Part shown: one piece after another, positions 1-64,000 of the stretch
Layout: every line of letters begins with the position of its first letter
How positions within the stretch are numbered: position 1 is the stretch's first letter
NCBI GenBank assembly: GCA_951406725.2
Contig: OX597832.1
Location: forward strand, 18,724,001-18,788,000
Direction: 5' to 3'
DNA from: Octopus vulgaris
Lineage: Eukaryota
Length of the DNA: 64,000 nucleotides
Notes under the pieces: model-generated
What the model was told of the DNA's origin: nothing
Seen by the model: the letters and a program-made list of their open reading frames with translations, nothing else
The model's database searches: none
Made by a program: the position numbers and the translations under genes

Positions 1-262
1 TTGTCAAACCCCGTCAAATAGACTTCTTAAATGACTAAAGTAGTGGGCTTGTAGAATCGTTAACCTCGCCGTGTCAAAATTTTTATGGCATTTCGCCTGC
101 CTTTACGTCCTAATTTCAAATTCTGTCGATGTTGCCTTAGCCTTTCATCTCTTCGATGTCGATTGTATATGGGCCATGATGGGATTGGGATCAATTATCC
201 CTCAGCTCCTCGAAGTTCAGGCATTCTGTCCAGAGTACAACGAAAATTTCCTTAAATAACTA

Positions 263-640
263 AGGCGGCGAGCTGGCAGATTCTTTACAAATGCGGGTAA
301 AGTGCTTAGCAGCGTTTCATCTCTTTTCCCCTTCTTAGTTTATATGTTCCATCAGTGTCCACTTTGCGTTCCATCCTTTCTGTATCGATAAAATAAGTAT
401 AAGTGAAGTACTTAATTGGTATAATCAATTTAACGCCCTTACATTTTAATGGCTCCGTTCTAAGATTTGAGCCATTCGCCTGCATTTCTTAAATGATAAG
501 TGACTCAACTGGCTGAAATTTTAGCGCGATGGACAAATGATCGGCCATCTTTATGTTCTGATTTCAGCTCTCACCGTGATAGGCTTCGCCTTTTACCATT
601 CGTTGTCGATTAAATCTATTGGAGTCGATATAATGGACTA
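263..640 (+). mobile_element. Two degenerate SINE family A-like copies
   Basis: Head ggcggcgagctggcaga at about 264; decayed tttcatcctttc...gtcgataaaataagta motif occurs twice. Confidence 0.55.
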
Positions 641-1044
641 TCCCCTTCTCCCCAAATTATATAGGCTATCGCCTTCCTCGAATATTGTATGGGCATTCTG
701 CGTATAGTAGAAATTATTCTGACTTAAATTAACTAAACAAGGATATGGCCGAGTCTTTTGCATGACGCCTTTATTCCAGCTGTTTTCACGGAATTCATTT
801 TTTTTATAAAGAATAACATTCACATTCATCCATTCGATGCGGATAACATAGGTAAATATTAAGTACTGGGGACAGTACTACCCCACCGCATACATATGCA
901 CGAGTGCGTGTGTGCGTGTGTCGTGTATGTGTGCGTGCATGTGTGTGTGTGTGTGTGTGTGTTTCATAAGATTAGTATTTCACGTATTCACGGAAGAAAA
1001 CAATTCTGTCAATGTATTTTGATGTAGTACAGCATTTTTTAAAT

Positions 1045-1432
1045 TTCTTTATTGCCCTCAGGGGTCTAAACATAGAAAGGACAAACAAGGACATACAAAG
1101 TGATTAAGTCGATTACATCGACCCCAGTGCGTGACTGGTACTTATTTAATCGATCACGAAAAGATGCAGGGCAAACAAAATACCGCTAAGCATTTCGCCC
1201 GGGGTCCTAACGTTTCTTATTTCTTTATTGTCCACAAGGGGCTGAACATAGAGTGGGCAATCAAATACAGAAAAAGAGATTAAGACGATTACATCGATTC
1301 CAGTGCGAAGCTGGTACTTAATTTTACCGACTCCGAAAGGACGAAAGGCAAAGTCGACCTCGGAGGAATTTGAACTCAGAACGTAACTGCAGATGAAATA
1401 CCGCTAAGCATTTCGTCTGGCACGTCGCCGCC
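1045..1432 (-). mobile_element. SINE family A, re-iterated copy
   Basis: Two reverse-complement body and tail units (tttctttattg...gattaagtcgattacatcgaccccagtgcg...ggtactta); B-box gagttcaaattcc on the minus strand near 1366-1378. Confidence 0.8.
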
Positions 1433-2071
1433 CAAAATTAGCACAGACTTTTTTGGTCCGCGTTGATTATTACCTTCCTTGTTATACTGATTTCATCTTT
1501 AGAATATCTTCCTTCTCTAAAGAAGTTTATTGTGACTTCTTGTGACTGGTGCGATAACAATTACATGCTCCATATCCTGCTTACTTCAAATCGGATATTT
1601 TGGTGCATTTTTGTATATTCCGACCTCTTTTTGAGCAACTGTTTTTATCAAAATCGAAGAAAGTTCTTCTTGGAGCGCGTATATTTACATTCCAGTTATT
1701 TCTTAATTGTCACAACTCATTTTGCAGAAGTGTACAATTTTGTCTCATATTACATGATTAATGTAAAACCCTTAGCCACCATTGCTTTGACTATAACGTC
1801 TATCATTATTTAAACCCTTATGTTCTTCCTTAGTAAACATTTGACGTTTATAGAATGTAATTTTCAAGTGATTCCTTTCAGGAATTTATTAATAGTAAAC
1901 TGAATTTATGATGACGTCTGAAGAATATTTGTAAAAAATATATAAGCTCAAGGAAAACTAAACATATAGTCAAAATTAATGCTGAGACTTCATCGACTCT
2001 ATTGATATATATTATACACATACACTCACTCACACACTCACACTTATATAGCATATATACATATAAATAAG

Positions 2072-2110
<39 letters not shown>

Positions 2111-2229
2111 CTGTGTGTGTCTGTGTGTGTGAGTGTGTGTGTGTGTGTCTGTGTGTATATATTCATATTTATATTCATATATGCACACATGTATAACGAT
2201 GACACATGCATATAAATAGATATAAACAC

Positions 2230-2752
<523 letters not shown>

Positions 2753-3249
2753 AAGAGTGCAGTGACTATCCCTTCTTTCGTGTATGCCTTCATAAGTTTC
2801 GTTATACGTCTTTATGCTTGTGCACTCTAACACGTGTGTGATTACTGAATGCCATATTGACTGCGTGGGCTTGAAACGCGATACAAAATATAAAAATCTG
2901 CTGACAAGTGTCCTGAAAACCGAAATCTTCAAAACGATTTGGCTTTTGATCTGCGAGAGATAATGTATCATCAACATAATTATCATCAACCCATCATCAA
3001 AAGAGAGCATGTTGCCTTTGATAAAATGCCGATGATGATAGAAAAAAAAAAAAATGAAAACCTAATGAAGACAACGAAGATGAACATCTAATTCCTCTGG
3101 CATCTGAGTTATACATGGCGACGTAAAACTAAGTCTCTGCATGGAAGCAACGTTTGCTAAGGTATGATACATTCATTTAGAATTTCTATAAGGTAATTAA
3201 GTCAATTTCAAATTGAGAGCGCCCTTATTTGTCATATCTAGGCTACATG

Positions 3250-3259
3250 TCTGTCTCTG

Positions 3260-3333
<74 letters not shown>

Positions 3334-3414
3334 CCTATCTAATTATCTATCTATCTGTCTCTCTCTCTATCAATCTATCTATCCATCTATCGCTCGATCG
3401 ATCGATCAATTTAA

Positions 3415-3450
<36 letters not shown>
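3250..3450. repeat. (TCTA)n plus (TA)n microsatellite
   Basis: Seen directly. Confidence 0.95.
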
Positions 3451-3452
<2 letters not shown>

Positions 3453-4548
3453 TATTTATATTCTGTATCTTTTCATTTGTTTTGCACGCTTACGTTCGGG
3501 CGTTTGTTGAATTTTCTTGAGAACAATCTTTTCTTAGTGGTCAGACCATATGGGGTCTATCTCTAACATAATGGATGTCCACTTAGTGGTCATCCCTCTA
3601 ATATGTATATAAATATATATGTGTGTGTGTGCGTGTGTGTGTGTGCATACATATATAAATACATAGATACATAAATCTATCTATCTCAACGTATATATAT
3701 ATACACGTTTATGAATTAACGCTGCAGGATTACTGTTACGAAAACGTGTGTTGAACCAGATATTGTCGTATTTTGGGATGATCATCTTTTCTACCAAATA
3801 AACACACGCATGATGTATTTGTTGTTGATTCGTTTATTAATGTTCTTATTGTAATCCAATGTCCGGCAATATTTATATATACACACACATATATGAATAT
3901 ATACATATATATATATGTATATACATAATATATATATATATACACACATATATAGAGTGAGAGAGTGAGAGATTAACACACATACATATTTTTATATATT
4001 CATACATACACGCACACATATATGCATGCATATACATGAATACTACATAGTATCCAACTAATATTACCTCCTCTTTAATCCACTAACCCTAGTCACAAAT
4101 TTGTAGATCTGTGGCAATTTTCGGTAGCAAAAATCAAACCTATTATTATCTTTATTACTTGACTTCTATCATTATAAAATATTCCATGTATAGTTTAACA
4201 GATAATGAGCTTTAATTGTTTGAAGTGGTTCATTTTATCTTGAATGAAAAATCAACTTTATTTTCGTAATTACCATATCTGAGTACAAATAAAACTATTT
4301 TTCAGGCGTCAAAATCCTTGAGTCATTTCCGTGTTGTACTGTGTAACAGTGCAGCAGATGTTATTTACGATACAAAGCAATACAATGATGGCTGCACTGC
4401 CATTTTTACCTTCATATATACGAGGAACTTATACGAAATTTCCTCCTTTCCTGAAATAGTTTAGTGTAAGTTTTCTGGAAGATTTGTAGCTATTTCTAAC
4501 AATTCTAAGAATTTCATAGAAAATCCCTCTTAGCGTCGGACTAAACAT

Positions 4549-4609
<61 letters not shown>

Positions 4610-4868
4610 GCGTGCGAATACCCACATCTATATTGTGAGGCGGAGGTGGAATAGATAAATATGACAGGCAACAAAGATATTTATACATCACACGATACTT
4701 TGGTATTTTCGCTCGCGATGGGGTCCCGTCATCTGATACAAGAACCCTATTATTTTCTTAGTTTCTCATCTCTCAATACATTCCTGGATGTGAAACAGGG
4801 AAAAAACAGACAGACAACCAAATAGATGTGGCAGGCCGAATAATGGAAATAACGGAGGAAAAATACTA

Positions 4869-5011
<143 letters not shown>

Positions 5012-5490
5012 AAATGGCGGCTGTGTTGGTCGTGGTAATAGTAACAGTTATAAATATGGAGAGGGAAAATGTTGAAGGGAGAAGTAAGAAGAACCGCTAT
5101 CACACAAACTACAATCCATTTAGCAATATAGCTTCCGGCAGTGAACTTTTCTAATCCTATAACGCTCCCGAGCCATATCGATGACATTTTCGCTGGAGGT
5201 CAGGTCTTGTCTGCAGGGTAAAACAGAGGAGCGATTCTAGAATTTGCCGTCCAACTGAGCATGTATCTCCCTCGCAGGCTTAAATCACAGAGAGAAATAC
5301 CTTGCTGGGATATAAAATGCCGGCGGGATTATTAATATGAAAAAAAATGAAGATTCGAAAAAATGATATTTTGGTCTGGATCTGAATAAGATTTAGAGGG
5401 TTGGTAGGAGGTGTGAAATAATGAGGGTGGAGGAGGATATTGCTAATTTCTTAGAATGATACAATACGTGTTTACTATTGTATACACATA

Positions 5491-5533
<43 letters not shown>

Positions 5534-5580
5534 ATATATATATTATATATATATGTATATATACTATTGTATACACACAC

Positions 5581-5651
<71 letters not shown>

Positions 5652-6834
5652 GTATATATGTATACATATGTATATTTGTGTTATTACTATTTAACAGGAG
5701 AATGTGTTATTGACACGGTAGTAATTCGAAACTGACCCGGCTAACAATTGGTAGCGTATTAGCATAAGTTCATGTCTCTGTAACGTAATTATTAAAATAT
5801 TGTTAAGTGTGCAAGAATATTCCTTAAGGAGCGAAAAATAATGCGATAAAAAAATATACGAAAACACACTGCTTTGTAAAAATTAGTGAACCTATGTAAA
5901 TGAGAATGAAATTATATTTTAGAAATTAAATGTTTATAATCGAATATAATATAATACAATGCAATAACAATTATAAGAAGAATTTAAGAGGGCAAGACAA
6001 GCAACGGTTCATTGTGTATCGTTTCGGTTCGTTTTGTATCATTTTGGTCTAAACTTTGTTCATTGTTAATTCTTTAGAAAAAAATATTACAAATGAATTT
6101 TAAAAAATACATTCATTATTTTTTTAACGGTGGTGGTGGAAGGTGTCTTTACCAAGGGAATAACGAACGGGATGAAGAAGGAAAGAGAAATACAAGAGCT
6201 ATTGAGAGATTTTATTGTTCTTTTGCTCGACCTGCTAGAGATGACAGCTTGAATGAAAATACCTTGGTTTTATACACACAAAAATGGCACACAGCAACAT
6301 GTACACAAAGGGTTTTTGGATAAAAATCATTGATATAATGTGCTGAAATAAGGTTAAACAAAGGATATAAAAGTGATGGCAAATACCTTGAAATGGGTCT
6401 CAAATCAGACCTTTTTTTATTTGTGTTTGTTTCGTATTTTCTCTTAGAAATTCTGATTGTCTTCTTTTTTTTTCTTTTTAATCGATTACGGTATGAGCGC
6501 ATATAGCTAACTACATCAACTCAGTTTTATTACAAATACTTGTGGGGATGAACTAAGGGGGCAAAATATATCGTTAGTACTAGAATGAAATCATTGCAAT
6601 GTGGTATTTTGAGATTTACTGGTATATTATCCGACACAATTTGTCTTATGGCACAAACCGAATTAAACGTAAATAAATATGAAATAAGAAACATTGTACA
6701 AAGTAGTTTTCGGGAGGTATGTTTATAAATATATAAAGAAAGGTGAACGATGTCACTCGATAAAATATAAGGGCTTCTAATTTTGACACAAGCCCAGCAA
6801 TTCTGGGTGAGTGGTACATCATATCGATCCCAAC

Positions 6835-6985
6835 CCATTGCTCAACTAGTAGTTATTTTATCGACCCCAAAGAGGACAAATTGCAAAGTAACCCTCGGTG
6901 GAATTTGATCTCAGACTGCAGACTCGGACGAAATTCTGGTAAGCAATTTGCTCTGTGCGATGAGGATCCTACCAGATCGCCATCT
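6835..6985 (-). mobile_element. Degenerate SINE family A-like copy
   Basis: ttattttatcgacccc...cctcggtggaatttga is the reverse complement of the family A core. Confidence 0.55.
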
Positions 6986-7122
6986 TTTGATTATGAAAAG
7001 AAATATTAAATCGTAATTATAACAATTATTTGAAAAGGGATTTAGCAGATCTTCACACTCGAACAGTCCTAACTACTACAAATTAAGTCTAAGTATCTGA
7101 AGATATTGTATTTGTTCTTGAT

Positions 7123-7902
7123 GGCAGCGAGCTGGCAGAATCGTTAGCACGCCGGGCGAAATTCGTAGCCGTATTTCGTCTGCCGTTACGTTCTGAGTTC
7201 AAATTCCTCCGAAGTCGACTTTGCCTTTCATCCTATCGGGGTCGATAAATTAAGTACCAGTTACGCACTGGGGTCGATATAATCGACTTAATCCGTTTGT
7301 CTGTCCTTGTTTGTCCCCTCTGTGTTTAGCCCCTTGTGGGTAGTAAAGAAATAGATAAATTAAGTACCAGTTACGCACTGGTGTCGATATAATCGACTTA
7401 ATCCGTTTGTCTGTCCTTGTTTGTCCCCTCTGTGTTTAGCCCCTTGTGGGTAGTAAAGAAATAGATAAATTAAGTACCAGTTACGCACTGGTGTCGATAT
7501 AATCGACTTAATCCGTTTGTCTGTCCTTGTTTGTCTCCTCTATGTTTAGCCCCTTGTGGGTAGTAAAGAAATAGATAAATTAAGTACCAGTTACGCACTG
7601 GTGTCGATATAATCGACTTAATCCGTTTGTCTGTCCTTGTTTGTCCCCTCTATGTTTAGCCCCTTGTGGGTAGTAAAGAAATAGATAAATTAAGTACCAG
7701 TTACGCACTGGGGTCGATATAATCGACTTAATCCGTTTGTCTGTCCTTGTTTGTCTCCTCTATGTTTAGCCCCTTGTGGGTAGTAAAGAAATAGATAAAT
7801 TAAGTACCAGTTACGCACTGGGGTCGATATAATCGACTTAATCCGTTTGTCTGTCCTTGTTTGTCTCCTCTATGTTTAGCCCCTTGTAGGCAATAAAGAA
7901 AC
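7123..7902 (+). mobile_element. SINE family A with six tandem 110-bp copies of its 3' half; 13-bp target-site duplication
   Basis: tRNA-like head (A-box-like gctggcagaatcgtt, B-box gagttcaaattcc). Units start at 7244, 7354, 7464, 7574, 7684 and 7794. tgtatttgttctt occurs at 7107-7119 and 7909-7921. Confidence 0.92.
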
Positions 7903-8770
7903 AGGTACTGTATTTGTTCTTTATTCAAACAAGGATGGTGTTTATAAGAATAATGTAAATACGAAATGGGAGAATCGTTTTAAAAGGTTTATTGAACGAC
8001 GAAATTTTGAAAGAAGGGTACGTAAATGTCGCAGCAACAACATTTCTTCACTTACAGGCCTTGAAATCTTATTGTATCGCTTCCTAAGTGCAAGATCACC
8101 CAAACTTGTCTCCTAAATGAAAAGATGTATCATGTTTTAAAACTATGCCGCAACTAAATACGATAAACTAATGCAGTGAATTGCGAAAGTATTTGTTGTG
8201 TAAGAGGCACAGAGTAGGCGTGATTTTACCGATACGAAGTGTTCTATTTAAACACAATGAAATAAGGAATTTGAACAAGAAAGTATTTATGTTGGAAGAG
8301 ATACAGTGAAGGTAAAACATTATCGATATAATCGTTTATCAAAAAGTGTAGGAAACGAGGCAAATGGACTGGAAAGTCGTCTCGTATACACGAGGATATG
8401 GCTGTGCCAGTTTGGAGCTGATATTACGACAGTCACTGTGGACGTAGTTTTTGTATAGTAAAGGTAGTCTGGATATATTCAATAATGGAGTACATATTTT
8501 TTCTATGAGATAAGATGACGCAAACTGTACAATCCACGTTTAATAAGCAATGCTACACTGTTTGAATAGCATATTTCAATGCCATGTGAGTAAACAAATA
8601 TTTTCATGTATGAAGAAGTTGTTTGTATATTGCTACATATAGTTGCTTTAGATTGCGATATATAAGTTAGAGATATATCCTCGACGTTAATAATGTGTAT
8701 TTTATATTCCATACAGCATTAATGTGAATGAATTGTTTAGTGAAATATATTTAATGCTATATATGCCCTG

Positions 8771-9172
8771 TTACTCTTTTACTTATTTTAGTCATTTGAC
8801 TGTGGCCATACAGGAGCACCGCCCTTACTCGAGCAAATCGACCACAGGATTTATCCTTTGTAAGCCTAGTACTTATTCTATCGGTTTCTTTTGCCGAACC
8901 GGTAAGTTACGGGGACGTAGACACACCAGCATCTACTGTCAAGCGATGTTGGTGGGGACAAAGAGACACACAAACATATACACACACATATATATACATA
9001 TATATATATACGACGGGCTTCTTTCAGTTTCCGACTACCAAATCCACTCACAAGACTTTGGTCGGTCCGAGGCTATAGTAGAAGATAGTTGCCCAAGGTG
9101 CCACGCAGTGGCACGGAATCCGGACATTGAGGTTGGTAAGCAAGCTACTTACCACACAGCCACTCCTACGCC
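8771..9172 (-). mobile_element. SINE family B (tRNA-derived head, internal TA/CA tract, CR1-like tail)
   Basis: Reverse complement of the family B copies at 15503, 48494 and elsewhere. Confidence 0.88.
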
Positions 9173-9288
9173 TATGTATGTATCGTTTCAATGCATAGGC
9201 ACCGATTTAGATGTCGAACTGGCAGAGTCTTTAGCTCAAATACCACTGGTTTCGATTTCCCCTTTCATCATTACTCGGTCAATAAAAT

Positions 9289-9676
9289 CCCTCTTTGCAC
9301 TCCGTCGGTTACGACGATGACGGTTCCGGTTGATTCGAATCAACGGAACAGCCTGCTCGTGAAATTAACGTGTAAGTGGCTGAGCACTCCACAGACACGT
9401 GCACCCTTAACGTAGTTCTCGGGGATATTCAGCGTGACTCAGAGAGTGACAAGGCCGCCCCTTGAAATACAGGTACAACAGAAACAGGAATTAAGAGTGA
9501 GAGAAAGTTGTGGTGATAGAGTACAGCAGGGATCACCACCATCCCCTGCTGGAGCCTCGTGGAGCTTTTAGGTGTTTTCGCTCAATAAACACTCACAACG
9601 CCCGGTCTGGGAATCGAGACCGCGATCCTATGACCGCGAGTCCGCTTCCCTTACCACTGGGCCATTGCGCCTCCAC
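9289..9676 (-). mobile_element. SINE family C, full length, nested in a decayed family A-like copy; 9-bp target-site duplication
   Basis: Minus-strand head gtggaggcgcaatggcccagtggtaa...gtctcgattccc; homologous to 37894-38275. caataaaat occurs at 9280-9288 and 9677-9685, and the host motif resumes on both sides. Confidence 0.9.
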
Positions 9677-10209
9677 CAATAAAATAAGTAACAGTTGATC
9701 ACTGGGGTCGTTGTTATCGATTTATTCCCTTCCCTGAAATATCATGGCTCGTGAGAAAATATGAAACTGATACAGCCGAAGCAAAAGCAGCAGTATAAAA
9801 TTATGTTTCGGCATTAAAGTCGCACGCTGAATGATATATGTTTTTTCAAGTGTATTTAACATGTAATATATTTCCAATAATTATACGTGATCAACTCGAA
9901 AATAAAGAGTTTACAACAGAATTCTTTCGGTCATCTGCCAGTTGTTCTGGTCTGATAAAGTAGAGGAAAATATTTGTTTTAACAGGCCAGCATTAAGAAA
10001 TGCTTCGCAAACAGATAAGTGGTCCTCTTAGGGAACAGGAATACTTTCAGATATTTACAACCACACACATATCAACATTTAAAAAGCGTAATGTTTTGAA
10101 ATTGCATTTACATGGTGTGAAAAAATTTTGTTTGTTTTTCCTTCATCGATCTGCTTTTTTTCTCATCTTTCATTTAAAATAAAATTTTAAAACCCAAGTA
10201 TTTATCTCA

Positions 10210-10262
<53 letters not shown>

Positions 10263-10299
10263 CTTTATTTGTTTCAGTCATTTGAATGCGGTCATGCTA

Positions 10300-10371
10300 T
10301 CATACATCTCTAAAAATGCTTATATAGTTATTTCCCTTACAAACCCGAGCAACGCCGAGCGATACTGCTAG
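10300..10371 (+). mobile_element. Helitron-like 3' terminus
   Basis: Imperfect GC-rich hairpin cccgagcaacgccgag (10344-10359) followed about 8 nt later by CTAG (10368-71) and T, which is the canonical Helitron 3' signature. The 5' TC end was not identified. Confidence 0.55.
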
Positions 10372-10951
10372 TATTCTATAAATTTAATTTCGTATTAACT
10401 TCATTCGTTTTTTGAATGTTTGTTTGAAGCTACGAAAACAAGATTGCAAATAGAGTTTCCTTATATATTTAACCATGACTTGTGTTTGTGGACATACCAC
10501 ATGTATTGCTCGGTTCTTTTCGTTTAGTGAATAAATATACAAATCTTGTTTATCAATGACGATAAATCGTGTTAAATTCTCTTTCAACTAAAATCTGTAA
10601 TTAAGATTTAATGCTAACATCTAGTCTCTAAAGAATTTTGGAATTAAAAAGAAACCCAAGTATTCCTCAGCTAAATATATTAATCGCTGATGCTTACTTA
10701 TTTACGCTTAAAACTATTTAAGAATTTACATTATCCGGCATAAATTGCTCTCATATAAAACACACGCATGGACACACGCATATATGTGTGTGTATGTGTA
10801 TAAATTTTCGTTTTCAGCGAAATTTCATGAACGTTGAAACAAAAAGAGATAACACAAGAAATGTTTATTAAGTGACCGCTCTTATTTTAATGCTTTGACT
10901 CATTAGAGCACGGCGGTGCTGATACAAGTCCATGTAATGTTATATCTCTTA

Positions 10952-11365
10952 GGCGGAGAGCTGGCAGAATCGTTAGCCCGCCAGGCGAAATGATTAGCGG
11001 TATTTATTCTGCTGCTACGTTCTGAGTTCAAATTCCGCCGAGGTCAACTTTGGCTTTCATCATTTTGGGGTCGATTAAATAAGTACCATTTACGCACTTG
11101 GATCAATATAATCGACTTAATCTGTTTGTCTGTCCTTGTTTGTCCCCTCTGTGTTTAGCCCCTTGTGGCTAGTAAAGAAATAGGTATTTCGTCTGCCGTT
11201 ACGTTCTGAGTTCAAATTCCGTCGAGGTCGATTTTGCTTTCATTCTTTTGGGATCTATTAAATAAGAACCAGTTACGCATTGGGGGCGATATAATCAACT
11301 TAATCCGTTTGTCTGTCCTCGTTTTTCCTCTCTGTGTTTAGCCCCTTTTGGGGAGTAAAGAATCA
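10952..11365 (+). mobile_element. SINE family A, body duplicated (period about 184 bp); 12-bp target-site duplication
   Basis: Head ggcggagagctggcagaatcg; re-entry aaagaaata|ggtatttcgtc at 11183; gtaatgttatat at 10934-45 and 11366-77. Confidence 0.88.
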
Positions 11366-11719
11366 GTAATGTTATATATCTATTTATCGAAACTATTATC
11401 TGCACCTGTTTTGTCCCTATAAACAAAAGCGCATGAGCCAGTGGACTCATTTCCATACATAAAGGCGCACCACATCTATCCACAGTTAACTACATATATC
11501 CTTCTCTCTCCCCCTCTCTCCCCCTTTACATGTCTCTTTCTTTCGCAATTCTCCATAGCACAACCAAGTGGGATCGAACCCATAACGACTTCAATATAAA
11601 TGTCATACGGTAAAAATATATATATATTCTAAATGCAAAACCTTATGATGCGACTGAAGACGTTTTGACGAAGTCACGGGATTATCCTTATTCAAGACAT
11701 TGTATACAATACTGATTTC

Positions 11720-12060
11720 ACATTTTGGCACGAGGCCAGCAATTTCAGGGGAAATGTAAGGCTATCACATCGACCCCAGCGTTCAACTAAATTATTTTAT
11801 CGACCCCGAAAGGATAACAGGCAAAGTCGATCTCGGTGAAATTTGAACGCAGAACGTAAAGACCGACGGAGTGCTACTAACAATTTTGCCCGGCGTCGTA
11901 ACATTTGTGGCAGCTGGTATTACAATGTTCTTTACTACTCTAGACGCAAGGCTTGACATTTTGGGGGAAGGGATCAGTCGATTAGAACGTCCGCAGTATG
12001 CAACTGGTACTAAGTTTATCGACCCCGAAAGGATGTAAGGCAAAGCAGACTTCAGGCTTT
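11720..12060 (-). mobile_element. Older family A-related SINE copies (two)
   Basis: tttatcgaccccgaaaggat...aggcaaag motif occurs twice; tail differs from family A. Confidence 0.6.
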
Positions 12061-12720
12061 GTCCCAATAACTGAAAGGATTTGATCATCGTATATCTAGA
12101 TATTAGGAAGCGATCACTGATGACCAAGACATGACATTTATATTAGCTTATCTACATTAAATTTGAATTATAACCGGGAGTAAATAGAACGGGGCAAATA
12201 TTACATTTAAATCAATTCTTGCCAAATATATCAGCCTCATTTAAGTCAAGTTACTTTATATCCTCAAACGGGAAGTGACGTCAATACGCATGTGTAAGAC
12301 CATGACATTTTGCATTGAAATCGTTATGAAATGTCAAACCCTGTATCTTGAATCTATGGTTGTTTCTATTCGCTTATTTGTCTTTAATTTGTTTTCATAA
12401 TTTTGTCGAAATAGGCATTTTCGCAACCTTTCAACTCATACGCATGATTTTTTCATGCTTATGTATTAGCTAATGATAAAAATTAATTTAACGCCATTGC
12501 AGCAGCCTTTTTGTAAGATTAACTCATTAAAAATTTAATATAAATATAATTAATTTCCAATACTAAACTGATTATATCTCAGAGGCGCTATTCTGTATAT
12601 TAAGTCTTAGTGAGTGTTGTGTAATTTCCATAAACAAAAGATAGCAGAACAAAATGCCAAGTAGCGTTGAGTTTTTATCAAGTACGGCATGTGTTCAAAT
12701 GTTTCTAGAATCTGTGAAGA

Positions 12721-12790
<70 letters not shown>

Positions 12791-12894
12791 GTATATACAA
12801 ATGCTGTGCTGATAAGTTAACTCATAAGTTGAGATCTTGTATATAACATAAGCGTAGACAGAATAACTATCAAGATTAAACAAGAAAATAGATC

Positions 12895-13367
12895 AAAGGC
12901 TAAGTCGATCTAGGTGGAATTTGAACTCAGAACGTAACGGCAGATGAAATGCCTATTTCTTTACTACCCACAAAGGGCTAAACACAGAGAGGGCAAACAA
13001 AGACAAACAAGCGGATTAAGTCGACTACATCGACACCAGTGCGTAACTGGTACTTATTTAATCAACCTCGAAAGGATGAAAGGCAAAGTCGACCTCGGCG
13101 GAATTTAAACTCAGAACGTAACGGCAGTTGAAATGCCTATTTCTTTATTACCCACAAGGGTCTAAACACAGAGAGGACAAACAAGGACAATCAAGCGGAT
13201 TAAGTCGATTATATCGACCCCAGTGCGTAACTGGTACTTATTTAATCGACCCCGAAAGGATGAAAGGCAAAGTCGACCTCGGCGGAATTTGAACTCAGAA
13301 CGTAACGGCAGACGAAATTCCGATAAGCATTGTGTCCGGCGTGCAAACGTTTCTGCTAGTTCACCAC
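12895..13367 (-). mobile_element. SINE family A, body re-iterated about 2.3 times
   Basis: Reverse-complement units with junctions gaaatgcctatttcttta at about 12946 and 13131. Confidence 0.87.
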
Positions 13368-13607
13368 CTTATTTGACTAATAAATATTTCTTTCGATTTT
13401 ATGCACATTTAAAATTAAATAAATTATACTATAAAAACTAAGTAATAGACGTGGCCACTAGCAAGTTCAGCTTTAATAATCTCCTACTTCGGGGGAAATT
13501 TTCAAAATTATATTAAAACAAAATTTTCCTTTACTGATTATCTGGTACACGGTTTCATGAGGCCTTCTAAACGAAAGAAAATAATTATCCAGGTTGTAGA
13601 GGAAATA

Positions 13608-13737
<130 letters not shown>

Positions 13738-14344
13738 GTGAAGTATATTTGCGATTTAAATGTGGCTAACCACTAAGAGTGGATGCTACTGTAGCTTGTA
13801 GCCCCAGGAGAACATCTTCTCCAGCTGGCTATTGACACACTTTCTGTGCCCTATCAGTATTTGCAAAGGGGAGCCATCCTTCCCAACGTCGACCCGAATT
13901 TCTGGGCATTTACCCGTCGTCAGCGCACGACAATCACCGATCTTCGATGCGAAGGGGGTCCCAATGCAAACACATATATCCTTTTTTCCAGTGACGAAAA
14001 GTCACTGATCTCGAGTGTGTACCGTTGCATTTGGTGTGCAGCACTACCGATTCTCTAAGAGATCGATCACCAGATTGCAGGTTTAAATTATTCTACTGAG
14101 AAACATATGCGATATGAATTACAATATAACGTGACATGTCACTTGGTTTGTTGGATTAAAAATTTTAAAAAAAAAATCCAACATGTCTGATCCGCTTGCG
14201 TCTGATATAAATTCGAATCATGAAGATGGTCTTTTATTTTTTTGTATTTAAATTTTGTCGTCTTCGTTTCTGTTCAAATACATTTTGTTATTTTTAGCGG
14301 ATAAAAAAATAGGAATAAAGATTAGTTGTTTTTGTTGCTTTTAA

Positions 14345-14766
14345 CGTTGTTTTTGTTGTTGTTGTTGTTGTTGGTGTTGGTGGTGGTGTCTTGTACTGCT
14401 GCTGCTGCTACTGCTGCTGCTGCTGCTACTACTGCTGCTGCCACTGTTTTTAGTGTTGATAATGTCGATAGCGGTAGTGGTAATCACAATGAGGTGTTAA
14501 TATGACGACGATGACGACGCCCCTGCTGTTGCTGCTGCTGCTGCCGATGATGATGATGATGGTGATGGTGGTGGTGGTGGTGGTGGTGGTGGTGGTGGTG
14601 GTGGTGGTGGTGATGATGATGATGATGAAGATGATGATGATGCTGGTGGTGGTGGTGGTGGTAGTGGTGGTGGTAGTGGTGGTGATGATGATGATGATGA
14701 TGATGAAGATGATGATGATGACGATGATGACGATGATGAAGATGATGATGGTGGTGGTGGTGGTGG

Positions 14767-14803
<37 letters not shown>

Positions 14804-14875
14804 ACGGTAGACGACGGCGATGACGACAATGATAATAGCGACGGTGACGATAATGATTATAGAGTCGATGACAAC
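14345..14875. repeat. Compound triplet repeat (TTG/CTG/ATG/GTG/ACG)n
   Basis: Seen directly; source of the poly-S/P/T/I/M/V ORFs. Confidence 0.95.
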
Positions 14876-15502
14876 GGCATGTATAATAGTAAGGTAAAAG
14901 AATGATAACGCTTTAACGTCGCGGCAGCTGCTGATTTTCATTTCAAATTCTTGCTTCCAAATCAGCAGAGAACAAAAATTAAATCTCTCATTCAAACAAA
15001 GACTCAAGTCTGATATCCGATTAGAAAGTAAATATTTAAATTTTTAAATATATACAAATATTTGTTTTGAAGAGAAAATGTATTAAAATAATTGCATGAA
15101 TAATTAAAAGATTAATATCGATTCATTCATCCCTAAAACGAACGCGGTAGACATAGATGTATCGTTAACAGTGTGTCGTTAAAGATAGTTCACTTACACG
15201 CTATCGTCTCTATCGATCTTGGTAAAGACGATAGGGGTCTTCGAAATATAATACAATTTCAAAATATTATTTTAGCAAACGTGCTTCCAATCAATACTAT
15301 TTGCAACAGGAATGCAAACGAAAAGGATTACCGTATGTGTTTATTTGATACAAGGCTCAAATTTCTGGAGGGATGTGAAAGTAAAATGTTAAATAGGCAA
15401 ACCTGTCACTGGTTGATATACATAGTAAGTGTAGAAATTGATGACGAAGTATCTATTTAAGTGCGTTAAGGGGGTTAAAGTACTCAATGCCGTGTGAAAA
15501 AT

Positions 15503-15664
15503 GGCGTAGGAGTGGCTGTGTGGTAAGTAGCTTGCTTAACAACAACATGGTTCCTGGTTCAGTCCAACTGCGTGGCACCTTGGAAGTGTCTTCTAATATA
15601 GCCTTGTGCCGACCAAAGCCTTGTGAGTGGTTTTGGTAGACGGAAACTGAAAGAAGCCCGTCGT

Positions 15665-15720
<56 letters not shown>

Positions 15721-15936
15721 TTGTGTGCCTGTGTTTGTCCCCCCAATATCGCTTTCCAACTGATGCTGGTGTGTTTACGTTCCCGTAACTTAGCGGTTCG
15801 GCAAAAGATACCGATAGAATAAGTGCTATGCTTACAAAGAATAATTCTTGGGGTCGATTTGCTCGACTAAAGGCGGTGCTCCAGCATGGCAGCACTCAAA
15901 TGACTGAAACAAGTAAAAGAGTAAAAGAGTAAAAGA
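15503..15936 (+). mobile_element. SINE family B
   Basis: Head ggcgtaggagtggctgtgtggtaag...ggttcagtcc; internal (TA)n; tail ggcggtgctccagcatggc...tgactgaaacaa(gtaaaaga)n. Confidence 0.9.
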
Positions 15937-16563
15937 ATATATTCTCAACTGATGCAACGTTCACATTTTATTGGGTCCATTATTAAGAATGCTTTATACA
16001 TTCTTGTGAAATTCTATTGAAAAAAATATAACTAACATCGCCTTAAATTTCCCCATAGATTAGAAAGTAAGCATAAGTCAGTTGATGTTCATATAATCAT
16101 ATAAAAATACATCAATAGAAAGCATATAAGGAAAACTAGCATACTTTGCGATCAGTAAAGTAGAATAAACTCTTTAAAACGCCCAGAATTCAATATAGCT
16201 TGTGTTCGCTACTTCTGAATAGTGTTGTTTCTGTATGTTCATTTTCTGCATCAGACATTTTCCACAATTTTACACATAATAAGTGTAGGGATTATTTCAG
16301 GAAAACGTCGGAGAAGTTCTTTCACTGAGGTGGTTTTATATGACCGACACGTGTCTGACATTCTCACCCTGACTCGCAAGCATAATAAAATTAATATTTA
16401 TCAGTAGTTAACGTCGAGATTTCTTCTACAATTAACTGCTCACTAAATCGAATATGATCAAATATGTTAACTATATGAAAAATATCAATAGAAAAGGAAT
16501 GTAAAGACATAAATAGCAGAAGAAGAATATGTCTTTACATTGCAGGAATCGTGGAAACTGGAA

Positions 16564-16947
16564 AGGATTGGCTGTGTGGTAAGTAGCTTGCTTACCAATC
16601 TCATGGTTCCGGGTTCAGTCCCACTGCGTTGCCCCTAGGGCTAGTGTATTCTACTATAGCCTCGGGCCAGCCAAAGCCTTTTGAGTGGATTTGGTAGACG
16701 GAAACTGAAAGAAGCCCGTCGTATATATGTATACATATATGTATGTTTGTGTGTCTGAGTTTGTCCCCCCAGGAGCGCTTGACAAGCGATGCAGGTATGT
16801 TTACGTTCCCGTAACTTAGCGGTTCGGCAAAAGAGTACGATAGACTAAGTACTAGGCCTACAAAAATAACTCCTGGGGTCGATTTGCTCGACTAAAGGCG
16901 GTGCTCCAGCATGTCCACAGTCAAATGACTGAAACAAGTAAAAAGAG
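16564..16947 (+). mobile_element. SINE family B
   Basis: Colinear with 15503-15936. Confidence 0.9.
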
Positions 16948-17779
16948 CCAAAACATTTGTAAATGTGGATAATAACTATATATAAACCAATTTCCGAACA
17001 TATAATTGGTTTCGTATTAATAGAGGTAAAATTTGCGATGGTTAGGTCTTTTTCAGTGTATTACTTGGAATAGATGTGACCAACGATTTTCTCCTATGTT
17101 TATGCCCTATTCTATACAACATTCACAGAGAATATGTACAAAATTATCAGCAAAAATTTCACAGAGTTGCGGTCATTGTCTGCACGTATTGATTATGCTC
17201 ATATAAAACTGACTTAACATGCATTCCTTTCTGGACACAAAAGTTTGCCTGCCATTTCTCATATGTAAACTCAGCACGAACAGGAACAGCGGCCTACACG
17301 TCTTTGGATTTTGTTATCATGCTTGTTCAGTAGACACTCAAGCTTTTATGAGCAGACACATTACGTAATGCACTGAACATTGAGTAAATATACTCATATA
17401 TATTGGTGGTTTTGTGTGAATTTGTGTGTATATGTGTATGAGTGTGTGTGCATGCATGTTTTCACATATAATTTCTGCGATGTACAATATATCATCTACT
17501 TATCTACAGGGGAGTTTCAAGTATATTTGCTGGTATTTCTAGTAATTCTCGTAAAGACGACTCTGGGTTATACGTTGCTTGCTACAGCGCTAGTTATTTG
17601 AAATAGAAAGTGAATTTAGGGAAGCAACAATATAACGCATAAGCAGAAGATAAAAAATGCAAACTCAAAACACTATTAAAAGTATAAAAACTAAATGACA
17701 CCGCAACTCCATTATCTGACGTGTTTATCCATACATATACATATATGTAAATGAGTACATAAAAATATATAGTCGTAAA

Positions 17780-21260
<3,481 letters not shown>

Positions 21261-21526
21261 AGTGTAGAGTCATAGCAGTCCACATTTGACCATTAGGGCC
21301 ACAACTTCATCATCATCACTATTTCCAAACTCACGTTACCGCACCCAGATGCTCTATCATCATTCTTACCGTGCTCAAATACCGGTGAGAGAAGTCATTG
21401 CGTATATCACATTTGATTGCACAGTGCGCTATATATTTGTTTAAGGCTATATATATATCCAATGCATAATTATTTTGTTATTGTGTAAATGCAAATCTAG
21501 ACAACCCAAATATCAGCACGATATTT

Positions 21527-21830
21527 TCTTTCTTTTTAGTTTAGCTCAGAACTGCGGCCATGCTGATGCACCGCCATTTTGCTACACTGTTCTTACTAAG
21601 AGCCTGTTGTGATATGTGGCACTTGGTGAAGAATGGAGTTTGATATAGCTACCCTCCTTTGCACCTCTTGCCGTGAGGTAGGTTTATCTGAGACTATCGA
21701 CAGGAAGAGGTCCAGCTTTGATTTAAAACCCTCTACATTTACTTTGTGCAAGTTCCTCAGACTCTTTGGGAGAATATTAAAAAGTTGTGGGCCCTTGAAA
21801 CCCAGGCTCTTGCAGTAGCTGCTCCTGAAG
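21527..21830 (-). mobile_element. 3' end of a CR1/L2-group LINE (ORF2 C-terminus plus 3' tail)
   Basis: Minus frame 21829-21596 reads FRSSYCKSLGFKGPQLFNILPKSLRNLHKVNVEGFKSKLDLFLSIVSDKP...*, matching the CR1-group C-terminal pattern (F/W)N.LP..FK..LD.FL. Tail is ggcggtgcatcagcatggccgcagttctgagctaaactaaaaagaaag. Confidence 0.78.
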
Positions 21831-21885
<55 letters not shown>

Positions 21886-22448
21886 GAGTCAATAAAAGAA
21901 AATGGACAAGAAAAATTAAAAAGGTGCTTGGTTCGTTAAATTTGTATTATATTTGGAAAAGTAATGCAACATAAAAGATGAAAGAAATATACCTATATGA
22001 GTACAAAAGGAACTGCCTCAAACTAAGAAATAACCCAAGACATCTGATATTCTACATACATGTATATGTTGCCATATAACAATATTTCAGAATCGTCAGT
22101 AATTATAACATTAAAAGATGCAATGATCTGTGCATTGGTAGATACCTTCAGGAAAAATATGTGTAATTTACGTGGATATTGCTTCCTCTAATTGTGAATG
22201 TATATACATACATACTTACAGACACCACCACCACCACCACCATCACGGTCACTGCTACTACTACGAGCAACGGTCTCTGCTACTACTGGTATTACGGCTA
22301 ACGGTCACTTTCAAGATTACAGCTAACGATTCTAAGGTGAATAAAGTGAATAAAATCAAAATAAGCAACAGGATATACCGAGGTGTTGCAGTACGACCGT
22401 TTCAAGCGACTCCATTTAATTGAATGATTCATTCATTCCATCAATGCA

Positions 22449-22504
<56 letters not shown>

Positions 22505-23249
22505 TATATACATGAGTGAAAGTACAAATACATAAGTTTTGAAAAAAATAGGTTCATATTTATCACACCATCCTATCGCCATCATCAGCATATTCATCAG
22601 TGCCAGTACCGCTATTAATAACATACTGATAATTAAATTTGTGTTTTTATTTTTCATTTTTTCTGCTGCTAGTCTTGAAAGGAATATATTTTGTTATGTC
22701 TTCACACACTCTAAAAGCAACAGACCTCCTCTCTTGTTCATCCTTATCATGAAACCACGTATAAAGAAATTGTCTTCCGTATTGTGTATTTCCATCATTC
22801 TTTGTCTTGGTATTGTTTCACGTTTTTCTAGGCCCAGAAATGACTGAAATTTATGACCAGCTCGACTTCGATATGAAATGATAAAACAAATATAAGGATC
22901 GTAATTTTCATAAAGCAAGACGATATTGATGGTTCTCTTGAGTTCCTTTTCAAACTTGTGTAATTTTAGAGTTTTTCTGAAGATGTTTACTTTAACATGA
23001 GCATAGTAAAGTCATACTTTGTAAGCTGAACACTGAGGAAGACTTGGAAAAGATGATGGACAAGAACTGGAGTAGAAAAATATGAGGTGGAATAAAAAGA
23101 AGATGAAGCTGTATTGTAGTAGTAGTAGTAGTAGTAGTGGCAGCAGTATTTCTGCAAGCAGAGCCATTATAATTAGTAGCGGACGAAACAATCAATACTG
23201 CATCAGCGAAAGTCGTAGCTGTGATATATGAAACTGATTGGCAATAAGT

Positions 23250-23508
<259 letters not shown>

Positions 23509-23524
23509 CCGACCACACCGACTC

Positions 23525-23680
23525 CATTGCTCAAGTGGTACATATTTTATCGACCCTGAAACGATCTAAACGAAAAGTGAAGTTGACTTCGGCTTAATTT
23601 GAACTCACAACATAAAGATGGACGAAATGCTACCTCTAAGCCTTTTCCAGGTTTGCTAACGTTTCTGCTAACTCGCCGAC
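23525..23680 (-). mobile_element. Degenerate family A-like SINE
   Basis: ttttatcgaccc...aatttgaactca...gctaacgtttctgctaactcgcc. Confidence 0.6.
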
Positions 23681-23739
23681 TAATAACAATATTAATGATC
23701 TCTTTATTGGCCTGGAGCGATGAACGCTTAACAAATGGG

Positions 23740-24110
23740 GGCAATATAAATCATGGGACAAATGGGGTGTTGAACAATGACGAGTATATAATTAAAAATG
23801 GTGAAATTTACATGGGATATGCCAAAGTCCACAGATTAGAAGCTGTGATGTAACAACCACAATTCACTCTCCTACGAAATGAGACGAAAGAATAAGTCTT
23901 CATCGACTTAGTTCTATCTGCAGACCAAAAGATTGAGAAGACACTCGAAGAGAAAGTCAAAAAGTAGCAAGGCCTGGCATTGGACCAAAATCTCATCTAA
24001 GAAGCCTGGAAAGTGAGTGCGGTACCTATTGCGATCGGTCGGTTCACTTACGACGAAATCAAAAAAGCAGTATTCTGGCTTTAAAAGCTGAGAAATGCCC
24101 ATACTTTATA
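23740..24110 (+). pseudogene. Decayed restriction-like endonuclease region of an R4/Dong-type non-LTR retrotransposon
   Basis: With in-frame stops it reads NHGTNGVLNNDEY...HRLEA...ETKE*VFIDLVLSADQKIEKTLEEKVKK*QGLA...WKVSAVPIAIG, resembling the RLE pattern IID...D..I..KE.EK..KYQDLA...W..V.VVP.VIG. Confidence 0.55.
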
Positions 24111-24189
24111 ATAAGTGCTCAAAGAAAAGTGTTGCGATTCTAATATGTAGGAAGGAGCTGAGATGTGACATAGATGACTCAGGAAAAGA

Positions 24190-24735
<546 letters not shown>

Positions 24736-25419
24736 GTGTACAGCATTATGCAACTCCCGTCCCCAATCCTATCGGTTTAATATACTTTACGCAAATTTTA
24801 CAGTGTAGACACTTTCTAAACAGTGTCTGCAGTTACAAAACAAGATAAAAAAAACTATATTGAATAGAATGAATATACATTAAACACAAAAGTAGTCAGA
24901 GTATACTGATAACGTCAAATTAGTGTTGCATATCGTTAAACACAATTAGTTTTTAACTATGTAATATTTGCATATATGGGCACCGACTCCTGATTATATT
25001 TTCTCTTTAATGGCAAATCCATCCTCTATATTTTATGATATTTTTTTTTGGTTTTGTTTGTATTATTTTCTTTTTGTATTTACTCTCTGCAGATCTGTGC
25101 GGTGTTTCATAGCATAAAATGTGAGAAAACAGGCTAAATACAAACCAAATTACCCTCAACAGATGCTCAAATATAATAAACCTGCTGATCATGTATTAAT
25201 TGAGGCACAGGTTAAATACGTAAAGTCTAATCTATAGAACTTTGATATTTAATAATCATTGTTTGTGTATACAATTGACATGAATGCAGAACTCCAGTGA
25301 AAGGAATGCCAGTCAACGATACATGTTTTCAAAATGTTGCAGTAACTGTATGTTATCTAGGTAAATTAACTCTAAATTACACTTAAAAAAAAAAAAGGTA
25401 ACGAAAATTTTACTCGCAG

Positions 25420-25551
<132 letters not shown>

Positions 25552-26858
25552 GTATGTATATACATGCGTATGTGCCTGTGTGCGTGTACGTGTGTGTATA
25601 ATCCTATGTATGCATATGTATATATATATGTATATGCATATAAGTGTATAATATTTGTGTGAGGCTATGTATGTTGTATGAATGTATGCCGATATATGTA
25701 AAAACAAATACATACACGCACGTGCATGTATATACATATACATATATGTATGTATGTATATTTATATATGTATACACTTATGTATACATGCTATACATGC
25801 ACAAGTCTTTGTTTGCTAAATTTTATCCTAAAATATTTTTATACGTATTTTCCTCTTTTAGTTTTCTGTTCAATTTCAAATTTGAATAATGTTATGTTTA
25901 CTTTTAACATTATAAATTCTTGTTTTCATTGCTCCCTATTTTTATCAATAAATTTGTTTGAAATCACCGTTTCTCATTCTCCTTCCTTGTTTGTTTTTGT
26001 CGTTCTTTTTTGTTGTTTTTTCCTTCCACATTCTACCCTAATTTATTTTAAATTCTTCACTTTCGCTCCTTTTATGTTTACCTTTTATACGAAAATTTAT
26101 TTGTATTCTTTGTAGCTGTAGTGTAAATGTTTTGATAAAACAACAATGCAGGAGAACTCCGTTGCAAGTTGCAAGTTGAATCAGTGACTTTGGCTTTAAG
26201 CTATAATATTTGCCCTTTGTGTATTGAAATATCTCTGTATAAGTTTGTTTTGCGAGCTGAGCAAATATGGCTGCGTCCGAAATTTATCTAAATATGGAGG
26301 CATTTAGATTAAAATTCTTTGTAATCACAAATTGCTCCAAATCCGTTAGTATACTTGAACTTTCGATATACATTAATGGTTAATGGTGAATGGTTAATGT
26401 TATTAAGCTAACCATGATGATCACAGCTTCTCACTTTTAATACGTTACAGATATGAGGCATAATTTCCCGTTAACAATAAACCCACTTCTACATATCTAG
26501 CGAAATGAGCAACATTGAACCAATAATGTAACCAGCGCTCAGTCGTTCGATATACGAGACGAATTATCTTTCAAATCACACATTACGGTCTTTAGAAAAG
26601 GAAATATACATTATATAATTTTGACTGAAAAATATGATTGTTATAATAACTTTGATCATTGTTTAGCCTAATAAATGCTAACATGAGGTAAATGGTATCA
26701 AGAGTATACCTAACTTCACTATGTTTTATGCTTCAAAATAATTACAATAGCAGATTCTGACTATATTTAGTGACTGATCTCTAGCTGCATATTCATGATT
26801 CACTGTGGATTTTTTTTTCTTTTACTTTTTGGGTCTTGAGGTAGAAATAGTGCATGTG

Positions 26859-26934
<76 letters not shown>

Positions 26935-27181
26935 GGACTCTTGACTTTTTTGCCATTGATGTGACACCTGGACGTTTGAAAGTCAAATTCAGCTGGAATA
27001 TGTGAGCAAGGATGCAATTTCAGAGGGACAACTAGAAAGAAGGACTTGGTCTAGTGATTAGTTCGCGTCTGAACGGTTAGATAAAGAAGGGTGATAAGAA
27101 AAGCGACGACGAGAACTATAATGCCTGAGTGGAGATGGAATAACCCCAGCCGTCGCCGATGAATTGCTGTAGAAACCGCAT

Positions 27182-27281
27182 NNNNNNNNNNNNNNNNNNN
27201 NNNNNNNNNNNNNNNNNNNNNNNNNNNNNNNNNNNNNNNNNNNNNNNNNNNNNNNNNNNNNNNNNNNNNNNNNNNNNNNNN
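27182..27281. other. Assembly gap (100 N)
   Basis: Run of exactly 100 N; the true gap size is unknown. Confidence 0.99.
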
Positions 27282-27399
27282 CACAGGTCGACGTGATGAT
27301 GGTGGAGAGACGGGTGGGGGTGAGAGAGAGAGAGAGAGAAGGCGGGAGAGAGACAAACGAGAGCGGAACAAAATACCTAGAAGACGCTGTCTGATTGTC

Positions 27400-27570
27400 G
27401 AAGTTAAACATCTTAATTAGACTTAATTGAACTACTCATTGGCTGTTTCGCTCCCTAAACCAGCGTAATTACGCCAGGAAGGGAAATGATTGCTAGGTCA
27501 GACTTAGGCGAATGGACGCTGGAATTAATCCAGGCTTATTAACTAGTTTACCATAACAACCAGATTTTGG
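27400..27570. promoter_or_regulatory. Candidate cis-regulatory element (clustered homeodomain TAAT sites, CCAAT box)
   Basis: ttaattag, ttaattga, gtaattac and aattaatcc within about 120 bp; ATTGG at 27438-42; X-box-like ttaccataacaac at about 27548-60; non-repeat, relatively GC-rich context. Confidence 0.3.
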
Positions 27571-27801
27571 CCTCGTTTTATTCCTGTGTTGAGGTGTATT
27601 TATTTATTTGGGTTTTATTTGGTTCTTCTTTGCTTCGTTATTTGTTTTTCAGTTTATTTTGTTTTGTTCAAAATTTGTTATTGTTTTTTTTTCCTCCTAA
27701 TGTTTAACTTACCCTCATATCTCTAAATTTTTCCTGTTTTCGTTTTATTTTGTTATAGTTGTTTTGTTCCTGTTTATGTTTGAAAATCATTTGTTTATCT
27801 A

Positions 27802-27853
<52 letters not shown>

Positions 27854-27960
27854 GTATATATATATGCGCTTCTGTGTGTACGTACATGTATAATTAATTC
27901 ACAAATAATACGTTTTCCACATTCATATGCACGTAAATATTTTGTTGATATATATACATA

Positions 27961-28126
27961 GGCTTAGGAGTGGCTGTGTGGTAAGTAGCATGCTTACGAA
28001 CCACATGTTTCCGGGTTCAGTCCCATTGCGTGACACCTTGGGCAAGTGTCTTCTACTATAGCCTCAGGACGACCAAAGCCTTGTGAGTGGATTTGGTAGA
28101 CGGAAAATGAAAGAAACCCGTCATAT

Positions 28127-28185
<59 letters not shown>

Positions 28186-28405
28186 TGTGTGTGTGTGTAT
28201 GTTTGTGTGTCTCTGAATGTCCTCCAACATCACTTGCCAACCGATGCTGGCGTGTTTACTTACACGTAACTTAGCGATTCGGCAAAGATACCGATAAAAT
28301 AAGTACGAGGCTCACAAAGAATAAGTCCTAAGGTCGATCTGCTCCAATAAAGGTAGTGCTCCAGCACGGTCGCTGTCAAATGACTGAAATAAGTAAAAGA
28401 GTAAA
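27961..28405 (+). mobile_element. SINE family B
   Basis: Colinear with the other family B copies. Confidence 0.88.
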
Positions 28406-28684
28406 ATAATATATGTGTGTATGTGCGTTTGTGCGTTTGCGTTTGAGTGTGTCTCGTTGCGTGCTTGTTATAGTGTTTAAGCGTTTTTTTTTTGTAGTTG
28501 CGTAGTGCGTCTTCCTGAAATTTTCTGTTAAATCTTGTTTTGAATCGATTGCTTTATTCATTGAATGATTTATTCGTGATTTTATTTTTGATTGACTTTT
28601 CCATTATCTATATGTTTATACATTTTATCTCTCCATATTTGCTTTTATTTCTTTGGTTTTATTTCCTTTCATTATGTACTATGT

Positions 28685-28906
28685 GGTGGCAGAAACGTTA
28701 GCACGTCGGGTGAAATGCGTAGCCGTATTTCGTCTGCCGTTAGGTTCTGAGTTCAAATTCCGCCGAGGTCGACTTTGCCTTTCATGCTTTCGGGGTCGAT
28801 TAAATAAGTACCAGTTACGCACTGCGGTTGATATAATTGACATAATCCGTTTGTCTGTCCTTGTTTGTCCCCTCTATGTTTAGCCCCTTGTGGGTAGTAA
28901 AGAAAT

Positions 28907-28910
<4 letters not shown>
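28685..28910 (+). mobile_element. SINE family A monomer
   Basis: tggcagaaacgttagc head through aaagaaataggt tail. Confidence 0.88.
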
Positions 28911-28955
<45 letters not shown>

Positions 28956-30192
28956 GCGTGTGTGTGTGCGTGCGCACTGGTTTCTTCTATTGGTTCCAAT
29001 TCAACTGTAAGAATACACCTTGAGCATCCATTAAAAGTTGCACAACTTTCTCCAAAATGTGGTATTTCCTCGAAGCAATATCTGGTTTTTGCCCACTTCC
29101 GTCCTTCTTATATACCATTTATACGCAATGGGAACGTGCTGTCATCTAGTCTACTTCTCGAATTTAATAATATAACAGGCGCTCGGGCATGTCAGATACA
29201 AACCAATTTGAGATGCGCTTACCGTTTTAGAACGTTAAAACTTGTGAAAGGCTAAAGTTCCTATATTAGGGTCCGAGATAACATTTTGATACATTTCTGT
29301 GAATAAAAATGCTTCTTATATTCCAAAGGCTGCAGACCAATACCGGACTTTAAATCATTTGGTACCGAGTCACTTACAAAGAATTTGAAGATGTCTCTAT
29401 TTTATTGATTCTTGTCTTTGGGTCTATGTATGTCTCCCATCCCATCCACTTGACGGCCGGTGTTGAGGTCTTTACGTCCCCATTACATAGAATGTGAGAG
29501 ACGGAGAGGAAGAAAATGGGAGAGAGAGAGAAAGAAAGAAAGAGTGATGAATGCTTGTATATTTCGCTGTCGTTTTGCACATGTGTGTGTGCATGTGTGT
29601 GTTGTGTGCGTGTGTGTGTGTGTGTGTGTATGTGAGTGTGTGTGTGTTTGTGTGAATGGCTTTGGGTGTGTCCACTATGTCTGCGCAACCAGTGTATGTT
29701 TATTGTCGACACTCATAACATTCATGATTTCGTATGAAAGATTGTTTCTCGTAACATTTCGTTGTTTAATTAGAACAAACCATATATATGAAAGAAAAAG
29801 GAAAAGAAAATACAGAAACATGAGATATTGCTAATTTCCGATGGCAATTAAAATGGCAATAGTAATGAATGAGATATATCCAAAGAGGATTAACATGAAA
29901 TTAATTAGAAGAATTTGAAAATAAAATTATATTGCGTATCAAATGTATTTTTAATTAATATATTTACATAGCAGAATAAGTACGATATGTGTGCAAATGA
30001 CACACAGAACTGTCTAACTTACCTTCCCGATGTATGTTAGACAGCTTATTGAACATTAAACCGTACATATGTTATTGAAAAGTAAGCCATACATATGTAT
30101 ATCAACCAATTCAAATATTGAATTATAATTGTTATGGCCTAATGGACTGTCAGATAAATTAATTCTTTGTTTTTTCCGTTTACTTTAATCCT

Positions 30193-30447
30193 GTGGAGGC
30201 GCGTGGCTAATTGATCAGGGTGCTGGACTCATGATCTGAAGATTGTCGTTTCGAATCCTGGACTAGGTGATGCGTTGTGTTCTTGAGCAAGACTCTTCAT
30301 TTAACTTTGCTCCAGCCTACTGAACTCGAAAAAATAAGTAACACTGGGACGGGTAGGTGTCCCGTCCTGACGGGATATATATATGCCATGGAAACAGGGA
30401 GTCCGGCCGTTATGAGTCCATATGACTCGTGAAGGAACATTACTTTT
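30193..30447 (+). mobile_element. tRNA-derived SINE, family C-like head with a different body (family D)
   Basis: gtggaggcgcgtggct A-box region, gtttcgaatcc B-box, gtgttcttgagcaagac segment, tail acattacttt. Confidence 0.65.
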
Positions 30448-30509
30448 TCACTTTACTTGTTTAATCCTCAGTTTTCATCAAGAACTTTAAAAAATAAGTC
30501 AATGACATA

Positions 30510-30975
30510 CTCTAGCTTATTTTTTGCCTTCACGGGGAAAATCGTCAATTCTTGTCTCGAAGAATTCGACGCACCAAGTTTTCAACTGAACGTTGTTGTT
30601 GACAGAAGTGCCTTGCAACTTGTTGGAGATGATAGGTAGGAAGCCATACCAGGAGAATGCAGTGGTCTGCAGTAGAACCTCCCACTCAAGCTGGTGAATA
30701 ACTTTTTGGGTCTAATTTGCGATGTGTAATCGAGCCATCATCGTGTCGAACACACAAACTGTGACGCCATTTGAGTCGCTTCAACTGGATTGCCTCATTG
30801 GGATGGTTCATCACTGAACGTAAAGGTCTATGTGAGCCAAGCAGTTGTTTTCATATCATTTCATAGTATTATATATTAGTTCTTACCAAGCCCACCAAAC
30901 GTATCGGAACTGAACCATTGTTTCCTCTGTTCCATAATGACATAAAGGCACCATTTCCCGTCGTCGGTAAGGAAA
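30510..30975 (-). pseudogene. Decayed mariner (DD34D-type) transposase
   Basis: Minus-strand frames give LTDDGKWCLYVIMEQRKQW (cf. VTGDEKW) and ARLHIAN*TQKVIHQLEWEVL...SNKLQGTSVNNNVQLKTWCVEFFETR (cf. HDNARPH..T...L.WEVLPHPPYSPDL...F.EFF.S). Stops and frameshifts are present. Confidence 0.75.
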
Positions 30976-31411
30976 TCTTTGTGCCCGTGAACAACATTAT
31001 GTGAAATGAACAAACTGGTGAACAAACGTCTATAAGAAATTTCATCAAAACTTCTACATCCTTCCCCTAAATGATTTTCTTCAAACAGACATTAATTTTT
31101 CACGCTCTCCTGTCTAGTCTGAGTGCACGTCTGACTTCATGCGTTACTTGCACACTGTACAAACGTACTGTCTTTTAGTTTTCTTCTCTTATTCGATAGT
31201 ATAAAAGATGCATGGGCTTATAAGACAAAGACTAATTTCAGATGCTCATACTAAATAAACATTTTAGTCTGCTAAATCTTGTGAAAGACTGAACTTCCTG
31301 TATAGGATACGAGATAGCATTTTGAAACATTTTTTTGTGAACAAAGGTGTGAAAATATTAAATACTTGTAGGCACACGATGTTCCGTTATGGAATCATAA
31401 TACAACAGAGT

Positions 31412-31637
31412 TGTATTATGGCCGAATCGTTAGCCCGCCGGGCGAAATGCTTAGCGGTATTTCGTCTGTCGTTATGTTCTTAGTTCAAATTCCACCGAGG
31501 TCGACTTTGCCTTTCATCCTTTCCGGGTCGATAAATAAAGTACCAGTTTCGCACTGGGGTCTATGTAATCGACTTAGTCCATTTGTCTGTCCTTGTTTGT
31601 CCCCTCTATGTTTAGCCCCCGTGGGTAGTAAAGAGAT
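31412..31637 (+). mobile_element. SINE family A monomer with 15-bp target-site duplication
   Basis: ataatacaacagagt at 31397-31411 and 31638-31652. Confidence 0.9.
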
Positions 31638-32506
31638 ATAATACAACAGAGTCCTTAATTCGTTATATACATAGACTGAAGCAAAAATGTAGGTTCCTTT
31701 GATATGAATTTTTTGGGTTTAAAATTTTCTGATAGATAAATGCGGAAGTCAAGTACTGATAGGATTTGAACCCAGAAAGTAGACTATGTTAGCTTAATAT
31801 CAGAAGGTATTTGGCCCACTTCTCTACCATTACTGTTAATCTGCCTCACTTCTGTAACATAGAATATTATGATTTTTTTTGTTTTTGCTTTTTTTTGTTT
31901 TTTAAAGAAGGAACAATTCCACCGATCTATATCGAACAGCATAGTAAATTATCGTAATACGCAGATTATTTCGCAAAACCTCATTTAGTTATTGAAAATT
32001 ACAGACATACAACAGAAAATGTCTCATAGTAACCGGCACCAACGATTTCGATATCAGTTCTTCAATAATTTCTCTTTAGAAAAAAAATATGTATTTCGCC
32101 TTTTTTTTTTTTTTAACCATTTTTACAGATTTTTTAGCCGAGTGTTGCCCTAAAATAAGACTTCAGATTTCTCTTCAAAGCTTGAAAAATCAAAGAACCT
32201 ACATTAACTGCTCTTATAGTGTGGTTGCAATATCTAATCCACGGAATGGATTTTTCGGGGATGGTGATGGTGGTGACGGTGGTGACTGAGTGGGATGGCG
32301 GTGGGCGAAAGTGATGCCTGTCACATCATAGTTTTATATTCGGATATTCCAATATTCCAATACATCAGTATCCATTTAATTCATATTTTTCTTTACGATT
32401 TTTTTGTATATATGTTCTTTACGTTGTTGAATAATTACAAACTTCTGACAGAAATATCACTCAGTAAATCTTCTATAAAATGTGTCATTACTGGAAGCTA
32501 TGGTAA

Positions 32507-32507
<1 letters not shown>

Positions 32508-32596
<89 letters not shown>
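32508..32596. repeat. (AAT)n microsatellite
   Basis: Seen directly. Confidence 0.97.
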
Positions 32597-32597
<1 letters not shown>

Positions 32598-33049
32598 GTG
32601 AAAAGCAAGAAAATAAGATATAAAACGATAACGTCAGCTCTGATTTATTTCAGTTGTTGACTAAGCAAAGGAATATATCAGACACACCTTCGCATTTTTA
32701 CTCTCCATCTAACACTTAAAACCTCTTTCACTCATTCACCATTACGTAGTAATTGTACGAAGATGAAGTCCCATAATCTGATATCTCTTAAGTTGAATAC
32801 TAATAGGTTTGTAAGTGGACAAATGGGAAGGGGGGGGCGGGAGGAAATCGAAAATTCGGAAGTAAAAAGAAAGGAAAGAAAATATATTTATATTCACCAT
32901 TATTTTGCAGTAGACAATACAAAAAATATGGTAAACAAAGTAATAGGAACAGCTGGAATGGGAAAAAAAAGTGAAAGCTGACATTACATGCAGAAGAACA
33001 ATAACACTAGATCACTTTATTCTTTGAAGAAAGTGATATACACACACAC

Positions 33050-33080
<31 letters not shown>

Positions 33081-33198
33081 AATAGAGAGAGAGAGAGAGA
33101 GAGGTGGCCACATATCTAAATACATGCTCACACGCACGCATATATGTATATATGTATATATATATATATTATATATATATATATATATACATATATGT

Positions 33199-33259
<61 letters not shown>

Positions 33260-34290
33260 TATATATATACATACATATATATATATATATTTGTATGTAT
33301 GTATGTATGTATATATATATATGCATGTATGTATTTAGAAACACCCCACGGATATATGTTATCAAACATAGTCGACATTCATGATCAGGTATATTAAACT
33401 TTAAAATGCTGATATGGAGAACTAAGAAAGAAAAAAAAAAGCAAATACAAAGCTATTTCTTTCGAGCAGAATGACATGACCTGCAAGCTAAGATTACATT
33501 TGTTATTGGAAAGTGGGAAAAAATCTGAAGACTATCCCAAGTAGACTATAATGAATATACAGAAGTATTTGAAGGAATTCGATAAACACCTGGAGAATGA
33601 TATCAAAATATTTTGGTCATAAAAAACTAACTAACTAGAAGCTAATATTAACTAATATAAATCGCTAAAGTTCGACAAGGATTGTGAATATGTAAATAAT
33701 GCGAAGTACAGTTTAGTGCACTGACAAACAGCAATAAGTCTTAAATAGCAACACAGATTTCTACAGGGAAAACTAGGATTGTTATTTTCTCTTTTACTCA
33801 TTTACGTGTTTCAAACTAAAGGCTGATACTTTTGTTTGTTTGTTCGTTTGTTTGTTTATATTCTAAGAATAAGGCGTCTTCAAAAAAATCATTTATATAT
33901 AATCCACGATGAACTGAACTCAAAATGTTAATGATAGGAGAAGACTATGTGACGCTTGATTGTAATTCCTATGAGGTATCATGTTAGCTTCTTCTTCTTC
34001 TAATCAGGACTCACGCCATTAACCACAAAGTATAATCTCTAATTCGAGCCTACTCTAAACTACTAAGAATGCGTGTGGCAACTTGAAGATCCACACACCA
34101 CACGCGATACACTGGCGGTTGCACGGGTGCGAAGGCTACGTTGTTATCTCCATTCCGTAAACGGTTGCTTTTAACGGGTGGAGAGCTGAACCATCCTGGG
34201 GTACAGAGGATTCGCAATCTAGAATAGGGTTTGAAAGTTTACCACACCACTGTGGGTTACACCAGGGTTCCTCTGCTTTGCAGCAGTGGT

Positions 34291-34475
34291 AAGAATAAAG
34301 AGTGAAAGTTGTGGTGAAAGAGTACAGCAGGGTTCACCAACCTCTCCCGCCGGAGCCTCGAGGAGCTTAGGTGTTTTTGCAAAATAAACACTCACAATAC
34401 CCGGTCTGTGAATCGAAACTGCATTCTTACGACAGCGAGTCCGCTGCCCTAACCACTGGGCCATTGCGCCTCCAC
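34291..34475 (-). mobile_element. SINE family C, 5' half
   Basis: Ends aaccactgggccattgcgcctccac, like 9676. Confidence 0.85.
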
Positions 34476-34535
34476 AGCTGATCCTGCTGTCTCAAAGAGA
34501 AGAAATTTAACATAATAACCAAGTACTCAGTATTT

Positions 34536-34581
34536 TTTCTCTAGTTTCAGCTCAGAGCTGCGGCCATGCTGATGCACCGCC
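34536..34581 (-). mobile_element. Isolated CR1-like LINE 3' tail
   Basis: agctcagagctgcggccatgctgatgcaccgcc is near-identical to 21543-21575. Confidence 0.7.
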
Positions 34582-34619
34582 GTTTATACATATGCTGTAA
34601 GATTATTGCTTTCAAAATT

Positions 34620-35285
34620 TTACACAAGGCTCGTAAATTTTACAGAGAGGCTTAGCTGATTACATCCACTCCTGTAATCAAGTGGTTCTTATTTCATCTA
34701 CCCTGAAGGGATGGAAGGCAAAGTGACCTCGGCGGTATTTGAACTCAGAACATAAAGACAGACGAAATACTGCAATGCATTTTGCCCGGCATGCTAAACA
34801 TATGCAGTTAGAATACGACTTCTAATTCCTACATACGCTGAACACCAATTGCATATTACTTATATGGCGAACTGATAAAGTCTGTAGAGCACCAGAAAGA
34901 ACATCATAGTTTATTGTTACGATTCTCTACACTTTGAATTCAGATTGTATCTTGGGTAAATTTGACTTTTATCATTTCGGATCTGATAAAGTGTATCAGC
35001 TTAATTGGATGGCTTTTCGAATCTGTAAGAAGTTATCCAAAATATCTTCCATTATTTTCTGCAATTCCTTGTATTCTGTATTTGGTAGAGTCGTTAGCAT
35101 GCTGGACGAGGTGCTTAGCGTTATATTGCGCTCGACGCTACGTTCTGAGTTCAAATTCGGCGGAGGTCGACTTTGCCTTTTATCCTTTCTGGGTCAATAA
35201 ATTAAGTACCAGTGAAACACTGGGGTCGATGTTAATTGATTCATCCCCTTCCACAAAACTGTTGCTCTTGTTGGCAAAAATTTGA
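34620..35285. mobile_element. Two older family A-related SINEs (minus strand about 34620-34800; plus strand about 35085-35285)
   Basis: Core motifs cctcggcggtatttgaactcagaac and ctgagttcaaattc...gactttgcctttt. Confidence 0.65.
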
Positions 35286-36244
35286 AACCATTATATATTG
35301 TATTATTTATTTTGATTCCCGTCCTAAGAGGCAATTTACATCTCTCGAGTTCTGAAATTTCTTATAATGCAAAAAAATGCAACAGGTATGTTTCGTCTCA
35401 GAGCGACCCAAACCGTTTTTGTTCGTGTATATTTAACATAAGATTTTCTTCGAAAATCTTTCACATATTTAGCTGTTGCTGAGAAATTTCCTAGGAGGAA
35501 CATTCCCTAGAGGAGGCAGGTTACCTCGATTACCAAACACCATTTCAAATTAAGTAGTCGTTTTACATCGCAAGCACCCACCTTCGTTTCTTCTCCGGCC
35601 AGTACAAACAGTTCTGCTGGATATACAGTTTCAAGAAGACCAGGGGTTGGACATGAATCACAAAGATGTTTCTGAGAATCTTCCTTAGATTCTTGAGCAA
35701 ATCCCTAGAACAGGCACAACTCTGTTTGACTAGGTATGCGTGTCTGGCTATATATGAGCGAGTGACTATGTATATGTCTGGGAGTGTATGTACCAGTAAT
35801 TTTGACCGGAATCCGGTTGATATTCAAACTCTTTTGTCTATGAACGGAGGCAAAGACCCTAACATGTGAGTAGCTTATTTACCAATTAACAAAGTAGAAA
35901 ATAGTATGCAATGAAACAAAACACATGACTAACCCAGCATAATTATAGTCTTATACGCTAAACCAATAAAGTATGAGCGGCTGTATGCCTTTCTTTCTCT
36001 CCTACTTTATTTATTTCACTCTCTTTCTCTCTCTCTTTCTCACTCTCTCTAGCTCTCTCTGTAACTCCAAATGTACGTATGTATGCATTTATATGTATGT
36101 ATGTATGCATGAATATATGTATGTATGTATGTCTGTATGTATGTATGTATGTATGTATGTATGTATATGTCTGTGTGTGTGTGTCTGTGTGTGTGTGTAT
36201 GTATGTGTGTATATGTATATATACATATATGTTTTATATATATT

Positions 36245-36595
36245 TTCTTTTATTCTTTAATTTATTTCAGTCATTTGACTGCGGCTATACTGGAGCACCG
36301 CCTTTAGTCGAGCAAATTTTCCCCAGTCATATTTTAATAAGCCTAGTACTTATTCTATCGTTCTTTCTTGCTGAACCGGTAAGTTACAGGGACCTAAACA
36401 CACCAGCAGCGGTTGTCATGCACAGACACACAAACATATACACATATATAGGACGGACTTCACAAGGATTTGGTCGGCCCGAGGCTATAGTAGAATATAG
36501 TAGAAGACACTTTCTCGAGGTACCATGCAGTGGGACTGAACCCGGAACCATGTGGTTGGTAAGCAAGTTACTTACCACGCTCCTATTCCAGTGCC
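36245..36595 (-). mobile_element. SINE family B with internal deletions
   Basis: Reverse-complement tail tttcagtcatttgactgcggc and head gggactgaacccggaaccatgtggttggtaagc. Confidence 0.82.
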
Positions 36596-36634
36596 TCACA
36601 CACACACATGTGAGTTTGTGCCTGTGTGTTTGTG

Positions 36635-36697
<63 letters not shown>

Positions 36698-36877
36698 TTA
36701 TGTATATATGTATATAAGTGTGTATGTTTGTGTACATATATATATATATATATACATATATTCATATACATGTAACTATGTTTCGCAAGTTATATACACA
36801 TTCGTAGATATACATACACACACACACACATATATATATATATGTATATGTATATCTATCTATATATATTATATTAA

Positions 36878-36908
<31 letters not shown>

Positions 36909-37343
36909 AATTCGTATGTATGTAATTATGTACACATGCATGTATATTCATGCAGAATGATATACACTTATATCTACATGTGTAATTCATTATGTCTTTG
37001 TGATCCTCTCACCTTTGTCAGTCGCATGACAGTCCTGTGATCAAAGGGGCGTTTCAGAGTGTAACATTCCTCTGATTCCTTCGTCATATGCCGACACTTC
37101 ACATAGTTTTATTTATTTACTTTTACAAAACATACTTTAAATTTTCCTGTAAAATATCTTGTTGACAGCAAACGAATTTCGTAGGAACTTCATTTTCTAT
37201 TAATTTTTCCTCTGCTTTTTTTTTTCTGATACTACCTTCCATTAACTCTTTCGATCCTCTTGTCCAACTCACTGCTTCTGGCTCTGTGTTTCACTGTGTT
37301 GCTTTCTGGCTGCCTCTATGTCTGTCCGGCAGTCTTTCTACCA

Positions 37344-37403
<60 letters not shown>

Positions 37404-37893
37404 CCTCTCTAAGTATCTATAACATGCTTTTTCAGAAAATGCGGAAACCCTTCATCATATTTTTGTATGTTATACTCTCACACTAGTGTACCAATCTAGT
37501 GCTAGATAACAAGATCCTAACACGCATAAAATCACCCACACGTTCCCTCATGCACTAACATATAGACACACATGCTCGCACACACATACACACACACACA
37601 CACACACACAGACACACACACACAGACACACACACACGCACACACACACACCACAGTATGCTACACAATGAGACAACCCAAGTAAAACCACTTAAAAAAG
37701 ATTCCAGCAATTCCTTAGAAATTTCAAACATCTTATATTTCAGTACAATTTAAGATACGTCTATTATTTCGGACTATTTTTGGTTTATTAGTCTCTAATT
37801 TTCCTGTTCATAAATATCCAAACAAGCGTATACGCTTGTTTATAGCAGACTTCATAATATGACATGCTTGTGATGTATTCTACTTGCCATTCC

Positions 37894-38275
37894 GTGGAGG
37901 CGCAATGGCCCAGTGGTTAGGGCAGCGGACTCCCGGTCGTAGGATCGCGGTTTCCATTCCCAGACTGGGTGTTGCTAGTGTGTATTAAGCGAAGATACCT
38001 AAAGCTTCACGAAGCTCCGGCAAGGGATGATGGTGGCGAACTCTGCTGTACTCTTTCGCCACAACTTTCTCTTACTCTTTCTTCCTGTTACTGTTGAATA
38101 TGTATTTCGAAGGGTCAGCCTTGTCACATTCTGTGCCACACTGAATCTTCCCGAGAACTGTGTTAATGGTACACGTATCTGTGGAGTACTCTGCCACTTG
38201 CACGTTGATTTCACGAGCAGGCTGTTCCGTTGATCAGATCAAATTGAACTCTCGATATCGTAACCGACGGTGTGT
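37894..38275 (+). mobile_element. SINE family C, full length
   Basis: tRNA-like head gtggaggcgcaatggcccagtggttagggcagcggact; colinear with 9289-9676. Confidence 0.88.
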
Positions 38276-38659
38276 CATGACTTGCAATTTCATTTTCTAC
38301 TATATCAGTATAGCTTCCATTCTTATTCCCTGTGGAATGTTATGTAAAATTTCAGTACCATTCACAAGAGTTTTTCTATTTCTTTTTATATTTTCGCCCT
38401 CTATCCCAAGGTTTTGTGATAGCACTTTTTGTTAAATATTTTGTCAACTGAGAAGTAAATGTACTTCTGTAGACAATGTAATCTTTCGCGTAGTGTAGTT
38501 TACAGATTGCATCTTTTCAGTGAAAATTCTTTTACTTAACTAATATAAGCCTTATTCTTTATTTTTTCTGGATAAGGGGGATTTTTTAGATTAATCAACA
38601 ATATTTCATTCTACTGTTATTATGATATATGATATTAGGTAGCGATTATCTGTAACAGC

Positions 38660-38990
38660 CACTCTGCCGTTTGCGACGAAGAGACTTCCCCTTGATCCAA
38701 TCAAAAGAGGAGGCTGTTCATGAAGTTGACGTGTATGCAGCTGAGCACTCAACATACACGTTTACCCTTAAAGAAGTTCTCAGAGAGATTCAGCATGATA
38801 CAGTATAACAAGACTGGCCCTTTGAATTGCAAGTACAATTCCCTTTTGTCACCAGATTGGGCTTGTGCGATGTGAAATAAAGCATCCTGTTTGATGACAA
38901 CACGCACCGCCTATATCGAAGTCTCGACCTAAAGATCGTGAGGCGAAAATCCTTAAGCACTAAACTACGAGACTTCAAACACAATGGTTA
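38660..38990 (-). mobile_element. Degenerate family C-related SINE
   Basis: aggctgttcatgaagttgacgtg...gctgagcactc...acccttaa...gttctc resembles 9345-9440. Confidence 0.55.
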
Positions 38991-39008
38991 GTTATGTTAC
39001 ATAAGTAG

Positions 39009-39132
39009 AGTAATCCCTCGCCATATCGCGGTTCACCTATTGCGGTTAACCTGTCGCGGTTTATTATTTAAGCTTACGTCGATTCCTTCGCGGTGTTGAT
39101 TTGCATTTATAATAAAATAAATATATACAAAT

Positions 39133-39209
<77 letters not shown>

Positions 39210-39235
39210 TGATGATAATAATAATAATGATGATG

Positions 39236-39323
<88 letters not shown>

Positions 39324-39383
39324 CAACAATAATAATATACAGTACAGTACTGTTTCTACTTCACGGATTTTCACCTATCGCGA
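39009..39383. mobile_element. Probable non-autonomous DNA transposon fragment (pogo/Tigger-like terminus) interrupted by (AAT)n
   Basis: agtaatccctcgccatatcgcggttcacctattgcgg resembles CAGT-type Tigger TIRs; ttcacctatcgcg is repeated at about 39370; the opposite TIR was not seen. Confidence 0.4.
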
Positions 39384-39384
39384 A

Positions 39385-39508
39385 TAAATAAATACCAGGC
39401 TTATAAAGAATAAATCCTGGCGTCGATTTATTCGACTAAAACTCCTGAAGTTTTTGCCCCAGCTTGCTTGCAGTCAAATAACTGAAACAAGTGAAAGAAT
39501 GAAAGAAT
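39385..39508 (+). mobile_element. 3' fragment of SINE family B
   Basis: taccaggcttataaagaataaatcctgg...cagtcaaataactgaaacaagtgaaaga. Confidence 0.7.
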
Positions 39509-39680
39509 TTCGTGTACGTATGTATATACGCACACATATATAAATTGTGTACCGTAATTTTGTGATCTAAGTTCATGTTAGATCTCAGTTCGAAAGCAAA
39601 TAGAAGGCAGAAAATATTTCCAAGATCATTTTGAAATCTACCACTGTACTCATCGCTTTTCTTTTCCCAAAATATATATA

Positions 39681-40093
39681 TTTCTTTACTACCCACAAGG
39701 GGCTAAACATAGAGGGGACGAACAAGGACAGATAAATGGATTAAGTCGATTATATCGACCCCAGTACGAAACTGGTACTTTATTTATCGACCCCGAAAGA
39801 ATGAAAGGCAAAGTCGACCTCGAAGGAATTTGAACTCAGAACTTAACGGCAGACGAAATACCTATTTCTTTACTACCCACAAGGGGCTAAACATAGAGGG
39901 GACAAACAAGGACAGACAAAGGGATTAAGTCGATTAAATCGACCCCAGTGCGAAGCTGGTACTTTATTTATCGACTCCGAAAGGATGAAAGGCAAAGTCG
40001 ACCTCGTCGGAATTTGAACTCAGAACGTAACGGCAGACGAACTACCACTAAGCATGAAGCCCGGCGCGCTAACGTTTCTGCCAGCTCGCCGCC
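39681..40093 (-). mobile_element. SINE family A, body duplicated (period 184 bp)
   Basis: tttctttactacccac at 39681 and 39865; head ctgccagctcgccgcc at about 40078-93. Confidence 0.9.
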
Positions 40094-41599
40094 TTTTTTC
40101 ACAATATATATATTCATTATCTAATGTATAGAACGTGGTAATGCCTTTAATTGTCACTTGATCTGTAGTAACTAACATACTTGAATTTTGGGAATGGAAC
40201 ATCTTTACACTGTCACTCTCTCTGAATGAGAATATAGCTAAACATTTAAAAAGCGACGGCCAACAAAAGCTTGTTCATAGTGATATGAACAGTATATTAT
40301 ATGATGTGTTTTCACTCTATTCCAATTTATATTTATGATGTCCGTTGTTGGGATGTTCCTGCAAAGTTCTTGGATATCCTTGCTTGAAATGTTACAATGT
40401 TAATCAGCATCCTGAAGAAATTTCCTGTAGCTACTCTGCTGATCTTGTATTCTATCTAAATGGTAAATAATTCTTTATGACCTCCAGCTTGCGTTTGTTA
40501 CGTCTGTTTGCGTGCGTCTTTGATTTTGCGAGATTTTAGGTCACAAAGGATAATTTAGTTACGCCGTCTTAATAGTACCATAAGCGTATGCAGGACTAAA
40601 ACTCTCCTTCTCTGAAGTGGAAGTGGATCTCTCCTATCTTATCGTTAGAGGCAATAATTAATTTATTCAGTTTAGCTTGTAGTTGAGCTCGCTATCTTTA
40701 TAAGCGTTGACGAATCGGCCATTAACGTCAACTATGCTATTTATGTTCATGATATATTCATCGTTATCCATATTAATTATTTCCAGGATCGTTTATGACA
40801 TAGTTCAAAGCATATGAACAATAAGCCATTATCAGCATCATTTATTTTGAAGACGGGATGGTGAAAGCCTAAAAAGGTTTATAATACATTAATTGATTTT
40901 TGGAATGTTATCAATCCAAAATAGACTTATTCCGCTAATAAAGAGATTTGAAAAATATGATACAATGACCGAACCTAGAATTGCACGCGATGCGTTTAGA
41001 AAACTCCTCCCTCGTAAACACTAACACCGTCTTTTCTATTATATTCGAGACTTCTTATCAGGTTCATATCATGGAGCCTATAGTTAGCGATTCCTCTATG
41101 ACACGCTCCCTCAATCAAAATCTGCGTATCTTCAAGTTTTGACGCCAATTCCGTACGCATCTATCATGCAGAGATTCCTAAAATATCCAAAATATTTACC
41201 ACAGTCTACGTACATTCAACGGTATAAAGCACAACCATTATAGGGAGAAATTATCTTACATACAGAGAGAGCATCAGAAAACGAAACACACCTTAATGTC
41301 ACCATTACTGAAATACAACCTATGAATACTAGGTTTCACACTCTCCGAAAATCTCTCCATCACAAGACTAGTCTCTTGCTTCATGACCACCAGATGCTAG
41401 GATTGCCTAACTATTAAAACTCTACAGTGACCAAGAAGGGAATAAAGAATTTATATTAGGAACAAACTTAGGTCTCCACTCTCACAACCCTTTTCAAGTG
41501 ATACAAACGTTTCCAAGTTTTAGTAAGATTCTGTGATTAATCAAACTTCTGTTTTTATTTCTTGTTTCTTTTTTTTTATATTTCCCATTGTCTACAATA

Positions 41600-41978
41600 G
41601 GCGTAGGAGATGCTGTGTGGTAAGTAGCTTGCTTACCAACCACATGGTTCCGGGTTCAGTCCCACTGCATGGCACCTTGTGCAAGTGTCTTCTACTATAG
41701 CTCCGGGTCGGCCAAAGCCTTGTGAGTGGATTTGGTAGACGGAAACTGAAAGAAGCCCGTCGTATATATGTATATATACATATATGTACGTGTGTGTACA
41801 TGTTTGTGTGTATGTGTTTGTCCCCCAACATCGCTTGACAACCGATGCTGGTGTGTAACTTACCAGTTCGGCAAAAACGACCGATAGAATAAGTGCTAGG
41901 CTTACAAAGAATAAGTCCTGGGGTTGATTTGCTCGAGTAAAGACGTTGCTCCAGAATGGCCACAGTCATATGAGTAAA
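41600..41978 (+). mobile_element. SINE family B
   Basis: Colinear with the other copies. Confidence 0.88.
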
Positions 41979-42420
41979 ACATTATTATAAAAGCGCATAC
42001 TGAACTAAATAATTTATTTCTATTAATTTCGGTCATGTAAAATGCTCTGATGATGACCATTGTTGACACTTGAAAAATACCACATTGAGGGTGGAGTAAA
42101 AATATGAAAATCACTAGCATTATAAAGGAGATAATTTGGGAAATGAAAAGGTGCTCATATTGATACAAGTTCTGCATTTCAACGGAAACAATCTGTAAGG
42201 GAGAAGAGAAGAAAGTGTGTGCGAACTCACATTGAATGGAGTTGTATGTGGCCCGAAAAATCCAAAAATACAAACTGAACTGGTAGCTATACAAAATATT
42301 AAGAGAGGAGACAGTATTTGCCAGTGTTTGAGTTGGTTGGCAATGGATTTCCATTGGTCACCCTGGTGGTCTTGGTGTAGGATGAGATCAAGGCCTTATG
42401 CTTTGTAATGTCACATCTTG

Positions 42421-42656
42421 TGTTGTGTCCGAGAGGGAGTCATTTCCTTTTTGTGCCTTATAATGTAACACACTCACCAGTAAAATTTCCACTTATTTTT
42501 TATTTTTATTTTCCTAAAATTTTCGTTGCGTCGTGCAAGGTTGCAAAATTCAACGAAAAGTTTATGAAATAAAAATAAGAAGTAAGTGGAAATTTTACCG
42601 GTGAGTGTGTTACATTATAAGGTACAAAAAGAAAATTACTCTCCCCAGACACAACA
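42421..42656. repeat. Diverged head-to-head inverted repeat, arms about 108 bp or longer, centre near 42539-42540
   Basis: 42421-42528 (tgttgtgtcc...aattttcgttg) is the reverse complement of 42551-42656 with scattered mismatches. tgcaa/ttgca also pair across the centre. Confidence 0.9.
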
Positions 42657-43384
42657 GAATATGCTTCAACACATGAACCCTTATAAAGACTCTTGCAAAC
42701 CAAATGCAAAAACGAAAAGTCACATCTGTTATCCCGTTAGAGTAATGGGACAACAGATTTTAAAACAGGTAAAAATATTTAAATTATTAAAGGCAAAAAA
42801 CGAGACTTCATCAATATTATTTTCAGGCACAGGTGAATTACCTATCTAGATATAAATAAATATGCATATATTAGTAATGAGGTGACCTGGATCGTGTTAG
42901 AATATATAATTGACAGAATATAAATTAGAAATTATTGATTTACCATAATTTTATTTAGGACAAACAACACAATATGAATAAATAATTATATTAGAAAATG
43001 TTTTATATATCATACTGCAAATAGAAATATTTATTCTTCTGTAAAAAATTTTAAAGCTTCTGGTTTTTATACGGTTAATATGACTATTAAAACCATGAAA
43101 TATGAATGAACACCGTACGGTGGTATCCAATTGCTGTTTCGAATCAGTTGTAATATGTTTCTCATTACATTTCCGAATCTGAATTTTATGCGTGTATCGT
43201 TTTCTAGCAAATGTAAGCGAGATGCATTGAATGAATAAGTATATAAAGGTTTTCATCTCTTGGAGAAAGGTCCTCCTCCAAAACCCACTAAAAAGTATTT
43301 GCTCGATCAGGAGTTATCACCCGGTGGGATAGAACCCGATCTTGCAAGCAAGAGGAGACGAAACGTTTGCGAATAATTTCTATA

Positions 43385-43948
<564 letters not shown>

Positions 43949-44356
43949 TTATATCTATTTACATTGCATACCCCTGCGCCTATATATCTATTTGCAGTGC
44001 ATACAAAGTAGAACGCAGTTTTGCATCTAATTACAATATATATAACAAGCTAAAAGTATGGAATAATAGGGTTAAATTGAGATGCAATATAATGTACATA
44101 TTAATGAGTATGCAATTTTAACCGATGCGTAAGTATAAAACGAGTGAGCAGCACATGTTTTGTATCTAAATATGAATGGATTAATCTAGTTTGCATGCTT
44201 TACTAGTTCCAGGTTGCATGTACTATACAACAAATACACGGACAATTATGCGTACATTCATTTGAATTATAGACGCACAACATGCACCAATGTATATGCA
44301 TGTATACGCGAGCAATGTTACCTATATATGTATGCATGTATGTATCTATGTATGTA

Positions 44357-44399
<43 letters not shown>

Positions 44400-44406
44400 G
44401 TATTTG

Positions 44407-44465
<59 letters not shown>

Positions 44466-44491
44466 AATAGATATATATATATATATATATA

Positions 44492-44745
44492 TGATGGCCG
44501 TTCACTTGTGATTGTGGAAGACCGTTGTTGACGTTCAGGAACTTATATTTTGCATTTTCAGCTTAGTTGGTGGCTAATGAGCCTTGCTCTTGACAAGCAC
44601 ACACGACTGCAAACATTGCAAACCAAGCTTTCCCCATTCACTAAAGTGACTTCGAACTTTTGGTCAGGTAAGCCGTCACTCAATTTTAATGCATTTAAAT
44701 TCATCTCGGCCTCATGTAGTCTCCGTTATGTTGAAAATTTGTAGG
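44492..44745 (-). mobile_element. 3' end of an RTE-type LINE (C-terminal zinc-finger remnant)
   Basis: Minus frame reads RRLHEAEMN...GESLVCNVCSRVCLSRARLISHQLS* (cf. C..C.R.C.S..GL.SH.R.H at RTE ORF ends), with a short 3' UTR running into cat(at)n. Confidence 0.6.
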
Positions 44746-45479
44746 ATATCGCAAGGTCTGTTGAATCATAATTAGACTTATGGTAGGTTGTCTTAGCAAG
44801 AATGTGTACAGAATATTTATTGATTCAATTTAAGAAGTGTTAATTGTTAGAATTGATTCACGCATGAAATGATTTGTAAGTAGGTGTATTTAGGTATGTC
44901 AGTTTCAGGTCATAAGGGTTAACAAGAGAATGTAGTTAGGTTGTTGGGTAACAGATTTGGTTGTGTTTAGATAATGATAGGATATTTTCCTTTTGGTTTG
45001 AACATGTGAAGTTTAAATCCCAGAATTCAGTGTAGTGTTTTCACATTTGTCATGAGATGCGTTTAGGGGTTTGTCAGTTTTTAAGGTATAAGAATTTAAA
45101 TGTTCAGAAAAGGAATGTATGAAGATGGTAAAGTTTAGTAAGTAAGCAGATTCGTATTATTCATATAATTTTTTATTTGTTTATATTGAGAGGTGTTGGT
45201 CATTATTTCAGCATATCGCATGGTCATTAGTATGGAAATTTTGGTAATTATACGTTTTAATGTTCACTATATTATTTATTTAGGTTTGAATATTCTTGGT
45301 CAGCTTATATTTCACACATACACAGATATAGTCACACAAACACATGCACACATACATACGTAAATATGTACAAACACACTCCCTCTCACACACACATACA
45401 CACACGCACAGATACCTACGAACAAACACATATGGGGGTGCACACGTATGAATATACGCATAAATATATATGTGGCTCC

Positions 45480-45720
45480 GCAGCTAGGGTACTAATTTCA
45501 TGAACGGTCGTGTGTGGAACAAGACACATGCTCCAGTTTACTCAGTAGGTAAAAATTAGCTTTACCCATAATTCAAAAAGCCAGCTGTGTCACACTGACT
45601 CTCCCTAAGATCCATGTTAAAGGCATGCGCATCTGTGGGGTGTTCAGCCAATTTCATGTTAATTTCAAGGGCAGAGAGTTTTCTCGATTGATCTGTAATG
45701 CTCGTTGTCGTAACCGCCAA
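45480..45720 (+). mobile_element. Degenerate family C/D-related SINE
   Basis: tgtcacactga...gttaaagg...atctgtggggtgttcagcca...gttaatttca...gtcgtaaccg matches the family C 3' half. Confidence 0.5.
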
Positions 45721-46156
45721 AGGACCAGGCGTACACAAACACTCGCACGCTCACGCACACACACACTCACACACATATGTATATTTATGTATATGTATAT
45801 AACTACACCCTTATGTTCATGTATATACGTGTATGTGCGTGTGTATATGTATATGTAGATAGACAGACAGATAAATAGTTAGGTAGGAAGATAGATTAAT
45901 ATATATCTATCTAACTATCTATATATAATAGAAATATTAAAATTACTAAGTCTCTCTAAAAGAGAACAACGGCAGCGTTCCCGGAAAATAATAGTTATCA
46001 CCATACTAATATGGCATTCTTATAAAAATAAGAATAAAGCTGTCCGCTTATTAGCTCCATGAGGCCATCGCCTTAAGTTAGCTATTTGCTACACAAACTG
46101 TATCCATATAACCTTCGAACAAGGGAGGTCAGTCGCTCCACACTACTTGACCGGCA

Positions 46157-46197
46157 GCTACAGACGCGTTTCGGGGTATTGCCCCTTTTCAATGCAA
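46157..46197 (-). ncRNA. Second copy of the same hammerhead ribozyme, 5' arm of stem I truncated at the inversion junction
   Basis: Minus strand reads ttgca-TTGAAAA-GGGGcaataCCCC-GAAA-CGCG-TC-tgtagc. About 5 bp of stem I remain; predicted cleavage after C at 46163. Confidence 0.75.
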
Positions 46198-46508
46198 GTA
46201 GTGTGGAGCGACTGACCTCCCTTGTTCGAAGGTTATATGGATACAGTTTGTGTATCAAATAGCTAACTTAAGGCGATGGCCTCATGGAGCTAATAAGCGG
46301 ACAGCTTTATTCTTATTTTTATAAGAATGCCATATTAGTATGGCGATAACTATTATTTTCCGGGAACGCTGCCGTTGTTCTCTTTTAGAGAGACTTAGTA
46401 ATTTTAATATTTCTATTATTGAAAACAAGTGGATGTATTCCACCGAAGCTAGGTAAATAAAACCTTCGAACAGAGATTGTCAGAAGCGACACCTACTGGT
46501 CTGGCCAC

Positions 46509-46550
46509 GCTGCATTGAAAAGGGGCAATACCCCGAAACGCGTCTGTAGC
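46509..46550 (+). ncRNA. Minimal type I hammerhead ribozyme, U3-A8 core variant
   Basis: Stem I GCTGCA(46509-14)/TGTAGC(46545-50); core TTGAAAA (46515-21; CUGANGA with C3>U and G8>A); stem II GGGG-caata-CCCC (46522-34); GAAA (46535-38); palindromic stem III ACGCGT; GUC triplet with predicted cleavage after C46544. Confidence 0.85.
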
Positions 46551-46726
46551 TGCCGGTCAAGTAGTGTGGAGCGACTGACCTCCCTTGTTCGAAGGTTATA
46601 TGGATACAGTTTGTGTATCAAATAGCTAACTTAAGGCGATGGCCTCATGGAGCTAATAAGCGGACAGCTTTATTCTTATTTTTATAAGAATGCCATATTA
46701 GTATGGCGATAACTATTATCTATATA

Positions 46727-46815
<89 letters not shown>

Positions 46816-46831
46816 TGAGAGAGAGAGAGGT

Positions 46832-46868
<37 letters not shown>

Positions 46869-47963
46869 TAGATAGGCCGATGATTATCATTCTTACTACA
46901 AATTTTATTTGTTTACAATTATCAGAGTTAATTAGACGTATTATCTTACTTGTAGATATGTATCTTTTATTTTTTAGCACTTATTCATTCTATCACTCGC
47001 TGTGGTTGGTATCAATTCTATGGTCGTCCTTAACGCTCCCAACAGGTTTGCCCGTGGGCTGAGTTACACGACTCATCCCTTACTTCCGTTGCGGCAACTA
47101 ACAAGAATTTTGCCATTGGTCGCCACGCTGTGTGACTGGATGAAGCTATCTTTTGTTATGACCTGCTGGGGAATGTTAAAATGCTTTTCTCATTACGAGC
47201 GTCCATTCACGATGTGTATATTAGAGATATTATTTAATAAAACATTTTCAGTTTAACATATTTCATAATTTTTGCCCTTTTAGCTATTTTTATTTCCCGG
47301 TTTCGTTATTAGCTCACATACAGTTTCTGTTATATTGAGCAGGTTCAGTTAATCTGATTTAGGTGATGAAACATCGGACGACCCTGATCCGGTGGCTGAC
47401 AATGTGTTACTTATATAATACATGTTTTATTGTTTTATTTCCTAATTCTGATCGTTTTCCCTTGTGCCATAAATGATATTGACAGTCCTTCCAATTCTAG
47501 CACAAGTTTTTCCCTTTTCGAAGGGCTTTTTACAATTGTTAAAAATGCCCTGCGTGGTTTTCGATTTTCTGTGACTTTTGGCAGTTTATTGGGTCCTTAA
47601 GCACCTTCCGATAAAAAGGACACATATTCATACATATATACATGCATAAACACAGGTACACACATATATATATACATACATATGTACACAGACACACGCG
47701 CACGCACACAGACACATACAAATATATTTACACAGAGGATAGATGTTTTCGGAAGGCCTGTTTAAATTGTTAGATAATTGATAGAGTTGAAATCTTCCGG
47801 AGCATTGGGTTGGCATAACCCAAATGGTTAATATAGAGAAAACTGAATATATTAATATTTGAAAGAGCAATGGATTAATTATCCATGTAATTGAAATGCT
47901 GAGTCTCTTTCATATTGTATAATTTCCATTCTGCTTCACAACGTAATATTGTAATGGGGAAGG

Positions 47964-48432
47964 ACGGCGAGCTGGCAGAAACGTTAGCACGTCGGGCGAT
48001 ATGCTTAGCGGTATTTCGTCTGCCGCTACGTTCTGAGTTCAAATTCCGCCGAGGTCGACTTTACCTTTCATCCTTTCGGGGTCGATGAAATAAGTACCAG
48101 TTAAGCACAGGGTCGATATAATCGACTTAATCCCTTTGTCTGTCCTTGCTTGTCCCCTCTGTATTAAGCCCCTTGTGGGTAGTAAAGAAATAGGTATTTC
48201 GTCTGCCGTTACGTTCCGAGTTTAAATTCCATCGAGGTCGACTTTGCCTTTCATACTTTCGGAGTCGATAAATTAAGTACCAGTTACGCACTGGGATCGA
48301 TATAATCGAATTAATCCCTTTGTCTGTCCTTGTTTGCTCCTTGTGAGCAATAAAGACATAAGAAACGTTAGTGAGTCGGACGGAACGCCTAGCGGTATTT
48401 CGTCTTTCTTTACGTTCTGCGTTCAAATTCCG
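47964..48432 (+). mobile_element. SINE family A, re-iterated
   Basis: Head acggcgagctggcagaaacg; re-entries at about 48193 (ggtatttcgtc) and about 48361 (agaaacgttag). Confidence 0.88.
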
Positions 48433-48493
48433 AATTTGGGGTCCATCTAAATTTAAGATATTATCTAATGCACCTTAGGAGTGGCTGTGTATA

Positions 48494-48898
48494 GGCGCGG
48501 GAGTGGCTGTGTGGTATGTAGCTTGCTAACCAACCACATGGTTCCGGGTTCAGTCCCACTGCGTGGCACCTTGGGCAAGTGTCTTCTGCTATAGCCCCGG
48601 GCCTACCAATGCCTTGTGAGTGGATTTGGTAGGCGGAAACTGAAAGAAGCCTGTCGTATATATGTATATATATATGTGTATGTGTGGGGTTTTTTTCTGT
48701 GTTTGTCCCCCTAGCATTGCTTGACAACCAATTCTGGTGTGTTTACGTCACCGTCACTTAGCGGTTCGGCAAAAGAGACCGATAGAATAAGTACTAGGCT
48801 TACAAAGAATAAGTCCAGGGGTCGATTTGCTCGACTAAAGGCGGTGCACCAGCATTGCCGCAGTCAAATGACTGAAACAAGTAAAAGAGTAAAAGAGT
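48494..48898 (+). mobile_element. SINE family B, preceded by a short duplicate of its head (48477-48490)
   Basis: Colinear with the other copies; (gtaaaaga)n tail. Confidence 0.9.
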
Positions 48899-49648
48899 AT
48901 AGTAATAATTAGGTGTAAGATTGCAATAAATGGATTCTATCTCTATATTAAATGATTTGTTGAACATTCCATGCTTATTAAATTATATAATTTAGAATGT
49001 GTGATTCCACTTAAATGGAGAGAATATATACAGCATTAAACGTAATTAATGGTGCTTCCAATATGATGCTTGATAACGGTAATTTGGTGTTTGTGGTATT
49101 GTAAATATTTAGACATGTACTAGATTTAGAAGGGTAACAAACATTAGGTATGAAATGGAAAAAGTCTGTGTGTTTCATTTTGCTGGGTTAATGACGGGGT
49201 TTCTCCAGGAAGACTGTTAGTCATTGCAATACCTCGCATTCGGAGAGAAATTCAAGTTTATTGACTGTGTTACTTTATGTTTAGTTCAAAAAGATATTTT
49301 CAAAGAATATATATTAATGTGACTGAAATCGCGGACATATGTTTGGCAAAAACTAATTTATATGACAAATTTATATGACGTTAAAGTTGAATATCTGACA
49401 AGGGGACGGCACATGTTTTAAGGGGAGGTAATATGTTTATTTGTCTACCTTCACTTTCAGTATTATTTGACATGTTTGAATATAACAAAAACAGGATATG
49501 AGACCAAGCAACAAGGTTCTATTGATCAAGCATTGATAACGTATATGATAGAAGGATGTTCAACAAATCCCGTACTGATATATCCTCTTAGAAGTTACTG
49601 CATGTATATATAAACGATATATACATATTAATATATGTTCGTATGTAG

Positions 49649-49736
<88 letters not shown>

Positions 49737-49892
49737 AGATATATATATATATATATGTATGTACGTATGTATGTATGCATGGATGTATATCTATGTATGT
49801 ATGCATGTATGTAAATTTCATATGAATACTGTAACTGTAATGTTTGTAATATTTATTTTGTTAAATATGTTGCACAATATAAAAATTTATAG

Positions 49893-49895
49893 ATT

Positions 49896-49929
<34 letters not shown>

Positions 49930-49977
49930 CAGATAGATAGAAAGATAGAAAGATAGATAGATAGATAGATAGCTAGC

Positions 49978-50029
<52 letters not shown>

Positions 50030-50043
50030 GAGATAGATAGATA
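49893..50043. repeat. (GATA)n microsatellite
   Basis: Seen directly. Confidence 0.96.
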
Positions 50044-50269
50044 AAAGTGTTCTTTTATCTCCTATACTGTGATTGTGATCAAATTATAGGACCGGCTGAA
50101 GATGCTTAACAACTATAACAATTAAATTACATTCTACAAATTCATACATAAGCCTAGGATCATAATTATACTAAAAAAATAACGAAAATTATTTACATAT
50201 TTATCTATATTCCACTCTCCAACAAAACCCTCACTAATTCCTACCTCTTATTCTCAGCCTTTCTTTCCT

Positions 50270-50310
<41 letters not shown>

Positions 50311-50921
50311 TGTTTACATGAATACACAAGTACACACAAAGCCCAAACACATAAAGGCTTATATTTCCACATAGGTAATATGCTTATACACACAAACACA
50401 CACACATATGACATCTATGTACTCTTATAACTATACATACATACATATATACATAGGCACACGAACATACATACATACATACATACATACATACATACAT
50501 ACATACATACATACATACATGCATACATACATACATACATACATATATATATAAGATATTTCATAACGGAATAGAAGCAAAAATATGGAAAAAATACGCA
50601 CTAAATACTTTATTTAAATGTTTACAAATTAATTGAAATATATAGAAATTTCCTTTGTCGCACAATAAGTTCTTCGAAACATAATAAACAGCAAACGGAA
50701 ACATTCATTTACGCATATCTATCATGTTATTTAAACTAATCAACTAAATACTCCATGTCATTACAGAATTCTTTATATACGTCTATATAAATTATATAAC
50801 GATCGCCGCATATACATAACGTATATAGTGCATACGTGCGCAAACATATATCACATGTATATATATATATATATATATGCATGCATATGCTTGAATGCAA
50901 TACACTCACACACACACAAGC

Positions 50922-50985
<64 letters not shown>

Positions 50986-51257
50986 GTGTAGATGTTCGAA
51001 GACAAAGGTAGCAAAGCTCCACTCAATGAGTCTAATTTTCTAATACATATGATTGAGAATTAAAGAATATAAAAAGAAAAAACGAACGCTCAAGCACAAT
51101 CCACACACATCATCATTTAAACAACCATTTAATCTCGAGTAATTGCAATTACCGTTCTGGCTTCAACATTTTTCTTGTATTCATTACGTTTTCCTTCAAA
51201 CGCTATCTTTTTCAATCGATAATTTAACAATTGCCGTGTGGTGGAATTGAATAACTG

Positions 51258-51367
<110 letters not shown>

Positions 51368-51436
51368 CAAAGTTTGCATATGTAAATATATATTTATGTT
51401 CATGTTCAGATGTATATACGTATTATTATGTATCTA

Positions 51437-51470
<34 letters not shown>

Positions 51471-51617
51471 TGGCCATAAACGTATTTGGAGATTAAATGC
51501 AATGAAATATTACATAATATTATATAGCATATTTTCAGACATCGCAATATTCTGATTTTTTTTCTTTTAGAATTATAATTAAGCAACTAGAACGGAAATC
51601 CTATACACCTATTCACA

Positions 51618-51665
<48 letters not shown>

Positions 51666-52036
51666 TACACACAACGCACATACAGAAACATATATGCACA
51701 CACACACACATATATATATATCATGAGTATGTGTGAGTATTTGTTTGTGTGTCTGTGTGTCTGTGTTTGAGTTGTTGTGTGTTTGCATATATGTATTAAT
51801 GTAGATATTATAATAAAATTCTTACTTAAATGTAATTAGTTAATGGAAATGAAATTTTATAACGTTCCACCAGAATAAAGTAAGGAGCTGCGACAATAGC
51901 TTGATACGTACCACCATATATATACATTTGTACACTAGTACATACATGCATATCTATACAAATATTCATACATACATATATAAACATATATCTATCTATC
52001 TATATCTATATCTATATCTATCTCTATATATATCTA

Positions 52037-52118
<82 letters not shown>

Positions 52119-53044
52119 GTGTACCGCGACATCCTTTGTGTTCTGTTGTTGATTTCGTTTGATGCATATATATATATATGACTACGCCAAGGCATGTGTA
52201 TATAAACATGCAAAATACTGTAAATAAATATATAATCGCATACGATGTAACGATGTATATATGTATGTTGACGCACGTTGCCAACCCCAACGATACTTAC
52301 TTCCCCAGTACAATGATATAAGAACCAAATTTCAATGGGCTGAAAACTTTTCTCGGATGCCATTCTGTTCAATACCAATAAACACACACGCACACACACA
52401 AACACCTACAAACACACGCACACATACACACACACACACACACACATAAACACACACACACATGTACACATACACACACATACAAACACACAGACATGCA
52501 CGCACACACTCACGTATATATGTCTATATTTGTTAGTATACAACTCTTTGTACGCTCACAGAGAAATTGTGTGTGTATATGTGTGAGCATGTGTGTGTGT
52601 GTATAAACGTGTGTCTGTGTTTTCTGATATACATGTTCTATACTTTCTACGCATTATTAATCCAATCTCCTGTAATTCAACGTAGGATACTTTGACAACA
52701 ATCTTTACCTTATTTTAATGAAGGTAACTTAAGTTTGATCAGAAGCCAATGGATTACCCCGCATTTTGATAATTACTGCTTACGAAGTTCTGCTAGCTAT
52801 GATACTATGTCACCTGGGTTTAATCTACTTCATTCCCCAACTTTGAATTCGATTCGCATACAAATCAATCCCTGCTAATAATCATAATCTATAAAACAAC
52901 TTTTCGAGCTTATCGAACATTGATACGGGAAAAATGTACAACCTTCTACGGGAATAAACCATTATTGGGTCTGATATTTTTTTTTATATACATCCTACGG
53001 ACTGCTCGCATTTTACTGTTTTCCTACACCTTCATCGTGGGTTT

Positions 53045-53201
53045 CGCAGGAGTGGCTGTGTGGTAAGTAGTTTGCTTACCATCCACATGGTTCCATGTTC
53101 AGTTCAACTGCGTGGCACCTTGGGCAAGTGTCTTCTACAATAGCCTCAGGTCGACAAAATCCTTGTAAGTGGATTTGGTAGACGGAAACTGAAAGAAGCC
53201 C

Positions 53202-53250
<49 letters not shown>

Positions 53251-53563
53251 ATGTATATATATATATATATATATATACATATATACGTATGTATGTATGT
53301 ATGTATGTATGTATGTATATATATATATAAACATGTGTGTATGTATGTTTGTGTGTCTGTGTTTATCCCGCAACATCGCTTGACAACCTATGGTGGTGTG
53401 TTTACGTCCCCGTAAATTAGCGGTTCGGAAAAAGAGCCCGATAGAATAAGTACTAGGCTTACAAAGAATAAGTCTTGGGGTCGATATGCTCGACTACAGG
53501 TGGTGCTCCAACATGGCCTCAGTCAAATGACTGAAACAGTTAAAAGAATAAAATAATAAAAGA
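53045..53563 (+). mobile_element. SINE family B
   Basis: Colinear with the other copies. Confidence 0.88.
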
Positions 53564-54529
53564 ATATATATATATATATTTAGAGAGGTGGGAGAGAGAT
53601 AAACAGACAGATAGACAAACAGACATATAGATAGAAATGAATATCCTTCATGGTATACATTTTTATCTAAGTAACTAATAATCGTGTTTATCCATATTCA
53701 ATTTTTTTCCTTTATATAATATTCATCATACATCTCTCTACGTCTGTTAGTGTGTTTATTACAGATGCACCTTTATCCATGTCGGTAACTCAAATCCATC
53801 CATCTACAAAATGGAGAATATTTCTACCATTCATATAATACTTTTCTGCAAATCTAATGACGTAGTCTCCATCATTTCCGCAGATTTATCAATTATTTCA
53901 CTTCATTGATCTTATTCGAGTTATTTCCCTTGTATAATGTTTGTAGAATTTAGTCACTGGCAGAAGTAGCTGTGTTGACTAATTTCAATGGCTAATCAAT
54001 TGCAGTTTTTCACCTCATTACGATTCTTACTTGAGACCTGTCATATAGTAAAAGGTCTGCATTTCTGAAAATATATGCACGTTACCCTGCTATTTACATT
54101 GTTAAGATATGTACAATGACAGTGTAGACTGAGCAGAAGTATTAGGTCACAGTCGAAGGAATATATAAATCTTTTTTGTGTTGCATAGAACAACTTAAAG
54201 CGCAATCGAGTTATAACGGTGGCAGTTTTCATTGCATATAGACTATATATGAGCAAGGACACGCTTTCCCCAGAATATTTAAGCAACTGAATACCGAGAC
54301 ATTTTGTTTATAAACATAGACATATGAAAGCAGAACGTCTTTTGTTTTTGTTGTGTGGACGCCCCCAGACGATGAAGTAGGCTAGCCCGATACTTAGATA
54401 TAGAGGGAGAAGTCTAGACGTCAGGGTTCAGTAGAGGTCATCCGGATGTGCGATATAACAGTGGCGACGATGATTTCGTAGTTCACACAGCCACTGAGTA
54501 GTATTGCGATTTAACAGTATTATATATAG

Positions 54530-54783
54530 CAGTATTGTGAAAGGTAGGAGAGTCCAGTTTGTTGGACATTGTTGTAAAGCTGAAAACGAGGCAATTTCTG
54601 CTCTTCTCCTCTGGAAGCCATCTACTCGCAATACCGGATGGCGCACACTCTCCTACCCTGATGTAATCTCCAGGGATACAGGCATCCAGCAACAGGACCT
54701 CCGTAATGCTATGATGGACCGTGAAGTCTGGCGTAGCATGGTAAATTCCATTGTCTCGACCACGGTCGAACAATGACGATGAT
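54530..54783 (+). mobile_element. 3' end of an RTE-group LINE
   Basis: ORF 54504-54776 reads SIVKGRRVQFVGHCCK...ISALLLWKP...RTLSYPDVISRDTG...LRNAMMDREVWRSMV, matching the RR..F.GH...LLW.P...GR...Y.D...D...A.DR..WR..V C-terminal signature. The stop runs directly into a tgacgatgat tail. Confidence 0.8.
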
Positions 54784-57199
54784 TATATATATATATTATG
54801 ATATAAGTATATATGTTGCCAGTCGTGCAGCATATTGAGATTAGTTATTGCATATTACGTTATCATTCTTGCTTATCATAGATGGGCTTATATATGACAT
54901 ATAATCTTTATAATTTTGGGGTTCATATATAGTATACTATCATAGCATATAGTAGGAGTGATGTACATAACTAAACTTAAGTATTATATGAAAAGAAGCA
55001 AGAGAGTCTCCTTGACACGTGGCATAATACGATATTCTGTTTATGGAGCAATATTTCAACTTGAGAGCTGCGTATATTTTGAGCCACAATAAAGGACATC
55101 AACTGGTGTTTCACACCTTTAATGTTAAGTCACAATAATAGTCGGTTCATGACTAACAAAATGACATTGTTGATGATTGAATTAAATATGTTCAAACTCT
55201 GTTTTATGATTCCACTTCACAGTGAGAAATTCTGATAATTCAGTTATAAAACATGCCTTGAAATATGATTACAGAATCTCAATTCTCTGACGTGCTTTTG
55301 TTGCTGGTAATTACTATGGAATTTTATAAGTAAAAAGGAAAATAATATTATTTTTCATAAAAATTCTTGCATAGTAATATATAGAATATATAGCAATTTG
55401 ATATTCATCATTTTCAAATGCAAAATACAGGAATTATTGCATGTATTTGAACCACAGAATTTTTAACCCTATTCGTGAGACCCTTTTGGTAACAGTACTG
55501 TGGTATATTTTAGGTCCACTATAGAAATATATGATATTTTACACGCACTTTGGTGTTTAACATAATAAATAAATGAGAGAAATTTCATGAATATTATATC
55601 ATTTAATCGTTTATTTTTCCAAATATTATATCATTGATATGGGGCCCACGCTGAAAAGCTAAATTGTTCAGATTGATACGTGTTTACTATGATGAAACGT
55701 TTGTCATTCACGCTGTCAAAATGTTTTCAAAATTATCGCCTACCAATTAGTTTGTTTTTGTGTTCTATTTAATGATTTTAATTTATTTATTTTTCCATAT
55801 TACACTTCATCATGAAGTTTTACGATAAGTTAATTGAAGATAAAAAAAGAAATAATCTAAAAACCCGCTTCGTGTTTTTCCTCAATCAGGTCATACACAA
55901 CAGTGTCCCGCATATGCTAAATTAACGTATGTGCAGAGATGCCTGGGGTCAGTACAAGGAGGAGAGGATGTCATAGTTGTCTCATCACGCTTGGCCCGTT
56001 GTGATCATGACACTCTCTACGGAATGGGCGGGGTCCTCCTTTGGCGAGCATGACACTGACGGGTAAAAGGCGGACCCTCCCCTGGCATTCATGACAACAC
56101 TTCAACTCATCATAGAAAAATAATTCATTGCTTTAAATGACGTAATGTTTGTTTAACATTGATCTCGTGAAAATTAGACAGTAAAAAAAAAGAAACTTCC
56201 ATACAAAAAATGCTATTTCAATCTGATGAAAATCAGCGGGAGAAGGTTGCGAAAACAAAAATAAATATCTTAAAATCCAAAAGAAAATACACGTATTTAA
56301 TCATCAGTTAGCCACAGAAAAAGTTTGGAAAATATGACGAGAAGAAATTTTGTAATATCAGTCGAACTTTTTATCACTTGACTCCGGAAATGTAGGAAGA
56401 TAATTTAACAAGGAACATTGAGAGCAGCAAGGTAAAGCAGTGCAAAAAGTTATTATAACAGGGGCGCAGTTAAGACAACTTAGTAAAGTAATTCAAACAA
56501 CATATATAAATACATTTGTTTAATAGAATGTTGTAATATTATTTGTTTATCTGGAAATATTAAAGCAAATACTTAAAGTCCAATAAGTAATTTGCAGATG
56601 TATGCCACATATTAGCAGCAATGTGTATGACTACACTGACTGCTAGCAGCAATAACGTTTTAAGGACCTTCTCTCTATAGACCCACATTAAATCGAAATA
56701 GGGGTCAACAAATAGCTCGTGCATACCAGGTACGTTAAACGGAAAAATTATCGGGAAGTCTTTTATATAGAACCATCAGATTTTACAATATATTTCTATA
56801 AAATTGTATATTACAAAAGAATAAATACATTCATATATATATTATACTTATTCTATTTCAGAAAACTCTTAGTTCCTTAGGCAGTACATGATGTAAACCG
56901 GAACATATATACCGGGTATTTAATAAAAATATATACAAAAGAGAGATTGTTGAAAAGATATACTTGAATGAAATTATAAATCTATATTAAGTATGTATAT
57001 ATGGATATATCGTTACGTTTATGTGCACTTGTACGTGTGTGTGTGAGAGAGGATATTGAAGCTATGTAAATTTATACATACACATTTTCCACAGCAATTC
57101 ATACACAAACAACTGTATGCTTTCTAACAATACCCCTCTCTGTGTTTCACTGTCTATCCATCTGTCTATCTAGTCCTCTATTTATCATATGTGAATATG

Positions 57200-57293
<94 letters not shown>

Positions 57294-58640
57294 GACACGT
57301 ATATATACATATATGTATATGTATGTATCTATTCGCATATATATATATATATATATACCTGTCTATATATATATATATATACAAAATTTATTCGTGCATA
57401 CATTTGTGGTGTGTGCTTTTATGAGTGGTTGAGTGGTTGAGTATACGTGCATGTAGGTCTCTTTATGTGTATCTGCGCAAATATATGTCAACTTAAATAA
57501 TGGAAATATTACTTACATAATGTCAAAATTAATTTCATTACATAGGGTGTTTAGTGACCGAACACCTCGAATAATAGGCCCACTGCGAAACAGTTTACCT
57601 GTGTTAAAGAACAATTTAGATATATATATAAGTATTCTGTTACGTTTGTATGCATACGTTTTGCCTCTGATCACTCTCGTTATACACCCGCAATCATTAT
57701 CTAGCGGGAAACAATAACAATATGTTATGTACACATATTAATGTCTAGATTGCAGATTGCTCATTCGAACTCCTGTTTGTATATCTGTGTTTATATGTTT
57801 GTTTGTGTGTATGAGTTTGTGTGACAATGTGTGTGCGTTTTTTAGTGTTTTAGTGTCACTGTGTGTGTCTTCGTGTTTGTTTTTGTGCGTGTAATAATTG
57901 TAAATCAGGATCTCAAACAGCTCCAACATTGTGTGACTAAACATAACTAAACAAACATATTTGGCGCCTATTGCAGATATATAAGTTACACAGAGCATTT
58001 GTGTTTACCTCAGCACACACGGAAGGTGACCAGATATCATAATATTTGAAATGAGTCATTTATTTTAAAGCTCCTCGTTTTTTTCTGTCTAAACGTGTAA
58101 ACAATATCAGCATGGAAGATTACATTTTAACAAGGGAAATAGAAAATAAAGTCGAGGCGTTATTTGTTCTAGCTAGTAAAATATTATTTGGAAATGAGCA
58201 TCTTTTTGAACGTGGCCCAGCATCGTGTTTTCAACGTTGAAACCCATGCTGAAGCTTTTGAAGACATGGATATATTATCAAGTGTTAACGCGGTCCTTTT
58301 GGCAAAACCCATGCAGCCCGAAAGCGCTGCATCCTGAAAGACGATCTCATTGTGTCGAAAAGGGCCAGCATCAAAACTCTGGTATGGCGGCTGTTTAGTA
58401 TCAGTTGTGCGCTCTGATACCATATGTCAGCATAATCTGGAGTCTTTTCTTCTCTATAACTTGGAGAACCGTGTCAACAGGTGTTCTAAATATTATGACA
58501 TATCTACAATCTTCCCGCAATGCAGGCAGCCAGACTGCAAACTTTTGTCTGATAGTCAACCTTTCGAGTATCTCGTTTGGCTCACGTATTAAATAAGTTA
58601 GTAGGTTATTACAGTGAAGCTGCGAAATGTTGCTATGTCG

Positions 58641-58843
58641 TACTCCAGTGAGCTATCAGACTGGGTCTTATAAATCAGCTAAAAGTTCAAATCTTCCATA
58701 AACACAGGGGCAGGAACTTCCCAACAACCATAATACTCGAACAGGTGGCCATAAAATAACTGAATATTAAAGAAGTTCTTAAGGCCTTCTATTATGCCAT
58801 GTTTCCCCCCACAAATGAATCTAATACTGAACAAGCCTACCTA
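58641..58843 (+). mobile_element. Fragment of the R4/Dong-like N-terminal region
   Basis: Aligns by eye to 63515-63717 (cccaacaaccataatactcgaa...aaagaagttcttaaggc...atctaatactgaacaagcctacctaa). Confidence 0.65.
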
Positions 58844-59164
58844 AATATTATGTTATTGTTTTTATGTATTGCGTCTTTCCGTTGCGCATTGTTATGTTCT
58901 CAGCCGATATTATCGAAAGGCAAAATGTGCGTCTATATATTGTGTCGTTAATTTGATTGGCAGCGTTGGCGCGCTCATGTGTTCAAAGCATGCTCTGGTT
59001 TTTGTGTCCGCCTTTATTCCGATGCTGAAGCTAATAGTAAAAGTTCTCTGCCTTTGATGTACTTTTGTGAGCATGCGCAGTATTTCTCTAAGTGTATGAT
59101 GATTATAATTGTTTTCGGTGCCTTTCAATATTCTTCCAAATATTTGTTTCCGTATTACGGAATC

Positions 59165-59920
59165 GAGTTGGCAGAAAAGTTAGCACGACGGGCGAACAGC
59201 TCAGCGGTATTTCGTCTGCCGTTACGTTCTGAGTTCAAATTACGCCGAGGTCGACTTTGCCTTTCATCCTTTTGAGGTCGATAAATTAAGTACCAGTTAC
59301 GCACTGGAGTCGATATAATCGACTTATTCCGTTTGTCTCTCCTTGTTTGTCCTCTGTGTTTAGCCCCTTGTGGGCAGTAAAGAAATAGGTATTTTGTCTG
59401 CCGTCACGTTCTGAGTTCAAATTCCACCGAGGTCGACTTTGCCTTTCATCTTTTCGGGGTCTATAAATTAAGTACCAGTTACGTACTTGGATCGTTGTAA
59501 TCGACTTAATACTTTTGTCTGTCCTTGTTTGTCCCCTCTATGTTTAGCCCCTTGTTGGCAATAAAGAAATAAGAAACGTTAGTACGCCGGTCGAAATGCT
59601 TAGCGGTATTTCTTCTGCCGTTACGTTCTGAGTTCAAATTCCGCTGAGGTCGACTTTGCCTTTCATCCTTTCGGGTTCGATAAATTAAGTACCAGTTACG
59701 CAATGCGATCGATGTAATCGACTTAATGTCCTTGTTTGTCCTCTCTATGTTGAGCCCCTTCTGGGCAGTAAAGAAATAAGAATCGGTAAGCAGGTCGAGC
59801 AAAATGTATAACGGCATTTCATCGGTCATTTCAAGCTGCATTCAAATTATATTGAGGTCAACCTTGACCTTCATCATTTTCTGGGTCAATAAAGTAAGTA
59901 CCAGTTGAGCACTGAGGTCA
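59165..59920 (+). mobile_element. SINE family A multimer (about 4 re-iterated units, the last degenerate)
   Basis: Re-entries at about 59388 (ggtattttgtc), 59572 (agaaacgttag) and 59779 (agaatcggtaagc). Confidence 0.87.
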
Positions 59921-60314
59921 AACTTTGAAACTTATATCTGCTTTTGTGACGGGTAACTGGACCACAGCATTCATACAATCACACACAAACGCACACACGC
60001 ACACCCTCAATCACACACATGCACGCACGAACGCGCACCGCCACACATATTTATATATATTACATAGAAATTAATTAGCATTTACATATGTTTCTCTATG
60101 AATACAAATACTTACGAATATTTATAATAATTCAGTTATGAATAAAGATTTCGTGTATTTTTTGTAGAAACAAGGTTATAATAAATATTTACGCAATTAT
60201 GGACATCATGAGAAATAATTATGTAAATATTTCTTTTGCTGCTTTGCATATACCTTTCTCCAGGCTTATATTTACGTTAACAGCAATTGTTTAAGCTTCC
60301 TTATTCTATTTTAA

Positions 60315-60700
60315 TCTTTTTCTTGTTTCAGTCATTTGACTGTGGCCATGCTGGAGTATCGCCTTTAGTCGAGCAAATCGACCCCAGGACTTATTCTTTG
60401 TAAGCCTAGTACTTATTCTATTGATCTCTTTTGCCGAACTGCTAAGTTACGGGGACGTAAACACACCAGCATCGGTTGTCAAGCCATGTTGGGGGGGGGG
60501 TAAAGCACATACATACACACACGCACACGCACACGCACACACACATATATATATATACGACGGGCTTCTTTCAGTTACCGTCTACCAAATCCACTCACAA
60601 GGCTTTGGTCGGCCCGAGGCTATAGTAGAAGACACTTGCCCAAGGTGCCACTCAGTGGGATTGAACCCAAAACCATGTGGTTAGTAAGCAAGCTACTTAC
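60315..60700 (-). mobile_element. SINE family B
   Basis: Reverse complement colinear with the other copies. Confidence 0.88.
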
Positions 60701-60849
60701 CAGACTGAAACAAGTAACAGAGAAAAAGGGTATGCTATCTTTTTTAATTCAATATCTATCGTGTAATTTGGACACACACATACACACATACACATGCACA
60801 CAGATACACACACACGTTGTCATAGTTGACACTGGGTGTCGTAATGCCA

Positions 60850-61760
60850 ACATCATGTCTGTTGTTGTATTCTTTGTGAATAATGTAATGGTTGTAAGAC
60901 GTGACATCGTTGGCCACATCGGACACTGCAACCAGTGGCAAGTAGGAATGGAGATAACAGCTGTTCGGACCGCATCTGCACGGCGAGATCTTTCAAACTG
61001 TAGGGTAATGTGAAGAAAGATTCACTCAAAGGAACCTGAGCTTTGATGAGAGTGACAGATGGTGGACTCATCACTATAAATGTGGACCTGAGCGAGGACA
61101 GATGCTACCACTCATACAAGAGGCCCGAAGAACAAATTCTGACAGAAAGGTCAAACGGATTTACTTGATAAAAGAAAAGAACATTTTCAGCAGTGTGAAG
61201 TATCGTGTTGAGTAGGAGATGATCTGAATCTTTTCAGACTTTTATCGCGACCCGTTCACAATACCCAGAACAACAGGTGGCTTGGTTAGGCCCCATGTTA
61301 TATCCTACATATAGTGAAAACCAAGTCCTCCTTAGTTGTGTCTCCAGTGAGGTAGACGTGTTACTGATCCACATCTTTCAACAAGGCCTCAGGCACAATT
61401 CTGGCAACTATGTGAATCTGCTAGGGAATATAATCGAACTCTGGCTAGAGAGGGTTGCTGCAGCAAGGCCATGTACAGTAGCAGGATTTGTTTCCTTGCT
61501 ATAGCTGTGGAAAACGCCAGAACTGGTTGTCGGAGAATTTCTACGACTTTCCCAACCTCGATTTCTGGATGCCTAATTATCCCGTATGTAATCATAGGAA
61601 TTACTACGAGAAAGGATCCAACTGCTGCTTGCATTACCAAGGGCGACCTGGTGGCCAAGATCGAAGAAGTATTCGAAAATTTACTCAGAGGTACAGCGAG
61701 GACTGTGTGCGCAGATCCCAGGACTCTCTTGTGACGGTAGTGAAACATATGCAATCGACG
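60850..61760 (+). pseudogene. Decayed Tc1/mariner-superfamily transposase (probably DD37D/maT-like)
   Basis: Broken frames give VLLSCVSSEVDVLLIHIFQQGLRHNSGNYVNLL..IELWLERVAAARP, then VQ*QDLFPCY (cf. VWQQDSAPCH), WLSENFYDF...FWMPNYPVCNHRNYY (cf. WPPNSPDCNPMDY) and TKGDLVAKIEEVFENL. Confidence 0.78.
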
Positions 61761-61933
61761 ATGTCGGAAAAAATAAAAGCACAGAAAATAATTTTTGTAT
61801 CGGCACTGGGTGTATAATTTTACCTCATTTATTTATTCAGAATACTTTCTCTGCAGTATGAATGAATTTTACACGTTATAACATACTTTAAACTAGTTTT
61901 AGAAAGTAAGATTTGATTTTTATAATTAGAACT

Positions 61934-62099
61934 GGAGTGGCTGAGTGGTAAGTAGCTTGCCTACCAACCACATGGTCCGGGGTTCAGTCCCACTGCGTGG
62001 CACCCTGGGCAAGTGTCTTCTACTATAGCCTCCGGCCGATCAAAGCCTTGTAAGTGGATTTTGTAGACGGAAACTGAAAGACGCCCGTCGTATATATAA

Positions 62100-62186
<87 letters not shown>

Positions 62187-62400
62187 TGTATGTGTATATG
62201 TGTCTGAGTGTGTTTCTGTTTGTCCCCCCAACATTGCTAGACAACCGATGCTGGTGTGTTTACGTCCCCGTAACTTAGCGGTTCGGCAAAAGAGACCGTT
62301 AGAATAAGCACTAGGGTTACAAAGAATAAGTTCTGAGGTCGATTTGCTCGACTATAAAGGCGGTGCTCCAGCATAGCAGCAGTCAAATGGCTGAAACAAA
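61934..62400 (+). mobile_element. SINE family B
   Basis: Colinear with the other copies. Confidence 0.88.
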
Positions 62401-63029
62401 GAGCAAAAAACTACATTTCAAGGAGACAAAGCCGGCAGCAAACAGTAAAACTTTCAAGGATTTTCCATTGAAAGAAAATCAGTCAGTGTTACCAGAACTG
62501 CATGTATCAATGTTATTGCAAATAGTAGAATGCGCGAAAAGTGCACGGCGGATTTCGAGATAAGCGTGCTTTTATATAGCAGTTTCAATGACTATATGTG
62601 TACTTGTAATAATTAGCATGATAATATTTATTTGGCATTCATATTTCTATTTCAATTACGTTCAGTAAACACACGCAATATACATATTTGCTTGCATCTC
62701 TCTTTCGAGTTGTTTTTTTTTTTATTTTGTTTCTGTGCAATGGGTTATACAGGAAAGAGGACATTCTCATGTTAGACTCTTGAATAACCAACAAAGAATG
62801 AAAGATTTTGTCAAATATTACGACATATATACAATCTTCCTACTATGTAGGCAGCCAGATTATAACATTTGGTATGATAATCGATCTTTCGAGTATCTCG
62901 TTTGATTGACTTACATTAAATAAGTCAGTAGGTTATTATAGTGAAGCTGTATAGTGTTGCTATGTCATGTAGAAGATAAAGTACCAAATGTTAATAATAT
63001 TAATAGGGTTACGGTAAATATTCTGCTCA

Positions 63030-63320
63030 ATACAACAAATTGCTTGTCAGTTGTTTGACCATAACCAGTTGAGTATCTTCCTTAGTGGCTGACGATATCT
63101 GCATCCCTGATCACGAGCAGAAGTACTGGGGGAGCGTCATAGCCATGTGTTGAGAGGAATACTTCGGGGTTTGGATAATTCACCTTTGGAAACCTGGGTG
63201 TTTTGTTTGTCATCCTTAAACAAACCTTATTCAGGGATCTTTTGAGGAGGACGGGTTACTCAACCAGAAAGAATTGTAACTGGACCTCACCTGCGAGATC
63301 ATGCGCTATTTATCTTGATT
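63030..63320. repeat. Unclassified interspersed repeat (possible retroelement UTR)
   Basis: GC-richer block absent from the paralogous segment at 58490-58843. It resembles a common octopus repeat from memory only. Confidence 0.35.
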
Positions 63321-63514
63321 TAACAAGATAAAGGCATACAAATACAGATCTGTTAGCCTTATTAACTCGGAAGCGGTGTTGTCTCAAAAATTGATCCTAA
63401 ACAGACAGATCCGTCTCCTAATGCTAAGGTCCAAGCTCGCCATGCATGAATGATAAACAAATCAAAGCAAAATGCAAAACAGATTGATCGTCATTTGGAT
63501 TAACAAGGGCTGCT

Positions 63515-64000
63515 TACCCCAGTGAAGTACCAGACTGATTTTAAAAATCAACTACTGGTTCAAATCTTCCAGAAACACAGGAGCTGTAAACTACCCAACA
63601 ACCATAATACTCGAATAGGTGACCATAAAATAACCGAATACTAAAGAAGTTCTTAAGGCTTTCTATCATGCCATGTTTTTCCCCTCAAATAAATCTAATA
63701 CTGAACAAGCCTACCTAAGCTGGAGACAGAAGCACCTTGAAGTAAGATCCTACATAGACAGTAATAAACTTACCAACGTCAGAAGAAACCTTATGAAAAA
63801 AATTATTAACTGAATTAGAGATTGATCAAACTAAACAATCAGTAAAGGACAAAGGGAACGAGGTTGCAGCTAAAGAAGATACTATAGAGGAAATAATTAT
63901 ACACCAATCCAGGTCTGATGAAAGTGCAGTAATGATAGAAATAGTCAATGTAAGTGACAAGCAAAGTGAAATATTCTCTGAATCAACCATAAACACTAAA
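63515..64000 (+). pseudogene. Decayed N-terminal (Myb-like) region of an R4/Dong-type non-LTR retrotransposon, running off the window
   Basis: Reads KEVLKAFYHAMFFPSNKSNTEQAYLSWRQKHLEVRSYIDSNKLTNVRRNLMKK, then after a frameshift LLTELEIDQTKQSV..., resembling the ..CYY...W.......Q.L.D.RR.I.K..LS.LE...I pattern of R4-clade ORF starts. Confidence 0.6.

What the first reader, a model, noticed from the sequence alone, without database searches (positions are those of the whole stretch)
46195..46719. 363-nt highly structured repeat unit: candidate retrozyme or circular RNA family
Seen: the unit period is exactly 363 nt with no long ORF. 46458-46505 is an imperfect reverse complement of 46552-46600 (including aaccttcgaaca/tgttcgaaggtt), so the ribozyme caps a roughly 55-bp rod. 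The rest contains serial hairpins (gatacagtttgtgtatc, aggcgatggcct, attcttat-tttt-ataagaat, gccata-ttag-tatggc, gggaac..gttctc). Known: metazoan non-LTR retrozymes are tandem units of a few hundred nt with one hammerhead each, give circular RNAs and are thought to be mobilised by Penelope-like elements. Caveat: this locus has only one plus-strand ribozyme, so it cannot release a monomer by double cleavage itself; it would be an insertion derived from such an RNA.
Basis: partly seen in the sequence, partly recalled or inferred. Interest (0 to 1): 0.85.

Follow-up and report, generated by a model that had tools for sequence, protein, structure and literature searches.

The report
Ribozyme repeat spread by Penelope retrotransposons
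A 363-base non-coding repeat with a predicted self-cutting RNA motif lies at hundreds of sites in this animal genome with the insertion scars of Penelope-type jumping genes, so it is likely a protein-less parasite of those elements (a known class, the retrozymes) that would be copied from a small RNA circle.

Summary
The 363-nt unit has no ORF, folds far better than shuffles (z about -6.4) and carries a type I hammerhead with a U3-A8 core. The genome holds 786 exact ribozyme copies, in dispersed arrays of up to 5.5 units; 0 of 43 position-sampled loci were the terminal repeat of an ORF. Insertions carry Penelope scars: (TA)n targets, two fixed 3' ends 63 nt apart, and one short plus one long end in 27 of 27 intact two-armed insertions. 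An intact Neptune-like Penelope element here shows the same habits but shares no sequence with the unit. Units within one insertion share a haplotype, which fits rolling copying of one monomer circle but does not exclude uncut linear multimers. Cleavage, expression and circles are not shown. The scan noted similar insertion anatomy for an unrelated unit in another genome (unchecked note).

The parts
45916..45927 (.). left copy of the 12-bp target-site duplication (last 3 nt shared with the arm end)
   Evidence: row L001; sequence
45925..46196 (-). inverted arm, 272 nt (unit positions 317 to 225 of the next unit), outer end at the 'long' 3' site, so it carries the 63-nt tail at 45925-45987
   Evidence: 99.3% identity; two differences from the plus arm, at 46000 and 46089
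46157..46196 (-). second type I hammerhead, same core; helix I cut to 5 bp by the junction; predicted cut 46163/46162
46195..46196 (.). head-to-head junction of the two arms, 2-nt overlap
   Evidence: 34 of 51 two-armed loci overlap by 1-6 nt
46195..46719 (+). plus arm, 1.45 units, outer end at the 'short' 3' site (unit position 162)
46195..46557 (+). one full 363-nt ORF-less unit
46357..46419 (+). 63-nt 'tail' between the two fixed 3' end sites (46356 and 46419), likely the two reverse-transcription start sites
   Evidence: reading from PMC11167929
46457..46601 (+). predicted rod of about 45 pairs capped by the ribozyme
   Evidence: substitutions in subfamily B avoid paired sites
46509..46550 (+). 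type I hammerhead: helix I 46509-46514/46545-46550 (6 bp), U3-A8 core 46515-46521, helix II 46522-46534 (4 bp, 5-nt loop), GAAA 46535-46538, palindromic 4-nt helix III loop 46539-46542, predicted cut 46544/46545
   Evidence: sequence; definitions from PMC4209133
46717..46728 (.). right copy of the 12-bp target-site duplication (first 3 nt shared with the arm end), running into a (TA)n tract to 46778

Best explanation
This is one insertion of an ORF-less, 363-nt, hammerhead-bearing repeat family (a non-LTR retrozyme) that is likely mobilised in trans by a Penelope-like retrotransposon, most likely by rolling reverse transcription of a monomer RNA circle. Shown: the family, its structure, its arrays, its target preference and its end rule. 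Inferred steps: (1) read-through transcripts of arrays with two or more units fold pairs of hammerheads through the palindromic helix III and cut at the site equal to 46544/46545; (2) the 363-nt monomer is ligated to a circle, in which the lone ribozyme would be nearly inactive; (3) a Penelope RT-endonuclease, probably a dimer, binds near the tail, nicks both strands of a TA-rich target about 8-12 bp apart and primes one cDNA at each end of the tail (unit 162 and 225); (4) each cDNA runs round the circle for 0.1 to 5.5 turns and the two are joined head to head through microhomology. The window locus is such a two-armed product and is probably a dead end, with one ribozyme per strand.
For: Family: 786 exact 33-nt ribozyme motifs and 2207 exact 31-nt hairpin motifs, controls 0; 40 of 1347 candidates scored, full-unit matches 98-100% identical. 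No ORF link: 0 of 43 position-sampled loci continue into a Penelope ORF; 4 of 43 have separate Penelope copies nearby. Ends: 69 of 74 arms end at unit 154-167 or 218-227; 27 of 27 intact two-armed insertions have one of each, none two of a kind (P about 7e-9 if independent); 15 of 15 in the top-hit set, 8 of 8 in subfamily B. 61 of 69 ends abut a TA run against 636 of 8600 random places; 8-12-bp duplications at 9 of 51 two-armed loci. Inverted 5' copies, a tail at one end and microsatellite bias are described Penelope traits (PMC8557442); the tail lies between two RT start sites and the protein is predicted to be a dimer (PMC11167929). A young intact RT+GIY-YIG element with the CX2-5CxxC linker is present, also targets (TA)n, has two 3' ends 38 nt apart and a U3-A8 hammerhead; one locus joins a retrozyme arm (long end) head to head with a truncated copy of it (short end). 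Monomer template: at seven common markers 36 of 936 within-locus pairs differ against 434 expected; 11 variants private to one locus are in all copies of that locus, up to 4, 6 of them across both arms; only 2 of 1378 locus pairs share even two within-array differences. 36 of 74 arms run through at least one cut site, 14 through two or more. Ribozyme kept over three subfamilies: helix III palindrome changes but stays palindromic, helix II has a compensatory change.
Against: Self-cleavage and circularisation were not tested. Rfam finds no hammerhead. The unit shares no detectable sequence with the intact Penelope element (score 19, reached by 79 of 100 shuffles; no blastn hit), so the partner is not identified; at least four other Penelope families exist here. 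The one chimeric locus has about 155 nt of another repeat between the partners and may be adjacent separate insertions. Haplotype uniformity also fits linear transcripts of young uniform arrays. In vitro, a Penelope protein used uncleaved RNA and did not need its ribozyme (PMC11167929), and 8 of 9 frog retrozyme dimers did not cleave (10.64898/2026.07.22.740005). 10 of 112 predicted pairs are broken in subfamily B against 9 kept by change.
Confidence: 0.68

Rival explanations
1. Non-autonomous Penelope derivative copied from uncut linear multimer transcripts; the hammerhead is weak or incidental and no circle is needed.
For: Same insertion scars. Helix III is a single pair with a palindromic loop and is not formed in the monomer fold. 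Uncleaved RNA was the main substrate of a Penelope protein in vitro (PMC11167929). 0 of 74 sampled 5' ends lie at the cut site, which fits uncut linear RNA as well as a circle. Multicopy head-to-tail non-autonomous Penelope elements are known (MRC1, PMC8557442).
Against: Variants private to one locus yet present in every copy there (11 cases) need a one-unit-to-many step somewhere; no inherited within-array differences were found (2 of 1378 pairs share two, none three), though 200 private within-array differences exist to be inherited. The ribozyme is kept with compensatory change over subfamilies 70-83% alike.
Confidence: 0.24
2. The unit is the pseudo-LTR of an autonomous Penelope element not sampled here; the loci are its 5'-truncated ends.
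For: U3-A8 hammerheads are the rule in the terminal repeats of this genome's Penelope elements; only 150 of 6136 GIY-YIG candidates were scored.
Against: 36 of 74 arms pass the ribozyme and continue into another unit, never into other shared sequence; 0 of 43 loci join an ORF; arrays reach 5.5 units; tblastn of 75 further locus records (some overlapping, 1.5-kb flanks) gave 3 hits: the chimera, a tail-to-tail neighbour and a weak hit about 1 kb from the arm.
Confidence: 0.04
3. Satellite or DNA-level amplification (unequal crossing over, local duplication, Helitron-like copying) or assembly artefact.
For: Tandem units within a locus are more alike (1.2%) than between loci (2.8%), as local homogenisation would give; one locus is duplicated whole (L142).
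Against: Dispersed short arrays on many contigs, fixed 3' ends with ragged 5' ends, target duplications, inverted arms as alike as tandem units (1.22% against 1.17%); the sequence is held by public runs of 11 studies and laid in contigs of runs under three organism codes.
Confidence: 0.02

Closest known systems
Metazoan non-LTR retrozymes (Cervera and de la Pena 2020, PMC7229834): mussel 350-390 bp and axolotl/newt 330-350 bp repeats
   Same: Tandem ORF-less unit of 150-450 bp, one type I hammerhead per unit, GC under 50%, highly self-paired predicted circle, target duplications longer than 4 bp, co-existence with autonomous Penelope elements; helix III of one pair with a palindromic tetraloop as in HHR_Amex1.
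   Different: U3-A8 core instead of C3-G8; short dispersed arrays (at most 5.5 units seen against up to 62 in coral); inverted arms, two fixed ends and (TA)n targets, which the main text of that paper does not mention ('inverted' 0, 'microsatellite' 0 occurrences; supplement not readable). Cleavage and circles were shown there, not here.
Vertebrate retrozymes as non-autonomous Penelope sequences (Li, Clavereau, Pollet 2026, 10.64898/2026.07.22.740005)
   Same: Same conclusion: retrozymes parasitise Penelope elements.
   Different: That work rests on co-occurrence and on similarity to pseudo-LTRs (24 of 57 frog families) in 35 genomes with no mollusc; 'tail' does not occur in its text. Here there is no similarity to the sampled pseudo-LTR and the link comes from insertion scars. 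It favours local tandem amplification; the haplotype data here favour amplification at insertion.
Autonomous EN+ Penelope-like elements, Neptune type (PMC8557442; mechanism in PMC11167929)
   Same: Partial tandems, inverted 5'-truncated copy, tail at one end, microsatellite targets, hammerhead in the repeat.
   Different: No RT or endonuclease; tail of 63 nt against 30-40 nt; canonical-size helices I (6 bp) and II (4 bp) rather than the minimal form of PMC4209133.
Non-autonomous Chlamys elements such as MRC1 (PMC8557442)
   Same: Non-coding, multicopy head-to-tail insertions made by Penelope machinery.
   Different: Those resemble their autonomous partner at the 3' end, and the paper reports no canonical hammerhead in that clade; this unit has a hammerhead and no such resemblance to the partner sampled.

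Membership tests
Metazoan non-LTR retrozyme | Short (150-450 bp) head-to-tail genomic repeat without coding capacity, LTR, PBS or PPT | tested here: met
   363 nt, no ORF over 38 aa from ATG; arrays to 5.5 units, no flanking ORF. PBS and PPT were not searched for separately.
Metazoan non-LTR retrozyme | One type I hammerhead per unit with intact core | tested here: met
   Core, three helices and cut triplet read directly; U3-A8 is a natural covariation already proven active in vitro (PMC3088659, passage); Rfam does not score it.
Metazoan non-LTR retrozyme | Loci with two or more ribozymes in tandem that could release a monomer | tested here: met
   14 of 74 sampled arms span two or more intact ribozyme sites; the window locus itself does not.
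Metazoan non-LTR retrozyme | Stable, highly self-paired monomer | tested here: met
   Circular fold -122.0 kcal/mol, 63% paired, z -6.4; changes in subfamily B at 24 of 224 paired against 30 of 139 unpaired positions, p 0.006.
Metazoan non-LTR retrozyme | Target-site duplication longer than 4 bp when present | tested here: met
   8-12 bp at 9 of 51 two-armed loci, the window among them; most others lie in TA runs and are uninformative; lengths allow a few bases shared with the arm ends.
Metazoan non-LTR retrozyme | Self-cleavage of the transcript | not testable with these tools
   Needs an in vitro assay.
Metazoan non-LTR retrozyme | Accumulation as monomeric linear and circular RNA | not testable with these tools
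   Only assembled contigs of runs of unrecorded type were served.
Autonomous Penelope-like element (unit as its pseudo-LTR) | Repeat flanks an RT + GIY-YIG ORF | tested here: not met
   0 of 43 loci with 4-kb flanks; no similarity to the terminal region of the intact element.
Penelope-mobilised insertion | Inverted 5'-truncated copy, tail at one end only, microsatellite target | tested here: met
   31 of 43 loci two-armed; 27 of 27 intact pairs have the tail at one end; 61 of 69 ends at TA runs.
Penelope-mobilised insertion | 3' end shared in sequence with an autonomous partner | tested here: inconclusive
   None with the main family or with 40 loci fetched from the GIY-YIG search apart from two neighbouring retrozyme copies; most Penelope copies were not sampled.
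Minimal Penelope hammerhead (min-HHR, PMC4209133) | Helix II of 7-8 bp, helix I of 4-5 bp, extra base before helix II | tested here: not met
   Helix II 4 bp, helix I 6 bp with an internal loop beyond it, no extra base: canonical sizes.
Plant LTR retrozyme | Type III hammerheads in LTRs, 4-bp duplication | tested here: not met
   Type I topology, no LTR, 8-12-bp duplications.

The most novel reading that the evidence does not exclude
The insertion scars record the mechanism itself: one Penelope RT-endonuclease dimer loads on one ribozyme-made 363-nt RNA circle, starts its two cDNAs at the two ends of a 63-nt tail, one from each nicked target strand, and rolls round the circle. That would be direct genomic evidence that an animal retrozyme is written into DNA by Penelope machinery from a circle, by a partner that recognises RNA shape rather than shared sequence, and it would explain the one-sided Penelope tail as an obligate short-plus-long pairing.
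Probability: 0.4. Interest if true: 0.7.

Novelty: new member of a known kind. Interest (0 to 1): 0.5.

Why it matters
Which enzyme mobilises animal retrozymes, and whether their tandem arrays are written from a circle, are stated as open in PMC7229834 (discussion) and in 10.64898/2026.07.22.740005. This family is young (98-100% alike), has about 950 loci by extrapolation, and sits beside an intact candidate partner, so both questions become directly testable with the in vitro Penelope assay of PMC11167929. The strict one-short-one-long rule (50 of 50 intact pairs over three samples) also constrains how Penelope proteins prime on both strands. The class itself is known, so a specialist would find the family expected and the insertion evidence useful rather than startling.

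Tried and rejected
Rfam: no match at gathering score in the window and no ribozyme family among 16 weak matches. Tandem Repeats Finder did not report the unit and the direct-repeat scan was swamped by microsatellites. No Penelope ORF is recognisable by eye among 41 frames of 120 aa or more in the window, and the 9.9 kb on either side hold no further unit. Expression: no RNA holder listed; 20 of 24 runs hold half the words or more but none is on record as RNA. Laid contigs cross the cut site and give no start or end signal; the depth of the unit relative to the Penelope element was no higher in the two guessed-RNA runs than in the two large runs; contigs cannot rank levels, so this is no evidence either way. 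A 2-kb contig that left the unit after position 160 looked like a partner's 5' end; it maps to a single locus with a decayed copy and was dropped. A 67-nt DNA search returned nothing, not even the window itself, a limit of that search. Local alignment of the unit to the Penelope 3' region and tail is at chance level; the shared 7-nt word at the long ends of both was not counted as evidence. A cofold of two ribozyme regions did not give the dimer fold; the helix III duplex alone is -8.9 kcal/mol. A pile of 5' ends at the cut site (expected from cleaved linear monomers) is absent: 0 of 74; three arms start at 348-352 in the top-hit set, which is biased to that zone.

Full report
Observation. 46195-46356 is repeated exactly 363 nt downstream, and the unit has no frame over 38 aa from an ATG or 65 aa stop to stop. 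The rod and four of five named hairpins are in the predicted fold, which is far more stable than shuffles as a fragment (z -6.75), as a linear unit (z -6.37) and as a circle (z -6.4). The ribozyme is a type I hammerhead at 46509-46550: 6-bp helix I, 4-bp helix II, core with U3 and A8 in place of C3 and G8, and helix III reduced to one pair around a palindromic tetraloop. Rfam misses it. U3-A8 is a natural covariation already shown active in vitro (PMC3088659, passages) and occurs in Schistosoma Penelope elements (PMC4209133, parts 1-2 of 4 read). A weak palindromic helix III is the mark of ribozymes that cut as dimers (same paper; PMC7229834, parts 2-3 of 6, discussion and passages).

The locus is larger than reported. 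An inverted arm at 45925-46196 is 99% identical to the unit and has its own hammerhead on the minus strand. The two arms meet head to head with a 2-nt overlap, and a 12-bp direct repeat brackets the whole at 45916-45927 and 46717-46728.

The family. The genome is 2.8 Gb in 227 contigs; that it is a cephalopod is my recall from its size and repeats, not a tool result. The unit gave 1347 candidates, 40 scored, with full-unit matches 98-100% identical. Exact motif counts are 786 for the ribozyme and 2207 for a hairpin near the 3' end, reversed controls 0. The first 100 of the 2207 matches fall by my grouping into 43 clusters on contig C1, which extrapolates to about 950 loci. I fetched all 43 with 4-kb flanks as a sample chosen by position, plus two hand-picked long loci. 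Two older subfamilies, 83% and about 70% alike, have the same period and anatomy. Their hammerheads keep the U3-A8 core; the helix III palindrome differs in each yet stays palindromic (10 of 17 segments printed for the oldest have the same core and palindrome; two of the 17 are chance matches and two loci overlap). Against subfamily B, 93 of 112 predicted pairs are unchanged, 5 change on both sides, 4 on one side and 10 break (5 of them at gaps); changes fall on 24 of 224 paired and 30 of 139 unpaired positions, p 0.006.

Not a pseudo-LTR. In 0 of 43 loci does an arm continue into a Penelope ORF; 4 of 43 have a separate Penelope copy within 4 kb, and one has a terminal-repeat fragment beyond a TA run. 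36 of 74 arms run through a ribozyme into another unit, 14 through two or more, up to 5.5 units. Rows left out before counting: arms under 91% identity (an old arm in L140, a second old insertion in L150), the second copy of a duplicated insertion in L142 and a 35-nt middle piece in L145.

Insertion scars. 69 of 74 arms end at one of two sites, unit 162 or 225, 63 nt apart. Of the 43 loci, 27 have a short and a long end, none has two of a kind, 4 two-armed loci have one end elsewhere, 11 are single-armed (8 long, 3 short) and 1 is cut by a gap; P is about 7e-9 under independence. The 25 distinct top-hit loci (5 duplicates of 30 dropped) add 15 of 15 and 24 subfamily B loci (1 duplicate dropped) add 8 of 8. 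61 of 69 ends abut a TA run of 10 nt or more against 636 of 8600 random places, and 9 of 51 two-armed loci show a non-trivial 8-12-bp duplication. These are Penelope traits: inverted 5'-truncated copy, 30-40-bp tail often at one end only, microsatellite bias tied to a CX2-5CxxC linker (PMC8557442, passages). In vitro, the tail is the stretch between two RT start sites, both target strands are cut and extended, AT-rich DNA is preferred and the protein is predicted to be a dimer (PMC11167929, parts 1-2 of 4).

Candidate partner. A GIY-YIG search gave 6136 candidates, 150 scored. The dominant family has an open 781-aa frame with RT (E 1e-6, just under Pfam's cut-off) and GIY-YIG domains, the cysteine linker, (TA)n targets, two 3' ends 38 nt apart and a U3-A8 hammerhead; its one two-armed copy in my sample has one short and one long end (L056). 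It shares no detectable sequence with the unit, so it is a candidate only, and other Penelope families are present. One of 70 loci (L014/L070) joins a retrozyme arm ending at the long site head to head, through 44 nt of inverted unit and about 155 nt of another repeat and with no TA run between, to a truncated copy of this element ending at its short site. That fits one shared event but may be adjacent insertions.

Circle or linear template. Over 70 loci, copies within a locus differ at 1.19% of sites (1.17% in one arm, 1.22% across arms) against 2.78% between loci; at seven common markers 36 of 936 within-locus pairs differ against 434 expected from random units. 11 variants seen in one locus only are present in all its copies, against 200 private variants in only some copies. 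If arrays were copied from aged parent arrays, daughters would share unit-to-unit differences; 2 of 1378 locus pairs share two and none shares three. None of 74 5' ends lies at the cut site, so templates were mostly uncut or closed. This favours repeated copying of one monomer, as proposed for retrozyme circles, but uncut transcripts of young uniform arrays are not excluded; against the circle, Penelope insertion in vitro did not need cleavage and 8 of 9 frog retrozyme dimers did not cut (10.64898/2026.07.22.740005, parts 1-3 of 5 and passages). RNA data could not decide (see Tried and rejected).

What is known and new. The class, its circles and the Penelope hypothesis are published. I found no description of this family or of these scars on a retrozyme in nine library searches (listings and abstract starts only for papers not named above). 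The supplement of PMC7229834 could not be read, that of the preprint was not seen, and 1 file of PMC4209133 was not searched; they, and repeat libraries not available here, may already list this unit.

Verdict. Real; new member of the non-LTR retrozymes; mobilisation by Penelope machinery about 0.9, circular template about 0.7, both together 0.68. Interest 0.5, chiefly because the young family and the intact candidate partner make an open mechanism testable.

Noticed in passing
L054:44-5260 (G000:C6) and L051-L065: Young, abundant Neptune-like Penelope family with two ORFs: a 479-aa upstream ORF with no credible Pfam match and the 781-aa RT+GIY-YIG frame, a terminal repeat of about 0.5 kb or more with internal repeats, and a U3-A8 hammerhead. 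15 of 15 copies fetched as full length have the 781-aa frame open.
   Followed up: partly
L071:4437-4990, L079-L103; L140:1422-1684, L179-L198: Two older subfamilies of the same unit (83% and about 70% alike to the window; 2836 and 2272 first-look candidates) with period about 360 and different palindromes in helix III: successive waves of one lineage.
   Followed up: partly
window 46506: The window copy has C where 52 of 54 loci have T, in the internal loop of helix I. From recall, the majority UAC loop and the CAAUA loop II resemble the loop-loop contact of the Schistosoma hammerhead, so this copy's ribozyme may be weakened; not tested.
   Followed up: no
unit positions 26-32 (window 46220-46226): Hot spot of 5' ends: 14 of 74 arms stop here, about 10-15 nt inside the 3' strand of the rod, as if reverse transcription stalls in the 12-bp core of the rod.
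   Followed up: no
L163:4588-4720, L164:4202-4451, L070:3441-3595: Foreign fillers of 133-250 nt between the two arms, one of them a piece of a common dispersed repeat; they may be captured templates.
   Followed up: no
L164:4560-5410, L148:1240-2100, L047: Other Penelope families (55-63% protein identity to the main one) also carry U3-A8 hammerheads and end in (TA)n: the variant core appears to be the norm in this genome.
   Followed up: partly
L142:7426 (minus), L005:184 (minus): A further short hammerhead-like motif with a C3-G8 core recurs in flanking DNA; its element was not identified.
   Followed up: no
L078 (G000:C20): A decayed two-armed copy appears at the start of a 2-kb contig of a guessed-RNA run, perhaps inside a host transcript.
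   Followed up: partly
window 7133-7910, 10962-11372, 12891-13318, 39679-40046, 47973-48383, 59169-59795: A high-copy dispersed repeat with 110-nt and 183-nt tandem periods; from recall it resembles a known cephalopod SINE family; not tested.
   Followed up: no

Follow-up and report, generated by a model that had tools for sequence, protein, structure and literature searches.

The systems closest to the repeat described here are the animal non-LTR retrozymes, for which Penelope-like elements (PLEs) have been proposed as the likely mobiliser with a circle as the template (PMC7229834), and the PLEs themselves. Both the mobiliser and the circular template are hypotheses in that work and in a recent preprint on vertebrate retrozymes (bioRxiv 10.64898/2026.07.22.740005), which reports Xenopus retrozymes homologous to pLTRs and does not appear to sample any mollusc. 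PLE insertions show partial tandems, inverted truncated arms and a bias towards (TA)n, and carry a tail of 30–40 bp that is often present at one end only (PMC8557442). The tail of a Penelope element has been shown in vitro to lie between two internal reverse transcriptase (RT) start sites (PMC11167929).

Hammerhead motifs with a U3–A8 core pair are also in print. This pair occurs among natural hammerhead cores, with in vitro activity of such cores cited (PMC3088659), and about 1,300 Penelope-associated U3–A8 motifs have been described in Schistosoma (PMC4209133). The latter study describes canonical metazoan type I motifs, whose helices I and II measure 6 and 4 bp and whose helix III, short and palindromic, is not stable in a single molecule, and min-HHRs, with a long helix II, a short helix I, an extra base and no loop 3. 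A loop-1 U and the terminal A of loop 2 form a conserved, activating tertiary pair in hammerheads (PMC3064770). Published observations on the motifs of mobile elements tell against easy activity: cleavage rates of Penelope hammerheads are low (PMC4209133), eight of nine Xenopus retrozyme dimers were uncleaved in vitro and one was active (bioRxiv 10.64898/2026.07.22.740005), and the hammerhead of an anole element depends on protein and is dispensable for insertion in vitro (PMC11167929).

We analysed a stretch of 64,000 nt of Octopus vulgaris DNA (the window), which contains a type I hammerhead motif with a U3–A8 core at 46509–46550 on the plus strand. Read 5′ to 3′, the motif comprises the stem I 5′ strand GCUGCA (46509–46514); core nucleotides 3–9, U3-U4-G5-A6-A7-A8-A9 (UUGAAAA, 46515–46521); stem II, formed by GGGG (46522–46525) and CCCC (46531–46534) around the loop CAAUA; GAAA (46535–46538); the palindrome ACGCGU (46538–46543), which can form a 6-bp helix III only between two copies; C17 (46544), after which cleavage is predicted from the sequence, the descriptor and the dimer fold; and the stem I 3′ strand UGUAGC (46545–46550), which makes six pairs, one of them G–U, with the 5′ strand. 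The coordinates and our descriptor search thus bear out the first-pass annotation, which had reported all of these elements in this order. Three helices surround the core and stem I is the open one, as in a type I hammerhead, and the core has U4, G5, A6, N7, A9, G12, A13, A14, A15.1, U16.1 and H17 together with a Watson–Crick 3–8 pair; it departs from the strict C3/G8 consensus in having U3–A8 in place of C3–G8. The same annotation had called the ribozyme minimal and implied that the U3–A8 core was new. Neither description can be kept: the core swap had been published, and helices of 6 bp, 4 bp and a short palindrome are those of the canonical metazoan class in PMC4209133, there being no extra base between positions 9 and 10.1 and a 2-nt loop 3.

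To recover the motif, the descriptor had to accept C3–G8 or U3–A8. It returned two matches in the window, the motif itself and, on the minus strand, a 5′-clipped copy whose core is at 46192; when the entire window was locally dinucleotide-shuffled 300 times, two loose and no strict matches were obtained. The motif is not a chance string. Rfam reported no hammerhead at the gathering score (0 matches), nor was one present among 16 weak matches, so the point that standard searches overlook it holds. The same is true genome-wide of a strict CUGANGA search. Among motifs with an ACAUGU palindrome, searches recovered 1,746 with U3–A8 (control, 12) and 416 with C3–G8 (control, 7), and with the ACGCGU stem the strict C3–G8 form gave one match, which is unrelated. 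Strict CUGANGA searches therefore miss most hammerheads of the young families in the octopus genome.

The annotation had not recorded that the motif belongs to a mobile unit of 363 nt present in high copy number. In the window the full unit occupies 46357–46719 (plus strand; 41.6% GC, longest ATG frame 38 codons, no tRNA). A 150-nt imperfect rod (46455–46604), supported by the fold and by compensatory changes between lineages, prolongs stem I. The first 63 nt of the unit as placed here (46357–46419) constitute a tail lying between two preferred 3′ ends, both of which end in CTATTAT. The insertion totals 795 nt and consists of two arms placed head to head and adjoining a (TA)n microsatellite at 46717–46778, the likely insertion target. 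The plus arm (46195–46719) is a 162-nt partial unit followed by one full unit and has a no-tail 3′ end, after which the (TA)n begins. The minus arm (45925–46196) is inverted and 5′-truncated, measures 272 nt, terminates with the tail and bears a second hammerhead copy (46157–46196, minus strand) that lacks the first 2 nt of stem I. No frame encoding RT plus a GIY-YIG endonuclease lies within or beside the unit, which is thus not an autonomous PLE.

The window copy has one hammerhead per strand and no same-strand partner, and its stem I bulge (loop 1, 46506–46508) reads C-A-C where the family has U-R-C. This variant is private to it (1 of 119 aligned copies); a loop-1 U is present in 117 of the 119, and loop 2 terminates in A, a correspondence with the known tertiary pair at the level of sequence. 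With one hammerhead per strand and an altered loop-1 U, the window copy is probably a dead-end insertion, and the loop-1 C and missing partner also make it a poor construct for a cleavage test. If transcribed, its arms would be expected to form a near-perfect RNA duplex of 225 bp (45925–46419), and about a thousand such inverted insertions are possible editing or small-RNA substrates. We rejected the idea that the inverted arm hides the hammerhead in a duplex, as the fold of the whole insertion gives it no support. Another short repeat, with a period of 182–184 nt, is also present in the window as tandem pairs at 10999–11362, 12891–13318, 39679–40046, 48010–48345 and 59206–59571.

The family is very young and has thousands of near-identical copies. 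Exact genomic matches number 892 for a 30-nt core sequence and 2,405 for the 3′ 26-mer, compared with none for the reversed control of either. Across 50 loci (the 30 best and 20 further ones), nearly all full units are 96–100% identical and lie head to tail in arrays, each containing between one and about eight units, with a period of 362–363 nt. No common flank or ORF adjoins the unit in these loci (1.5–3 kb flanks). At least two same-strand cores occur in 12 of 42 loci that were not chosen for the core, an arrangement the window copy does not share. The unit therefore has the sequence features by which non-LTR retrozymes are recognised, namely a length of about 150–400 nt, a GC content under 45%, no ORF and hammerheads in consecutive units. 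Arrays are internally homogeneous: 109 lineage variants are present in all copies of an insertion, 27 in one and 10 in some, and 4 of 167 private variants are found in every copy of their insertion. This homogeneity is compatible with copying from a circle and equally with homogeneous source arrays.

We compared the motif across four lineages: A, to which the window copy belongs; B, about 86% identical; D, 76–86%; and an old lineage, C, whose period is close to 325 nt and in which no resemblance to A could be detected beyond the motif. The B and C copies were gathered by homology from query copies found with the U3–A8 pattern, and the D copies mostly with that pattern directly. Between the majority letters of A (73 rows) and B (46 rows, including 6–8 A-like rows below the 93% cut), the motif differs at 2 of 42 positions, position 7 and a G–U pair that becomes A–U, and the flanking sequence differs at 18 of 108, two compensatory pairs among them (Fisher p = 0.06). 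Applied to 13 selected copies of A, B and D, RNAalifold gave 44 rod pairs, 6 of them with double changes. In lineage C, represented by 39 rows of decayed copies of which two duplicate one place, both stems are rewritten yet paired (stem II is GCCU/AGGC), and the core is largely retained (U3 in 35 rows, U4 in 38, G5 in 27, A6 in 35, A8 in 34 and A9 in 33); the 3–8 pair is U3–A8 in 31 of 39 rows and C3–G8 in one. The lineage C copies (L142–L171) are 67–79% identical to their query, and this may be an independent retrozyme.

Over the lineages and an autonomous element described below, only the catalytically free position 7 varies (A, C, U or G according to lineage), and G5, A6, G12–A15.1, U16.1 and a non-G at position 17 are kept. 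The helix III palindrome is ACAUGU in lineage D and in the autonomous element. The retained core and the compensatory stem changes indicate that structure and core were under selection in the source elements. The first-pass annotation had argued for selection from the core swap itself. The selection stands on the conservation of core and structure across lineages, and loss of the core or of stem pairing in other copies, which would have told against it, was not seen. U3–A8 itself is common to all four lineages and the autonomous element and so is not a change made within the family; it is ancestral to all four lineages. A C3–G8 progenitor was sought within the family and none was found, the lone match with the same palindrome being the unrelated one.

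Folding predicts that the RNA self-cleaves as a pair of units. The 42-mer alone folds modestly (z = −1.86) and the surrounding 150-nt hairpin strongly (z = −7.06). In the monomer fold U4 and G5 mispair with the palindrome, and forcing helix III within one molecule gives −6.2 rather than −11.8 kcal/mol, so that a stable intramolecular helix III is absent. When the 42-mer, the 61-mer or the 150-mer is co-folded with a second copy of itself, the active double hammerhead is the structure of minimum energy (−31.9 against −25.8 kcal/mol for two monomers in the case of the 42-mer), which agrees with the dimer-type stem III proposed earlier. For a transcript of two units, the minimum-energy fold is a different one, and the dimer-hammerhead fold costs 8.4 kcal/mol more. 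The ends of a cleaved 363-nt monomer are held together by stem I in the predicted fold, and a 363-nt circle folds with z = −6.4 relative to 100 shuffles. Contigs from four presumed-RNA runs span the unit with its end linked to its start, as would also be the case for tandem DNA, and no molecule ends are visible in them; A>G differences in these contigs were rejected as editing, since the sites coincide with differences in lineages B and D.

We examined the ends of the insertions in 219 arms from 124 loci, a pooled set chosen for containing the core or the hairpin. Their 3′ ends fall into two classes of nearly equal size, 106 with the tail and 103 without, with 10 others. The two preferred ends, at unit position 363 and 63 nt further, both follow CTATTAT. 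Inverted pairs combine one end of each kind: of 85 pairs, 75 are mixed, 3 are alike and 7 include an ‘other’ end, which is 75 of the 78 scorable pairs (p = 5 × 10−19). The pattern recurs in a set not chosen for the core (42 loci with 75 arms, taken from the initial 100 matches to the 3′ 26-mer), with 25 pairs mixed, 1 alike and 4 with an ‘other’ end. A TA run is present within 30 nt after 131 of 157 ends. An enzyme starting at the tail that merely trails another on one RNA is not required to explain the pairs, the tail arm being more than 63 nt longer in 6 of 24. Tail dimorphism, an inverted 5′-truncated arm, partial tandems and a microsatellite target are thus all present. These footprints match those described in PMC8557442 and PMC11167929, so the unit behaves like a non-autonomous substrate of Penelope enzymes, which substantiates the PLE link suggested by the first-pass annotation.

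A search for GIY-YIG endonucleases yielded 6,136 candidates, of which 150 were scored and 30 loci fetched, with 20 more fetched later (50 in total). A 781-codon frame containing RT, CX4CxxC and GIY-YIG is present in all 16 loci fetched for that frame length and is on average 99.0% identical (120 pairs); the RT and GIY-YIG domains were assigned by Pfam, and the linker, CX4CxxC, agrees with the motif given for Neptune/Nematis in PMC8557442, an assignment made from the motif and not from a tree. The family (L202–L217, for example L203:1842–4184, plus strand) has a period of about 4.7 kb and appears intact. Downstream of the frame, 15 of the 16 loci have a U3–A8 hammerhead with ACAUGU in a terminal repeat. 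The element ends at (TA)n, with 20 no-tail ends, 7 tail ends and 6 continuing (a few loci are counted twice), the tail closing in CTATTAT or a one-base variant; the sole inverted pair seen has one tail and one no-tail end. This Neptune-type family is a good candidate for an active element. No solved structure was found for its protein. Because the unit has no nucleotide homology to any sampled autonomous element (50 of the 6,136 candidates), and no terminal-repeat similarity to a partner was present in the sampled families, the 781-codon element is a candidate helper on the basis of shared features.

Other PLE families were considered as parents. An abundant family found beside the unit at L036 and L040 (48,950 candidates) was rejected: it has its own, different hammerhead, and it shares no more than a 13-nt string with the unit, in the opposite orientation. 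Position 6 of its terminal hammerhead-like motif (L040:3855–5960, L052–L080) is U, and A9 is followed by an additional base. At L036:2906–3085 an arm of the unit is joined directly to a 5′-truncated copy of this family, inside its endonuclease frame, which represents either a nested insertion or a template switch. No homology with lineage A, C or D was found in the further endonuclease families, from the 20 loci added later. By eye, one family at the 3′ ends of L271, L275–L278 and L265 has C at position 4 of the core and an AGUACU palindrome, and a second among those loci combines U3–A8 and the palindrome ACCGGU with a C at position 13; these core deviations hint at relaxed catalysis in other Penelope families of this genome.

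Taken together, we consider it probable that the unit is a young 363-nt non-LTR retrozyme copied in trans by a Neptune-type PLE RT–endonuclease, with an RNA predicted to cleave as a dimer after C46544. Multimeric transcripts would be processed into 363-nt monomers by dimeric hammerheads pairing through ACGCGU, in a cleavage that would be slow and perhaps aided by protein. The monomer ends would be held by stem I and possibly ligated into a circle. At a (TA)n tract the helper protein would nick each of the two strands, and reverse transcription would start internally at unit positions 363 and 63, one per strand. Synthesis would continue around or along its template up to a stall, in many cases at the rod's base, and microhomology would then allow the resulting pair of cDNAs to be joined head to head.

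A more specific account, which we hold as a tentative possibility, has the Penelope RT–endonuclease inserting the retrozyme from a hammerhead-cut and re-ligated circle by two-site priming and rolling copying, the 781-codon helper recognising structure rather than terminal sequence. One fixed internal start per strand would then produce the 75 of 78 pairs with one tail and one no-tail end, and an enzyme rolling round a circle would produce homogeneous arrays. The features shared by the 781-codon element and the unit are the U3–A8 core and the CTATTAT end motif.

The 5′ ends bear on whether the template is cut. The set gathered without regard to the core has no excess of 5′ ends at the cleavage site (1 of 75, with 1.9 expected), and an intact cleavage site is traversed by 35 of 74 arms; the template was therefore uncut or re-ligated. 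We had considered 5′ ends as genomic proof of cutting, from 9 of 163 in a core-biased set and later 12 of 219 (unit positions 186–194), and rejected them when the excess was gone from the unbiased sample. The 5′ ends are otherwise scattered, with 16 of 75 at unit positions 225–241, where 3.5 are expected; this interval, picked post hoc, is the rod's 3′ base. A nearly identical inversion junction, joining unit positions of about 201–202 with 228–233, recurs at the independent loci L224, L226 and L243, pointing to microhomology hot spots in the rod.

These results give some room to a less likely explanation in which insertion is of the same Penelope type and the hammerhead no longer cuts in vivo, being kept as a dimerisation or protein-binding fold, with arrays that arise by linear read-through of tandem loci. 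The missing 5′-end excess and the frequent read-through in the unbiased sample agree with it, as do the inactive monomer fold, the unfavourable dimer fold in tandem context, the dispensability of the anole hammerhead for insertion in vitro (PMC11167929) and the several core deviations in other Penelope families of the genome. Against a fold kept for binding alone, it is exactly the free position 7 that varies, and the catalytic nucleotides are kept in four lineages and the autonomous element; the loop-1 U and terminal loop-2 A that form the tertiary pair of PMC3064770 are kept in the family; and in the pooled set, core-biased as it is, the 12 of 219 5′ ends at 186–194 compare with 5.4 expected.

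It is improbable that the unit is instead the orphaned pLTR of an autonomous Penelope element that our sampling did not reach, with its copies being heavily 5′-truncated insertions. The homology of Xenopus retrozymes to pLTRs (bioRxiv 10.64898/2026.07.22.740005) provides a precedent, Penelope copies are mostly truncated, and the 50 loci fetched cover a small part of the 6,136 endonuclease candidates. Yet arms of up to 2,000 nt consist purely of head-to-tail units, none of 50 loci has a common upstream sequence or frame within its 1.5–3 kb flanks, and at L036 and L040, the pair of loci where a Penelope frame lies close by, that frame is part of the other, abundant family, which has a hammerhead of its own.

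LINE twin priming likewise produces inverted 5′ arms, and the motif is not recognised by Rfam, but LINE-type machinery or DNA-level satellite amplification, with a hammerhead-like string as a passenger or by chance, is very improbable and already largely refuted by the end structure. Against it stand two fixed internal 3′ ends, the one-of-each asymmetry, the lack of poly(A), small dispersed arrays at (TA)n, no strict match in 300 shuffles and compensatory conservation.

The value of the locus lies in its setting, a very young retrozyme family with Penelope-specific footprints in a genome that also contains a young, intact Penelope element; specialists will be interested in the footprints and the candidate helper rather than in the core swap. 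A Penelope protein has already been studied in an in vitro system (PMC11167929), so the retrozyme and the 781-codon element form a pair with which the questions of mobiliser and template become directly testable. If copying is indeed from a circle, the family would be both a natural record of, and a test system for, Penelope-driven retrozyme insertion. Our search of the literature, as distinct from Repbase, Dfam and the supplement of PMC7229834, found no published cephalopod retrozyme or description of the 363-nt family, and the main text of a 2026 octopus repeat annotation (PMC13282606) makes no mention of ribozymes.

On its sequence features, the octopus unit belongs to the non-LTR retrozyme or non-autonomous Penelope kind. 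Like the animal non-LTR retrozymes described in PMC7229834, such as the mussel repeats of 350–390 bp, it is an ORF-less tandem repeat whose GC content is below 45%; each unit has a single type I hammerhead with 6-bp, 4-bp and short palindromic helices, and the repeat is dispersed as dimers to multimers. It differs from them in its U3–A8 core and in the 150-nt rod that prolongs stem I, and a circular form of its RNA is a prediction; inverted arms, (TA)n targets and tail ends go unmentioned in the main text of that study. With the Cercyon elements of Schistosoma (PMC4209133) it shares the U3–A8 covariation, the type I topology, a dimer-dependent helix III and the tie to Penelope. The min-HHRs of Cercyon have a helix II of 7–8 bp, a helix I of 4–5 bp and an extra base after A9, and are mostly single and heterogeneous, whereas the octopus motif has canonical helices, no extra base and a place in a young, non-coding tandem unit.

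Neptune and Poseidon PLEs (PMC8557442; PMC11167929) share with the unit partial tandems, an inverted 5′-truncated arm, a tail at one end and microsatellite targets, and their two internal RT start sites match its two 3′ ends. Unlike them, the octopus unit has no ORF and its tail is 63 nt long rather than 30–40; and whereas the non-autonomous forms of Chlamys resemble their helpers at the 3′ end, no such homology was found for the octopus unit in the sampled families. The preprint on vertebrate retrozymes (bioRxiv 10.64898/2026.07.22.740005) reaches the same overall conclusion for units with means of 300–360 nt in several classes. There the argument is made from co-occurrence and pLTR homology, whereas in the octopus the link to PLEs comes from the footprints of insertion.
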